Of a stretch of DNA of 64,000 nucleotides, positions 1 to 64,000 are shown piece by piece. The stretch lies in contig OZ024741.1 of NCBI GenBank assembly GCA_964016885.1, positions 79,298,001 to 79,362,000 on the forward strand. Reading direction: 5' to 3'. How positions within the stretch are numbered: the first letter of the stretch is position 1; each line of letters starts with the position of its first letter. The notes below the pieces were generated by a model. The model was not told the DNA's origin and did not search any database. It saw only the letters and a program-made list of their open reading frames with translations. The position numbers and the translations under genes were made by a program. The DNA comes from Eledone cirrhosa (lineage: Eukaryota).

Positions 1-1155
1 TAAATAAAGGAAAATGTTATAATTATTTAAGCGTAGAAAAAAGAAAAACGTATAACGTCATAATTTGTTTACATAATCAACGAATGTTTATACTGACTAA
101 ATTGATGTGATAAATGGGGAAAGAGAGCGGCTTAAAAAATATAATAATGAGAAAAAATAATATAAAGAAACATTAAATATGAACTATCTAAATAATTGTT
201 TTGTATAACCAAGTAGATAAAGAAATTTTCTAGAGTGATATAAAAAGTAGAGGACCAAACAACGTCTTAGTCTGTTTAAGAACTTTGTAGAATGTACTGA
301 AATATGCGAGAAAAAAGGTATTTGTGTAAAACAATATATATGTGTGAGAACATTTTTAATCTTAATCATGGAATAAGATATAGGGTATTAGCTGTATACT
401 TTGTGCAATGACCTAAGAGATTCATGGATGCAGAGAGAAAATAAATCGTTGCGTCTATTTATTATAGAGTTGAAATTCGTGATAATGGTAAATTTTTCAG
501 CTAGACATAAATTACAAGCCCTATATATGGAAGCGTTAGAATATGGAGAAGCATTGCATATTTTACGCCAAGAGATTTTGTAATTAATGTTTTTGTCTTT
601 TAAGGACCAGATGAGATCTGAGACATATATTACATTGTTTACGTTATTTGGTTTGACTAATAGTTAGCTGGGTTTTGGATCCAGTCATTCTGATCAACAG
701 ATCGTGGTGTATTAAGCAAAGAAAGCATTCAACGTCATGCTATATATGTTCCATCATAGATAGAACATATATAACACCTTTTATTGTTGCATAACTCTTA
801 TTTCTGCAAACCGCCATAGCAATAACAATGCCAGTTTGATTGCCTCCGTATAATTGATTCTTTGTTTTTGTTCTTATTTTTTCTGTGCCTCAGTAAAAAT
901 TGCTTAACTAGATCTATTATGTTCATACAGCTGATGACGTCGCCGGCTGTGTTGTCGCCTGGTCTAATGGCGTAATTAATTGGCCACAGAAATACGTATG
1001 ATACAACAATAAAAGAACTTATTGGAATCCGGCCATCACATGATATGCATTGATATGAATTCGTTCCTCTCAGAGTCAAAAGCATTAACACATTTTTCCT
1101 CTCTTTTTATTCTGTACTTGTTTCTAAAAAGTCAACCACCATCCGTTGGTATGCA

Positions 1156-1497
<342 letters not shown>

Positions 1498-1511
1498 ATA
1501 TATATAAAATA

Positions 1512-1622
<111 letters not shown>

Positions 1623-1670
1623 ATATATATATATTATATATATATAATAAAGTGAAATGATATTAGATAT

Positions 1671-1781
1671 AATAATTGTTTCTACTTTTTGGCACAAGGC
1701 CATCAAATACCCAGTACATTACTGGTACTTTATTTTATCGACCCTGTAAGGAAAGAAAGGCAAAATTAACCTCGGCGGGAT
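1671..1781 (-). mobile_element. tRNA-type SINE, 3' half
   Basis: Reverse complement of the window SINE core GCCTTTCATCCTTACGGGGTCGATAAAATAAAGTACCAGT and tail GGCCTTGTGCCAAAAGTAGAAACAATT. Confidence 0.8.
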
Positions 1782-1789
1782 ATAATAAT

Positions 1790-3109
1790 ACCCATGAAAT
1801 GCCATTAGATTTAATAATACCCATGAAAAAACATCCCAGAAAAATCCTTTTTTAGACCAAGGCTACAGGTCCTACGGCACCCGGTGGCACAAACCGATTT
1901 TGAAAAACCGAAAATAATCAACCTTTCAAATACAAACCTCTCAGCCCAACAAGTTAAAATTCTGTCTAAAGGACTGAAATTCACACCAACACCACAATAC
2001 TCCAACCTCAATGAGATAAATGACGATATTTCACACTTCTGTAGAAAAGTACGTCTCACAGAGGAATTTTTTGACAAGGAGAATAACGACCAATCAATTG
2101 TACGGAATAAATTGCTAACCATACTCCCACACACACATAACATCCATACACACACATAACACCCATACACACAGACACACACAACTCCCTCCCCCATTTC
2201 TACTAATAGAATCACTTTCCTACACACACAAAAATATATATTCTCTCCATCTTAACATACTCCCCCCACACACACACATAACACCCATACACACACACAC
2301 AACTCCCTCCCCCATTTCTACTAATAGAATCATCTTCCTACACACACACACACGCGCAAAAGCACACAAATAAACATACATATCTCTACTTTCTTTATTT
2401 CAATAGAAAGTCTGAATTCTGACACCCCAGCGAAACAGCCATATTCACTGAACCAGAACAATTCTCCCCATCACATTTCTCTTGACCATTATCTTTTGTT
2501 TGTCATAAAATTCTCTAAAGGGCTACAAAATAAATTCCCAAATACGGGCGCGAAATTTAATGAACTTGTTCATGTGATAGTTATAATTTCATTTATAACC
2601 AATCAAATTACATTTATAAAAAAAAAAGCCTTCGTGAGCTACTTTTTTTTAAGTAAAAAGAAATTCAAACAAACTGGCGCGAAAGCTGATCTGCTTATTC
2701 ACGTGACTGCATCAACCAACCAAACTTCACTCATATATGAAAAAACAACCTCAGCCCCACCCCCTTTGTTTCAAGAACTTTGTAAGGCGAACTGTCGCGA
2801 AATTTATTATACTTATTCACCAACCAATCATATTACTTCTCTAAAAACCTGGCGTTTCGAGCCACTTTTTTTCCATATAAAACAAGTAACATTCAAAGAC
2901 CAACCAGATGTGAGAAAAACGACAGACCCTCAATCTCAACTCTACTTTTGAAAAGCAAAAAAACTGCGAAACCGGTAAAGGAACCCAATATATATATATA
3001 TTTTTTTAAAATAAGACTCCAGTTGCATTTTCGATTTCATCTTTTTTCCTTATACTTTCACTCGTGTAGGACACTTCGGTTATTTTTCATTTTGTAAAAA
3101 AAACCTCAC

Positions 3110-3115
<6 letters not shown>
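1790..3115 (+). mobile_element. Internally deleted non-autonomous Penelope-like element (N-terminal ORF remnant plus HHR-bearing 3' repeat)
   Basis: ORF 1884-2159 has IINLS...ILSKGLKFTPTP...FCRKVRLTEEF, typical of the region before PLE RT and similar to ORF 44244 (CRKLKLIEYF...DESIVRNK). The 3' 205 bp recur at 7310 and 33444 and end in (TA)n. Linkage of the two parts is inferred. Confidence 0.65.
2945..2981 (+). ncRNA. Minimal type I hammerhead ribozyme, U3-A8 core variant
   Basis: ctt TTGAAAA gca-aaaaaac-tgc GAAA CCGG TA aag. Confidence 0.6.
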
Positions 3116-3160
<45 letters not shown>

Positions 3161-3218
3161 AAAATATGTTATGGAAGACTGTTAGCTTCTCGCTACAACA
3201 ATTTCTATACTTTTCATT

Positions 3219-3307
<89 letters not shown>

Positions 3308-4287
3308 CACACACGCACGCATACACAGGCACACATGTGTATATATGCGACCAGTGCTTTGAGTAAAAAACACCAAACTTCAACATTGAGCATATAAATA
3401 AATCGAAATAACAGAAGTCAACTTTATTCTATTATTGTTTTTCTGGGTTTTTTCTGTTCAAATTTTAGCTGTCTGGTGGTGTCGTGGCTGCTGCATGATG
3501 GTTATCACAAAGATATGCTTAACCGCGTATATGAATAAACGAGGTTAATTTTAACCTCTTGACTTACACTTCTTGTATATATATGTATATTTATTATAAG
3601 AGAAAGTATGACCCCGACGGCTTGAGCTCTGCCGTCGGGGTCATACTTTCTCTTATTACCCTCTCTACTACCCTAAGTATTTAGTACTCTGGTGCGTTAT
3701 GGTCCAACTGGTTCCTTACCACAACTCCTCCGTTATATTTATTATATATATATGTATGAGTGAGTGTGTGTTTGTGTGTGAGTAAAAGGTAAACATAAAT
3801 AACAACACAATCGGTACAGTATATGGAAGGAATATATTAGATTAACGCTTGAAATAGCAGGAAGAGAGGTTTTAGCGCTTCGGACGCTAGTCCTTCACCA
3901 GAAAAAAATAATGAGAAATTAGAAAGATTGAAGGGACGGGCGGGGAGGAATCGGAAAAAATGTTTTTAGAGAAAAATAACGGGTTCATTCATATTGCCAG
4001 TGGCGGACTGGCCAGGTTGCCAGGTTGCCCAATGGCATGTGAGCCCCAGGGCGCCCACGGTAGCATTGTACGGGCCTCCACATTGCAGGGCCCACTGTAG
4101 TATTTTAGGGTTCAATCCTTTGCTTTCAAAAAATACCTGAAATCTAAGAGAAAGAATAACATCTTTCAAAAATAAATAAAACAATTAAGCAAACCATTTG
4201 GTCAACCAATTCCCAAAGGAATTACTAGAAACCAAAATATATTATAATGAAAATGCATGTAAATATACATATATAGACAGATACACA

Positions 4288-4363
<76 letters not shown>

Positions 4364-4807
4364 AATACATTATCGGAGAAAGCTAATAGCGATACTCCGG
4401 CCAAATCCCAACTCACTCAACAAACATTAGGAAATAAGTGAGTATATTCCTAATTAAACGTGTTCGGGGTGCTAACTATATTGTATTGTGTGGAAAATTG
4501 GCTGTATTATTTCATATGAGATATATCAAATATATCTCTTCCCAGACGGACGTCTCGTTTCATTAAAAGATTCCTACAAGTTGGGTGAAATTATACCAAT
4601 TTATGTAGAAGCTTGTATAAGATCAACAGATACTTATTCAAGTGGGCTCTTATAATTCTTCAGTGGGTGCCCAATAACATTAATATTAATAATCAAATCA
4701 ACATCAATATTTAGCGATAATCCCCGTCAGTGCTTGAGGTAGCTGCTAGGTTGCTAGCCCAGCAGTTCTAAAGAAATTCTCATACTTGGTCAGTAGTTCG
4801 TGTGTAA

Positions 4808-4859
<52 letters not shown>

Positions 4860-4880
4860 TTACACACGAACTATTGACTA

Positions 4881-5065
4881 AATAATTGTTTCTACTTTTG
4901 GCACAAGGCCAGCAAATAGCCAGTATATTACTGGTACTATATTTTATCGACCCCGTAAGGATGAAAAGCAAAGTTAACCTCGGCGAGATTTGAACTCAGA
5001 CCGTAAAGGGACGTAACTACGCTGGAAAGCATGGCGTCCGACTCTCTACAGATACTGCCAATCCA
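4881..5065 (-). mobile_element. tRNA-type SINE, full length
   Basis: A box TGGCAGTATC, B box GAGTTCAAATC, central core and tail; flanked by AACTA(T/C)TGAC(T/C)AAATAATT duplication. Confidence 0.85.
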
Positions 5066-5077
5066 ACTACTGACCAA

Positions 5078-5261
5078 ATAATTGTTTCTACGTTAGGCAC
5101 AAGGCCAGCAATTATCCAGTGCATTACTGGTACTTTATTTTATCGACCCCGTAAGGATGAAAGGCAAAGTCAACCTCGGCGGGATTTGAACCCAGATCGT
5201 AAAGGGATGTAACTATGCTGGAAAGCATGGCGTCCGACCCTCTACCGATACTGCCAATCCA
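5078..5261 (-). mobile_element. tRNA-type SINE, full length, tandem to previous copy
   Basis: Same family; GGGTTCAAATCCCGCCGAGGTTGACTTTGCCTTTCATCC on the minus strand. Confidence 0.85.
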
Positions 5262-5342
5262 CATTTGGTAAAAATGGGTTAAAGACTTCTGTCAAATCAA
5301 TTAGTGAACGTGGTGTATATATATATAGAGAGATAGATAGAT

Positions 5343-5404
<62 letters not shown>

Positions 5405-6010
5405 AGTGAGTGTGAAAGATCAAAAGTCATTATTGAAAGTCGTTATTTATTCATTATACAAATTAAATGGTACCATTCTATATATAGGTGGGCCCCCCTC
5501 ACCTGTCAACCAATATTTTTAGACCTAGTCCGCTACTGTATATATATATATATAATAATAAAATAAGATGCTGAGCTTACATATATCGTTTAATCATAAC
5601 TATTTCTACGGTTCTCCATGCAATCGAGATGTCCTTCATGCATTTGCTGTTGATTATGAGAACGGTTTCCTCAGATGAAGATTGATATATTTGATATGCC
5701 GCTGGCAGGAAAACACACATCCTAATGCCTGTGCCTCCAGCATACATATGAGTTCCTTGAAGGGTTTGGCGGCCGTCGCGTTTGTTAGAAAAAGCTATCA
5801 ACGACAAAAGACGTAAAGAACGAAGAACCGTGTGCAACCAAAACCCAGTAGACAGTGGAAGAAACACAAGGAGCTCTGAGGGGGTGGGGTATACATTTAG
5901 TTGACGACCACCTATAGACAACAACAACAACGACAATGACGACTACAATAACAACAATGACAATAACATAAAACCGCCGACCAAAGTTATCCACACGGTC
6001 GCAATAGTCG

Positions 6011-6131
<121 letters not shown>

Positions 6132-7030
6132 ATGCCAATTATTGTAAGTTTGAATCTAACTGACATGCATAAACATTTATATAGGAATAAGGTAAGCCCA
6201 AATCATAGTAGATTCAAATATCACAGAGAGAGAGAGAGGGGGGAAGGCGGGATGAGGTGGAACAGAAATGAAACATGGATTACAGGTTAAAATGTAGTCT
6301 AGATAGATGAGAAACAAAACGAGGATGTAGTTTATGGAATACCCAAATGATTTAGAAGTCGACCTTAAGTAGGCGCAATAACATTAAGAAAGATATGAAC
6401 GACACCACGTCATTTTGTTTTGAAAATTTCGAAAGTAGGTTTTTAAGTATGAATTTTCACAAGATTTTTGTAGTTGTCTCTGTGGACTGGTGATAAGTTC
6501 TAGAGACGGTGGAGATCCTAACCGTGGGTTCAATCCTGGTCAAGAGGTGCATGTAACCTTTTTCAGTTTTTAGTTTACAACCAAAGGAAAAAAACTGAAA
6601 AGTTTTACCTGGGAACCCTACTCCCGACCAGGATCGAACTTTAGACCAGGATCACCACCGTCAATGATACCGCCAACTAGACCACCGAGACAGTTACAAA
6701 CGTATAATGAAAATTAATAATTATAAACCTACTTTCAAAATCAAAGTTAAAAAGATGTGGTGTCGTACATGGCTTTCCTAGAGCTATTATTAATATTTAG
6801 GGTCGACTTCTGGTCATTATTGAAAGTCTCTGGATTTCGCAAAATACATGTTATTTTTTATTGGAAAAAGTAAGATATTTTTCCGCAAAAATTTGATTAC
6901 ACTGTTTTGTTTCCACTTATGTATTTTTCGAAAATGTTATATATTCATTATAAAAATTAAATTATATATAGGCGGGCCCCCTTCATATCCTGGCAACCAA
7001 TATTTTTAGACCTAGTCCGCCACTGCACGT

Positions 7031-7082
<52 letters not shown>

Positions 7083-7158
7083 ACGTGCAGTGGCGGACTA
7101 GGTCTAAAAATATTGGTTGCCAGGATATGAACGGGGCCCACCTATATATAATTTAATT

Positions 7159-7566
<408 letters not shown>

Positions 7567-8088
7567 TTTGGTGTGAAGCCCAACGAAACGTAAGTATCTG
7601 CGTCTGCCACAGAACTTTGACATACAAAAGAAGAAAGCTATGGATATGAGTTTGAATGGGATTACTGGAAATACTGTAAAATCTTGACATTCCCTTCCCC
7701 AAACCTTCTCATCCTAAGAACCTGTGCGGCATCAATTTGACATCTAAAAGTATTCAATTCTACAATTGCTTCCCAAGATGATTACTTAAAGAATGGTAAA
7801 CGTCAACTAGATGTATTAACCTTTAGCCTATCAGGTTAGCCATCTGCAAAGGATTACAACCAGGCACACCAAGATTCATCAATTCATTGATCTACTAATT
7901 AGAGATGCTTCGTACACTGCAAGCCCTAACAAAATTATTGAACCCCTGGATATATACAAAAATAACACAAAAGAAATAGAAGATTCAATTAAAAATAATA
8001 GTTGAGCTAGTGTTAAAATATTTAATGTATTGAATATCAAAAGGCTAACTAGAAACACTTATATTAAAATTTGAATTAACGCATTTAA

Positions 8089-8308
8089 CCCTTTAGCATT
8101 TAAACCGGCCATATTCGGCCAGAATTCTATCACCTCTTTCTCCTCAAACCGGTCGTAACTTGATACTCATACTTATGTTGAGGTATTGTTCTCAAAATAA
8201 ATAACATCAGAATCTCATAGATTCGATATTATGTGAGATATCATGTGGGATGAAGCCTTTACGATAAAAATACAACTGTATTTATAGAGTAATGTGAATG
8301 CTAAAGAG
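8089..8308. mobile_element. piggyBac-like MITE
   Basis: TTAA-CCCTTTAGCATT ... AATGCTAAAGAG-TTAA: TTAA TSDs and CCC-start TIRs. Confidence 0.8.
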
Positions 8309-10026
8309 TTAATGATTTGGGCATTAAAACTCTCTAACTAGAAGCAATTTGTAGTTAGTATAGTATTCGCATTTTAATGCAAATAACATTAAAATATACG
8401 ACTAAAATTTTAATATTTGCCGGAGACAACTCTGCACATATTTCGCTCTTATTACCACCTCATTATCGAAGTATAAACGTCGACGTACTTTCCAAAGTAG
8501 TGAAAGTAGATTGATTAAGTACATGTATTTGACGACAAAACAAAAAGAAAAAAATGAAGTTAGCGTTGACATATTTTATATATTGAGCATTAAAACTTGT
8601 ACCAGAAATAATAATACTTAAGTTAGTATTAACATATATATTTTATGGACAGTAAAAAGCTAATTACAAATAATTATGTGGCTACGATAAAAACAACACG
8701 AGTCATTGATTAGTATAATTTTTTTAATTAATTCATCGAGTACATGAGACAAGCCATATGTTTCTACGTGTGGTAATAAACAGGGTATTACCATAAATGT
8801 AAATTTATGTTATAAATTAACAGTGTAATATTGATATTTGCTGGACAAAACGTAAGTGTATATTCGATCAACATAATTTGTAGTTGGTGTTCTTTAGTCA
8901 AAGGTGTTCCAGTCCTGAACATCTTGTTTCTTCTTTGGGTATAGTAAATCTTGGACCTTATGATTTAATGTCACTCTCTATTTTCAAGATAGTAGGATGA
9001 CATTGGAGCTCTTATTTTGTAGGCCTGGTGACCTTGCAGGGATTCTCCCTGTGGATTATTTTTTGATCACCACTCTCCTTCATTTACAAAAGTCGACGTG
9101 GCAATAAATATCTTATTTATAGCCATAAACCTCTAAACTTTCGCTCTTTTAATTGGGAAGATTTGCTTCGTCATTTATTGCATCCATTTCCATAAATATC
9201 TTCGTTGTCGAAGAAAAATAGAAGATAGATAAGTTTTCCTCTTCTTTACCTAAATACAGAGAGCAGGGGAGGAATCATGCAGACTGGTACAAGCAAACAA
9301 ACAAATAGATAAACAGACAGATAGACAGACAAAACACAACCATTTCGACTATAATCTTTGCTGCTTGACAAACCATTCCATTTCATTCTGAAATCGTGTC
9401 GCTTCCCATCATCTGAAAATTATGAAAACAGAATGAAGAAAGAAAAAATAAAGCAGATTATTTCAAAACGAGGCTGAGAAAATAACAAAGAAAAATCAAA
9501 ATAGGAAATAAAAGAACGACAACCAGTGAAAAGATAAAAGAACAGAAAAATCAGTAAAAACTGAATGAAAACAAAAACCTAATAAAATGAACAAGTTGAC
9601 CGTTGAGAGATGTTATCAGGTGAAGGGGAAAAATCGCATCCAATTGCAGACAGCTCTCCTATTGAATATATAATGACAGAGGATGAGAGGGAAAGATGGA
9701 GGAGAGTGTAAGACGAGAAGAGTGTGAGGGTGGGAAGGGAAGCGAAAAAGAATGAAATGCAGAGAGGATTTGAAGACAAACAAAAAAATCTATGTAAAAG
9801 GGGTATGCTAATGCATTCCAGTTCTCAAAGAAGAAATGTTGACAAAGTACTTGGCTCACTCGCTGATTGATGTACTGTTTTTGTATGAAATACAGAGGCA
9901 CTCACGAAACTCGAGTACCAGTTAACCGAAATATATATAATAAGTACGACTCTACAACAGGTATAGAGTCACCTTATAAGTAAATGTTGTTATTTATATA
10001 CCTATAAATCCGCAATCCAATATTAA

Positions 10027-10116
<90 letters not shown>

Positions 10117-10329
10117 TTTACGTATCGAGAAAGAGAAAAAAGGGGGGATAGGTGATACATATAGTTATTTGCCAAGTAGCGTATGCCAAAGGTGCTCGAT
10201 ACTAGTGCCGGCAGTATTAAATATTTGAAGTGTTAATATTTAGTGGGCTAGAGAGTTAGCAGAGCGTAAGCACGTGGGAAAGTAAGAAATCGGAGAATAG
10301 ACCGTTAAAACATGTTTATTTAAAATATC

Positions 10330-10368
10330 ACCTACGTACGTTTCGCCCAGTTGGGCTTCTCAAGGGCA
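10330..10368 (-). ncRNA. Type I hammerhead ribozyme, U3-A8 variant (plus-strand copies at 12081-12119 and 12250-12288)
   Basis: gccc TTGAGAA gccca-ac-tgggc GAAAC GTAC GTA ggt; stem I is short. Confidence 0.65.
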
Positions 10369-10662
10369 TAAATAATCACAAGTGTTCCTTATATTGCTCG
10401 GAAAGAGTTTTGGGGGTTAAATCCACATCAAGGTTCATTGCTCGCAAAAATATCTTGTTTTGATTTTGCAGCAAGTCAAGGGAGGTAACTCTGGCCGGTG
10501 TTAGGGCAGTCTTTCCCGGACAATTTTTTTCTTCTTTTTTTTTGCCGCATCCGTTTGTCTGAGGCTGGGTCTGGTATGCAAGGATTGTTTCCTGGGTGTT
10601 ATTTTGCAGCGCCTGCCCGCCGGGGTGTTAAGACTTGTTGCAGGGAGATCCAGTGTACTATT

Positions 10663-11574
10663 TCACTCTTCATCCTTAACCCATCTGAAGAAGGATATTT
10701 TTAAGCGATGTGTACAACTTATCGCTGTTTCAGCTCTGCTGTTGATGAGCTCGTGGGGTGCAGTTATGATGTGGTAGAGCTCCATGAGGCAAAGATCGCA
10801 TTTCCTCTTGAAGTTGTACGGTGCAGCCCTGCCGACAATCTTCCAGTGCGTGGAGAAGCTGATGTTTAAGTCCTTTAGTGGTGTGATGTAGTCCGCGAGC
10901 GAGGTGGAGTGCCTTAGTTTTCTATTTGTGAAAGAGTGAAGATGTGTTCGAAACCTAATTTTGAACGGGCCGGAGGTTACCCCTATATAATGTTTAACGC
11001 TATTGTGGCTAGTAATAGTGCATCTATATATAACCCTATCAGTCAAGCAGTATCCTCTAAGGGGGCAGCGTCCTCTGTCGCGGCAGTTGCAATTTCTGTC
11101 GCGGTTCCGTCTATTTCCCACGGTAAGGCTATCATTGTTGCTGCCTACGTTGTTACCTACGCTACCGCAGCTGTCGTTAGCACAATTACAACCCACAGCA
11201 CGCGGAGTGGTGCGATTGTTATTCCGCACGTCATGTTCTGCATGTTCCCCAGTCATTTCGCGGTTATTCTGGTTGCGTCTGCGGATGCCGTTGCCAACAC
11301 TATTGGATGCTGCCAGGGAGTTGTTAAGGCCGATATAGTTATTGTCAGGTGTAGGTGCGTCTGTGTCGAGGTGCTGTGTCTTGGTGATCTTACTGTGGTT
11401 CGTTGTTCCTATGATGTCTGCTAGGTTAGGAGTAGTAGAGAAGGATATTTTTATATTGTTCTTATTAAGAATTTTTCTATACCTATGGTTGGGCGCGAAG
11501 ATCTTCTCTAAGGCTTCGAAGAACATCCGGGGTATGTTGGAGGCCACACTCCGAGAGTAGGGGGAGGGGACCAT
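10663..11574 (-). pseudogene. PLE C-terminal region with GIY-YIG endonuclease
   Basis: HRYRKILNKNNIKISFSTTPN; CNCRDRGRCPLRGYCL; VIY...HYIG; RFRTHLHSF; CDLCLME; INSRAE. Confidence 0.85.
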
Positions 11575-12135
11575 AGGACGTTACGGTGGCGATTACGTGT
11601 CCTTGTACTTTTGCTACGGGTGGTTCCATCTAAGTGACCGCTCTTATATGTGTTAATGCGCAGTCGCCCGTTCGGTGCCCCTTTCACTTTATGCTCGGGT
11701 GCACTCTTTCTACCTCTTCCATGTTTATGTACACGAAGATGTTGGTTGGAAGGCGTTGGTAGTAGGCCGTCGCCTTTGTTGGTTTTGTAATAGGGGAATA
11801 GTTTGAGTAATCTACAGTGTTCACCGTCGCCGGGGACGTGATCTTTGGTGCGGTTATCTATTCTATTATATCCGAGTTCAACGAGGTCGCCGCGTGATCG
11901 GTTATAGGTATGGCTTACTATAACGTTAGTTTTATGAGGGGGTGGTTTCTAGAGCTAGCGTTAGGGATGTAGGAAAATCCTCGGTTAAAGCCGGCGCTTA
12001 TCAGGGCCCTATTGTAGTAATCTGCCGCTTGGTTGAAGATACTCTTTCCGGGCAATATAAGGAACACTTGTGATTATTTATGCCCTTGAGAATCCCAACT
12101 GGGCGAAACGTACGTAGGTGATATTTTAAATAAAC

Positions 12136-12196
<61 letters not shown>

Positions 12197-12331
12197 AATA
12201 TTTGAAGATACTCTTTCCGAGCAATATAAGGAACACTTGTGATTATTTATGCCCTTGAGAAGCCCAACTGGGCGAAACGTACGTAGGTGATATTTTAAAT
12301 AAACATATATATATATATGTGTGTGTGTGTG

Positions 12332-12918
12332 TGTATAAATATTTCGTATCTCCAAGGAAATACGGTTTTAGGAAGCCGTAGCTATGCAAACACCGGGGGG
12401 CTAACGCCCTTTGGCGATGTCCAGCAGAAACAAGGGGGACAACCGTCTATGCATTTCAGGCTTAACTGGCCTTCGTCAGGGCGGTCCCTCCCACCGCTTG
12501 CGACTGCTGGACTAGACGAGAAAATATATTTTTCTCGTCTGTGTAAATGAGGGGATTAATCTCAAGTTATGCTTGCAGCGAAATCCTATTTCTTTTTTAT
12601 TACAAGTTGAGCCAACTTATGCAGCTTATATGCAAATGAGATTAATCACCTCATTTACACAGACGAGATAAGTATATTTTCTCGCCTGTCTTCTAGTCCA
12701 GCAGTCGCAAGCGGTGGAAGGGACCGCCCTGACGAAGGCCAGTTAAGCCTGAAATGCATAGACGGTTGTCCCCCTTGTTTCTGCTGGACATCGCCAAAGG
12801 GCGTTAGCCCCCGGTGTTTGCATAGCTACGGCTTCCTAAAACCGTATTTCCTTGGAGATACGAAATATTTATACATATTGTATAAAGCTATGCTTGAAGT
12901 GAAATCCTATTTCTTTTA
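12332..12918. mobile_element. Non-coding fold-back element with ~235-bp inverted arms, each carrying a hammerhead
   Basis: 12332-12564 mirrors 12637-12875; the spacer repeats the 3' tail TATGCTTG..GAAATCCTATTTCTTTT also found at 12890-12918, followed by (TA)n. Confidence 0.85.
12723..12766 (+). ncRNA. Type I hammerhead ribozyme (mirror copy at 12442-12485, minus)
   Basis: accgcc CTGACGA aggc-cagttaa-gcct GAAA TGCA TA gacggt; palindromic stem III ATGCAT. Confidence 0.8.
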
Positions 12919-13860
12919 TATATATATATATATATATGCCAGCTTAACCTCTTCAAATGCAAGTCGGTGTTATAACGGTATGTCGAATCTATTTATCTAT
13001 AAAACTGTTTATATTGTATTTTGTCTGAGGAAGGCATAGCATATTGTTAATATGATATCCCCGAAATATATATAATGAAATAAATATGGTTTTATAAATA
13101 TAGTTTCCATTTATTTAATATTGTATATATATATATATATATTTCCCCACCTACAGAAATATCTGTAGGTGGCGAAAAGGAAAAAGGAAAACAGTGCTTA
13201 ATCATTATTATATTATTTATTCATATTCATACACGGAACAAAAGCGCTACCTAAGGTTTCAAGGCCCAATATTGACCATATCTCCAGAATGTAAGAAGGA
13301 TCAAAATTGTGACCTAGCCTTCAGGCTTTTATACAGAAATGTTGGACGGCCAGATCTCGGGTACAAAGAAAAGCTGAAGAGTAACCTTTCAGCAACCAAT
13401 ATGCCTTATAAAACATTTGGGCAAGTAGCCTTGGATCGGAAGGACTAGAAATCTGTGTGTCATAATGGGATCAGGAACTTCGTGTCCGGTTGTATCCATA
13501 GGCTACAATAAGCAATAGGGAGGAGACAAGCATTATCAAACATACCAGCAACAGTGTCCAGTAACCTTTACACTTGCATGAACTGAGTAGTTTGAATTTT
13601 GTTACTCTGGAGTTACTCGTGTGTACTGACATCAGAAAAAGTAAAATAATAGGTTTTGTCCAGCGATGATAGAAAGGAGTGGGAGTCACTTCAGTTTTAT
13701 ATATACAACAGTTGAAAACTTAACTGAAAAATTAGAAAAGTTATGGAGCGTGGAATACATAAAGAACCGAAATGGTGCTAGGGTAACTTTACCTCTCATT
13801 CCTTAAATGCCAGAAGAAATTGTAGTACGCAAAGGAAACTCAAGTGTTACTGGATTAGCC

Positions 13861-13911
<51 letters not shown>

Positions 13912-13916
<5 letters not shown>

Positions 13917-14923
13917 TTTAGGAATAACCAAAGAGTGCTTAGAAATACATTGTTTTATTTGCTAACAGTGTTTCATCCATACCCTATGGCAGGAATCATC
14001 AGAGCTTATAAACAAAAATATCTCAAAGGTTGCAGGCTCCATCGAGCTCAGTCACCAGAACAAGGATAAAGGACAAGTAGGGGGCTAGCACTATATAGAA
14101 AAACACACAATACATGATGCATATAATGTCATAAAAAATTACATCAAAAGTTTATCACATAAATGGTGCAATAGATCATAAGGAGGTTGAGAGAGGATAG
14201 CAAGAAATGAGTGAGGGTGTTACTCAGCATGATAAAAAAAAAAAAAAAAAAAAAACATTTAAGATTTAAGGTGTTTATTGCAGACTGCCTATGTGGAGAA
14301 ATCCTCTGGGTATATGTTTTGAAAACAGTATTATATCGCCTAACGCTTGGAACTGGAACCAATGGATGGAGGGTGTTGGTATGATATGGAGAAATCGACC
14401 TGTTACAAGGCGATATAACTGGAGTGCACCATCCTTCCTATAGGCAATCCTACATGTAAAGCTGCACCACAGCTAACCAACTTTTCTTTTCACTGACTCA
14501 TGCTTGCAAACTTTCATGCTCTGCCTGTGCATCCTGTATTTGTACTGCTTATGAATTGATGTGTCTATGCTTTGTTTTGTTTTTTGTTGTTTTTTATCAT
14601 GCTGAGTAACACCCTCACTCATTTCTTGCTATCCTCTCTCAACCTCCTTATGATATATTGCACCATTTATGTGATAAACTTTTGACGTAATTTTTTATGA
14701 CATTATATGCGTCATGTATTGTGTGTTTTTCTATACAGCGCTGGCCTGGGACACCCCTACTTGTCCTTTATCCTTGTTCTGATGACTGAGCTCGATGGAG
14801 CCTGCAACCTTTGATATATTTTTGTTTCTAAGCTCTGATTCCTGCCATAGGGTATGGATGAAACACTGTTAGCAAATAAAACAATGTATTTCTAAGCACT
14901 CTTTGGTTAATCCTAAACTTATA
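13912..14923. mobile_element. Fold-back element with ~340-bp inverted arms containing a hammerhead
   Basis: 13912-14251 mirrors ~14580-14923; left arm abuts (TA)n. Confidence 0.85.
13961..14005 (-). ncRNA. Type I hammerhead ribozyme (mirror at 14831-14873 has a 3-nt core deletion)
   Basis: gct CTGATGA t-tcc...gga-t GAAAC ACT GTT agc. Confidence 0.75.
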
Positions 14924-15028
14924 ACGGCTCTGTAGTATACTAGTTATCCTACATTGAGCTAAAACCCCACTGTCATACCAAGGGCAATATGTCTGCGGGT
15001 CTGTGCACATTACTATACTTGTCAACAA

Positions 15029-15126
<98 letters not shown>

Positions 15127-15356
15127 TAAATCATGTCCTTAGAATTATTAGATAAAATATATACCATTTCCTCTCCCAATTAGCAAGAAATTTCCGACAA
15201 ATAACCGAAAGCGGCCTCTTCGCGGTGGCCCCAATAGAGTATTTATCCAACATTTCGACAGCTCCGATTATTTAATTTATTAATTCTTCATAGAGCTACA
15301 ACGTGACCGGTTGCAACATATATATCTATGACTTTATGTTTATGTATATGTAAACC

Positions 15357-19253
<3,897 letters not shown>

Positions 19254-19924
19254 ACGCCAGAAGGTACTGTACTATGCATCGACTGTAGTTGTCTATAGAC
19301 GGTTAGAACGTTAGAAGATCACCCTCTCTCACTCCATCACTATACTATTAAAACTGACGTGGCAGCGTGCCAAAGAAAACCGATAAGAACGCCAGTCAGT
19401 CAGAAAGACAATCAGCCAGCCATTCTAGTCAGAGGCGCCTAAAACTGGAGAGAACCGGTTTCATCTGCCTAACATTTCTTTTCTTTATTCACTTGTTATA
19501 TTTTATTCATTTTCTCATTATTTTTTTACTTTCTACGTTAATGATATGTTGTTTTCTTTCTGTTCGTTTTATTATGGTTTTATTTATTTTCATTATTTTT
19601 TTACTTGTCTCTTTTTTTCTGTTTCTGTTTATTGGTTTGTATTTTAATTTTTTTTTTTCTCGTGGAAAAATATGTGACTGCTGCACACGTGATGGAAATT
19701 TCCATTCGCTTTTCAGTGCCTGGCTGTATGTATGTGAATGTATGAATTTACCTCTCTCTCCCTCGTACTCTTCTCTCTCATTCACACTCACTATTTCTCA
19801 CCTCCCACCCCGCCTCTCACAATATATATATATAGAGGGGGGTGGGGAGAAAAATAAAGAAAACGTGTGCGTGAGAGAGAAAGAGAGAGAGAGAGGGGGG
19901 AGAGAGAGAGAGAATGGAATGCTT

Positions 19925-20020
19925 TGTGGTATTCGATCCAGCTCTCTACACACCGTGTTCAAATCCTCCCGAGATCTTTGCTTTTCATCCTTTCCAGGTC
20001 GATAAATTATGTACCAGTTC
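19925..20020 (+). mobile_element. Older, diverged SINE copy
   Basis: GTGTTCAAATCC...CTTTGCTTTTCATCCTTTCCAGGTCGATAAATTATGTACCAGT. Confidence 0.6.
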
Positions 20021-20189
20021 TCTCGTTCCCTGTGGAAGCAATTCACTGTAGAGAGGTGCCCAAGAAACGCTTTATGTCACTACTGCGTCCCTACGATTCC
20101 AACAGAAGTTTCGGGCTTAGTGATATATATATATCATCACCATTTTCGTCCGTATTCCCATGCCTTCATGTGTTAGATGGATCTTTTTC

Positions 20190-20295
20190 AGCACTGCATC
20201 ACTCTACTCACCTCATCCCTTCAACCACTATTAGATTAAGCGATTTGAGAGCATCTCAGCACCTCCTCCAAGGTCTTCCCTGGTTTCACCTCATG
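20190..20295 (-). mobile_element. Possible RTE-type LINE 3' remnant
   Basis: Minus translation KPGKTLEEVLR resembles the RTE ORF C-terminal RPRKTWxEVV motif. Confidence 0.35.
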
Positions 20296-20860
20296 TGATC
20301 CAATCTGCATACTGAGGTGTTGGTATACAACCAACATATACCAAAAAGAAAAAAGAAAAAAAAAAAAAATATATATATATATATACATACATATAATTAA
20401 AAACACGTGGGGCATGTAAAGGAAACAGAAAACTCGGAAAAGACAAGCACATGTACAGTTCCCGTTCGTCGGCTGTCTTCTGAGAATCATTTTAGTTTCG
20501 GATAATTCGAAAGATAGGACTATTCCTCCAAATGTATCTGAAAGACGTTATCTATTCATGATGAAAACAAAACGAGTGATGAACAAGAAAAGAAGATGAA
20601 ATATCTACATACCGATATAGGAGAGGAAAATTGCTACAATTCAAAGCAACACAGAAACGTGGGCAAATAACTGTAAGAAGAATAAAGAAATTAATACAAG
20701 TTAGTTCGAGAAATTGCCCTGTAACTAATATTAATAGACAAGAAGAGATGTAGCAGAATGAACTGACCTAGTCAGAGGTCAAATTTCAAAGGGATGAGAC
20801 AGAGGCTTGATGGGAAGTTGGTAGGGCAGTATTGAGATAAAAGAGAGAGGGGAAATACAT

Positions 20861-20962
<102 letters not shown>

Positions 20963-21210
20963 GTATGTGTGCGTGCGTATGTGTGCGAGTATGTATGTAT
21001 GCATGTATGAGTGTATGTGTGTATATCCCTGAGTGTACATATATGTATATGGGATTTTCTTGTAGAGGTTTATTCTCACATTGGACACATAGACTGTGAT
21101 ACCACGTATGTTCTATTAGATAGCTTGCAGCTACATTAATTGAACGCAGATCGTGTCAAATTGAGTTTAAATATACGTATGTATGCATATGTGTGTAGAT
21201 ATATATATAT

Positions 21211-21650
21211 AACTAGCAGAGGTACCCGGCGTTGCTCGGGTATTAAATACCAGTTATGTATACCATTTATGTCAATACTTCAGTGCTGCTTGGAAAACTA
21301 TACTTTTACAAAATCATCGGCTTTTTCCAAAAGGTGGTTCCTGCCCCCAGGGGTCCCCTACTCAATATGTGCCAATTCTGGGAGTTCACATTCATCTGTA
21401 GAACAAACGTAGCCCATGTGACAAGTTTTGTGAAAATCGGTTGCGAACTCCAGAAGTTATGACGTTTTGTTGCATTGCACTGCAGTGCTTCAGTCGACTC
21501 CAAGGAAGTGGTTAAAGGGGCTTATCTGCCAGGAGGCCCTATAATCAATATCTGGAAAAATAAAAGTACCCATGACCATCCGGAGTACATAAGTAACCTA
21601 TGTCTTAAGTTTGGTGAAAATACTGTAGAAATGCATAAGGTTTACACATA
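21211..21650 (+). mobile_element. Helentron/Helitron-like non-autonomous element
   Basis: 5' AACTAGCAGAGGTACCCGGCGTTGCTCGGG hairpin; internal AAGTTT(T/G)GTGAAAAT motifs; same layout as 42691-43696. Confidence 0.5.
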
Positions 21651-21791
21651 CACGCGCGCGCGCGTGTGTGTGCGTGTGTATTTGTGTGTGCGTATGTATA
21701 TGTATGTGTATGTCCGTCGGCGCATACATATGTACTGGCCTAAATCTTCACCATTAACTTTTACTATTTTAAGGCAAAGTTAAAATCCAGT

Positions 21792-21892
21792 CGAGGTTAA
21801 CTTTGCCTTTCATCCTTACGGGGTCGATAAAATAAAGTACCAGTAATGTACTGGGTAATTGCTGGCCTTGTGCCAAAAGTAGAAACAACTAT
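21792..21892 (+). mobile_element. tRNA-type SINE, 3' half
   Basis: CGAGGTTAACTTTGCCTTTCATCCTTACGGGGTCGATAAAATAAAGTACCAGT...AGTAGAAACAA. Confidence 0.8.
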
Positions 21893-22281
21893 TTTAATAA
21901 CCTCTGTCATTTTCGTTTACAATTTTATTTACATCATTCTTAAACTCCGGGGCTGGAAATCATTCGGTTATTTAAAATAGAATATTAGTCTAACGACTCC
22001 ATTTACACCATAAACTTGGTCTCGTCTTTGCATGAAATTGTTCTTCTCGGTCCACATAACGACGTATTATCCTCGCTTTTTTTCCGTTCATTACCAGGGA
22101 ACGTCTTCACGAACCAAAATATCGTCTTCCTATTTTCCTTCGGTTGCAACGTTTCTCGAAATATTTAATTCTGCGTTCACAGATTGAATTAATTAGTTTA
22201 AGAAGATCCCGTTAATGTTGAAAGCAGCGATTCTTTGCTTAAACTTTCTTTCTTTCTCAAGCCCTCTCCCTTTTTTCTCAT

Positions 22282-22333
<52 letters not shown>

Positions 22334-22391
22334 CCTCACTCATACCCCCTCTCTTCCTCTACAGAATGAAGAACAATAAAGAACGCGCAGA

Positions 22392-22422
<31 letters not shown>

Positions 22423-23388
22423 TTATATATATATATGTGTTTGTGTGTGTGTGTGTGTGTGAACCAGCGTTCGTCGCCATTCTCTCTCTCTCTCTCTGTC
22501 TCTCTATCTGATTATCTTGTACCTCTCTCTGTATAACAACCTATCTCACTCTCTCTCTCTCTACATCTCCCTTCCTCTCTTTAGATGCATATGTATATGT
22601 GTGTGTGTGATATATATATAGAGAGAGAGAGTTGCAACATGTATGTAGTTTCATAGATTTTTTAGGGTAGTGAGAATGAAAATATAAACAGAGCATATAA
22701 ATAAATTTACAGTAGAATAACATAACAAATATATTTTAAATATATACATAAATAACATTACAAATGCCTCGGTAACACTACAAAGGATGATACAATGAAA
22801 GATATATTCCTTCAATGCTACAATATTAAAGAAAATGCAAAGGAAGGGGTGAATAACGGAGCCAACACCAGAGCAAAAGACAGCAACGTCGCGAGTACTG
22901 AGCAAGCTCTCTAATTTTGAGACAAACCAGCACACTCGCAGCGTTGCCTCGGGTGATGGCGAGGCTGATGCGCTGAAATATTGTTTTAAAAGACTTTTTA
23001 ATGGAAATGAAGCAAAATGGAGGCTTAATGTTGAAACTTGGAACTCATGAATTTGCAGGTTAAAATTTTGCTGGCCCGAAAACTTCGCGTATTTTTGTAC
23101 GCGTAGTTTGTTCGTAACGTAAATAGATAAACAAATGACGCCATAAAAGGGAAATAACTCGTCCCTCATCTCTATTTATACATTTGAACTGAAAAATCAA
23201 TACATTACAAATTCGATTTTTGCACTTGGCGTGGGTCGATTTGAAAAATGTTTTGACCGATGTCTCCGCCGGACCTTCATCTATAATTGTAGCAATTTCA
23301 CCGAAATTTGAACGTACGGTTTAAGAGGAGATGTGTGCCGACCGTTTTAGTAGACAGATAGACAACCTCAGTTTTATATATATAGATA

Positions 23389-23574
23389 ATAATTGTTTTT
23401 ACTTTGGGCACAAGGCCAGAAAATACCCAGTGCATTACTGGTACTTTATTTTATCGATCCCGTAAGGATGAAAGGCAAAGTTAACCTCGCCGGGATTTGA
23501 ACTCAGAATGGCAAGGGCCGTAACTCTATGTGTCAAAGCATGGCGTCCGACTCTCTACCGATACTGCCAATCCA
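23389..23574 (-). mobile_element. tRNA-type SINE, full length
   Basis: Same family, with A and B boxes on the minus strand. Confidence 0.85.
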
Positions 23575-23739
23575 ATGACCTATATATATAATAATAATAT
23601 TATTATTTGTACTTATATATAAACTATATCTAATTATAAACAGGAAAGTTCAGTATTTTTTATTTTTTACCACCTTATTACCAGTATGAAAAATAGCTCA
23701 ATGTAAATACATCAGATGTCTTACAGAGCAGGAATATAA

Positions 23740-26700
23740 AGTACAGAACAATCAAAACTATGTTTAATACATTTTATTGCTGACAATCGTTTCTTCCAAA
23801 CAGCCGTTTGGATCATCGGAGCATTGGCAAAGCTTAAGCATATAATTAAATTCCTATTCTACAGAACAATCATAAGATATGTTGATATTATTGTTGCTAT
23901 CAATAGTGTCATATTCAAAGAGAGTGAAGATGTTGTGGTCAGTAGCAATGGGTATAATAAAGATTATAAAAGAATTATAAAAGTTACTCGCAAAGGAGGA
24001 CATTAGTGGTACATAGGCATATAGACAATAAGAACGCAGAGGTATTAAGTATAATCAGAATAATATAATATGGTAAAGAAAGCAAAGGTATTAAGCATAT
24101 ATAGCATAATATGGCAAAGATATCACAAAAATATAGGTGTAATAGGATATTAAGCAGTCAGGAATACATGGGTAGGATATAATGTGAAAATTGTGAAGCA
24201 ACTTGTGTTTCATTGATGCATGCGTTGAGAGTGGATCAGATAAATAATTAAGTGACAAGCTGTTGTGTAGTACAAAAAATGTTATATGGTATTAAGATAT
24301 GTATATGTAGCGAGATAATTATATTTAAAACAGTTTCTATGTGAGTTTATGGTGGATGTAATGGGATAAATGTTCTGGTAATGTTTAAATGTAAATGTGT
24401 TGTGAGTATTAATATTTCATTGGTTATATTTAAGAAATGAGTTTAAATAATATTTAAATAGATACAATTATGGATTGTATGTTGCCCTTATTATAATCCG
24501 ATTAAGGGTTAGAGTTGTTCTGGAGTGATCTCTTTTTAGTGAGATGTTAATTTTTCGAGTTGGTGTGGTTATGTCTAACGGTTTAAATTCAAGAAAGTGA
24601 TTGGAGATCTTCACTGAAGGGAGATAATAGGAAAGGGGAGGTAATTGAAGATTTATTTATGTATAACAGAAAAATATATAACCTGGTGTTAGTTGTTTAT
24701 ATATCCTATTAATTAAATTCTATGTATTAATATACATTATATTATATTATAAGTGAATCCTTATATAATGCTATTTATTTTTATATTTATTTTATATATA
24801 ATCTGTTTATTATATAATATTTAAAGGTCTCAATTGTCCACTACCTACCTATATATTAATTAAATGAATGAAATATTAGCAAGGAAGATATTATAGTTAT
24901 ATTAAGTGGTGGTAAATGTATGTTTATTCTCTATAGTTATTATTTAGTATAGGATCTGAGATAAATAGGAGATAAATGAAGGAATGAGCTGATACAAAAA
25001 TGTGATGTTGTGGGGGTATTTTATGTTGATAAAACCTAGAGGTAAAGTGTTAATGGTGGTGAGAAATCTAGATCTGACATTGTTATATATTAGCATCTAG
25101 GTTTAAAATTGTGGAAAGAGTGTCGGTGGTAGTGATTTTCTTTCGGATTTTCTATTTAAAAGGTTTAGTTTAGAATAGATTATAGTGCGAGTCTCTAAAA
25201 GACAGAAGTTACAAAATTTATTCGGTGGTTTATAAGAAGTGGCCCCAATCTATTACTTCCCATTGTAGTGTATGTGGTCTATTCCTAGTTTTCAAAGAGT
25301 GTATGTAGGTAGATAAAGAAGTGGAGTTAGCTAGATTATGATTTTTGAAAGTGTGAAGATGCGAGTTATATCTTGTCTTGAAGCAAATCGAGGTAGAACC
25401 AATATGTTTTCGAAGTGTTATTTATATTGACTGTACAGGAGTAAATGATGTCCTTGATTAAGCAGTTTTTTTTCCCAGGGGCAAGTTCTATTTGTTCTAC
25501 AATTACAGTTATTTTGGTTGTTTACTTGCTGGTTAATAGGGTGTGTAGGTGCATGGTTGTAAGGAAGAGTGTTATGATAATGATGATTATAATTCCTATT
25601 GCTATTAATTTCTTTAGTGCTATTACTATTATTATTATTGCTACTAGAATTCTCCGGTACGATGTTGTTATGTAAGTTCACCCCATGTTGCGATTTAATC
25701 ATTTGGAAATAATTATTAATCTTCCTTTTATTACTACTAGCTATATGGTTCGCAATGTTAGGTATGGTAGAGTAAGAGATTTTAATAGTATTTTTATTGA
25801 TAAGATTATGGTATCTATGGCCGATTGGGAATTTTTTGTCTAAAATTGAGAAGAAAGCCTTAGGCAAGTTGGTGGAAACGTTTAAATTGAAAGGGGGATT
25901 GAAAAATGTATTGGTTCTTCTTCTAATTTTGTGATTATTTTTTGTAATGTTAGTTGTAGTATTGTTTATATGTCTATTTTATTATTATTATCAGGATGTT
26001 TGTTTTGGTGCGAGTTAACTTTGTTATTACCCTTTATACTAGAGTTAGAGTGGTCAGTACTTTTATTACTTCTAATTTTATTCATGGCCATATTGTGTGA
26101 AATAATGTTACAACTAGATGATTTTTTAGGTAAAAATTTAATTTTATCTTTATGGCCTGAGCGAGCTAAAGCTTCATTATAGTATTGGGAATTTCCGTTA
26201 AATATGGTTTCATTATAAGATAGAGTGGTTATTCTATTAGATACTCCTTTAGTAATCGAGTTTAATATAGATTTAGGGTGGTTAGAGTTGGTATCAACAT
26301 AAAGTAGTTTTTCATTTGGTTTATGAAAGGGTGTATATATTTTAGAGTCCAGGCAAAGGGTAGCATCAAGGAAGTTAACGTTTTTAGTGTTTCTATCTAA
26401 GGTAATACTTAAGTTGAAGGACATTGGAAGGGCAAATTAGTCTTATTGTGGGGTTACTATTAAAGTCTTCCTTATGGTCTTTCAGAGGGAATCTAGGGGG
26501 GTTATGCGGTGTAAGGTTGTATAAGGTTGTTCTCTGAAGTCCTAATTTACATACTATACTATGGCCTTCAATATTTATATCGTCTAGGTTTCTAATAGTG
26601 GTTTTCTTATAGCTCTTATGCAGTTCTTTATATATAAATTTTCTGTAAGTTTCATAATCTAGGCTGTATATATTATTAGTTTTATCAGTTTTATAGAATT

Positions 26701-26900
26701 TTCTTATTTCTATTAAATCTTTTAATAGTGGAATTAAGGTTATTTAAGAAGGTGTTGTTTCTATTAAAATGTTTTCTTTACCTAATGTTCCTAACTAGTT
26801 TTATTAAATCATTTTCAAAAGAGTTTAATAAAGTGTTGTGAGGTGGGCTTTTAAAAGCCACATGAGTCGAAATTGTTTGCATCTTTGTTTTTATCAGTTC
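23740..26900 (-). mobile_element. Degenerate Penelope-like element (probably Hydra-type) with RT core deleted and long 3' UTR
   Basis: Minus frames give KTDKTNNIY, LKDHKEDFNSNPTIRLICPS, then directly NVNFLD...YVDTNSNHP, FNPPFNL, KISYS, CNCR...CP, and degenerate GIY-YIG near 25150-25450; HHR near the 3' end. Confidence 0.8.
23778..23823 (-). ncRNA. Type I hammerhead ribozyme, C4 variant core
   Basis: tgct CCGATGA tccaaac-ggct-gtttgga a GAAAC GATT GTC agca. Confidence 0.7.
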
Positions 26901-27127
26901 GGTTTCTATATATAATTTATGTTAGGCTCGTTACCAATGGGTGAACCGGTGGCTCGGGTTGGTAAACAATGATGCGACAAATTAATTAAAGCACTCAACG
27001 TTAAGCACATCATCCATCGTTGATGTAGTATCTAGTGGCTGGTGTAGGAATGGGGTAAATTATTCATTAAAACAACAATAGAAGGCCGGACTGGAAAATT
27101 TACTTTACAATTTTAATTCCGCGAAAG

Positions 27128-27198
27128 CACTATACACATTTCAATAGCCGAGCCATATCATCCGATTATGATACAAGACTAAGCGATTTCATCAGGTG
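27128..27198 (-). ncRNA. Probable type I hammerhead with long stem-loop II
   Basis: cac CTGATGA aat...att GAAAT GTGT ATA gtg. Confidence 0.55.
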
Positions 27199-28616
27199 TT
27201 ATTTGCAGAATTATGTAACAGGATTACGTTGAACCCATACAGGGAATAGAAGATAGAATAAATAGAAGATAGAAAACAGAAAATAGTGGACCGATTCGAT
27301 TCGGAGACAGACAATTTGGTGTTATATCGATGACAGACTCTCCCCGAATGACACTTGATGCCGGCTCTGTGGGCTGGTACGCGTGGTGGCGGAGGTGGGG
27401 GTTGCCAAGTGGCGACAGGGATACATCCGTCCAGAAAATGCCCTTCATTAACTGCACCCAGAGTTTCTCTGTCGCAGAGATCAAAGGGTATTACTCTATT
27501 AGACGCCGGTCCGACAAGTCAGTCTACCGTGACAGTATTTAAAGAGGAACAGAGCTATGTAAAATTTTAAAATAGAAAAATAAATAATAAAAATAATATA
27601 AATAAATAGTGACAAGAAGAGAAGAATGGGGGTTTTAAATAGATATAAAATGATACAAAATATTATAAAGGTTGTAAGGCTGCAAAAATAAGGAGAATTA
27701 TAAGATTAAATAATTTTCAAAAACAATAAAGTTTACCAGAACTTACAAATATTATGTGCTAAATTTGTGTTAAATAAATTATAACCAAGGCAGTTGTTTT
27801 TTTAATTCTAATTGCCAGGATTCACGAAAGTACATTATTTGAAGAATATGGGGTTATTAAGCTATTTCATGCGTACATACGTGCTCTTGCATTGAGAGCT
27901 AAATTTTGTGTGGTTTATTTTCAACGGACCTAGTAGTCCAGCATACCATTGCGAAATCCATTGTAAATAGGTTATTACTGACCGGGTATATTCAAAAAGT
28001 GAAGAAAGGGGAAAATTGATTGATTAATTAATCAATTCCAAGCACTGTAGGTCCATAACCAAAGTTAGTCTGAACAGCGCGTTATTCAAAGGACCACATA
28101 TTGCCGGTCGATAGATTAACGCACCTCCCAAACGCTCACAATACCGACGAAAATGATATGATGATAAATACATAGGTAGCATATCTCACATATTCTTAGT
28201 TGCCTCCATGGCACTATAAATTATGAGAAAGAGGTTACATGTAGTCATACTTAGGTAGAAAATGTAAGTGTATAGTTGAAGTTAAAGTTAAATTAAGTTA
28301 AATTAAATTAAATCCACAGCAGAAAACTGCTGAATCGGGAAGAGAGCAGAAATACATTATTTATTTTTTATGTCCATACATGGAACAAAAGTGCAACCCA
28401 ATATATATATATGTATATATATATATATTAATAGTAATAATAATAAATGTGAAGACTAAAATCCAAAGAGCCCTCTTTGGATTTTAGATAGCCCTCTTTG
28501 GATTTTAGATAAGGATGAATATATATCAACTATATAAGAACCACAGAGAAAATATTTATTAAAATAATAGGGTGAAAGCAGCGATTCTTTGCTTAAACTT
28601 TAATCTATTATTTTAA

Positions 28617-29612
28617 TCCTGGCCTTTTAATTAAGAAAAGGCCTCGGGCGCACCCGATCGCTACAGATGTCTTGTAAGTAAGCGCCGAAACATCTGGATC
28701 ACGATTTTACAGCTGACGAAGGATTCTTTCTTCTTTTCTCATCTTGTTCCGTCCAAACCATCATCCTAAACCTTGTTTTTAGTAACCACACAACTCCTTT
28801 CGTTTCTTATCATTTTGTATTTAATGCTGTGACTCCCCTCTACCTGTTTTGTTCGATCTATGTTCCTACCACACTTTCGCATCGACTCTTCCTTTCTCTC
28901 TTCCCTTCTCCTCCCCCCTCTCGTTTTTTCTCTCTCTCTCACTCTCTCTATCCATCCGTTCGGCTTTGATTGTTGACATGTTTACACGTGTCGTAAAAAC
29001 TCCTCTGTTCGCAATCTTTTACGACACGTTTTACCACTGTCGTAAACCCCTTTTAGATTATCTCAGTTTCCCTTCTCCCTCTCACTTCCGGTTGCTCGTA
29101 TTCTCTCTCTCTCTCTCACTCTCTCTCTTCTACAAGAGAGTCAACACGCTAAATACCGTCTTCTGGTTAGCGCACCCTACCAGACTTATGTCTATCAGGT
29201 TTGCTATAACTTATTTATCCTATTTTTTCACGGTTACTCGCTTGTTTCTTTGTTCTGTATCTTCCCACGATGGGATGTGTTCACCTGTTTTTTTTTCTCC
29301 TTTTTTCCCATTTCTCTTTCTTCCTCTCCCCTCACCACCTTTTCCCCTTTGTTCTTCTTCCTCTTTTCCCTCTTTTTCCTTTCTTTTTCTCTCCTTTTTC
29401 GCTTCTTTTCCTCCTGGCCTTTTGATTAAGAAAAGGCCTCGGGCACACCCGATCGCTACAGTTGTCCTGTAAATAAGCGCCGAAACATTTGGATCGCGAT
29501 TTTACAGCTGACGAAGGATTCTTTGTTCTTTTCTCCTCTTGTTCCGTCCAAACCACCATCCTAAACCTTGTTTTTAGTAACCACACAGCTCCTTTCGTTT
29601 CTTATCATTTTA
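28617..29612 (+). mobile_element. ~1-kb non-coding element with ~200-bp direct terminal repeats, ending in (TA)n (retrozyme-like)
   Basis: 28617-28820 and 29412-29612 are direct repeats; pyrimidine-rich non-coding interior; repeats hold hairpins and hammerhead core modules. Confidence 0.75.
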
Positions 29613-29707
29613 TATATATATATATATATATATAGGTGTATGGTTGCAAGAAAAATTGTAACACTGAATCTTTGTTCCTTTATTCTTATAGTATATATAT
29701 ATATATA

Positions 29708-29783
<76 letters not shown>

Positions 29784-30150
29784 AAATAACGAAACGAAAT
29801 TAAATTTCGTTTCGTTTGTAACTCACTTTTGTATGACTGACGCTTAAACAATTAAGTTAAAAATGTACATCCACATATGTATACTGAAATACTAGTATGC
29901 ATATGAATACACACACGTATACATATGTAGATGTACCAAGTTTTTCACTGGTCACTTTACTGTGAGTGTCCAGCTATTCTGTATGTAAACACACAGACAA
30001 ACCGGTTTTTAGAGTCATACCGGTTTTTGAGGAAACACCTTTCCTCTATTCTTCAGAAAGCCAGACAAGGAATATTGAACTAGTTTCGTTGTTGTTACAA
30101 CTCATCAGCAATATTTACCTATCTTCCGACCTTTCTGGAGAATCGTAAAA

Positions 30151-30205
<55 letters not shown>

Positions 30206-30799
30206 AAAATGGAACGGGAACAAAACAGAGAGGCACTACGAACAAAGGTTTATTAGTTTCACGCTCTTGAGAGTGGGGTGGTGTTGGTGGGGAGCGAAAA
30301 GTGTGTGGGAAGAGAGTTCCAAGGGTGTGTAGGGGGGTGGGGGAGACATTTAGAAAAAAGGGGTGAGAGGAAACGGTACAAATGAAAATAAATATAAAAA
30401 CATAATAAAAATAAAAATAAACATGAAGATAAACAAGTGCTGGAAGGGTGTGGGGCGTGTAGAGGTGGTGGCGGGTGGTGGCGGGTGGAGTGGGGAGAGG
30501 GGGGAGAGGGAGGCGGGGTGTCCGAGCGGGGAGGGCTGAAGGTGGTGTGTGTATGAAGGTGTACGTGTGTGTGTGTGTGTATGTGAAGGTGTACGTGTGT
30601 GTGTGTGTGTGTGTATGTGAATGTGAGAGTTGGGGGAAGAACGGGGTTCCATGTTCAGGAAAAGGTGTGTAGGGTGGGGTGTAGGTCGGTGTGTGTGTAC
30701 GTGTGTGGATGGGGAGGAGTCAGGGGGGTGGGGAGTGGGATAGATGATTCCGGAGGCTGAGTGTGTAAATATGTGGTGGTACGCACGTGTGTGTGGTGT

Positions 30800-30960
30800 T
30801 TATACGTATTGTGGCGTGTGGGAAAAAACATTTTTGTGAGTGTATGTCCGTGGGTAAGTTCCTAAAGTAGTTCCGTAGAGGGTGTGGTGGGCTGCCGGAT
30901 ATTTTCCTTGTGATGGAGTTGATTCGTGGGAGCGATGTCCAATGTGTGTAATCCGTGGTT
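30800..30960 (-). pseudogene. Possible non-LTR retrotransposon ORF2 C-terminus (L2/Rex1-like) inside a GT-rich block at 30200-31920
   Basis: A minus frame reads ITRKISGSPPHPLRNYFRNLPT...KCFFPHATIRIN, like the IxxDxSHPLxxLFxxLPS...SFxPxAIRxLN signature. Confidence 0.4.
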
Positions 30961-32658
30961 GGGTTGGTCGGAAGAGGGGAGATGTGGGGGGCTCGCGCAA
31001 CAGGAAGTGGTCAGAGGGTCAAGGCAGGAGGAGGGTTGTGTGTCTGTGTGTGCGGAGAGGTCGTCAGAAGGTCAAGGCATAGCAGCTGTAGGGGAGCATG
31101 GCAGTTGGAGAAAGTCGGTGTGTCAGTGTGTGCGGAGGTGCGGTGGACAGGGGAGAGGATGGGTAGGTGTGAAAGGTGGAGTGGGGAGGGGTTGTATTAG
31201 TAGAGGTGTTAGTGGGATGTGTGAGTGTGAAGGCGTGTGGGTGGAGCGGGGAGAGGGAGAAGGAGAGAAAGGTGTGGAGGCCGTGGAGGGAGTGGAGTGT
31301 ACTGGTGTGTGCGTGCGTGTTTGGATGAGTGTGTGTGTGTGGTGAAGGGGGTGTTAGTGGGTGTTAGTATACTGGTGGTGGGGAAAGGGTTGAATGCGGG
31401 TGTGTTAGTGGGGGTCAGTGGTGGTAGGGTGTGTAGAGTGGGTGATGTAAGTGGGTGTGGGTGGGTGTGTGTGTTCGTGTGCGTGGGTCGGGGTGGGGGG
31501 TGTTAGTGGTATTAGTTGTGGGGTGGTGGGAGTGGATGTATGGGTGAGGGTTAGTGGTGGTAGTAGGGTGTGTGGTTAGTGTGAGTGCGTGTATATATAT
31601 GTTGCGGTGGGTGTGTGCGTGATAGGCGGAGGGGGGGGGGGGGGGGGGTGTTAGTATTGTTAGTTGGGGAAGTGTGGTCGGGGGTAGGGTGGGGGTGTTA
31701 GTATTGTTAGTTGTGGGGTGGGCGGTGAAAAAGAGGAGTGTCTTAGTGGTGTTAGTGGGGGATATGTGTGTGTGTGTGGGGGGGGGGGGGGTCGAAGGCT
31801 AAAGGAATAGGGGTGGGGAGTTCAGGCCGGGGGGCGTGTGGGATGTAGGGTGAAGATGGTGCGTAGTTCGACCCTGTGGAGGGTGGCGGGTGTTCCGTGG
31901 CATTGGAGTAGGCCACAGACTATATATATATATATATATATATTATTGCTCATGTACATGTCATTTTACTTCTTTTTTTTAATGCGGTCTGTTAGTATTA
32001 AGAGATATTTTTCCAGAAGAGATTTTGATGATAAATCGATGAATAATATATATGATTATCATATTACTACAATTATTTTACCATTTATTTTGTATTAATT
32101 CTAAATTTATCCTTATTAATCAAAACAATTGTAGAAACATAAATGATTAAAATTGAATTATATATTTGGTTACTTCTCTTTAAACAATATTTTATGTTCT
32201 GTCATGCTGCTTATCGTCAATTGTTCGTATTTTATCCCATGGATAGTAACACTGGATTCATTTGACTTGCTTAATTGCTGATGATTATAACACATTGAGC
32301 GTCTTCTTATCATGATAAATATTACTTACTTTATTTCCCGGCATCGAAGACGCTACTTTTTTCCTAAAACAAGTCTCAAAAATCTACCATGCGTCCTGGA
32401 GGCCGAAGGTTGTTAAAATTAGGGTGCCTTCTCAAGGACGAAACGTCTTCGGCGCCGGGAAATAAGGTAAATGGACACCTCCATTTATAAAATGTCATGC
32501 AGTAATAATAAATACAAAGACCAAAATCCACTGAAGGCACGGTAAGACTTGACATACATATAGCATATATACACACGTAGAGCAAGTATCTTTTATTAAC
32601 ACAGATTAAAATTTTAAGCAAACAATTTTTGCTTTCATCTTAATGCGGGATCTTCTAT

Positions 32659-32886
<228 letters not shown>

Positions 32887-32983
32887 TTCTTTAATTTCTT
32901 TAGTCAAAATACGGCGATAGCTTACATTTATAATAATTTCAAACCCGCTCGCTGTTTCGAAAATATTCTTACATATATATAAG

Positions 32984-33173
32984 GGCGGTGGATTGGCAGT
33001 ATCCGTAGAGGGTTGGACGCCATGCTTTGCAGCATGGAGTTACGGGCCTTTATGATCTGAGTTCAAATCCTGCCGAGGTTAACTTTGCCTTTCATCCTTA
33101 CGGGGTCGATAAAATAAAGTACCAGTAACGCACTGGGATAATTGCTGGCCTTGTGCCAAAAGTAGAAACAATT
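32984..33173 (+). mobile_element. tRNA-type SINE, full length with TSD
   Basis: A and B boxes; ATTCTTACATATATAT on both sides. Confidence 0.85.
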
Positions 33174-33175
33174 CT

Positions 33176-33233
<58 letters not shown>

Positions 33234-33237
<4 letters not shown>

Positions 33238-33436
33238 CGAGTAGTAGGACCCCGACGGCTGAGCTCAAGCCGTTTCGACGACTAATTCTGTCCAGAATTA
33301 GCCGTCGAAACGGCTTGAGCTCCGCCGTCGGGGTCCTACTCGTTCCTATTACCCACTCTACTACCCTAAGTATATTGAGTACTTTGGTGCATCTGGTTCT
33401 TTGGTTCATCTGGTTCCTTACCACATTTCCTTCGTT
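33234..33436 (+). mobile_element. Truncated fold-back copy of the HHR family at 39301-40154 (another fragment at 3596-3740)
   Basis: GACCCCGACGGCTGAGCTCAAGCCGTTTCGAC mirrored around 33290; shared tail ACTCTACTACCCTAAGTAT...CCTTACCACA. Confidence 0.75.
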
Positions 33437-33443
33437 ATATATA

Positions 33444-33646
33444 GTGAGAAAAACCACAGACCCTCCATCTCAACTCACCTTTTGAAAAGCAGAAGAACTG
33501 CGAAACCGGTAAAGGAACCAAATAAATATATATATTTAAAAAAAAAATAAGACTCCAGTTGCATTTTCGATTTCATCTCTTTTTCTTTATTCTTTCACTC
33601 GTGTAGGACACCTCGGTTATTTTTCAATTTGTAAAAAAAACCTCAC

Positions 33647-33653
<7 letters not shown>
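33444..33653 (+). mobile_element. Solo PLE 3' repeat (third copy)
   Basis: Matches 2910-3115 and 7310-7517; followed by (TA)n. Confidence 0.75.
33478..33515 (+). ncRNA. Minimal type I hammerhead ribozyme, U3-A8 variant, all stems perfect
   Basis: cctt TTGAAAA gcag-aagaa-ctgc GAAA CCGG TA aagg. Confidence 0.78.
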
Positions 33654-33731
<78 letters not shown>

Positions 33732-34349
33732 GATGAAAAACTCAGAGCTGTACGGACGGGAGCCTCCCAAGAGTCAGCTCAAAAGTGACACGGAGGAGAT
33801 TGAGGTTAGCTGATCAGGTTGGGTCAAGGCCTCAAATGCGTTGTCTCATGCAACACTGTGTGCACCATCTGTGCAGCGGCGCGTCGGTGGACGGATTGGG
33901 GGGGGGGGTACTCATCAAGTATATGCATCCGGTGTGGGAGCACGCGGGTGCGTGTATGCATGTGTGCCCACACAGACATGCATGGGTCGATGTATTTGTC
34001 TGAGTGTGTATGCGTGGGGGTACGGATGACTTTCCATGGATTTTTCTTTTCCCATCTGCCTATATATATGTGGGCGGCGTCTTCGGCTACGCACGCTCCC
34101 CTGAGTCCAGTGTGTGAGTGTAGAATTGTGTCTATTTGTTGAAAACACCTTTCATATAGCCCTTCCGTTTGAATGGCTGTTGAAAGCTTTCTTTTTAAAA
34201 ACATTCTTGCTACAGGTTCTTTCTTTTTCTTTTTCCTTTTCTTTTTGAAATATGTATGGCGGAGTGTATCTTAAAGCTGTGTCCTACAAATGTTACGCTA
34301 AATATCCCCATGATTTGTTGTTGTTTTTAAATTCCCGCAAAACATTATT

Positions 34350-35330
34350 TATAATGAATGCTGCATACAGCATATTTGCGGGTAAGTACCTGACCGATGT
34401 AGACTAAGGCGCCTAGGGGCAATGAAGACGACGAAGTGATGCCAGCCGTTCAAGATTACAGCCCCTCTCCCACCACAGTAGTAATTATGATACATGTAGA
34501 AATTTTGATTGACAGGTGGAGAACGAGAGGAAGCAAGAAGTGGGCAACCATGAGTGGCTAGAAATACCGATGACGTGTACAATTCTTGACCACTCATAGA
34601 ATGACAACAACTGGATCTAAATCAACAAACGAAGAATTTGAATGTTAAAGGACTATAGGAAAATCTGCTTCGTAGAATCGAAAAGTATCTGACGACCATG
34701 TTGATTTCAGAGTCAGGTGTGATCACCATATCGATCGTGACTCGAGCTGGTCGCCCGAGAAACATTTGTAATATGTCCAATAAATTCCTTTCGTCGCAAC
34801 ACTGATTCTCTTTTTGCTGTGATATATATATATATATATATAAATTAGCGAGAATGGCATTTCCGCTAGTGGAAATTAGCGAAAAACAACTTCGCTGGAG
34901 CATATCTCTTGCATTGGAGATGTCAAGATTTACAAAATCTTGTTTTTTGTCCACTGTTTCAGCGAAAGACTTTTTTTTGTGTGGTGTTGCTGTTGTTTTT
35001 GTTGTTATTGTTGTTAGCCTGGATGTTGGACATCTCAATTCCTTGACGAGCTGAAACTTTATGTGTAGATGTATCTGTGGAGTTGTTGATATTGTCTTTT
35101 TCATGTGTATGTATATTAATAGGTTTAATTCCTGTATGCTGTGTGTTATTTTTCTCCGCTTCGACGGTAGAAATTTTAAAATCTTCAAGTGGTATTTTTT
35201 TCTCTTTGTTGACAGGCGTATCTATGGCGACGTCCATAGTAGCAGAAGAAGATATAACGTTAATATCTGCCTCTTTCCCTCTCTTTTCTCTGTCGACGTT
35301 ATCTAGAGTTCTTTCCGAGTTATTCATGTT
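34350..35330 (-). pseudogene. Possible degenerate LINE ORF1 (gag-like)
   Basis: Frameshifted ORFs 34959-35327 and 34622-35188 with a low-complexity N-terminus and KKSFAETV; no intact zinc knuckle. Confidence 0.3.
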
Positions 35331-35550
35331 TTATAGTTGGCAAAATTTGATTTTATAAAACAATTTTTAAATTAAATTTTCGCTGCTAAAGGGGCGAAAA
35401 ATGGGATTACCACCCAGCTGACAATTCAGTTTGGAGATTAATCTACAAAATAATATGTTTTTTCAAACAATTTGTTCTGTTTTTCGTATATAAATTTACA
35501 AAAAATCTTACCGGCGATGTTCCACGCGTCAGGCAGATAGATAGATAGAG

Positions 35551-35631
<81 letters not shown>

Positions 35632-35766
35632 TACAATTAGACCTCTAAGGATTTTTGTACAGATTGAAAACATGTATATATATAAATGTTATATATATAT
35701 ATATATAAAACATACATATATATATAAATCTTTCTATACACATGTACTTGCACACACATACAATCA

Positions 35767-35831
<65 letters not shown>

Positions 35832-35834
<3 letters not shown>

Positions 35835-36835
35835 TTAAAACAATGAAATAAAAATTCTAGTCATTAGAAATATACTTCACTGCTTTACGATCGTTTCTAG
35901 GTGATAATAATGCATCGTACGTATATTTCGTTATCGATCTATGTAGGGTTAGTTACAAAATATCAAATAAGGAATATATTTACCTACATGTATATCATCA
36001 GCCGTTGTCAAAAGCAATGAAAATTTTATTTAAAATAAATAGTAAATTGAGTTCTATGACCTTGTTTGGAGGTAGCTGAAGAACAAACTATTCAAATGTT
36101 TTTTTGCTATATGATGAGGTCATGACCCTTTGAAAGGAATGGTTGAATGGTGTTAAAAATAGAATTACTATAAAGAACCTATGAAGAAAAAGGAATTGTT
36201 ATATTGATAGTGGAATGTAGAAGGTGGAGTGAAGTTTAAAAAGGAATGTAAAAATTAAATGTTGGGTTGTGTTGTATGGAAATCTTAGGTGAATATAAAT
36301 AAGTAAATATAAAATATACAGAAATAACTAGTATAAATATAGATAGGTAAAGTAATGGTCATAACTAGGAAGGATATTATATTAAAAGATGAAAATTATA
36401 ATAAGATAATAAAATATAATAATATAATAATATAATATAATGTAATATAATGTAATATAATTGTTTCTACTTTTGGCACAAGGCCAGCAATTACCCAATG
36501 CATTACTGGTACTTTATTCTATCGACCCCGGAAGGATGAAAGGCAAAGTTAACAAAATATAATGTAATATAATATAGTAAAGTATGGTACATTGTATATA
36601 GTATAATATAGCGTATGATGCATCATAAAATATAAAATAGTAAATATTTTCAAGTCGGTCTATATATAAGTAATCAAACTCAGATAAATGTATGTTGACA
36701 TACAGTCAAAACGCGTAATTTTCTTAGATCACAAAAGTATATATTCACATATATAGATAGAGGTATAATTACTCCATTAAAAACATACATACGCATACTA
36801 GATATAAACATATACAAATACATACATACACGCAC

Positions 36836-36875
<40 letters not shown>

Positions 36876-36932
36876 TTATACATACATATATACATGTACA
36901 CACACATACATGTACATACACATATACACACA

Positions 36933-36965
<33 letters not shown>

Positions 36966-38395
36966 TCTCTTATCATACATACATAGATACGTGTAAATCC
37001 ATGCAATTATGGGTGGTTATGTACCTTGATGCCCTTAGTCAGTAACGCATGAATCAATGGAAGCTAAAAAATTAAAAGGTTAACAAATTTAAAAATAAAC
37101 AGGAAAGCGTATAATTAGGGGAAGGGGATATTAAAAAATGGTACGTCACATAGAACTATAGTGAGTTGCTATTTAGAATGTTTAATTAGATTTATAGTAC
37201 TTAAATGTTTTTGGTATACGGTGATTACAAGCTATAATCAGTTCCTGTCTTTTATTCAATAAATCATCCTTAGATTTAGTAATTTCCAAGATCTCCCCGG
37301 AACATAATCTGCATTCTCTCCTGTTCCCAAGATATGGAGCTCTTTGCAGAATGGTATTCCACGATAGCTTGAAATCTATTTTTTTCTTTTTATAGTTATT
37401 TACTGCTTTAGTTAAAGATGTGGTGTTAGCTAGTTTAGTATTGTAAAAGCTACTGGAGTATGCGTAATATCTTTTTTTAAATGTGTTCGATGTAGATCCT
37501 ATATATGATTTGTTGGAGTCAGTAGTAGACACAGTGCATTTATATATTACATTATTAATCAAACAGTTGCCATTTAAGGGGCAAACGCTTCTATTTCTGC
37601 AATTACAACCATACGTAAGATGGTTGTTGGGGGTACCTACATAATTCTCATTAATCCTTGAGCTATTCTTATTGTAATTAATGTTAGAGAGAGAATGAGT
37701 GCTGCTTTGTGGGTGATTTAGTGCTGGGGTTGTATTGTGATTTTGTGTTATGTTGTTTTGTGTTGGTGATTTGGGTGATTGTGTTTTCCAGGTTGAAGGA
37801 TTGTATTATTTGAACTTTTAAAAGGTGCTGTCTTATTTAAATTATGTTGTGGTGGTGTGGTCATATTATTTTTAAATTTATAAATGTTGTAGTTGCATAT
37901 TTTTTTGCTGGAGATTGTTTGAAGTAGAGTATGAGAATTTAACAGTATACCTGTTAAATATTTGGTGGTATCTGTGGTTTGATGGAAAATGTTTATGTAG
38001 AATTTCGAAGAATTTTGGGGGGATTTGTCCAATAGTTTGCAGGTTGAAGGGTGCGTTGTACCATGTTATGTTTCTTTTGCGGTTTTTAGTTAAGTTCTTA
38101 TTCACACTTATATTAATGTGCTGTGTTCTAGAAGAGTTCTTATGGTTAGTATTTGTATTTGTCGAATTTGGTAGATTGCATGGTTGTATTTGGTGTTATT
38201 ATTGGGTAGATTATGAGAGGGTGAATGTTTGGGAGTCATATGTGAGTTGTTAACATTGGTCATAAATCGTGTAGTAATAGTTGTTGTGGTTTTTCGGTTG
38301 TTTGGTGTGATAGGAATGACCCCATTAGGCATTTGTTTCGATGGTATTTTTTGGTATTTGTAGTTTTTGCTAGGTTTTGTAGTATGGTTCATAGT
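35832..38395 (-). mobile_element. 5'-truncated degenerate Penelope-like element (probably Hydra-type) between (TA)n tracts
   Basis: RKRNITWYNAPFN...HFPSNHRYHQIFNRYTVKFSYS (37878-38105); GCNCRNRSVCPLNGNCL then VIY...SYIG...CRLC...LLNKRQE (37182-37610); 3' boundary approximate. Confidence 0.8.
36457..36553 (-). mobile_element. tRNA-type SINE, 3' fragment
   Basis: Core and tail only. Confidence 0.75.
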
Positions 38396-38396
38396 A

Positions 38397-38468
<72 letters not shown>

Positions 38469-38596
38469 GGAAGTAGAAAATTGCTTATTGTAATCCAGTT
38501 CGTGGTTAAGACAGCCAGTTTCATGGACGGTTTCAACGTACGGTCAGGGGTAACTCCACAGGTTTGTAAGAATCACGTTCAATCTTGGAGTGTAAA

Positions 38597-38694
38597 GGAT
38601 AAAAGAGAAAACACAGGTAAGCATTAAAAAAAGGATTTTATACAGGTATTTACGACCGTTTCATTGGTAAGTGCAACCTTATATTGCTATACTG

Positions 38695-38739
<45 letters not shown>

Positions 38740-39214
38740 CCCTCTATCTCCCCTCTCTCTCTCTTTCTCTCCATCCCTCCCACTATAAACAATTTAATTC
38801 TCTTTAACTCACTACACTCTAAATCGACGACATCATGTCTACATATATCGAAACTGATCAAAGATTCCTTCCACCTCTACCCCTCCCTCCATCTCAGTTT
38901 GTCACCCTACTTCCTAATTCTTCTCCCCCCCCTTCCTCTCTCTCTATACTACTCCGTTTGTCCCTCCACTTTCTAATTCCTCTTCCTCTCTCTCTATACT
39001 AGCAAATACAATTCCAAAAAATATTTTTCTATTTATTAAGAACTTGTTAAGAGTAACTTATTCACTATTTTTAAAATTTGGACGTGTACAACAATTATTA
39101 TTTAGTGGCTGCTATTTGCAGTATAGCAATATAAGGTTGCACTTACCAATGAAACGGTCGTAAATACCTGGATAAAATCCTTTTTTTAATGCTTACCTGT
39201 GTTTTCTCTTTTAT

Positions 39215-39217
<3 letters not shown>
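38597..39217. repeat. ~100-bp inverted repeat pair (38597-38700 and 39113-39217)
   Basis: GGATAAAAGAGAAAACACAGG...TACTGCAAATA mirrored; right arm ends in (TA)n. Confidence 0.8.
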
Positions 39218-39300
<83 letters not shown>

Positions 39301-39302
<2 letters not shown>

Positions 39303-40151
39303 AACCAGTAAGACCCCGACGGCTGAGCTCAAGCCGTTTCGACGGCTAATTCTGGACTAAATGAAAATTTATCCTGGTATTTAAATAGCCGAGCTTCTCA
39401 AGGGGTAATTCCATATATGGTCAAAGTGATTGTCAAAAGTCAGTAGTAATTCTGTGATTGCATATTAGTAGGGGAGATGGTGGCTAAACCTGCCAGTAGG
39501 AGAAAAAGAGGAGGGGGTGGAGTAGACCCAATCATGCGTTGGTAGTGCCAGCTACAGCTGGGCATGAGGTCAAAGAAGATACTGTTGAGGGGGAGGGGGA
39601 GGAAGTCGGAACGGTAGGTAGAACAATGAGGGGTAAAAAATATATATATGAAAGAAAAAATACTGAGAGTGATGAAAAGCGAATAGGTGTAAAGAAAAGA
39701 GTAAAGCAAGTTCTACGACCTAAGTCTCTAGCTATTGTTAGGCTAGATAAATAAATAAATAAATAAATAAAGAAAGAAAGAAAGAAATAAAGAAAGAAAT
39801 AAAGAAATAACGAAATAAGTAAATAAACTAGGTGGGACGGAATAGGCAAGGACCCTTTTAAGAGGTATAAGTACGTAAATCATACGGTGACGGGTCAACA
39901 AATGGGGCCAAAATACTAAAGAAACTACCACGAAATAAATAATAAAGGTTTCTATCCCGGGCACAATGCCAGCAACCACCCAGTGCAGCAAAGTAAACTA
40001 GTACGAGATAATAATTCTGAGAATTAGCCGTCGAAACGGCTTGAGCTCAGCCGTCGGGGTCTTACTGGTTCCTATTACCCACTCTACTACCCTAAGTATT
40101 GAGTACTTTGGTGCGTTATGGTCCATCTGGTTCCTTACCACAATTCCTTCG

Positions 40152-40154
<3 letters not shown>
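39301..40154 (-). mobile_element. Non-coding HHR element with inverted 3' end, flanked by (TA)n on both sides
   Basis: 39301-39353 mirrors 40020-40072; complete HHR at 39313-39406. Confidence 0.75.
39313..39406 (-). ncRNA. Type I hammerhead ribozyme, U3-A8 variant with stable stem III
   Basis: acccc TTGAGAA gct-cggcta...tagccg-tc GAAAC GGCT-tgagctc-AGCC GTC ggggt. Confidence 0.8.
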
Positions 40155-40213
<59 letters not shown>

Positions 40214-40217
<4 letters not shown>

Positions 40218-40643
40218 CGTGAGTGTGAAAGACCAAAGGTCATTATTGGTGGTGGATTGGCAGTATCGGTAGAGGGTCGGACGCCGTGCTTTCCACCATA
40301 GTTACGTCCTTTTACGATCTGAGTTCAAATCCCGCCGAGGTTGACTTTGCCTTTCATCCTTACGGGGTCGATAAAATAAAGTACCAGTAATGCACTGGGT
40401 AATTGCTGGCCTTGTGCCTAAAGTAGAAACAATTATTGAAAGTCTCTGGATTTCGCAAAATACAAATTTTTATTGGAGAAGGTAAGATATTTTTCCGCAA
40501 AAAGTTGATTGCACTGTTTTGTTTCCACTTATGTATATTTTTAAAATGTTATCTATTCATTACAAACATTAACTGAGAGCATTCTATATGTAGGTGGGCC
40601 CCCTTCATCACCTGGCAAACAATATTTTTAGACCCAATCGCCA

Positions 40644-40646
<3 letters not shown>
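40214..40646 (+). mobile_element. hAT-like MITE right end interrupted by a SINE
   Basis: Matches 5401-5537 and 6813-7025; ends AATCGCCACTG. Confidence 0.6.
40249..40436 (+). mobile_element. tRNA-type SINE, full length
   Basis: GGTGGTGGATTGGCAGTATCGG...GAGTTCAAATCCCGCCGAGG...AGTAGAAACAATTATT. Confidence 0.85.
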
Positions 40647-40688
<42 letters not shown>

Positions 40689-41253
40689 GCCAATCATTGT
40701 AAGTTTGAATCTAACTGAAATGCAAAAATATATATATATGAATAAGGTAAACCAAAATCATAGTAGATTCAAATATCATTGATTACATATTAAAATATAG
40801 TCTAGATACATGAGAAACAAAACGAGGATATAGTTTATGGAACACCCAAGTGATTTAGAAATCGACCTTAAGTAGGAGCAAAAACATTAAGAAAGACATG
40901 AACGATACCACATCATTTTGTATTGAACATTTTGAAAGTAGGTTTATAATTATGAATTTTCTGTAGATTTTCGTAGTTATAGACGGTGGAGATCCTGACC
41001 TTGGGTTCAATCCTGATCGAGAGGTGCATGTAATCTTTTTCAGTTTTTATGTTACATCCCATAGAAAAAAACTGAAAAGGTTTACCGAGAACCCTACTCC
41101 CGACCAAGATCAACACCGTCTATGATTCCTCCAACTAGGAGCCAAAATAGCTACAAAAGTATAATCTAAACTATAATAAAGTAAGGGGTGCTGGACTGCG
41201 TCCAGAATATATTTTTTTGTTTTTTGGTAAAATAAGTTGGATTACTTTGAATA

Positions 41254-41446
41254 AATAATTGTTTCTACTTTTGGCACAAGGCCAGCAATTACCCAGTGCA
41301 TTACTGGTACTTTATTTTATCGACCCCGTAAGGATGAAAGGCAAAGTTAACCTCGGCGGGATTTGAACTCAGAATGGCAAGGGCCGTAACTCTATGCATC
41401 AAAGCATGGCATCCAACCCTCTACCGATACTGCCAATTCACCGCCC
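41254..41446 (-). mobile_element. tRNA-type SINE, full length with 18-bp TSD
   Basis: TTACTTTGAATAAATAAT at 41242-41259 and 41448-41465. Confidence 0.9.
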
Positions 41447-42495
41447 TTTACTTTGAATAAATAATGAATGAATATTACATGATTTATGCACTAAATTTCG
41501 TTATCCTTGATTAAATATAAATAATTTTGTTGCTAATTTTAAGATTCTCTTCTTTAAAATGTTCAACACTTCGGTTAGCGATCGCTTAAATAAGCATTCA
41601 TATATTTCCGTCACTAATTTTCTCCTAATGCAGTTTATATATATCATCTTTTTTTAATATATCATGGATTACGTTACTAATTACATAACACAGTGTAACG
41701 CAGACTTCGTTCAATTTCTGTGTATATTGTCAATTACGATTTTATTTGATATATTATATCTACATGCATATATACTTGCGTATAATGTCAATATTCACAC
41801 TAGACGTGCTAGCAGAAAACCACCCGAAGGGTGGTTTTTCTGCTAGTGAAAATTAATAATTATAAACCTACTTTCAAAATCAAAGTTTAAAAGATGTGGT
41901 GTGGATCATGGCTTTCCTAGAGTTATTAGTCATATTTAGGGTCGACTTGTCAATCGTCTGGCACTTTGGTAGTAACAACATTATTCCTACTCCATCCAAT
42001 GGAAAGCCATCACTAAGTCCAAGCCATACGCAAGGGGCAATCCGTTTTGTGGACTATGTATTAATGAACGGATATTATAAAGAGATTACGCAATAGTGAT
42101 TGCCTAAACTCAAGTAATGAATTCTTCACACGTTGTCCACATGTATGGAAACATCTGTTACATAACTACAAAGCTCCGAATTGAACAACAACAACATCCT
42201 AATTTTCTTATCAACTAGAAACTTTCGGACTTTCGCAGTTATCTCCCTTAGATCGCAGTTTTGTATTGCCTGGGTCAAGTGACCGTTCCTGCGCATGGAC
42301 GTTTTCATTGCACATTGCTCCAGATCACTCAACTGAAAAATAAAAATGTGTGCCAGTAGCAGCTGGAGGGTTAACCCCAGCAACAGACTAGCGTCAAGTC
42401 ACAGGGGGAGGGAGTCGTCTATGGTAGGGCTAAGGCCCTTTTCATTAAAACACCCAAAACGTTGTCCTTCCTGTTTCCTATAACCTTGTCCATTA

Positions 42496-42533
42496 CGAGC
42501 TGAAGATCCGATAAGGTAAAACAATTGTTCTCG
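42496..42533 (+). ncRNA. Degenerate hammerhead (G12 to A)
   Basis: cgag CTGAAGA t-cc-gataa-gg-t AAAAC AATT GTT ctcg. Confidence 0.55.
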
Positions 42534-42690
42534 ATTTGGTGAACTAACTGTTGTGTTAACACTTCTACCTAACTCGTCCCATGGACTGAGTGCTCTACCA
42601 CTACGGATATTACCTTCTAGTGTTCTACCTCTCTCTCTATATATATATATATCTATCTCTCTCTCTCTCTGTATATATATATATATATGT

Positions 42691-43696
42691 ATTAGCTGAG
42701 GTACCCGGTAATACCCGGGAGCGGGATTCCCATTAAAATGCCCAATGCCTCTCAGACCAAAAATGAAATCAAAATATAGGACAGATAATCAAAAACAAAG
42801 GCAAATTCATTTACGAAACAATAATACAAACAAATATTGTTGATTGCATTAGTCAGGCGAAAAAATGCTTGTCAGAGAAGTTGAGTATTGCTATAAGGAA
42901 AAAAATAGAACCGTGTGATAGGTTGAGAATTTTTTTTCAAGAGAAACTGAAGACTTACAATATCTGCTGGATTAGTAAGGCGACAAACTGTTGGTCAATG
43001 CTTAGCGTGAGAATGAACTATAGATTATTTCATCATATTTTGTCATTTACCTATGGTTTAAATTTCATATAAATCGAAGGGGGAAAATTTTTCAGCGGGG
43101 CTTTGTGCCTCCGGGGAACCCTAATGGGGGGTTTAACCCCCCATTAGGGTGTCTTAATATTATTGAAATTTGCTGAAATTTTGTGAATAGGCATCATATC
43201 TTGTCATCTACCTATAGTTTAAATATCACATAAATCGAAGGGAAAAAAATTTCAGCGGGGTTTTTGTGCCCTTTGATTAAAATGAAATATACTTATCCAA
43301 GTACCCTAGTTTCAGAATATATATGGTTATGGGGGTCTATCTACAAAACCATAGGAGGAGTTCGTGAAATGTTGTTGCATTTATTGGTCAACATTTTCAC
43401 TATAGGGGGTTTAACCCCCATTAGGGTGTCTTAATATAATTGAAATTTGCTGAATAGGCATCATATCTTGTCATCTACCTATGGTTTAAATTTCATATAA
43501 ATCGAAAGGGAAACGTTTTCAGCGGGGATTTGAGACCCCAGGGAACCCTTTGATTAAAATGAGATACGTAAGAAATCAAATAGGCATGAGCCCCACACAC
43601 GTGTCAAGTTTCATCCAGATCGGTTTGGTAGTTTTCGAGTTTTAGGTACACAAACAAACTCATACAGACAGAAATTGCCATTTATGTATATAGATA
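42691..43696 (+). mobile_element. Helentron-like non-autonomous element with internal subrepeats
   Basis: 5' ATTAGCTGAGGTACCCGGTAATACCCGGG; three related subrepeats at ~43030-43560; 3' AAGTTTCATCCAGATCGG...ACAGACAGA...TATATAGAT (similar end at 23300-23387). Confidence 0.55.
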
Positions 43697-43698
43697 TA

Positions 43699-43930
43699 CA
43701 GTGGTGGACTGGCCAGGTTGCTAGGTTACCCAATGGCAAGCGGTCCCCATGAGGCCCACGGTAGTATTGCACAGCCCACTATAGTATTTTAGGGGCCAAT
43801 GTTTTACTTTCAAAAAATACCTGAAATCTAAGAGAAAGAATAAATGAAATAAAACAATAAATAAAACAATTGAGCAAAGCATTTGGTCAACCAATTCCCC
43901 ATGGAATTAATAGAAACCAAAATATATGAT
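43699..43930 (+). mobile_element. hAT-like MITE left end
   Basis: CAGTGGTGGACTGGCCAGGTTGC... homologous to 3998-4240. Confidence 0.65.
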
Positions 43931-44079
43931 AGTGCAAATAGCTGGAATCTGTGGTTGTACATTCTACTAAATCTAAAGCTTAGTGTATTCATTCATGCAT
44001 GCAAACATACATATATAGACACATGCACACAAGCACACACAGACACACACACAGACACACACGCGCACACACGCGCACG

Positions 44080-44215
<136 letters not shown>

Positions 44216-44988
44216 CACATAAACACGAACTACTGACCAAATAATGGTTGGTACCAATGGGTTAAGATATCTGTCAAATCAATTAGATGACATCATGGAA
44301 ATCTGCCGAAAACTCAAACTAATAGAATACTTCTCTAATGACACCAACACTGAAGATGAATCAATAGTCAGAAACAAAATCGATTTCTGCCCACAGAAAG
44401 GGAGGAACACAGCACTGGACACCTACTGCGAACGCACCATCAACTTTCCCTATGAACAAATCACAAATAAACACACGAAATCGAACCTCTCCAAACACGA
44501 ATGGAAAGAATTATTCACACTGCGAAACAACACTGAAATAACCATCAAAGAAGCTGATAAAGGGAGCACTGTAGTCATTATGGACACTGACTACTATAGA
44601 GACCTGGCACTCAAAATCTTAGACGACAACAAATGCTACGAAAAAACAACAAACTACAAACAAACTAAAACTATGGGGAATTTCCTAGCATCACTGCAAA
44701 AATACCGCAGTAGCCTAACCACAAAAGGAATATGAATACATAAGTCATTTCAAATGTAAGACAAGTGCTTTCTACGGCTTACCGAAGATACATAAATATA
44801 AACTCGTAAACAATGCATGCGACACTTCAACTAACAAATACATACAATTAACACCACCAGAAGACTTAAAATTCAAACCAATTATAGCAGGCCCTGCATG
44901 TGAAACCCATAGACTTAGCAACTTCCTGGACATCCTACTAAAGCCCTTACTAAAACATATACAGAGCTACATACGGGATAACCTGGAT

Positions 44989-46409
44989 ATGCTGAACCAC
45001 CTACCCAAAACAGTAAGTGAAAACACTGTTCTAGTCTCCTTTGACGTAGTAAATCTCTACACTAACATACCCCATGGAATAACAGCAATCCAGTTTTGGC
45101 TAGACACTCACCAATCAGAAATACCAACACGCATCAACAAAATCTTCATTATTGATGGACTCCGATTTATCTTACAGAATAATTTCTTTACTTTTAATGA
45201 CTCAACATACCGACAAATCTCAAGAACTGCAATGGGCACAAAGGTAGCCCCCACATGCGCCAACTTAGTCATGGGATTCCACGAACAACAAATCCACAAC
45301 CAATCCTTTCTATTATTCGGAGAATCTTTCCTTACACATCTCAAAAACAACTGGAAGAGATACCTCGACGATTGCTTCATTCTATGGCAGGAAGACACAA
45401 ATACACTCACCCTTTTCAAAAATATGATTAACAACATTAACAATAATATACAATTCACAATGGAATCTAACTCCAAGGAATTAGCCTTCCTGGATATTCT
45501 CATTCTAAAAACAGATGGGAAAATAGAGACAGACATCTATTACAAACCCACGGACTCCAAACAGTACCTCCTATTCACATCAAATCACCCAAAACATACA
45601 AAACTTAACATCCCTTTCAATTTAGCCAAACCTATATGCACCATAGTATCAGCCTCAACTAAACGGGAACAAAGACTAAATGAACTCAAAAACACACTTA
45701 TCTTAAGAGCCTTCCTACTTAACATAATTAATAACGCTATAGATAAAGCAAAGCACACAAATGTTCATCAACCCAACAACCCAAAGTGCAGCACCACAAA
45801 CAATACCTTACCATATGTATCCATGTTTAACCCCAGAAACACCGCAATATTCGACCTCCTACACAAAAACTTCCCCATTCTATTTAAAGATGAAAAAATT
45901 AAAAAAATTCTAGAAACACACAAGATCATCAAAAGCAAAAGGCAACCCAAATCACTAAAACACATTCTCACTGGAACAAAGATACACAAACCTATCTCCA
46001 GCCTTACGGTAACAAAATGCGGAAGAACGAATTGTGGAACATGCTTATACTTAATTGAAGGACACAAATTTACGTTTAAAGATGGCCAAACTTTCACAGT
46101 GAAAAACATCTTCACTTGCAACTCGGAGAACCTGATCTATGTAATCACATGTGGTGGTTGTCAACATAACTATATAGGACAGACGGGGTGTCATTACGCA
46201 AAAGAATGACCATCTATCGCCAACAAATCCGTGACCTAAACACAAGGAAAATCCCCTTAAGCAGCCACATTGCAGATTGTGCAGGAATGACTCTCCCCAA
46301 CTTTAAAAGCTTCCCCTTTTACAAGTGCTCCGATTCTTTCACTCAACAACAAAGAATAAATAAAGAAAAACTATTTATTAATAAATTTAAACCAAAACTA
46401 AATATGTAA
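44989..46409 (+). pseudogene. PLE reverse transcriptase plus GIY-YIG endonuclease (frameshift near 46190)
   Basis: ORFs 44989-46209 and 46188-46409 join; upstream part in 44244-44735. Confidence 0.9.
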
Positions 46410-47454
46410 TTACCCTCATTAGTCCCTCCCCATACACACACTCGCGCACTGCAGTGTGAGTGTGTGTGTGTGTGTGTGTGCATATATATATATATATATG
46501 TATGTGTGTATACACCACAAAATAAGAGGAAAACATTACCCATTGCAAAAGCTAATGCCACTGATATTCTGGCCCTCTTCAAAGAAAGAGATTTTTTGAT
46601 AAAGAAAAAAACATTTTTTCTAAAAGAATTTTCTCCTAATATTTAAACTTTGCGATTCTGAGAATCCTTTGGCTCTTAGCCTTTAACTTTTGACAATTTT
46701 CGAAATTGTGTAGAAAAAATGTTACTTAATTCCCTCTGTGTATATATTTATTTATTTATTCATTCATTTATATATACACGCACTGTATCGCGTTTTGAAA
46801 AGATTTTTTAAGATTTTTAATTTTTTTAAGAATTAATTTTTAGAGAGAAAGAATTTTTTAAAAGTTTCTTTTGAAAAGTATTTTTTGAAGTTTTTTGGAA
46901 GAGTTTTCTTAACTTTCTTAACTTCTTTAATTTAAAAATGTTTGGATTCTGGGAATCCTTTCGATTTTAGCTTTTAACTTTTGACAATTTTCTGAATTTG
47001 GACGAGAAAAGAATATTTTCTTAGTTCCCCTCCACAAAAGTAACTTTAAGAGACAGACTGAAAAAACACACACACACACAACCCCACACATACACACACG
47101 TGTTTATGTATACATATACGCACACACTCACATGTGTGTACTGTTGTATATACACCCTCACACTCCCTCTATACATATGTGTGTATGAGTATATATATGT
47201 GTGTGTAAGTATGTACACATACCAACCTACCACAGAATTCAGCTCTTACAACTCCCTATCCCCTTTTGAACTATTGACCACTAGATTAAACAATACATTC
47301 ACAGCATATTTTTCACATCAACAGCTTCCTCCCTTACAAGTAAACAACTTGTTCTCATTTCCAACCAACTTTTCAAGAAGCATGATTTCCATTTTAGTTT
47401 TAAACCTTTCTTTTTTTACCCGTATCAACTCTTTTTAATTAACTTTTTACACTA

Positions 47455-47495
47455 CATTTGACAAGATGAATTTTAATACATCGAAACCGGTAATT
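47455..47495 (+). ncRNA. Type I hammerhead ribozyme, U3-A8 variant
   Basis: at TTGACAA gatg-aattttaata-catc GAAA CCGG TA at; stem I weak. Confidence 0.6.
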
Positions 47496-48076
47496 TTCTC
47501 ATATACTTTATATACTTCATAAAAAATATTTTTAAAAAGAATTGTCCCTCTCTTCTTTTAATAACATTATGTTTTTAATAACACTATCTTTTCAATAATG
47601 TCACTTTGACGATCAAAAAATAAAAACAAACCCTTAAATATATCTCCCGTGCTATTTCCAACTTCATCTTTTCTCTCTCTCTCTCTATATATATATATAT
47701 GTATGTATGTATACGCATGTATATATATACATACAACACCGCTGATGCCAAGCTGTATCGACATCCGTCGTTCCCTTGGGGCCATCAGCCGCGTGGAGAG
47801 GGGGGGGGGGGGTCTTCTGCCTGGACAACAGCTTACCCTCTTGAACGTACCTTTCCAGGCCACGTAGCTCCACTAGGTTGTTCAGCCACTCACGCAAGTG
47901 CAACCACCGAGTCCCACATGGAGCTACTCCATCGTCTTGCGAAGACGGACGGATGCCGACGACGATATATACATACACACATACATATGTATATGCGTTT
48001 ATATATACACACATATATAAATATCCAATACTTTTAGACCCAGTCTGCCACAATATATATACATACATACATACAA

Positions 48077-48186
<110 letters not shown>

Positions 48187-48841
48187 TTCGTTTCTGAATT
48201 TGTTTAGCAAGATTCTTTATCTGAAATCGTGTGTTGAAACCGATATTGTTATACTTTGGGAGGGTCATGTTGCCAATAAGAAACACACGCACCAGTTGCT
48301 TTCACTTCAATTTATTATATATTTATAAACTTACAAATTTATAAATTTATAAATTTCTGGTTGGTTGGTTGGTTCCACAACCAGATAGTTGTTTATATAT
48401 AGTCATAGTCCTTTCGTCACACACCCTGTGACCTCTTCAGTGACTGGGGATTCCTTTCTTTGTTTCTATGCCTTTCCTTTGTTCTGTCCTACGCCATTTT
48501 GTTTCTGTGTGCTGTGTGCTCAGTTTGCGCATGCGCCACATCCGGGTGTCTGTGTGTGTTTATGTTCATTTATCTATTTGTTTATTTATTTATTTATTTA
48601 CATGTTATTGGTTGGTTGTTTGTTCTATGTGTGTGTGTGTTTTCATTTTGTCCTTAATTGTAAGTTGTGATGTTGCTGTTCCACTCATATTTTTTATTTA
48701 ATTTTGGTTGTAATTCTTTTATGTTTATTGCCTCTGTAATTTGTCTAAACGTTGCATCTTTTCTGTGTGTAGATTCTATTTTTATTTCTATGTTCTCTAA
48801 TTTACCCTTGTGTTCTATCTTAGCATGTTGGTAGAGTACAG

Positions 48842-50671
48842 ATGATTCTTTATTATCTTGAAGGTCTCGCCAGTGTTCATTTATCCGTTCCCCTATACTA
48901 CGAGCTGAAATGTCCCCAAATGTCCCCAGATGTATGTGACAGCACGGAGGACCTCCTCAGCAGAATCGGCGTGAGTAACCGATCTGGGGACCTAACAAAC
49001 TGGATAATAGGCAGTATGGATGTTGTGTCCCTGTATCCATCTATTGACGTGGATTTTGCTGTGGAGAAATGCGTAGAAATGATCTGCGAGAGCAAGGTTG
49101 AGTTCCGTGGGATTGATACCAGTGAGCTGGGACTTCTACTTAAGCTTACCTATAGTAATAGTTACCTAGACACATATGACCTTAGCAACCTGTGCCCTAC
49201 AAGACCAGCAAGAGGCAGACCACCTACCATTACCTCAATGGCCAAGAAAACCCACACAGATAGATGGAACGGGTGGACCAGAGCCATATGGACACCCGAA
49301 AACCACGATGAACTGAAGAAAATGATTGCACATGCGGTAGGGGCCAGCATAAAACTAACCCTTAAGGAACATATGTTCAAATTTAATGGAAAAACATATG
49401 CCCAAGAGGAAGGAGCAGCCATTAGTGTTAGCATTGCAGGCGACATAGCTAACGTATTCATGGTATGGTGGGACAGTAGACTTAAACAAAAACTTAAAGA
49501 ACAATTAGAAGACAGCTTAACCCTGATAATGTACTCCCGCTACGTAGATGATATAAACATCGTAGTTAAGACACCCCCACTAGAGAACAGTCAGGAACTA
49601 GAGAAAAACACAATGGAAAGCATCCAGCAAATAGCAAACTCCATCCACCAGAGCATTAGAGTTACTATAGACTACCCAATTAGACACCCCAACCATCGAT
49701 TACCTGTACTAGACACAGAGCTCTGGTTAGATACCATTAACAACCAAAAACAAATCCTCCATTCCCATTATGCCAAACCCAAGACTTCCAAACATCTGAT
49801 CCACCGAAACTCGGCCATTTCGGACCATACCAAAATCAACATACTGATTGCGGATTTGGTACGGGTGATGAGAAATGTGTCCCGCATGTGCAACCCCGAA
49901 GAACTAGAGAGACACATACAACACTTCATCCACCGTATGCAGTTCTCTGGCTACAATCAGAGAGATAGAATCAGAGTGTATAGAGGAGCCAGAACCAAGT
50001 GGGAAAAAATGATAAATAATGACATAAATGGGACCTGCCCCTTGTATAGGAGCAAATTTTGGAATAGAATAGAAAGAACTAGGAACAAGGCTAATAGAAT
50101 AAACTCATGGTATGATAGCAATAAATACCAGAGTGTAATGTTCATCGATACAACCCCTAGAGGCGAACTAGCCTACAAATTTAGAAGGACCCTAAATAAA
50201 CATAAACTCAATATTAAGATAGTAGAAAGACCAGGTACCTCCGTAAAAACACTTATTAGCAAGACATACCCTTTTCAAAGACCCTCATGTATAGATAAGA
50301 AATGTATAACCTGTAAAATAAGCCCCCATATTAACTGTAAAACTAGAAATGTAGTGTATAGCATAAGATGTACTGAAGGACAATGTAGAAACAAAAATAT
50401 AGTGTACATAGGTGAGACAGCTCGTAGTATAGGGGAACGGATAAATGAACACTGGCGAGACCTTCAAGATAATAAAGAATCATCTGTACTCTACCAGCAT
50501 GCTAAGATAGAACACAAGGGTAAATTAGAGAACATAGAAATAAAAATAGAATCTACACACAGAAAAGATGCAATGTTTAGACAAATTACAGAGGCAATAA
50601 ACATAAAAGAATTACAACCAAAATTAAATAGAAAATATGAGTGGAACAGCAACATCACAACTTACAATTAA
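48842..50671 (+). CDS. PLE RT-GIY-YIG polyprotein, open frame but 5'-truncated (first ~22 codons come from the inverted arm)
   Basis: SMDVVSLYPSI, GAAISVSIAGDIANVFM, YSRYVDD, LPVLD, CIDKKCITC, NVVY...YIGETAR, RQITEA, LNRKYEW. Confidence 0.9.
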   Translation: MILYYLEGLASVHLSVPLYYELKCPQMSPDVCDSTEDLLSRIGVSNRSGDLTNWIIGSMDVVSLYPSIDVDFAVEKCVEMICESKVEFRGIDTSELGLLLKLTYSNSYLDTYDLSNLCPTRPARGRPPTITSMAKKTHTDRWNGWTRAIWTPENHDELKKMIAHAVGASIKLTLKEHMFKFNGKTYAQEEGAAISVSIAGDIANVFMVWWDSRLKQKLKEQLEDSLTLIMYSRYVDDINIVVKTPPLENSQELEKNTMESIQQIANSIHQSIRVTIDYPIRHPNHRLPVLDTELWLDTINNQKQILHSHYAKPKTSKHLIHRNSAISDHTKINILIADLVRVMRNVSRMCNPEELERHIQHFIHRMQFSGYNQRDRIRVYRGARTKWEKMINNDINGTCPLYRSKFWNRIERTRNKANRINSWYDSNKYQSVMFIDTTPRGELAYKFRRTLNKHKLNIKIVERPGTSVKTLISKTYPFQRPSCIDKKCITCKISPHINCKTRNVVYSIRCTEGQCRNKNIVYIGETARSIGERINEHWRDLQDNKESSVLYQHAKIEHKGKLENIEIKIESTHRKDAMFRQITEAINIKELQPKLNRKYEWNSNITTYN

Positions 50672-50880
50672 GGACAAAATGAAAACACACACACACATAG
50701 AACAAACAACCAACCAATAACATGTAAATAAATAAATAAATAAACAAATAGATAAATGAACATAAACACACACAGACACCCGGATGTGGCGCATGCGCAA
50801 ACTGAGCACACAACACACAGAAACAAAATGGCGTAGGACAGAACAAAGGAAAGGTACAGAAACAAAGAAAGGAATCCCCA

Positions 50881-50923
50881 GTCACTGAAGAAGTCACAGA
50901 GTGTGTGACGAAAGGACTATGAC
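50881..50923 (+). ncRNA. Type I hammerhead ribozyme (mirror at 48402-48444, minus)
   Basis: gtca CTGAAGA a gtcac-agagtgt-gtgac GAAAG GA CTA tgac. Confidence 0.85.
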
Positions 50924-51074
50924 TATATATAAACAACTATCTGGTTGTGGAACCAACCAACCAACCAGAAATTTATAAATTTATAAATTTGTAAATTTAT
51001 AAATATATAATAAATTGAAGTGAAAGCAACTGGTGCGTGTGTTTCTTATTGGCAACATGACCCTCCCAAAGTAT

Positions 51075-51150
<76 letters not shown>

Positions 51151-51895
51151 TGCCCCGTCGTTATCGAGTATGGCCATTGCACGGTATACCATTATTAATA
51201 ATTATTAATTAATTCCATCGTGTAATGCCTGTGCGTGAAGATATTTTTAAAGTGAGGAAAGACTGTGCACTGAGCCAATCCCACTCTCTGAGCAACAGTA
51301 GCTTTAACCTGAAAAGAAGAAACGATCGACATCATCGGTAACTACTGAGCCGCTGGTTTTATATCGGAGTTATCCCAGTTTTCTGAGTTGCCTTCTCCTA
51401 GAAGAATGCCCTGATAAAGGCTAGGGGTCCTTCACTCCCAGTGGTTTAACCGCGCGATCGAGTGTCCAGCCCGACTATTTCTATGTCCCCGCACATATAC
51501 ATACACATGAACCCATGCATATACACATATACATATGTACATGTGTATATACATATGTACACACTTTTGGATGGCCGTTGACTCTTATGAGTTCTTCCGC
51601 CCTTTGTCAGGTTTTGTTTTTTGTCCTGCAGGGTGTCTAAAATCACCCTCCTCACCAAGTAAACTTGGTGGGGTTGCCGGTTTAGTCGCCGACGAACCGA
51701 CCATGCGACAGGTTGTAGGGGGTTACATGTTACCAATAGCACTCAAGAGTGACCCGACTGATTATATATATACATACATACATATATATATATATACATA
51801 ATTTTTGCTGGACCGGCAATCGCTCTGTATAATCAGCTCCTGATCATTACTGGAATTCTATAAGAATTCAGCTTCTATAATTTTCGGCGGAAGCA

Positions 51896-51955
51896 GGGGA
51901 GTGCGTAGCTCTGATGAATGCCAACCAGCGTGAAACAGACTGTCAGCCTCTCTCC
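51896..51955 (+). ncRNA. Type I hammerhead ribozyme in a non-coding segment ending in (TA)n
   Basis: gct CTGATGA atgc-caacca-gcgt GAAAC AGACT GTC agc; distal GGGGAG may pair with CTCTCC. Confidence 0.8.
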
Positions 51956-52118
51956 CTTCTTTCGCCAAAAAGAAGTAAGTGACATAGTCACTATTTTAAA
52001 ACTGATAGCGTATGGTCTTCTAAATGTTTTTAATTAAATAGACGGTATATTGCCAAATATACCATACATACATTCATGTATACATCGCTATTTCAGAGCA
52101 CCAATCCTAATATATATA

Positions 52119-52170
<52 letters not shown>

Positions 52171-52694
52171 TAAAATAACAGATTAAAGTTTAAGCAAAGA
52201 ATCGCTGCTTTCACCCTTAACGGGATCTTCTGAAACTAACAAAGTCAATCTGTAAACGCAGAACTGGATATTTCAAAAAACGTTGCAACCGGAGGAAGAC
52301 AGGAAGACGATACTTTGGTTCATGGTGACGTTCGCTGGCAAAGAACGGGAAAAAAAACGAATAATACGTCATTAATAGGAGCGGTGAAAAACAATTACGT
52401 GCAAGGACAGAACCACGTTTATGGTATAAAAGAGGTCGTAGACTAATGTTCTCTAAGTGGTGCATAGAGAAGTTCTCTGGCAATGAACGAAAAAACGAAG
52501 ATAATAAGTCATATGTGGAGCGTGGAGAACAATAGCGTGCAAAGACAAAACCACGTAAATGGTATAGCAGAAGTCGTAGACTAAAATTCTAACTAGGAGA
52601 CCGAATGAATCTCCGCTACAGAGTTAAGAACAAAGTAAATAAATACATTACAGAAGTAATAGGAACAAATAAATACATACACGCAAACAGATAC

Positions 52695-52826
<132 letters not shown>

Positions 52827-53338
52827 GTAAATATACATGGGTGTGTATGATTGTGTATAGAAGATTATATTAATAAGCGGAATTCCAACTTTGTCTGATT
52901 TACTCGTTTTATTTACAATCCTTTAAAATTTATAATGATATTATAAAGAAATAGTATGATAGAATATTAAATTCTAAGTGTTAATTGAACAAATACTTTC
53001 ATGCTTTCGCAATCTTCAGGTTCATAATATGTGGTGACAGTCAAGTTTGCAATTTTCAACTGTAATAAGATGGGTAAATTTCCTACCTTTTATACATTTT
53101 ATACAGGGAAAAGTGGCTCCAGAATGCTAAGCCCTGCAAACTGTATTTCGACCAATCAGTGTGTAGTTTCACTGAATTACTAAAGCTGATTGGTTTAAGC
53201 GTCACGGCTGGTTGAGCATGTCTAACGACCAATAATTAATCATATCCAAAGCATCAATTGTTTTGCTATTTTTAGAAATGATGAAAATAGCATTTTCTAT
53301 TAATCATCAACATCAACATCACTTTTATTATTATTAAT

Positions 53339-53386
<48 letters not shown>

Positions 53387-53433
53387 AGTGGTCGTAGTCA
53401 TAGTGGTAGTGGAAGTAATACCCCTAAGTGTTA

Positions 53434-54855
53434 TTATTGTTCATTTAGCTTGGGTTTGAATTTATCAATAAAATTCTTTTCTTTGATTTTTCTCTTGATT
53501 TCACTTGGGCTGTGTAATTTGTAGAATGGGAATATTATAAATATTCCCTGACCACATGTTGCTAGATGGTTACTTAGGGGTATCTGACTGACATTTGGGT
53601 CTCTGATTTGTTGACGGTGTACCCGTGCACGTTCCGATAGTGCATTTCCAGTTTGACCGACATATAGTTCTTCACAATTCGGGCATTTAATGCAGTAAAT
53701 TAGATTTCTGCTTTTGCAGTTCATATTTGCATTTGGGAATATTTTTCCAGTTTTTGTTTTCATATATTGACCGGCGTGTATGGATTGACATGTGCCGCAT
53801 CGACTATCATTGCATTTAGATACAGTGAATGATTGGTCTTTGTTGTTAAGGTCAAACTTTGCTTTTGTTAGTAATTGCTTCAAATTTTTTGGCTGTCTTT
53901 TACTAAGAGTCAAAGATTGATATGTGATTAAGCCTTTTAATTCATTACTTTGAGCAATGATCGGTAGGTTTGCTTTGGCAGTGTTGAAGATATTCTGGTG
54001 ACATGGGTTGTGTGTCATTATAAATGGTATGACCAGTTCTTGGTTTCTTCTTCCTTGGGTTGTCCTAAGTTGTTGTATAGGTATTTTTATAGCCCGCTGT
54101 ATGCCATTTTCTATAAGTAGAGATGGGTATTTTTGTTTGAGCAAAAATTCTCTTAGTTCTGTTAGGCGTTTGTACCTGGTATTCGTATCTACTACAATGG
54201 TACAAATTCTTCTGGCTAGGCAGTATGGGATGCTGCGTTTTGTATGAGGTGAATGGCACGACTTAAAATTCAGATATTGATGGGTGTCTGTGTGTTTATA
54301 ATATATATCCGTGGTAATGGTGGAGTCGTTTTTGATTATCATTATATCTAGGAATGGTAATTTGGTCCTACTCATCTCTTTTGTGAATTGGAGAGATGGG
54401 TGTAGGTTATTCAGGAGGATATTGAACTCATCCAGAGTATCTAGAGATTCTGTCCAGATGATGAAACAGTCGTCAAGGTATCTCTTCCAAGATTTTTCAA
54501 TGTACTTTCTAAAGTCAGTACTATATTTTTCCTTTATTTCTTGGTAGAGTTGTTGTTCTAAGTATCCCATTACAGAGTTCGCGTAAACGGGAGCAAACTT
54601 CGTTCCCATCGCTGTGCCTCTAATTTGGATGTAATTCTTTCCATTGAAGAAGAAAGTGTTGTTTTCCAGAATAAGTTTAACTGCGTCTAATATAAATGGC
54701 GCTGTGAATCTGATGGGAATCACTTCTCTATGTTTTTCCACCCAGTATTTAACCGCCTTTATTCCTAAATCATGTGTAATGTTGGTGTAAAGGCTTACCA
54801 CATCAAACCTGAGTAGAAGTGAATTCGTTTCCGTGGTTTTGGGATCATTGCTCAA
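53434..54855 (-). CDS. PLE RT-GIY-YIG, open frame, 5'-truncated at the inversion junction
   Basis: FDVVSLYTNI, GTAMGTKFAPVYAN, WKRYLDDCF, LPFLD, CNDSRCGTC, LIY...LYVGQT. Confidence 0.92.
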   Translation of the reverse strand: MSNDPKTTETNSLLLRFDVVSLYTNITHDLGIKAVKYWVEKHREVIPIRFTAPFILDAVKLILENNTFFFNGKNYIQIRGTAMGTKFAPVYANSVMGYLEQQLYQEIKEKYSTDFRKYIEKSWKRYLDDCFIIWTESLDTLDEFNILLNNLHPSLQFTKEMSRTKLPFLDIMIIKNDSTITTDIYYKHTDTHQYLNFKSCHSPHTKRSIPYCLARRICTIVVDTNTRYKRLTELREFLLKQKYPSLLIENGIQRAIKIPIQQLRTTQGRRNQELVIPFIMTHNPCHQNIFNTAKANLPIIAQSNELKGLITYQSLTLSKRQPKNLKQLLTKAKFDLNNKDQSFTVSKCNDSRCGTCQSIHAGQYMKTKTGKIFPNANMNCKSRNLIYCIKCPNCEELYVGQTGNALSERARVHRQQIRDPNVSQIPLSNHLATCGQGIFIIFPFYKLHSPSEIKRKIKEKNFIDKFKPKLNEQ

Positions 54856-54891
54856 AGTAATGAATTAAAAGGCTTAATCACAGATCAATCT

Positions 54892-55371
54892 TTGACTCTT
54901 AGTAAAAGACAGCCAAAAAATTTGAAGCAATTACTAACAAAAGCAAAGTTTGACCTTAACGACAAAGACCAATCATTCACTGTATCTAAATGCAATGATA
55001 GTCGATGCGGCACATGTCAATCCATACACGCCGGTCAATATATGAAAACAAAAACTGGAAAAATATTCCCAAATGCAAATATGAACTGCAAAAGCAGAAA
55101 TCTAATTTACTGCATTAAATTCCCGAATTGTGAAGAACTATATGTCGGTCAAACTGGAAATGCACTATCGGAACGTGCACGGGTACACCGTCAACAAATC
55201 AGAGACTCAAATGTCCGTCAGATACCCCTAAGTAACCATCTAGCAACATGTGGTCAGGGAATATTTATAATATTCCCATTCTACAAATTACACAGCCCAA
55301 GTGAAATCAAGAGTAAAATCAAAGAAAAGAATTTTATTGATAAATTCAAACACAAGCTAAATGAACAATAA
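54892..55371 (+). pseudogene. Inverted duplicate of the GIY-YIG domain (second partial copy at 55772-55999)
   Basis: Near-identical to the C-terminus of 53434-54855. Confidence 0.9.
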
Positions 55372-56095
55372 TAACACTTAGGGGTATTACTTCCACTACC
55401 ACTATGACTACGACCACTAACAACAACAACAACAACAACAACAACAATAATAATAATGAAAGTGATGTTGATGGTGATGTTTAATAGAAAATGCTATTTT
55501 CATCATTTCTAAAAATAGCAAAACAATTGATGCTTTGGATATGATTAATTATTGGTCGTTAGACATGCTCAACCAGCCGTGACGCTTAAACCAATCAGCT
55601 TTAGTAATTCAGTGAAACTACACACTGATTGATCGAAATACAGTTTGCAGGGCTTAGCGTTCTGGAGCCACTTTTCCCTGTATAAAATGTATAAAAGGTA
55701 GTAAATTCACTGTATCTAAATGCAATGATAGTCGATGCGGCACATGTCAATCCATACACGCCGGTCAATATATGAAAACAAAAACTGGAAAAATATTCCC
55801 AAATGCAAATATGAACTGCAAAAGCAGAAATCTAATTTACTGCATTAAATTCCCGAATTGTGAAGAACTATATGTCGGTCAAACTGGAAATGCACTATCG
55901 GAACGTGCACGGGTACACCGTCATCAAATCAGAGACCCAAATGTCCGTCAGATACCCCTAAGTAACCATGTAGCAACATGTGGTCAGGGAAAATTGTAAA
56001 TCAGAAACCCAAATGTCCGTCAGAAAACCCTAAGTAACCATCTAGCAACATATGGTACAGTTGAAAATTGCAAACTTGACTGTCACCACATATTA

Positions 56096-56134
56096 TGAAC
56101 CTGAAGATTGCGAAAGCATGAAAGTACTTGTTCA
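56096..56134 (+). ncRNA. Minimal type I hammerhead ribozyme (mirror at 52986-53024, minus)
   Basis: tgaac CTGAAGA t-tgc-gaaa-gca-t GAAA GTAC TT gttca; palindromic stem III. Confidence 0.85.
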
Positions 56135-56264
56135 ATTAACACTTAGAATTTAATATTCTATCATACTATTTCATTATAATACCATTATAAATTTTAAAGG
56201 ATTGTAAATAAAACGAGTAAATCAGACAAAGTTGGAATTCCTCTTATTAATATATATATATATA

Positions 56265-56880
56265 TATATTAAGACAGAGGGGAAGAAAAAATGGCTTCAC
56301 TTGTGCTTTCAACAAATTTATTTTCTTCACAAAATCCAAAAAGAATTTTTTTCCGGATTAGAAAAAAAATGTTTTTCTTAAAAAAAATTATTTTATAAAT
56401 TAAGTTAGGTCTTAGGAGTTCTTGGTTAACGTAGGAGGTATTGTTTCGTTTTTAGAACGATCTTTCACGCTGAGGTGCGCTTGTCAAACTGATGTGTATG
56501 TGGTGTGTTGTTCTATATATAGGGATTTAACATGTCTGTGGTGTGGTGGGGAGGGGGGGTTTCTCCCCCTTTTAATAAGGGGGAGAAAAAAAAACCCCAG
56601 TACACTACAGACATCTTAAATCCCTATATATAGAACAACACACCACATACACATCAGTTTGACAAGCGCACCTCAGCGTGAAAGGTCGTTCTAAAAACGA
56701 AACAGTACCTCCTACGTTAACCAAGAACTCCTAAGACCTAACTTAATTTATAAAATAATTTTTTTAAGAAAAAAAATTTTTTTCTAATCCGGAAAAAAAT
56801 TCTTTTTGAATTTTGTGAAGAAAATAAATTTGTTGAAAGCACAAGTGAAGCCATTTTTTCTTCCCCCCTGTCTTAATATA
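56265..56880. repeat. Non-coding fold-back element with ~275-bp inverted arms
   Basis: 56265-56540 mirrors 56605-56880; left arm abuts (TA)n. Confidence 0.88.
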
Positions 56881-56909
56881 CCTAACTGTACCAAGGATTA
56901 CACACATTT

Positions 56910-56981
<72 letters not shown>

Positions 56982-57047
56982 GTTATTCCGGGTTGAATCG
57001 GAGGTAACCACAGTAAGTAAGGTACTCAATACATAGCAGACTATAAC

Positions 57048-57172
57048 AGTTTTAATATAGAAGAGATTCTACAGGACTAGAACTGTTTCATTCATTAGAA
57101 ATCATCATGAGATTCCTGATGATTTCTAATGAATGAAACAGTTCTAGTCCTGTAGAATCTCTTCTATATTAA

Positions 57173-57176
<4 letters not shown>
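57048..57176. mobile_element. 130-bp palindromic hammerhead mini-element ending in (TA)n
   Basis: 57048-57107 mirrors 57117-57176. Confidence 0.85.
57109..57161 (+). ncRNA. Type I hammerhead ribozyme, canonical core
   Basis: gagattc CTGATGA t-ttc-taat-gaa-t GAAAC AG-ttctagtc-CT GTA gaatctc. Confidence 0.88.
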
Positions 57177-57231
<55 letters not shown>

Positions 57232-57667
57232 TAAAATGAATAAATGTAGGAGTCGCAAGTCGTTGGAACAAAATATTTTTATGCTTCTTACATGATAGTT
57301 CACCTACGTCATCGAGTGATAGAAGATCTTCAGAGAAAGTGTATTTGTTAGTACACATGTCAATCGAAGTTAGTATAACCAGCCAAACTGGTTGAAAATA
57401 CATTCATAGCAGAGTTTGATACTGACGGGAATTTATGTCGCAGTGTATTGTAAACAACCTCCAATGGCGGCTGTAAAAGTGTCATAATAGCCAAGGGTGG
57501 TAACTGCACGGTGAATTAGTTGAAAATTGCCTTTAGGAAATAATTACATATGGTAGCTAGAGAAATGATTTGGCAGAGTGGATTTAATGTGGTTAATATT
57601 GGGTGGTAACTAGGTTCATGTTATGTTGTTGGTTATCAGTATTATTAATTAATTAAGGTATATAATA

Positions 57668-57857
57668 GCGGTGGATTGGCAGTATCGGTAGAGGGTCGGA
57701 CGCCATACTTTGACGCATAGAGTTACGGCCCTTGCCATTCTGAGTTCAAATCCCGCCGAGGTTAACTTTGCCTTTCATCCTTACGGGGTCGATAAAATAA
57801 AGTACCAGTAATTCGTTGGAATAATTGCTGGCCTTGTGCCAAAAAGTAGAAACAATT
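57668..57857 (+). mobile_element. tRNA-type SINE, full length with TSD
   Basis: AATTAATTAAGGTAT at 57647-57661 and 57854-57868. Confidence 0.88.
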
Positions 57858-58395
57858 AATTAAGGTATTCTGGCTAATCTGTTAGAAGCCAGTATAGGTT
57901 GAGATAGATGGCTACATTGGGTTCAGTGACCAGTTATAGAACAAATGCTGTAGTCTGTGACGGCAGTTTATAACGGTTTCTGCCCTGCTATTAATAAATG
58001 TGTGTGGGGGAGCTTACTATATAGTATGTTTCCATCAGGCATAACTGACATTTCTTCTTAAAGTTGTAAGGCGCTGCTCGACCTATTATACTCCACTGAG
58101 TAGTGTAGCTTATGTGAGATTCTATTAATTATAATTGTAAGGGAGGTTGAGAACCTGAGTTTCCTATTCCTAAACGAGTGGAGGTGCATTCTAAATAGTG
58201 TCTTGAACTCATTAGAGGTGGCGCCTATGTAAGATTTGGTGCAATTGTTGGTAGTTACTGTGCATTCGTATATAACATTTTTAATCAGGCAGTGACCCTG
58301 GAGTGGGCAGTTGTTAGAGTTTCTGCAATATTTATTTTCACCCAGTTTGGATGGTTATACTAACTTCGATTGACACGTGTACTTACAAATACACT

Positions 58396-58448
58396 TTCTC
58401 TGAAGATCATATATCACTCGATGGCGTAGGTGAAACATCATGTAAGAA
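58396..58448 (+). ncRNA. Type I hammerhead ribozyme (degenerate mirror at ~57285-57337)
   Basis: ttct CTGAAGA ... GAAAC AT-c-AT GTA agaa; stem II weak. Confidence 0.65.
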
Positions 58449-58623
58449 GCATAAAAATATTTTGTTCTAACCACTTGCGACTCCTACATTTATTCATTTT
58501 GCCTATACCTGCTCTGCTTGAACCCTCCACTAAATATTAACCCCTCTTTAATATTTAACACTGCTAACCCAAGCATTGAGCCCACCTCGCTTCGGCTATC
58601 GGCATTTAGTATACTGTATTGCA

Positions 58624-58664
<41 letters not shown>

Positions 58665-58695
58665 CCTCCACCTCCTCTCTTACGATACATATATC

Positions 58696-58750
<55 letters not shown>

Positions 58751-58759
58751 GCTACATGG

Positions 58760-60310
58760 GGGTGATGATATTTGTATATCATATAAACTCGGACTGTCGA
58801 CAATTTCTGAGCTACAGTTTGTTCCCAATAGTTCCATTTTCAACTGTTATTCACAGTTGTTAAGTAATATCTGCAGACATTACATAACTGGGTGTTGGAA
58901 CACGTCCTCAACGGATAATCTTTCCCATTTAAAGTTTGTCCTAAAAAATCATTCATTCATTTCCAGTCGATGCTATCATGTATGCACGTTCCAGAACACT
59001 ATAAAGTCTTTAGTCTCTATTTATTTACAGTTAAATTGCACCATTCGGAAAAAAATCGCACTGGTTAATTATCAACCATGGTCTGTGACGATAATTTTAG
59101 TTATTCAAAATTCATCACACAACTGTGGCTCAAAATGGTAACTGTTGCAGCACTTATAGTGTTTGGCATTATTCTAATCTCTGGCCATTTTGAATATGCT
59201 TAGACCAAAATCATATTCATGACTCCATCAATTTGCCAGCAAAATCTACGTGTATGTGGTTCCATAGTTTGTCTTCCTGTGGCCAGCTTTTCGGTGGATG
59301 TTTAAGTGCACGAATATACTCATCGCAATTTTTATAAAATTGCTCTAGCTCTTGATTCAGAAGTGGCCAATAAACGAAAGTTTGTGTGATTACTTTCATC
59401 CGGTTGATACTTGGATGTCTTATGTGAAACTGCTTGATGACTGCTGTCTGCAGTGGCTGTAGAACCACAACTCGTTTACCAAACACTAAACATCCATTGA
59501 CCACAGATGAGTTACGACGATTGAAAAACTGTTTTATTATGCCATCATTTGTTTTTTGGCCGTCCCAAACATAGATACGTAAAACTTGTTGAAGGAGATG
59601 TTTTTCTGTTTGGTTTTTAGTATGATCTACTGTTATTGGTAGCGCCCGGAATGCATCTGATATTATTTTTGCACCACTGTTTCTGCTTCAACTGTTGCTA
59701 CAACAACCTTTTCTTCTGGGGTGTTTGAATGTCAATAAGATGAGATAATATGTTAGATTGACCAAATTCATTGGATTTTGAAGTTATATTCTCTTAATGT
59801 AGTTTCCCATCGTTTGCTGTGTGAATTTGTATGCACACATAAGTGGTTTATGATCTGTAAACAGCGTAAACCTCTGTCTCCACAGCATCTTAAGAAACCC
59901 TTTGACTGCAAATATTAATGCCAAAGCTTCTTTCTCAATTTGACTGTAATTTCTCTCTTGTTTTGACAATGAGAGAGCTGCACGTACGATGGCTTTCTTC
60001 GAACCACCAGGAAAACAATAAGAGGTAAAATCACCGATTCGTACGTTGGATGCGTCAGCTGCAACTTCTATTGGAAGAGACGGATCCAAATGTGTCAACA
60101 GTAACTCTGAATATAACAGATTGTTGACATTGTTAAAAGCTTCTTGACATGCAGTACAACACTCCCACTTTGCCAAATAATTTATTCAATGGTGCTCTAA
60201 TTTTATGTAATGAGGTAGGAATGCACTGTTATAGCTGACTAAACCAAGAAAAGCTAGAAGCGTGTGGACGTCATGAGGTACAGTTATTGACTTGACAACT
60301 GCTACATTAT
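58760..60310 (-). pseudogene. Degenerate Ty3/Gypsy pol (RT end, RNase H, integrase)
   Basis: AADASN, ERNYSQIEKEALALIFAV, FTDHKPL; H..HP...RMK...VYWP; WNHIHVDFAG; many frameshifts; no LTRs recognised. Confidence 0.85.
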
Positions 60311-60744
60311 TTGGCTCCCATATTTGATTCTTGGCATTCCATAGCTGCCTTTTTCTCCTCGTACTCGCTGGTCATACACACTGATACGTTTCAAAAACAT
60401 GTCCACATTGTTATAAAGATAATTGTGTCAGTAACTTGATTGTTTTTGCAAATGAACGGTCTTAAGGTTATTTGGGCAGGATGAAATTGCAAAAACGATC
60501 ATGTTCTATGGTTCTCAATTTTCTCAACAATAAGCATACTTTGGGGGTCTCATCATCTTTTGTCAGATCTACATTGAGGGTGTCTTCCCACCTTTTGAAC
60601 CAGCGCTATCAAGTAACACTATTTGTAAAGAGTGTGTTTACACTCTTAACAAATTATCCCCTGAAATTGTTTGATGTGTTTATCTTATATATATATGTGT
60701 GTCAATCGATTTCTAATTTAATATGCTATATATATATGGGGGGG

Positions 60745-60876
<132 letters not shown>

Positions 60877-61800
60877 GTTGGAAAGTAACACACGAGTTGA
60901 TATATATAAAAACAAATAGTAGAGAGGAAAAAGCTTTTTTCAGTAGAAATTGCTGAAGAGATTCTTTCAGTATAATATCAAAACTTATTTATTTATAAAG
61001 GAATCACACTTTATCGCCAAATACGAACCCCTTCTAAATGCATCCACTTCGGACTAAACTACAGCTGGCACACTTTAAAATGAACACCCTAGCCAAATTA
61101 ACCCGTCGGCAATGTATCCTTCTCCAAGATTCCAGCAGCTTCTGACAACTATATAATGCAGATCAAACAACCACATAGAAACACCCAAATCAGCAAGTCC
61201 TTGAGGAACTTCACGAATATAATTGAATTAATAGGAGCATTAAGGTGTCAAAATAAATGCTTTACAATATGTACGACCCGGTTCGTTTTAGCTTTGAATC
61301 CCGCCAACGTCATCCTTCTTCCTCATCCTTCATGGGCCTACAATATAGTTGGTTGGTTGTTTTCCCGTAATAGAATCGATGAAATCTCTTTTCTCCATTC
61401 CCCTGAATCTGGAAGTTTGTACTGAAGATAGAATTAGTATGTCAGTAACCCTGAATCTTTTTGTGGCAAAATTATAAAGTCAACGTCTATTTTTTCCAAG
61501 ATAAAACAATTTATACCAAGATAGATATTTTTAGAAACAATCACCTCCCCGGTCAAATCTAAGGTCACTCAACCAGTCAAACCAATCCCAGCTCGCTTTT
61601 GTAAGCAGTTTTGAAATTGGCTTTCACCACAACAGACTGCTACCACACCTATACCCTGTCTCCTCTTTCTTCTCCCCCACACCACTTACCCCCTCTCCCC
61701 CTACTACTACCAGTCAAAATAAAAAATTTAAACTTCTACTTCTGTCAGCCAACTAACAGAGAAAGAAGGATCTCCTTCTCCCTCTCCGCCCCCTAACTAA

Positions 61801-61846
<46 letters not shown>

Positions 61847-61940
61847 CATGAGAAGAAAGAAGAATACTGCGTGGTTTGCACATGGGTTACATATGATAAA
61901 AATAGTCCTTCGTCAGTGATTTTCCAACCATATACATTGA

Positions 61941-62040
61941 AATAATTGTTTCTACTCTTGGCACAAGGCCAGCAATCACCCAGTACATTACTGTTACTTT
62001 ATTTTATCGACCCCGTAAGGATGAAAGGCAAAGTTAACCT
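61941..62040 (-). mobile_element. tRNA-type SINE, 3' fragment
   Basis: Core and tail only. Confidence 0.75.
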
Positions 62041-62339
62041 GACCTTTCGAAGGTATACAAACGACCAAAATTTACAAAACTGACCTCTATATTTATATAC
62101 TGATCGGACAATAGCACATTTGCCCAATGAGTAATACTTGTCCTTGTTTCGACCAATCCATTTTGTATGCCAAATATTCACACATCTTCCCTTTGGATTA
62201 TTTTACATTCGTAGAAAAGCAATGATTTAGTCTTTCTTGATACCATGTTTCTTCTTCTGCGGCTGAAATAGGAATGTTACATAACAGCCTTATTACTTAA
62301 TATGTTGCCTGTCTTGTTGGTGGTTGTTTGAAGACTGCA

Positions 62340-63410
62340 TTGCATAAACCAAAATCTTTACTTATCCTGGCTGATAAAAGTAAAAGTATTTACAGTGTGG
62401 ATTTAAAAACATTCATATCTTTTTGTATATAAGGAATTGAATAAAAACTACAAAGGACTGTGCATGAAGCCTAAGTGATGAAACAGGGAGATATATAACT
62501 TTGTGAATAAATTAGACCTAAAAGGTCATACTGAACCTTTCATCCTTGAAACCCCGAAATTCACATTAAAGGACCATAAAGATGATTATAACAACAACCC
62601 ATCAATTAGATTATTATACCCATCTACTTCAGACATAGGATTAGTAAAAAAGAATCTAAACAGGATAATACATGCCTTAAAATCGAGATTAAACCTACAA
62701 ATATGGGATGACACCAATGAAGTAGTAAACTGATTCATGAAGCTTAAGAACAAAAGTAAAATGAACTCCATGCAGTTCGACGTAGAAAGTTACTACTCTT
62801 ATATCTCCCCCTAACCTTCTAAATAGATATCTAATTATGGCGAAAAGCGCATTTAACTTGACGAGGGCTCAAATATATCTTATACTTACCACAAGAAAGA
62901 CCATAATCGAATTCGATGGAAGCCTTTGGACCGTAAAAACCGCACTGATAGTGTCGATATCATTATGGGATCGAGTGATTCTGGTAAGATTACTGACTTC
63001 GTTGGTATTTTCGTACTAAGCAAACTAAAAGTATCTTCTCTTCATTTGAAGGGGGTTTATATAATGATGATGTCATCTTTATTATTTGTAGGACTAGTAG
63101 AAATCTTGAAACAAATAAGAAATGCTTGCATAGATTTTTGAAAGTTTATAACTTAGCTATAACTATTGGTAATAGTAATAGAGAAGTAAATTTCTTGGAT
63201 GCAACTTTTGATCTTGATTTCGGGCAATATAAACCTTTCATAACCCCATGAACAGCTTTTCTATGTTAATAATCTATCTAATCTCTCTAGATCCATATTC
63301 AAATCAATAGTACACAGGCTTAATTCCAATAGCATTATTTTTTACCAGTGTGCACAATATTACAATAAGGCATTAATTAGATCATGCTATAACGAGAAAA
63401 TCCAGTATAA
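62340..63410 (+). pseudogene. Degenerate PLE reverse transcriptase (probably Hydra-type)
   Basis: LADKSK, TLKDHKDDYNNNPSIRLLYPS, QFDVESYY, MGSSDSG, GVYNDD, VNFLDATFDL, YYNKAL across frameshifts. Confidence 0.8.
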
Positions 63411-63479
63411 CGTAAGGGAAACAGACATTCTAATATTATCTCACACAATATGTCTTCACCTAAACATAGCTCAAACATA

Positions 63480-63555
<76 letters not shown>

Positions 63556-64000
63556 CTGAAAATGATAACTCTATTGATTACACTCACAATCCTATTTCCC
63601 TCCCTCGTAATGTGTTAATACTCTAAATGTAAATAGAAAATAAACCGCAGATCTTCCACCTGGTTTAAACCACCATTTCGTAAAAGTTTTGCCTTGAAAA
63701 TAATGTGGTTTACCAATGTGATGTTTCTACAATTTACAGCACACAAATTTATATTAGAGCAGTATGTAATAAGTTTAAGTCTCAATTTTATTAACATTTA
63801 TTTTCGTTTAAGAATGAAAAATTCAAAATCTCTACTTCCCTCGCACATTTCATTTGGGGATTTGAAAAACTAGAATGCCAGTTTGTATCTTAATTTGGGT
63901 TATCCTAGACATAGCCTCAGCATATAAACCATGGAAAATGCAATTTATGTTTCACAGAGATCTTTCAACTAATCTAAGTTACCTACTTTAAATAGAAAAT

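Follow-up and report, generated by a model that had tools for sequence, protein, structure and literature searches.

A hammerhead core in S-G-C order in both terminal repeats of an abundant non-coding retroelement of Eledone cirrhosa

The stretch of Eledone cirrhosa DNA analyzed here (the window, 64,000 nucleotides of contig OZ024741.1) contains a protein-less retroelement with a hammerhead core in both of its direct repeats, as a preliminary description of the sequence had observed. The hammerhead has been split into blocks S, G, and C by Eckert et al., who named the S-G-C order type SGC (PMC10085705). Both repeats hold all of the hammerhead core positions, ordered as the cleavage site (S), block G, and block C. 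Taken together, comparison of copies and the predicted fold make it probable that this is a slightly decayed insertion of an abundant non-coding retroelement, the terminal repeats of which would each encode an S-G-C hammerhead core that likely cuts.

The whole insertion (28617..29611, + strand) consists of one 795-nt unit and a 200-nt terminal redundancy, is pyrimidine-rich, and features no credible ORF, which also holds for the 795-nt unit examined on its own for coding capacity. Repeat comparison identifies direct repeat 1 (28617..28816, +) as the 5'-truncated start of the element, and comparison of both the repeats and the copies identifies direct repeat 2 (29412..29611, +) as the 3' end that is common to the family. 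Repeat 2 is offset from repeat 1 by 795 nt and 11 of the 200 positions differ. The sequence at the 3' end adjoins a (TA)n run (29611..29634), the target microsatellite, and loose read ends in contigs from a sequencing run lie near the 5' boundary of the element at 28606/28617. Comparison with other copies and with the contigs of one sequencing run revealed that T28672, G28678, A28701, A29445, T29462, and T29489 are private changes, so both copies of the motif in the window are slightly decayed. The second copy of the motif (29409..29520, +; predicted cut after C29466) differs from most copies at A29445, T29462, and T29489. The predicted cut-to-cut RNA monomer (28672..29466, +) is 795 nt long and, when folded computationally as a circle, has an energy of -107.6 kcal/mol versus -91.7 ± 5.4 kcal/mol for 20 shuffles with 39% of its bases paired; the computed circle is modestly structured and is not rod-like. 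Upstream of the element there is a 21-nt tandem in two perfect copies (28469-28510), and just 3' of the element lies a low-complexity region (30250-31800) with a strong G/T skew and a GC skew of 0.67.

The core positions that characterize a hammerhead ribozyme, 3-9, 12-15, and 16.1-17, are all present. In repeat 1, block S (28664..28678, +) comprises the 5' strand of stem III, the predicted cut after C28671, and the 3' strand of stem I. Block G (28682..28696, +) comprises the 3' strand of the stem II equivalent, core positions 12-15 (28687-28690), and the 3' strand of stem III, and block C (28706..28725, +) comprises the 5' strand of stem I, core positions 3-9 (28713-28719), and the 3' strand of a closing helix, P0. 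Stem III of repeat 1 is formed by 28664-28670 with 28690-28696 in 7 perfect pairs, and stem I by 28672-28678 with 28706-28712 in 5 Watson-Crick pairs and 2 G-U pairs. In repeat 2 stem I is perfect (29467-29473 with 29501-29507), and stem III contains a U.U mismatch (29462/29488) and one G-U pair. The preliminary description had given coordinates for the motif in both repeats and had read it as a hammerhead core in reversed block order that pairs in stems I and III; each coordinate agrees with the sequence, the core is complete in both repeats, and both stems are borne out by the alignment described below. Rfam searches with gathering scores over the 64-kb window and with E values up to 10 over 28500-29700 returned no ribozyme family. 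The circular order C-G-S of type I, II, and III hammerheads was rejected, as the order in the window is S-G-C and there is no Rfam match; pistol, hairpin, and HDV-like ribozymes and the minus strand gave a poorer fit by eye.

The motif is abundant in this 3.0-Gb genome. The repeat family of the window has at least 1273-1556 first-look candidates (40 scored each). Its copies have a 3' end that is fixed at (TA)n, are truncated to varying extents on the 5' side, form partial tandems, and often lie next to an inverted piece. As judged from copy anatomy, the same marks have been described for Naiads and other Penelope-like elements (PLEs). A pattern with the permuted order matched the genome 986 times, compared to 74 matches for the reversed control, and brought out subfamilies of the window's family as well as a family H. 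Another pattern, from which the first stem I pair of the window was excluded, matched 257 times compared to 125 times in controls, an excess of which much is due to an unrelated SINE-like family, and also brought out families C, D, and G with 1607, 67, and 398 candidates, respectively. The majority lines of families C, D, and G keep the core and have stems I and III that are different yet fully paired; families C, D, G, and H all keep the core with differing stem I sequences. A descriptor that demands at least 5 pairs in stem I and at least 4 pairs in stem III found 58 distinct matches with 16 stem I sequence types in 796 kb of loci, a count that is not a genome-wide rate given that the loci were chosen for carrying the motif, and found 0 matches in the reversed sequence and 0 in five shuffles of the same loci. 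Within the window this stem-checking descriptor passes repeat 1 only, and repeat 2 fails on stem III.

Additional families came out of these searches. The largest family among the first pattern matches (L034, L035, L044-L047, L049, and others) shows no stem I complementarity by eye and was rejected as a chance match. It is an abundant SINE-like family that resembles a SINE domain and in which look-alikes of block G and block C surround a small hairpin. A further family carrying the motif (L190) is present as three copies ~32 kb apart (G000:C1:149872401, 149904461, and 149936023). In family D (L094, L097, and L099) the motif is located ~200-250 nt 3' of a decayed LINE ORF on the same strand, and this ORF has restriction-like endonuclease motifs by eye; we presume that it belongs to the HERO/NeSL clade. 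Since family D follows a LINE ORF, the motif is not exclusive to Naiads, and its position suggests that a second retroelement class may carry the permuted motif. An open 972-aa LINE-type reverse transcriptase frame at L031:15-2930 is unrelated to the hammerhead element.

In the proposed fold, blocks S and G would form a hairpin made of stem III and a bulged extension, and block C would pair into the loop of this S-G hairpin as stem I, generating a pseudoknot. Stem II would be split, with a splint pairing before block G, the strand after block C closing P0, and a hairpin in between. The 5' strand of P0 (28615..28620, +) pairs with 28720-28725 according to the minimum free energy (MFE) fold and the alignment (76% paired, double changes in 4 of 6 pairs), in a register that is uncertain by 3 nt; the truncation of repeat 1 removed part of the family's P0 strand. 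The hairpin between P0 and the splint strand (28621..28643, +) has 8 pairs and a 7-nt loop and is likewise found in the MFE fold and the alignment (86% paired, double changes in 7 of 11 pairs). The splint strand (28647..28651, +) pairs with 28682-28686 in what is likely the stem II equivalent, a helix that is 79% paired in the alignment and has 5 pairs in repeat 1, one of which is broken by A29445 in repeat 2; its double changes are few (2 of 6 pairs, 5 cells in 34 copies). The stem III extension (28655..28663, +) includes a 5' strand (28655-28659) that pairs with 28697-28701 and a 4-nt bulge (28660-28663), both supported by the MFE fold and the alignment; the extension helix is 67% paired with double changes in 7 of 9 pairs, in an alignment that offsets the window's subfamily by one column at this helix.

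The covariation alignment covers 34 of 37 copies of related subfamilies, leaving out two copies with deletions and one copy of family H. The six-helix model (P0, hairpin, splint, extension, stem III, and stem I) is paired in 81% of 1310 cells across the 34 copies, compared to 39-47% in slid registers. Double changes occur in 23 of 40 pairs versus 18.1 in shuffled alignments and in 115 cells versus 47.5 ± 5.5, where the shuffle controls ignore relatedness and the double changes stem from a handful of subfamilies. Stem I and the four extra helices covary across these 34 related copies. Stem I is 92% paired with double changes in 3 of 5 pairs, and stem III is 97% paired and invariant, with paired sequences that differ across families. 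Of the two stems for which the preliminary description had proposed a covariation test, stem I covaries in this alignment. Core columns are invariant or nearly so in the 34-copy alignment, in part fixed by the search pattern, and the core is independently present in copy sets picked by similarity. The splint helix, P0, and the extension are also readable in the majority lines of families C, D, G, and H (by eye, uncounted). Nested MFE folds lock the splint in a small hairpin, and the MFE fold of repeat 2 differs.

In the main rival reading the same core is completed between two repeats, such that the S-G hairpin of one repeat receives block C of the other and only tandems cut. In every family read, 0-2 unpaired bases separate the 3' strand of the extension from stem I, and with such a short linker closure within a single molecule is hard unless the hinge bends sharply. 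Which strand bears the bulge, 5' or 3', varies between families, and the units occur in partial tandems, features that also suit an exchange between repeats. In our model, the bulge in stem III would turn the extension back towards the end of stem I and thereby allow a single repeat to fold alone, and the bulge or a kink-turn-like hinge is in the same place in every family read, which fits a strut within one molecule. A kink-turn-like hinge is readable by eye in family C; the window's subfamily lacks it and has the 4-nt bulge. Type I hammerheads of PLEs are thought to cleave as dimers (PMC6765202), a precedent for the exchange, and those dimer-forming hammerheads have a minimal palindrome as stem III, whereas stem III has 5-8 pairs here. 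Some published SGC ribozymes also join two helix ends without a linker (PMC10085705). On this balance, completion between two repeats appears unlikely, and folding of one repeat is preferred.

There is also some discrepancy regarding stem II. The preliminary description proposed a stem II of 2 bp that follows block C after an extra purine. When this stem is lengthened to six pairs, it is 47.5% paired overall in the 34 copies: 33 of 34 rows allow the first pair, 27 of 33 the second, 0 of 33 the third, and 3 of 34 the fourth. The 2-bp stem II is thus likely wrong, since pairs 3 and 4 fail to form and an upstream helix of 5-6 pairs is 79% paired, with the exception that its first pair could still form; the base concerned was in part set by the search pattern. 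Nor is the extra purine a general feature, as families C, D, and G have G right after core position 9. The alignment and the model make it likely that stem II is split, with the upstream splint pairing before block G and the segment that follows block C pairing further upstream. Two bases may partner position 11.1: in the window's subfamily (26 of 34 rows) the splint places a G opposite it, and in most of the other rows the G directly after position 9 can serve. A reading of the motif as plain type SGC with the extra purine and a stem II of one or two pairs, in which the upstream helices belong to an alternative fold that may be inhibitory, draws on the first two pairs and on families C and G and subfamily A6, where, by eye, the G after position 9 could form the 10.1-11.1 pair. 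This reading is improbable, given that pairs 3 and 4 are absent in nearly all rows, that 29-32 of 34 rows have the two G bases of this short stem paired in P0, a helix with double changes, and that the invariant G is partly fixed by the search pattern. An extra helix between the strand before stem I and the strand after stem II is possible in a 4-pair version in some copies by eye; both of its strands also pair with upstream partners that covary.

The RNA of the element would likely self-cleave after C28671 and C29466. If the RNA is cut at the site, full-length copies should begin there, and the 5' ends of copies were compared with this expectation. In family A, 5 of 27 copies have 5' ends at -2..+13 of the site (observed +3 to +9), compared to 2 in the 100 nt upstream (p 8e-4), with a query that starts 13 nt after the site. 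A further inverted arm in family A begins at +2, and in L244 and L266 an arm runs from near the site through the whole unit. In family G, 5 of 23 copies have 5' ends in the -2..+13 interval, compared to 5 in the 100 nt upstream (p 7e-3), with a query that is itself truncated at +1; for both families the interval was picked after the data had been seen. In family C, for which the prediction was set beforehand, 3-4 of 28-29 ends are near the site and 13 are upstream, which is not significant (p 0.2-0.4). The 5'-end footprint of cutting is suggestive and mixed across families, and an AT-rich loop could instead attract inversions or microhomology near the site. Most copies span the predicted site. 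The window copy begins 55 nt before the first site and so would have come from uncut or circular RNA.

These results bear on a reading in which the structure is derived from a hammerhead, does not cut, and serves the retroelement enzyme as a signal for binding or template switching. An active Anolis PLE did not require hammerhead cleavage for insertion in vitro and no RNA ends were found at the site (PMC11167929), 8 of 9 Xenopus retrozyme dimers failed to cleave (preprint 10.64898/2026.07.22.740005), and the majority of copies in this genome span the site, all of which would agree with a loss of cutting. Against this, families whose stems are unrelated retain all core positions and an allowed cleavage triplet, and 5' ends cluster after the site in two families. 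A non-cutting structure is considered improbable. A chance arrangement of short motifs in a repeat, for which it could be said that copies within one family are neutral and their conservation says little, is effectively refuted by the 986 versus 74 pattern matches, the several families with different paired stems, and the covariation.

In the proposed mechanism, cutting after C28671 and C29466 would release the 795-nt monomer as a linear RNA or a ligated circle. The insertion marks suggest that a Penelope-type reverse transcriptase and endonuclease would then act in trans and copy the monomer into (TA)n sites. The mobilizing enzyme would most likely be that of a Naiad, and the motif likely derives from, or shares ancestry with, a ribozyme in the Naiad 3' UTR.

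Naiads were described by Craig et al. as being without canonical hammerheads, yet 10 'core' and 8 'half core' cases were flagged in that work (PMC8557442). Reading of the last 600 nt by eye in its supplement revealed a reverse-order hammerhead in 7 of 11 Naiad record ends, 5 SGC and 2 CSG, and no readable motif in the displayed 600 nt of the other 4. The SGC ends are those preceding Naiad_Ovul, Naiad_Omin, Naiad_Smim, Naiad_Sdum, and Naiad_EuTe, and the CSG ends are those preceding Naiad_Hpol and Naiad_Lpol; two further CSG motifs are visible by eye in other passages of the supplement, and the CSG cases have a normal 5-pair stem II by eye (PMC8557442). The records preceding Naiad_Ovul and Naiad_Omin feature P0, the hairpin, the splint, and the kinked extension as in the window (by eye); file order in the supplement makes it likely that these two octopus-adjacent records are Naiad_Obim and Naiad_Ovul. 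In the same supplement, the record preceding Naiad_Smim combines the S-G-C order with changes at both core position 3 and core position 8, and the record preceding Naiad_EuTe has an S-G-C motif with ~250 nt inserted between blocks S and G (PMC8557442).

In the E. cirrhosa genome no Naiad ORF linked to the motif families was found, and a pattern built for the Naiad-type motif of octopus had 0 matches. As for the record preceding Naiad_Smim, the changes at positions 3 and 8 would keep the tertiary pair between these positions. PLE ORF matches beside copies of the motif were rejected as nested neighbors that are not linked to it. A protein-motif pattern diagnostic of Naiads identified 7 places, one of which is a decayed Naiad-like remnant 53 kb beyond the window (L202 and L208; G000:C2 near 79415487); its family has at least 106 candidates, and no block C was readable in 11 aligned 3' regions. 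The window also contains a Penelope-type ORF (48824-50671, +) that is followed by a minimal type I hammerhead (~50880-50925) with an extra purine before stem II, where other copies (L012 and L205) carry G for A, a motif that is missed by Rfam. Further Penelope-like ORF remnants are located at 10663-11580, 25418-26436, 37182-37805, 44223-46209, and 53434-55371. Pfam searches on four Penelope-like remnants found RVT_1 in 2 of the 4 and GIY-YIG in one.

The topology itself is already known. The preliminary description knew of no natural hammerhead with this arrangement, a view that is incorrect, as the same order was published as type SGC by Eckert et al. in 2023 (PMC10085705). No description of SGC or CSG hammerheads in retrotransposons or animal genomes, or of a split stem II, came up in a literature search with little coverage of subscription papers. 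Also not encountered in print were the occurrence of the SGC order in an abundant family of animal retroelements with insertion marks of the Penelope type, the sharing of this order by unrelated repeat families, and the reverse order in 7 of 11 Naiad 3' ends (by eye). The broadest proposal drawn from the sequences, which we consider evenly balanced between true and false, is that a large class of animal retroelements has as its working ribozyme a hammerhead of four strands, non-circularly permuted, in which stem II is split and the strut is bent. This hammerhead would be the ribozyme thought to be missing from Naiads, with SGC in octopus and arthropod elements and CSG in others, as well as the source of many retrozyme families; it would have been picked up by an unrelated LINE, and in vivo its cut would fix the 5' end of the RNA template. 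Presence at high copy number in animal retroelements places the non-circular permutation in a biological setting and provides a deep set of natural variants. Such a finding would revise the views that hammerheads are absent from Naiads and dispensable for PLEs, and standard descriptors and Rfam miss the whole class. If the split stem II is true, the core tolerates a break next to position 9, extending the three-block model.

Among known systems, the element resembles a type-SGC hammerhead retrozyme, although it lacks one feature that defines type SGC and another that defines non-LTR retrozymes. The first reports of non-circularly permuted natural RNAs date from 2023 and concern environmental sequence with unknown hosts almost exclusively, and five type SGC examples cleaved in vitro at 0.007-0.19 per min (PMC10085705). 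In comparison with type SGC (HRIMA-1, SGC variant; PMC10085705), the window motif has the same S-G-C block order with all core positions, the stem I pseudoknot, and a short linker between stem I and the side of stem II. The published SGC ribozymes have an exclusively metatranscriptomic origin, a true stem II built from the strand that follows block C (5 pairs in the SGC-1 oligos), and an extra helix that joins stems I and II (PMC10085705), whereas the window motif is from an animal retroelement, its stem II is likely split by the splint, and a bulged stem III extension leads into stem I. The feature of type SGC that is missing is a stem II right after an uninterrupted block C; at most two such pairs are possible and the strand pairs in P0. 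The published SGC descriptors use one fixed core spelling and at least 2 further stem II pairs and, by eye, would miss the window copies (PMC10085705).

Naiads share the (TA)n targets, 5' truncation, partial tandems, and inverted neighbors, and they encode an endonuclease and a reverse transcriptase, whereas the window element encodes nothing (PMC8557442). The metazoan non-LTR retrozymes of Li et al. (2026) are also non-coding tandem units with one hammerhead per unit; the units are reported as 51-972 nt and as derived from PLE termini. In that preprint, retrozymes are defined by type I hammerheads and type I models alone were searched, in contrast to the S-G-C motif of the window (10.64898/2026.07.22.740005). 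The window element is thus a non-coding tandem unit with a hammerhead in each repeat, and the type I hammerhead is the retrozyme feature that it lacks. Metazoan non-LTR retrozymes are reportedly also the subject of a 2020 study by Cervera and de la Pena. The minimal type I hammerheads of canonical PLEs have the same core in the same place near the PLE-type 3' end; they feature the circular C-G-S order, a tiny palindromic stem III, and cleavage as dimers, whereas the window motif features the reversed order and a long stem III (PMC6765202).
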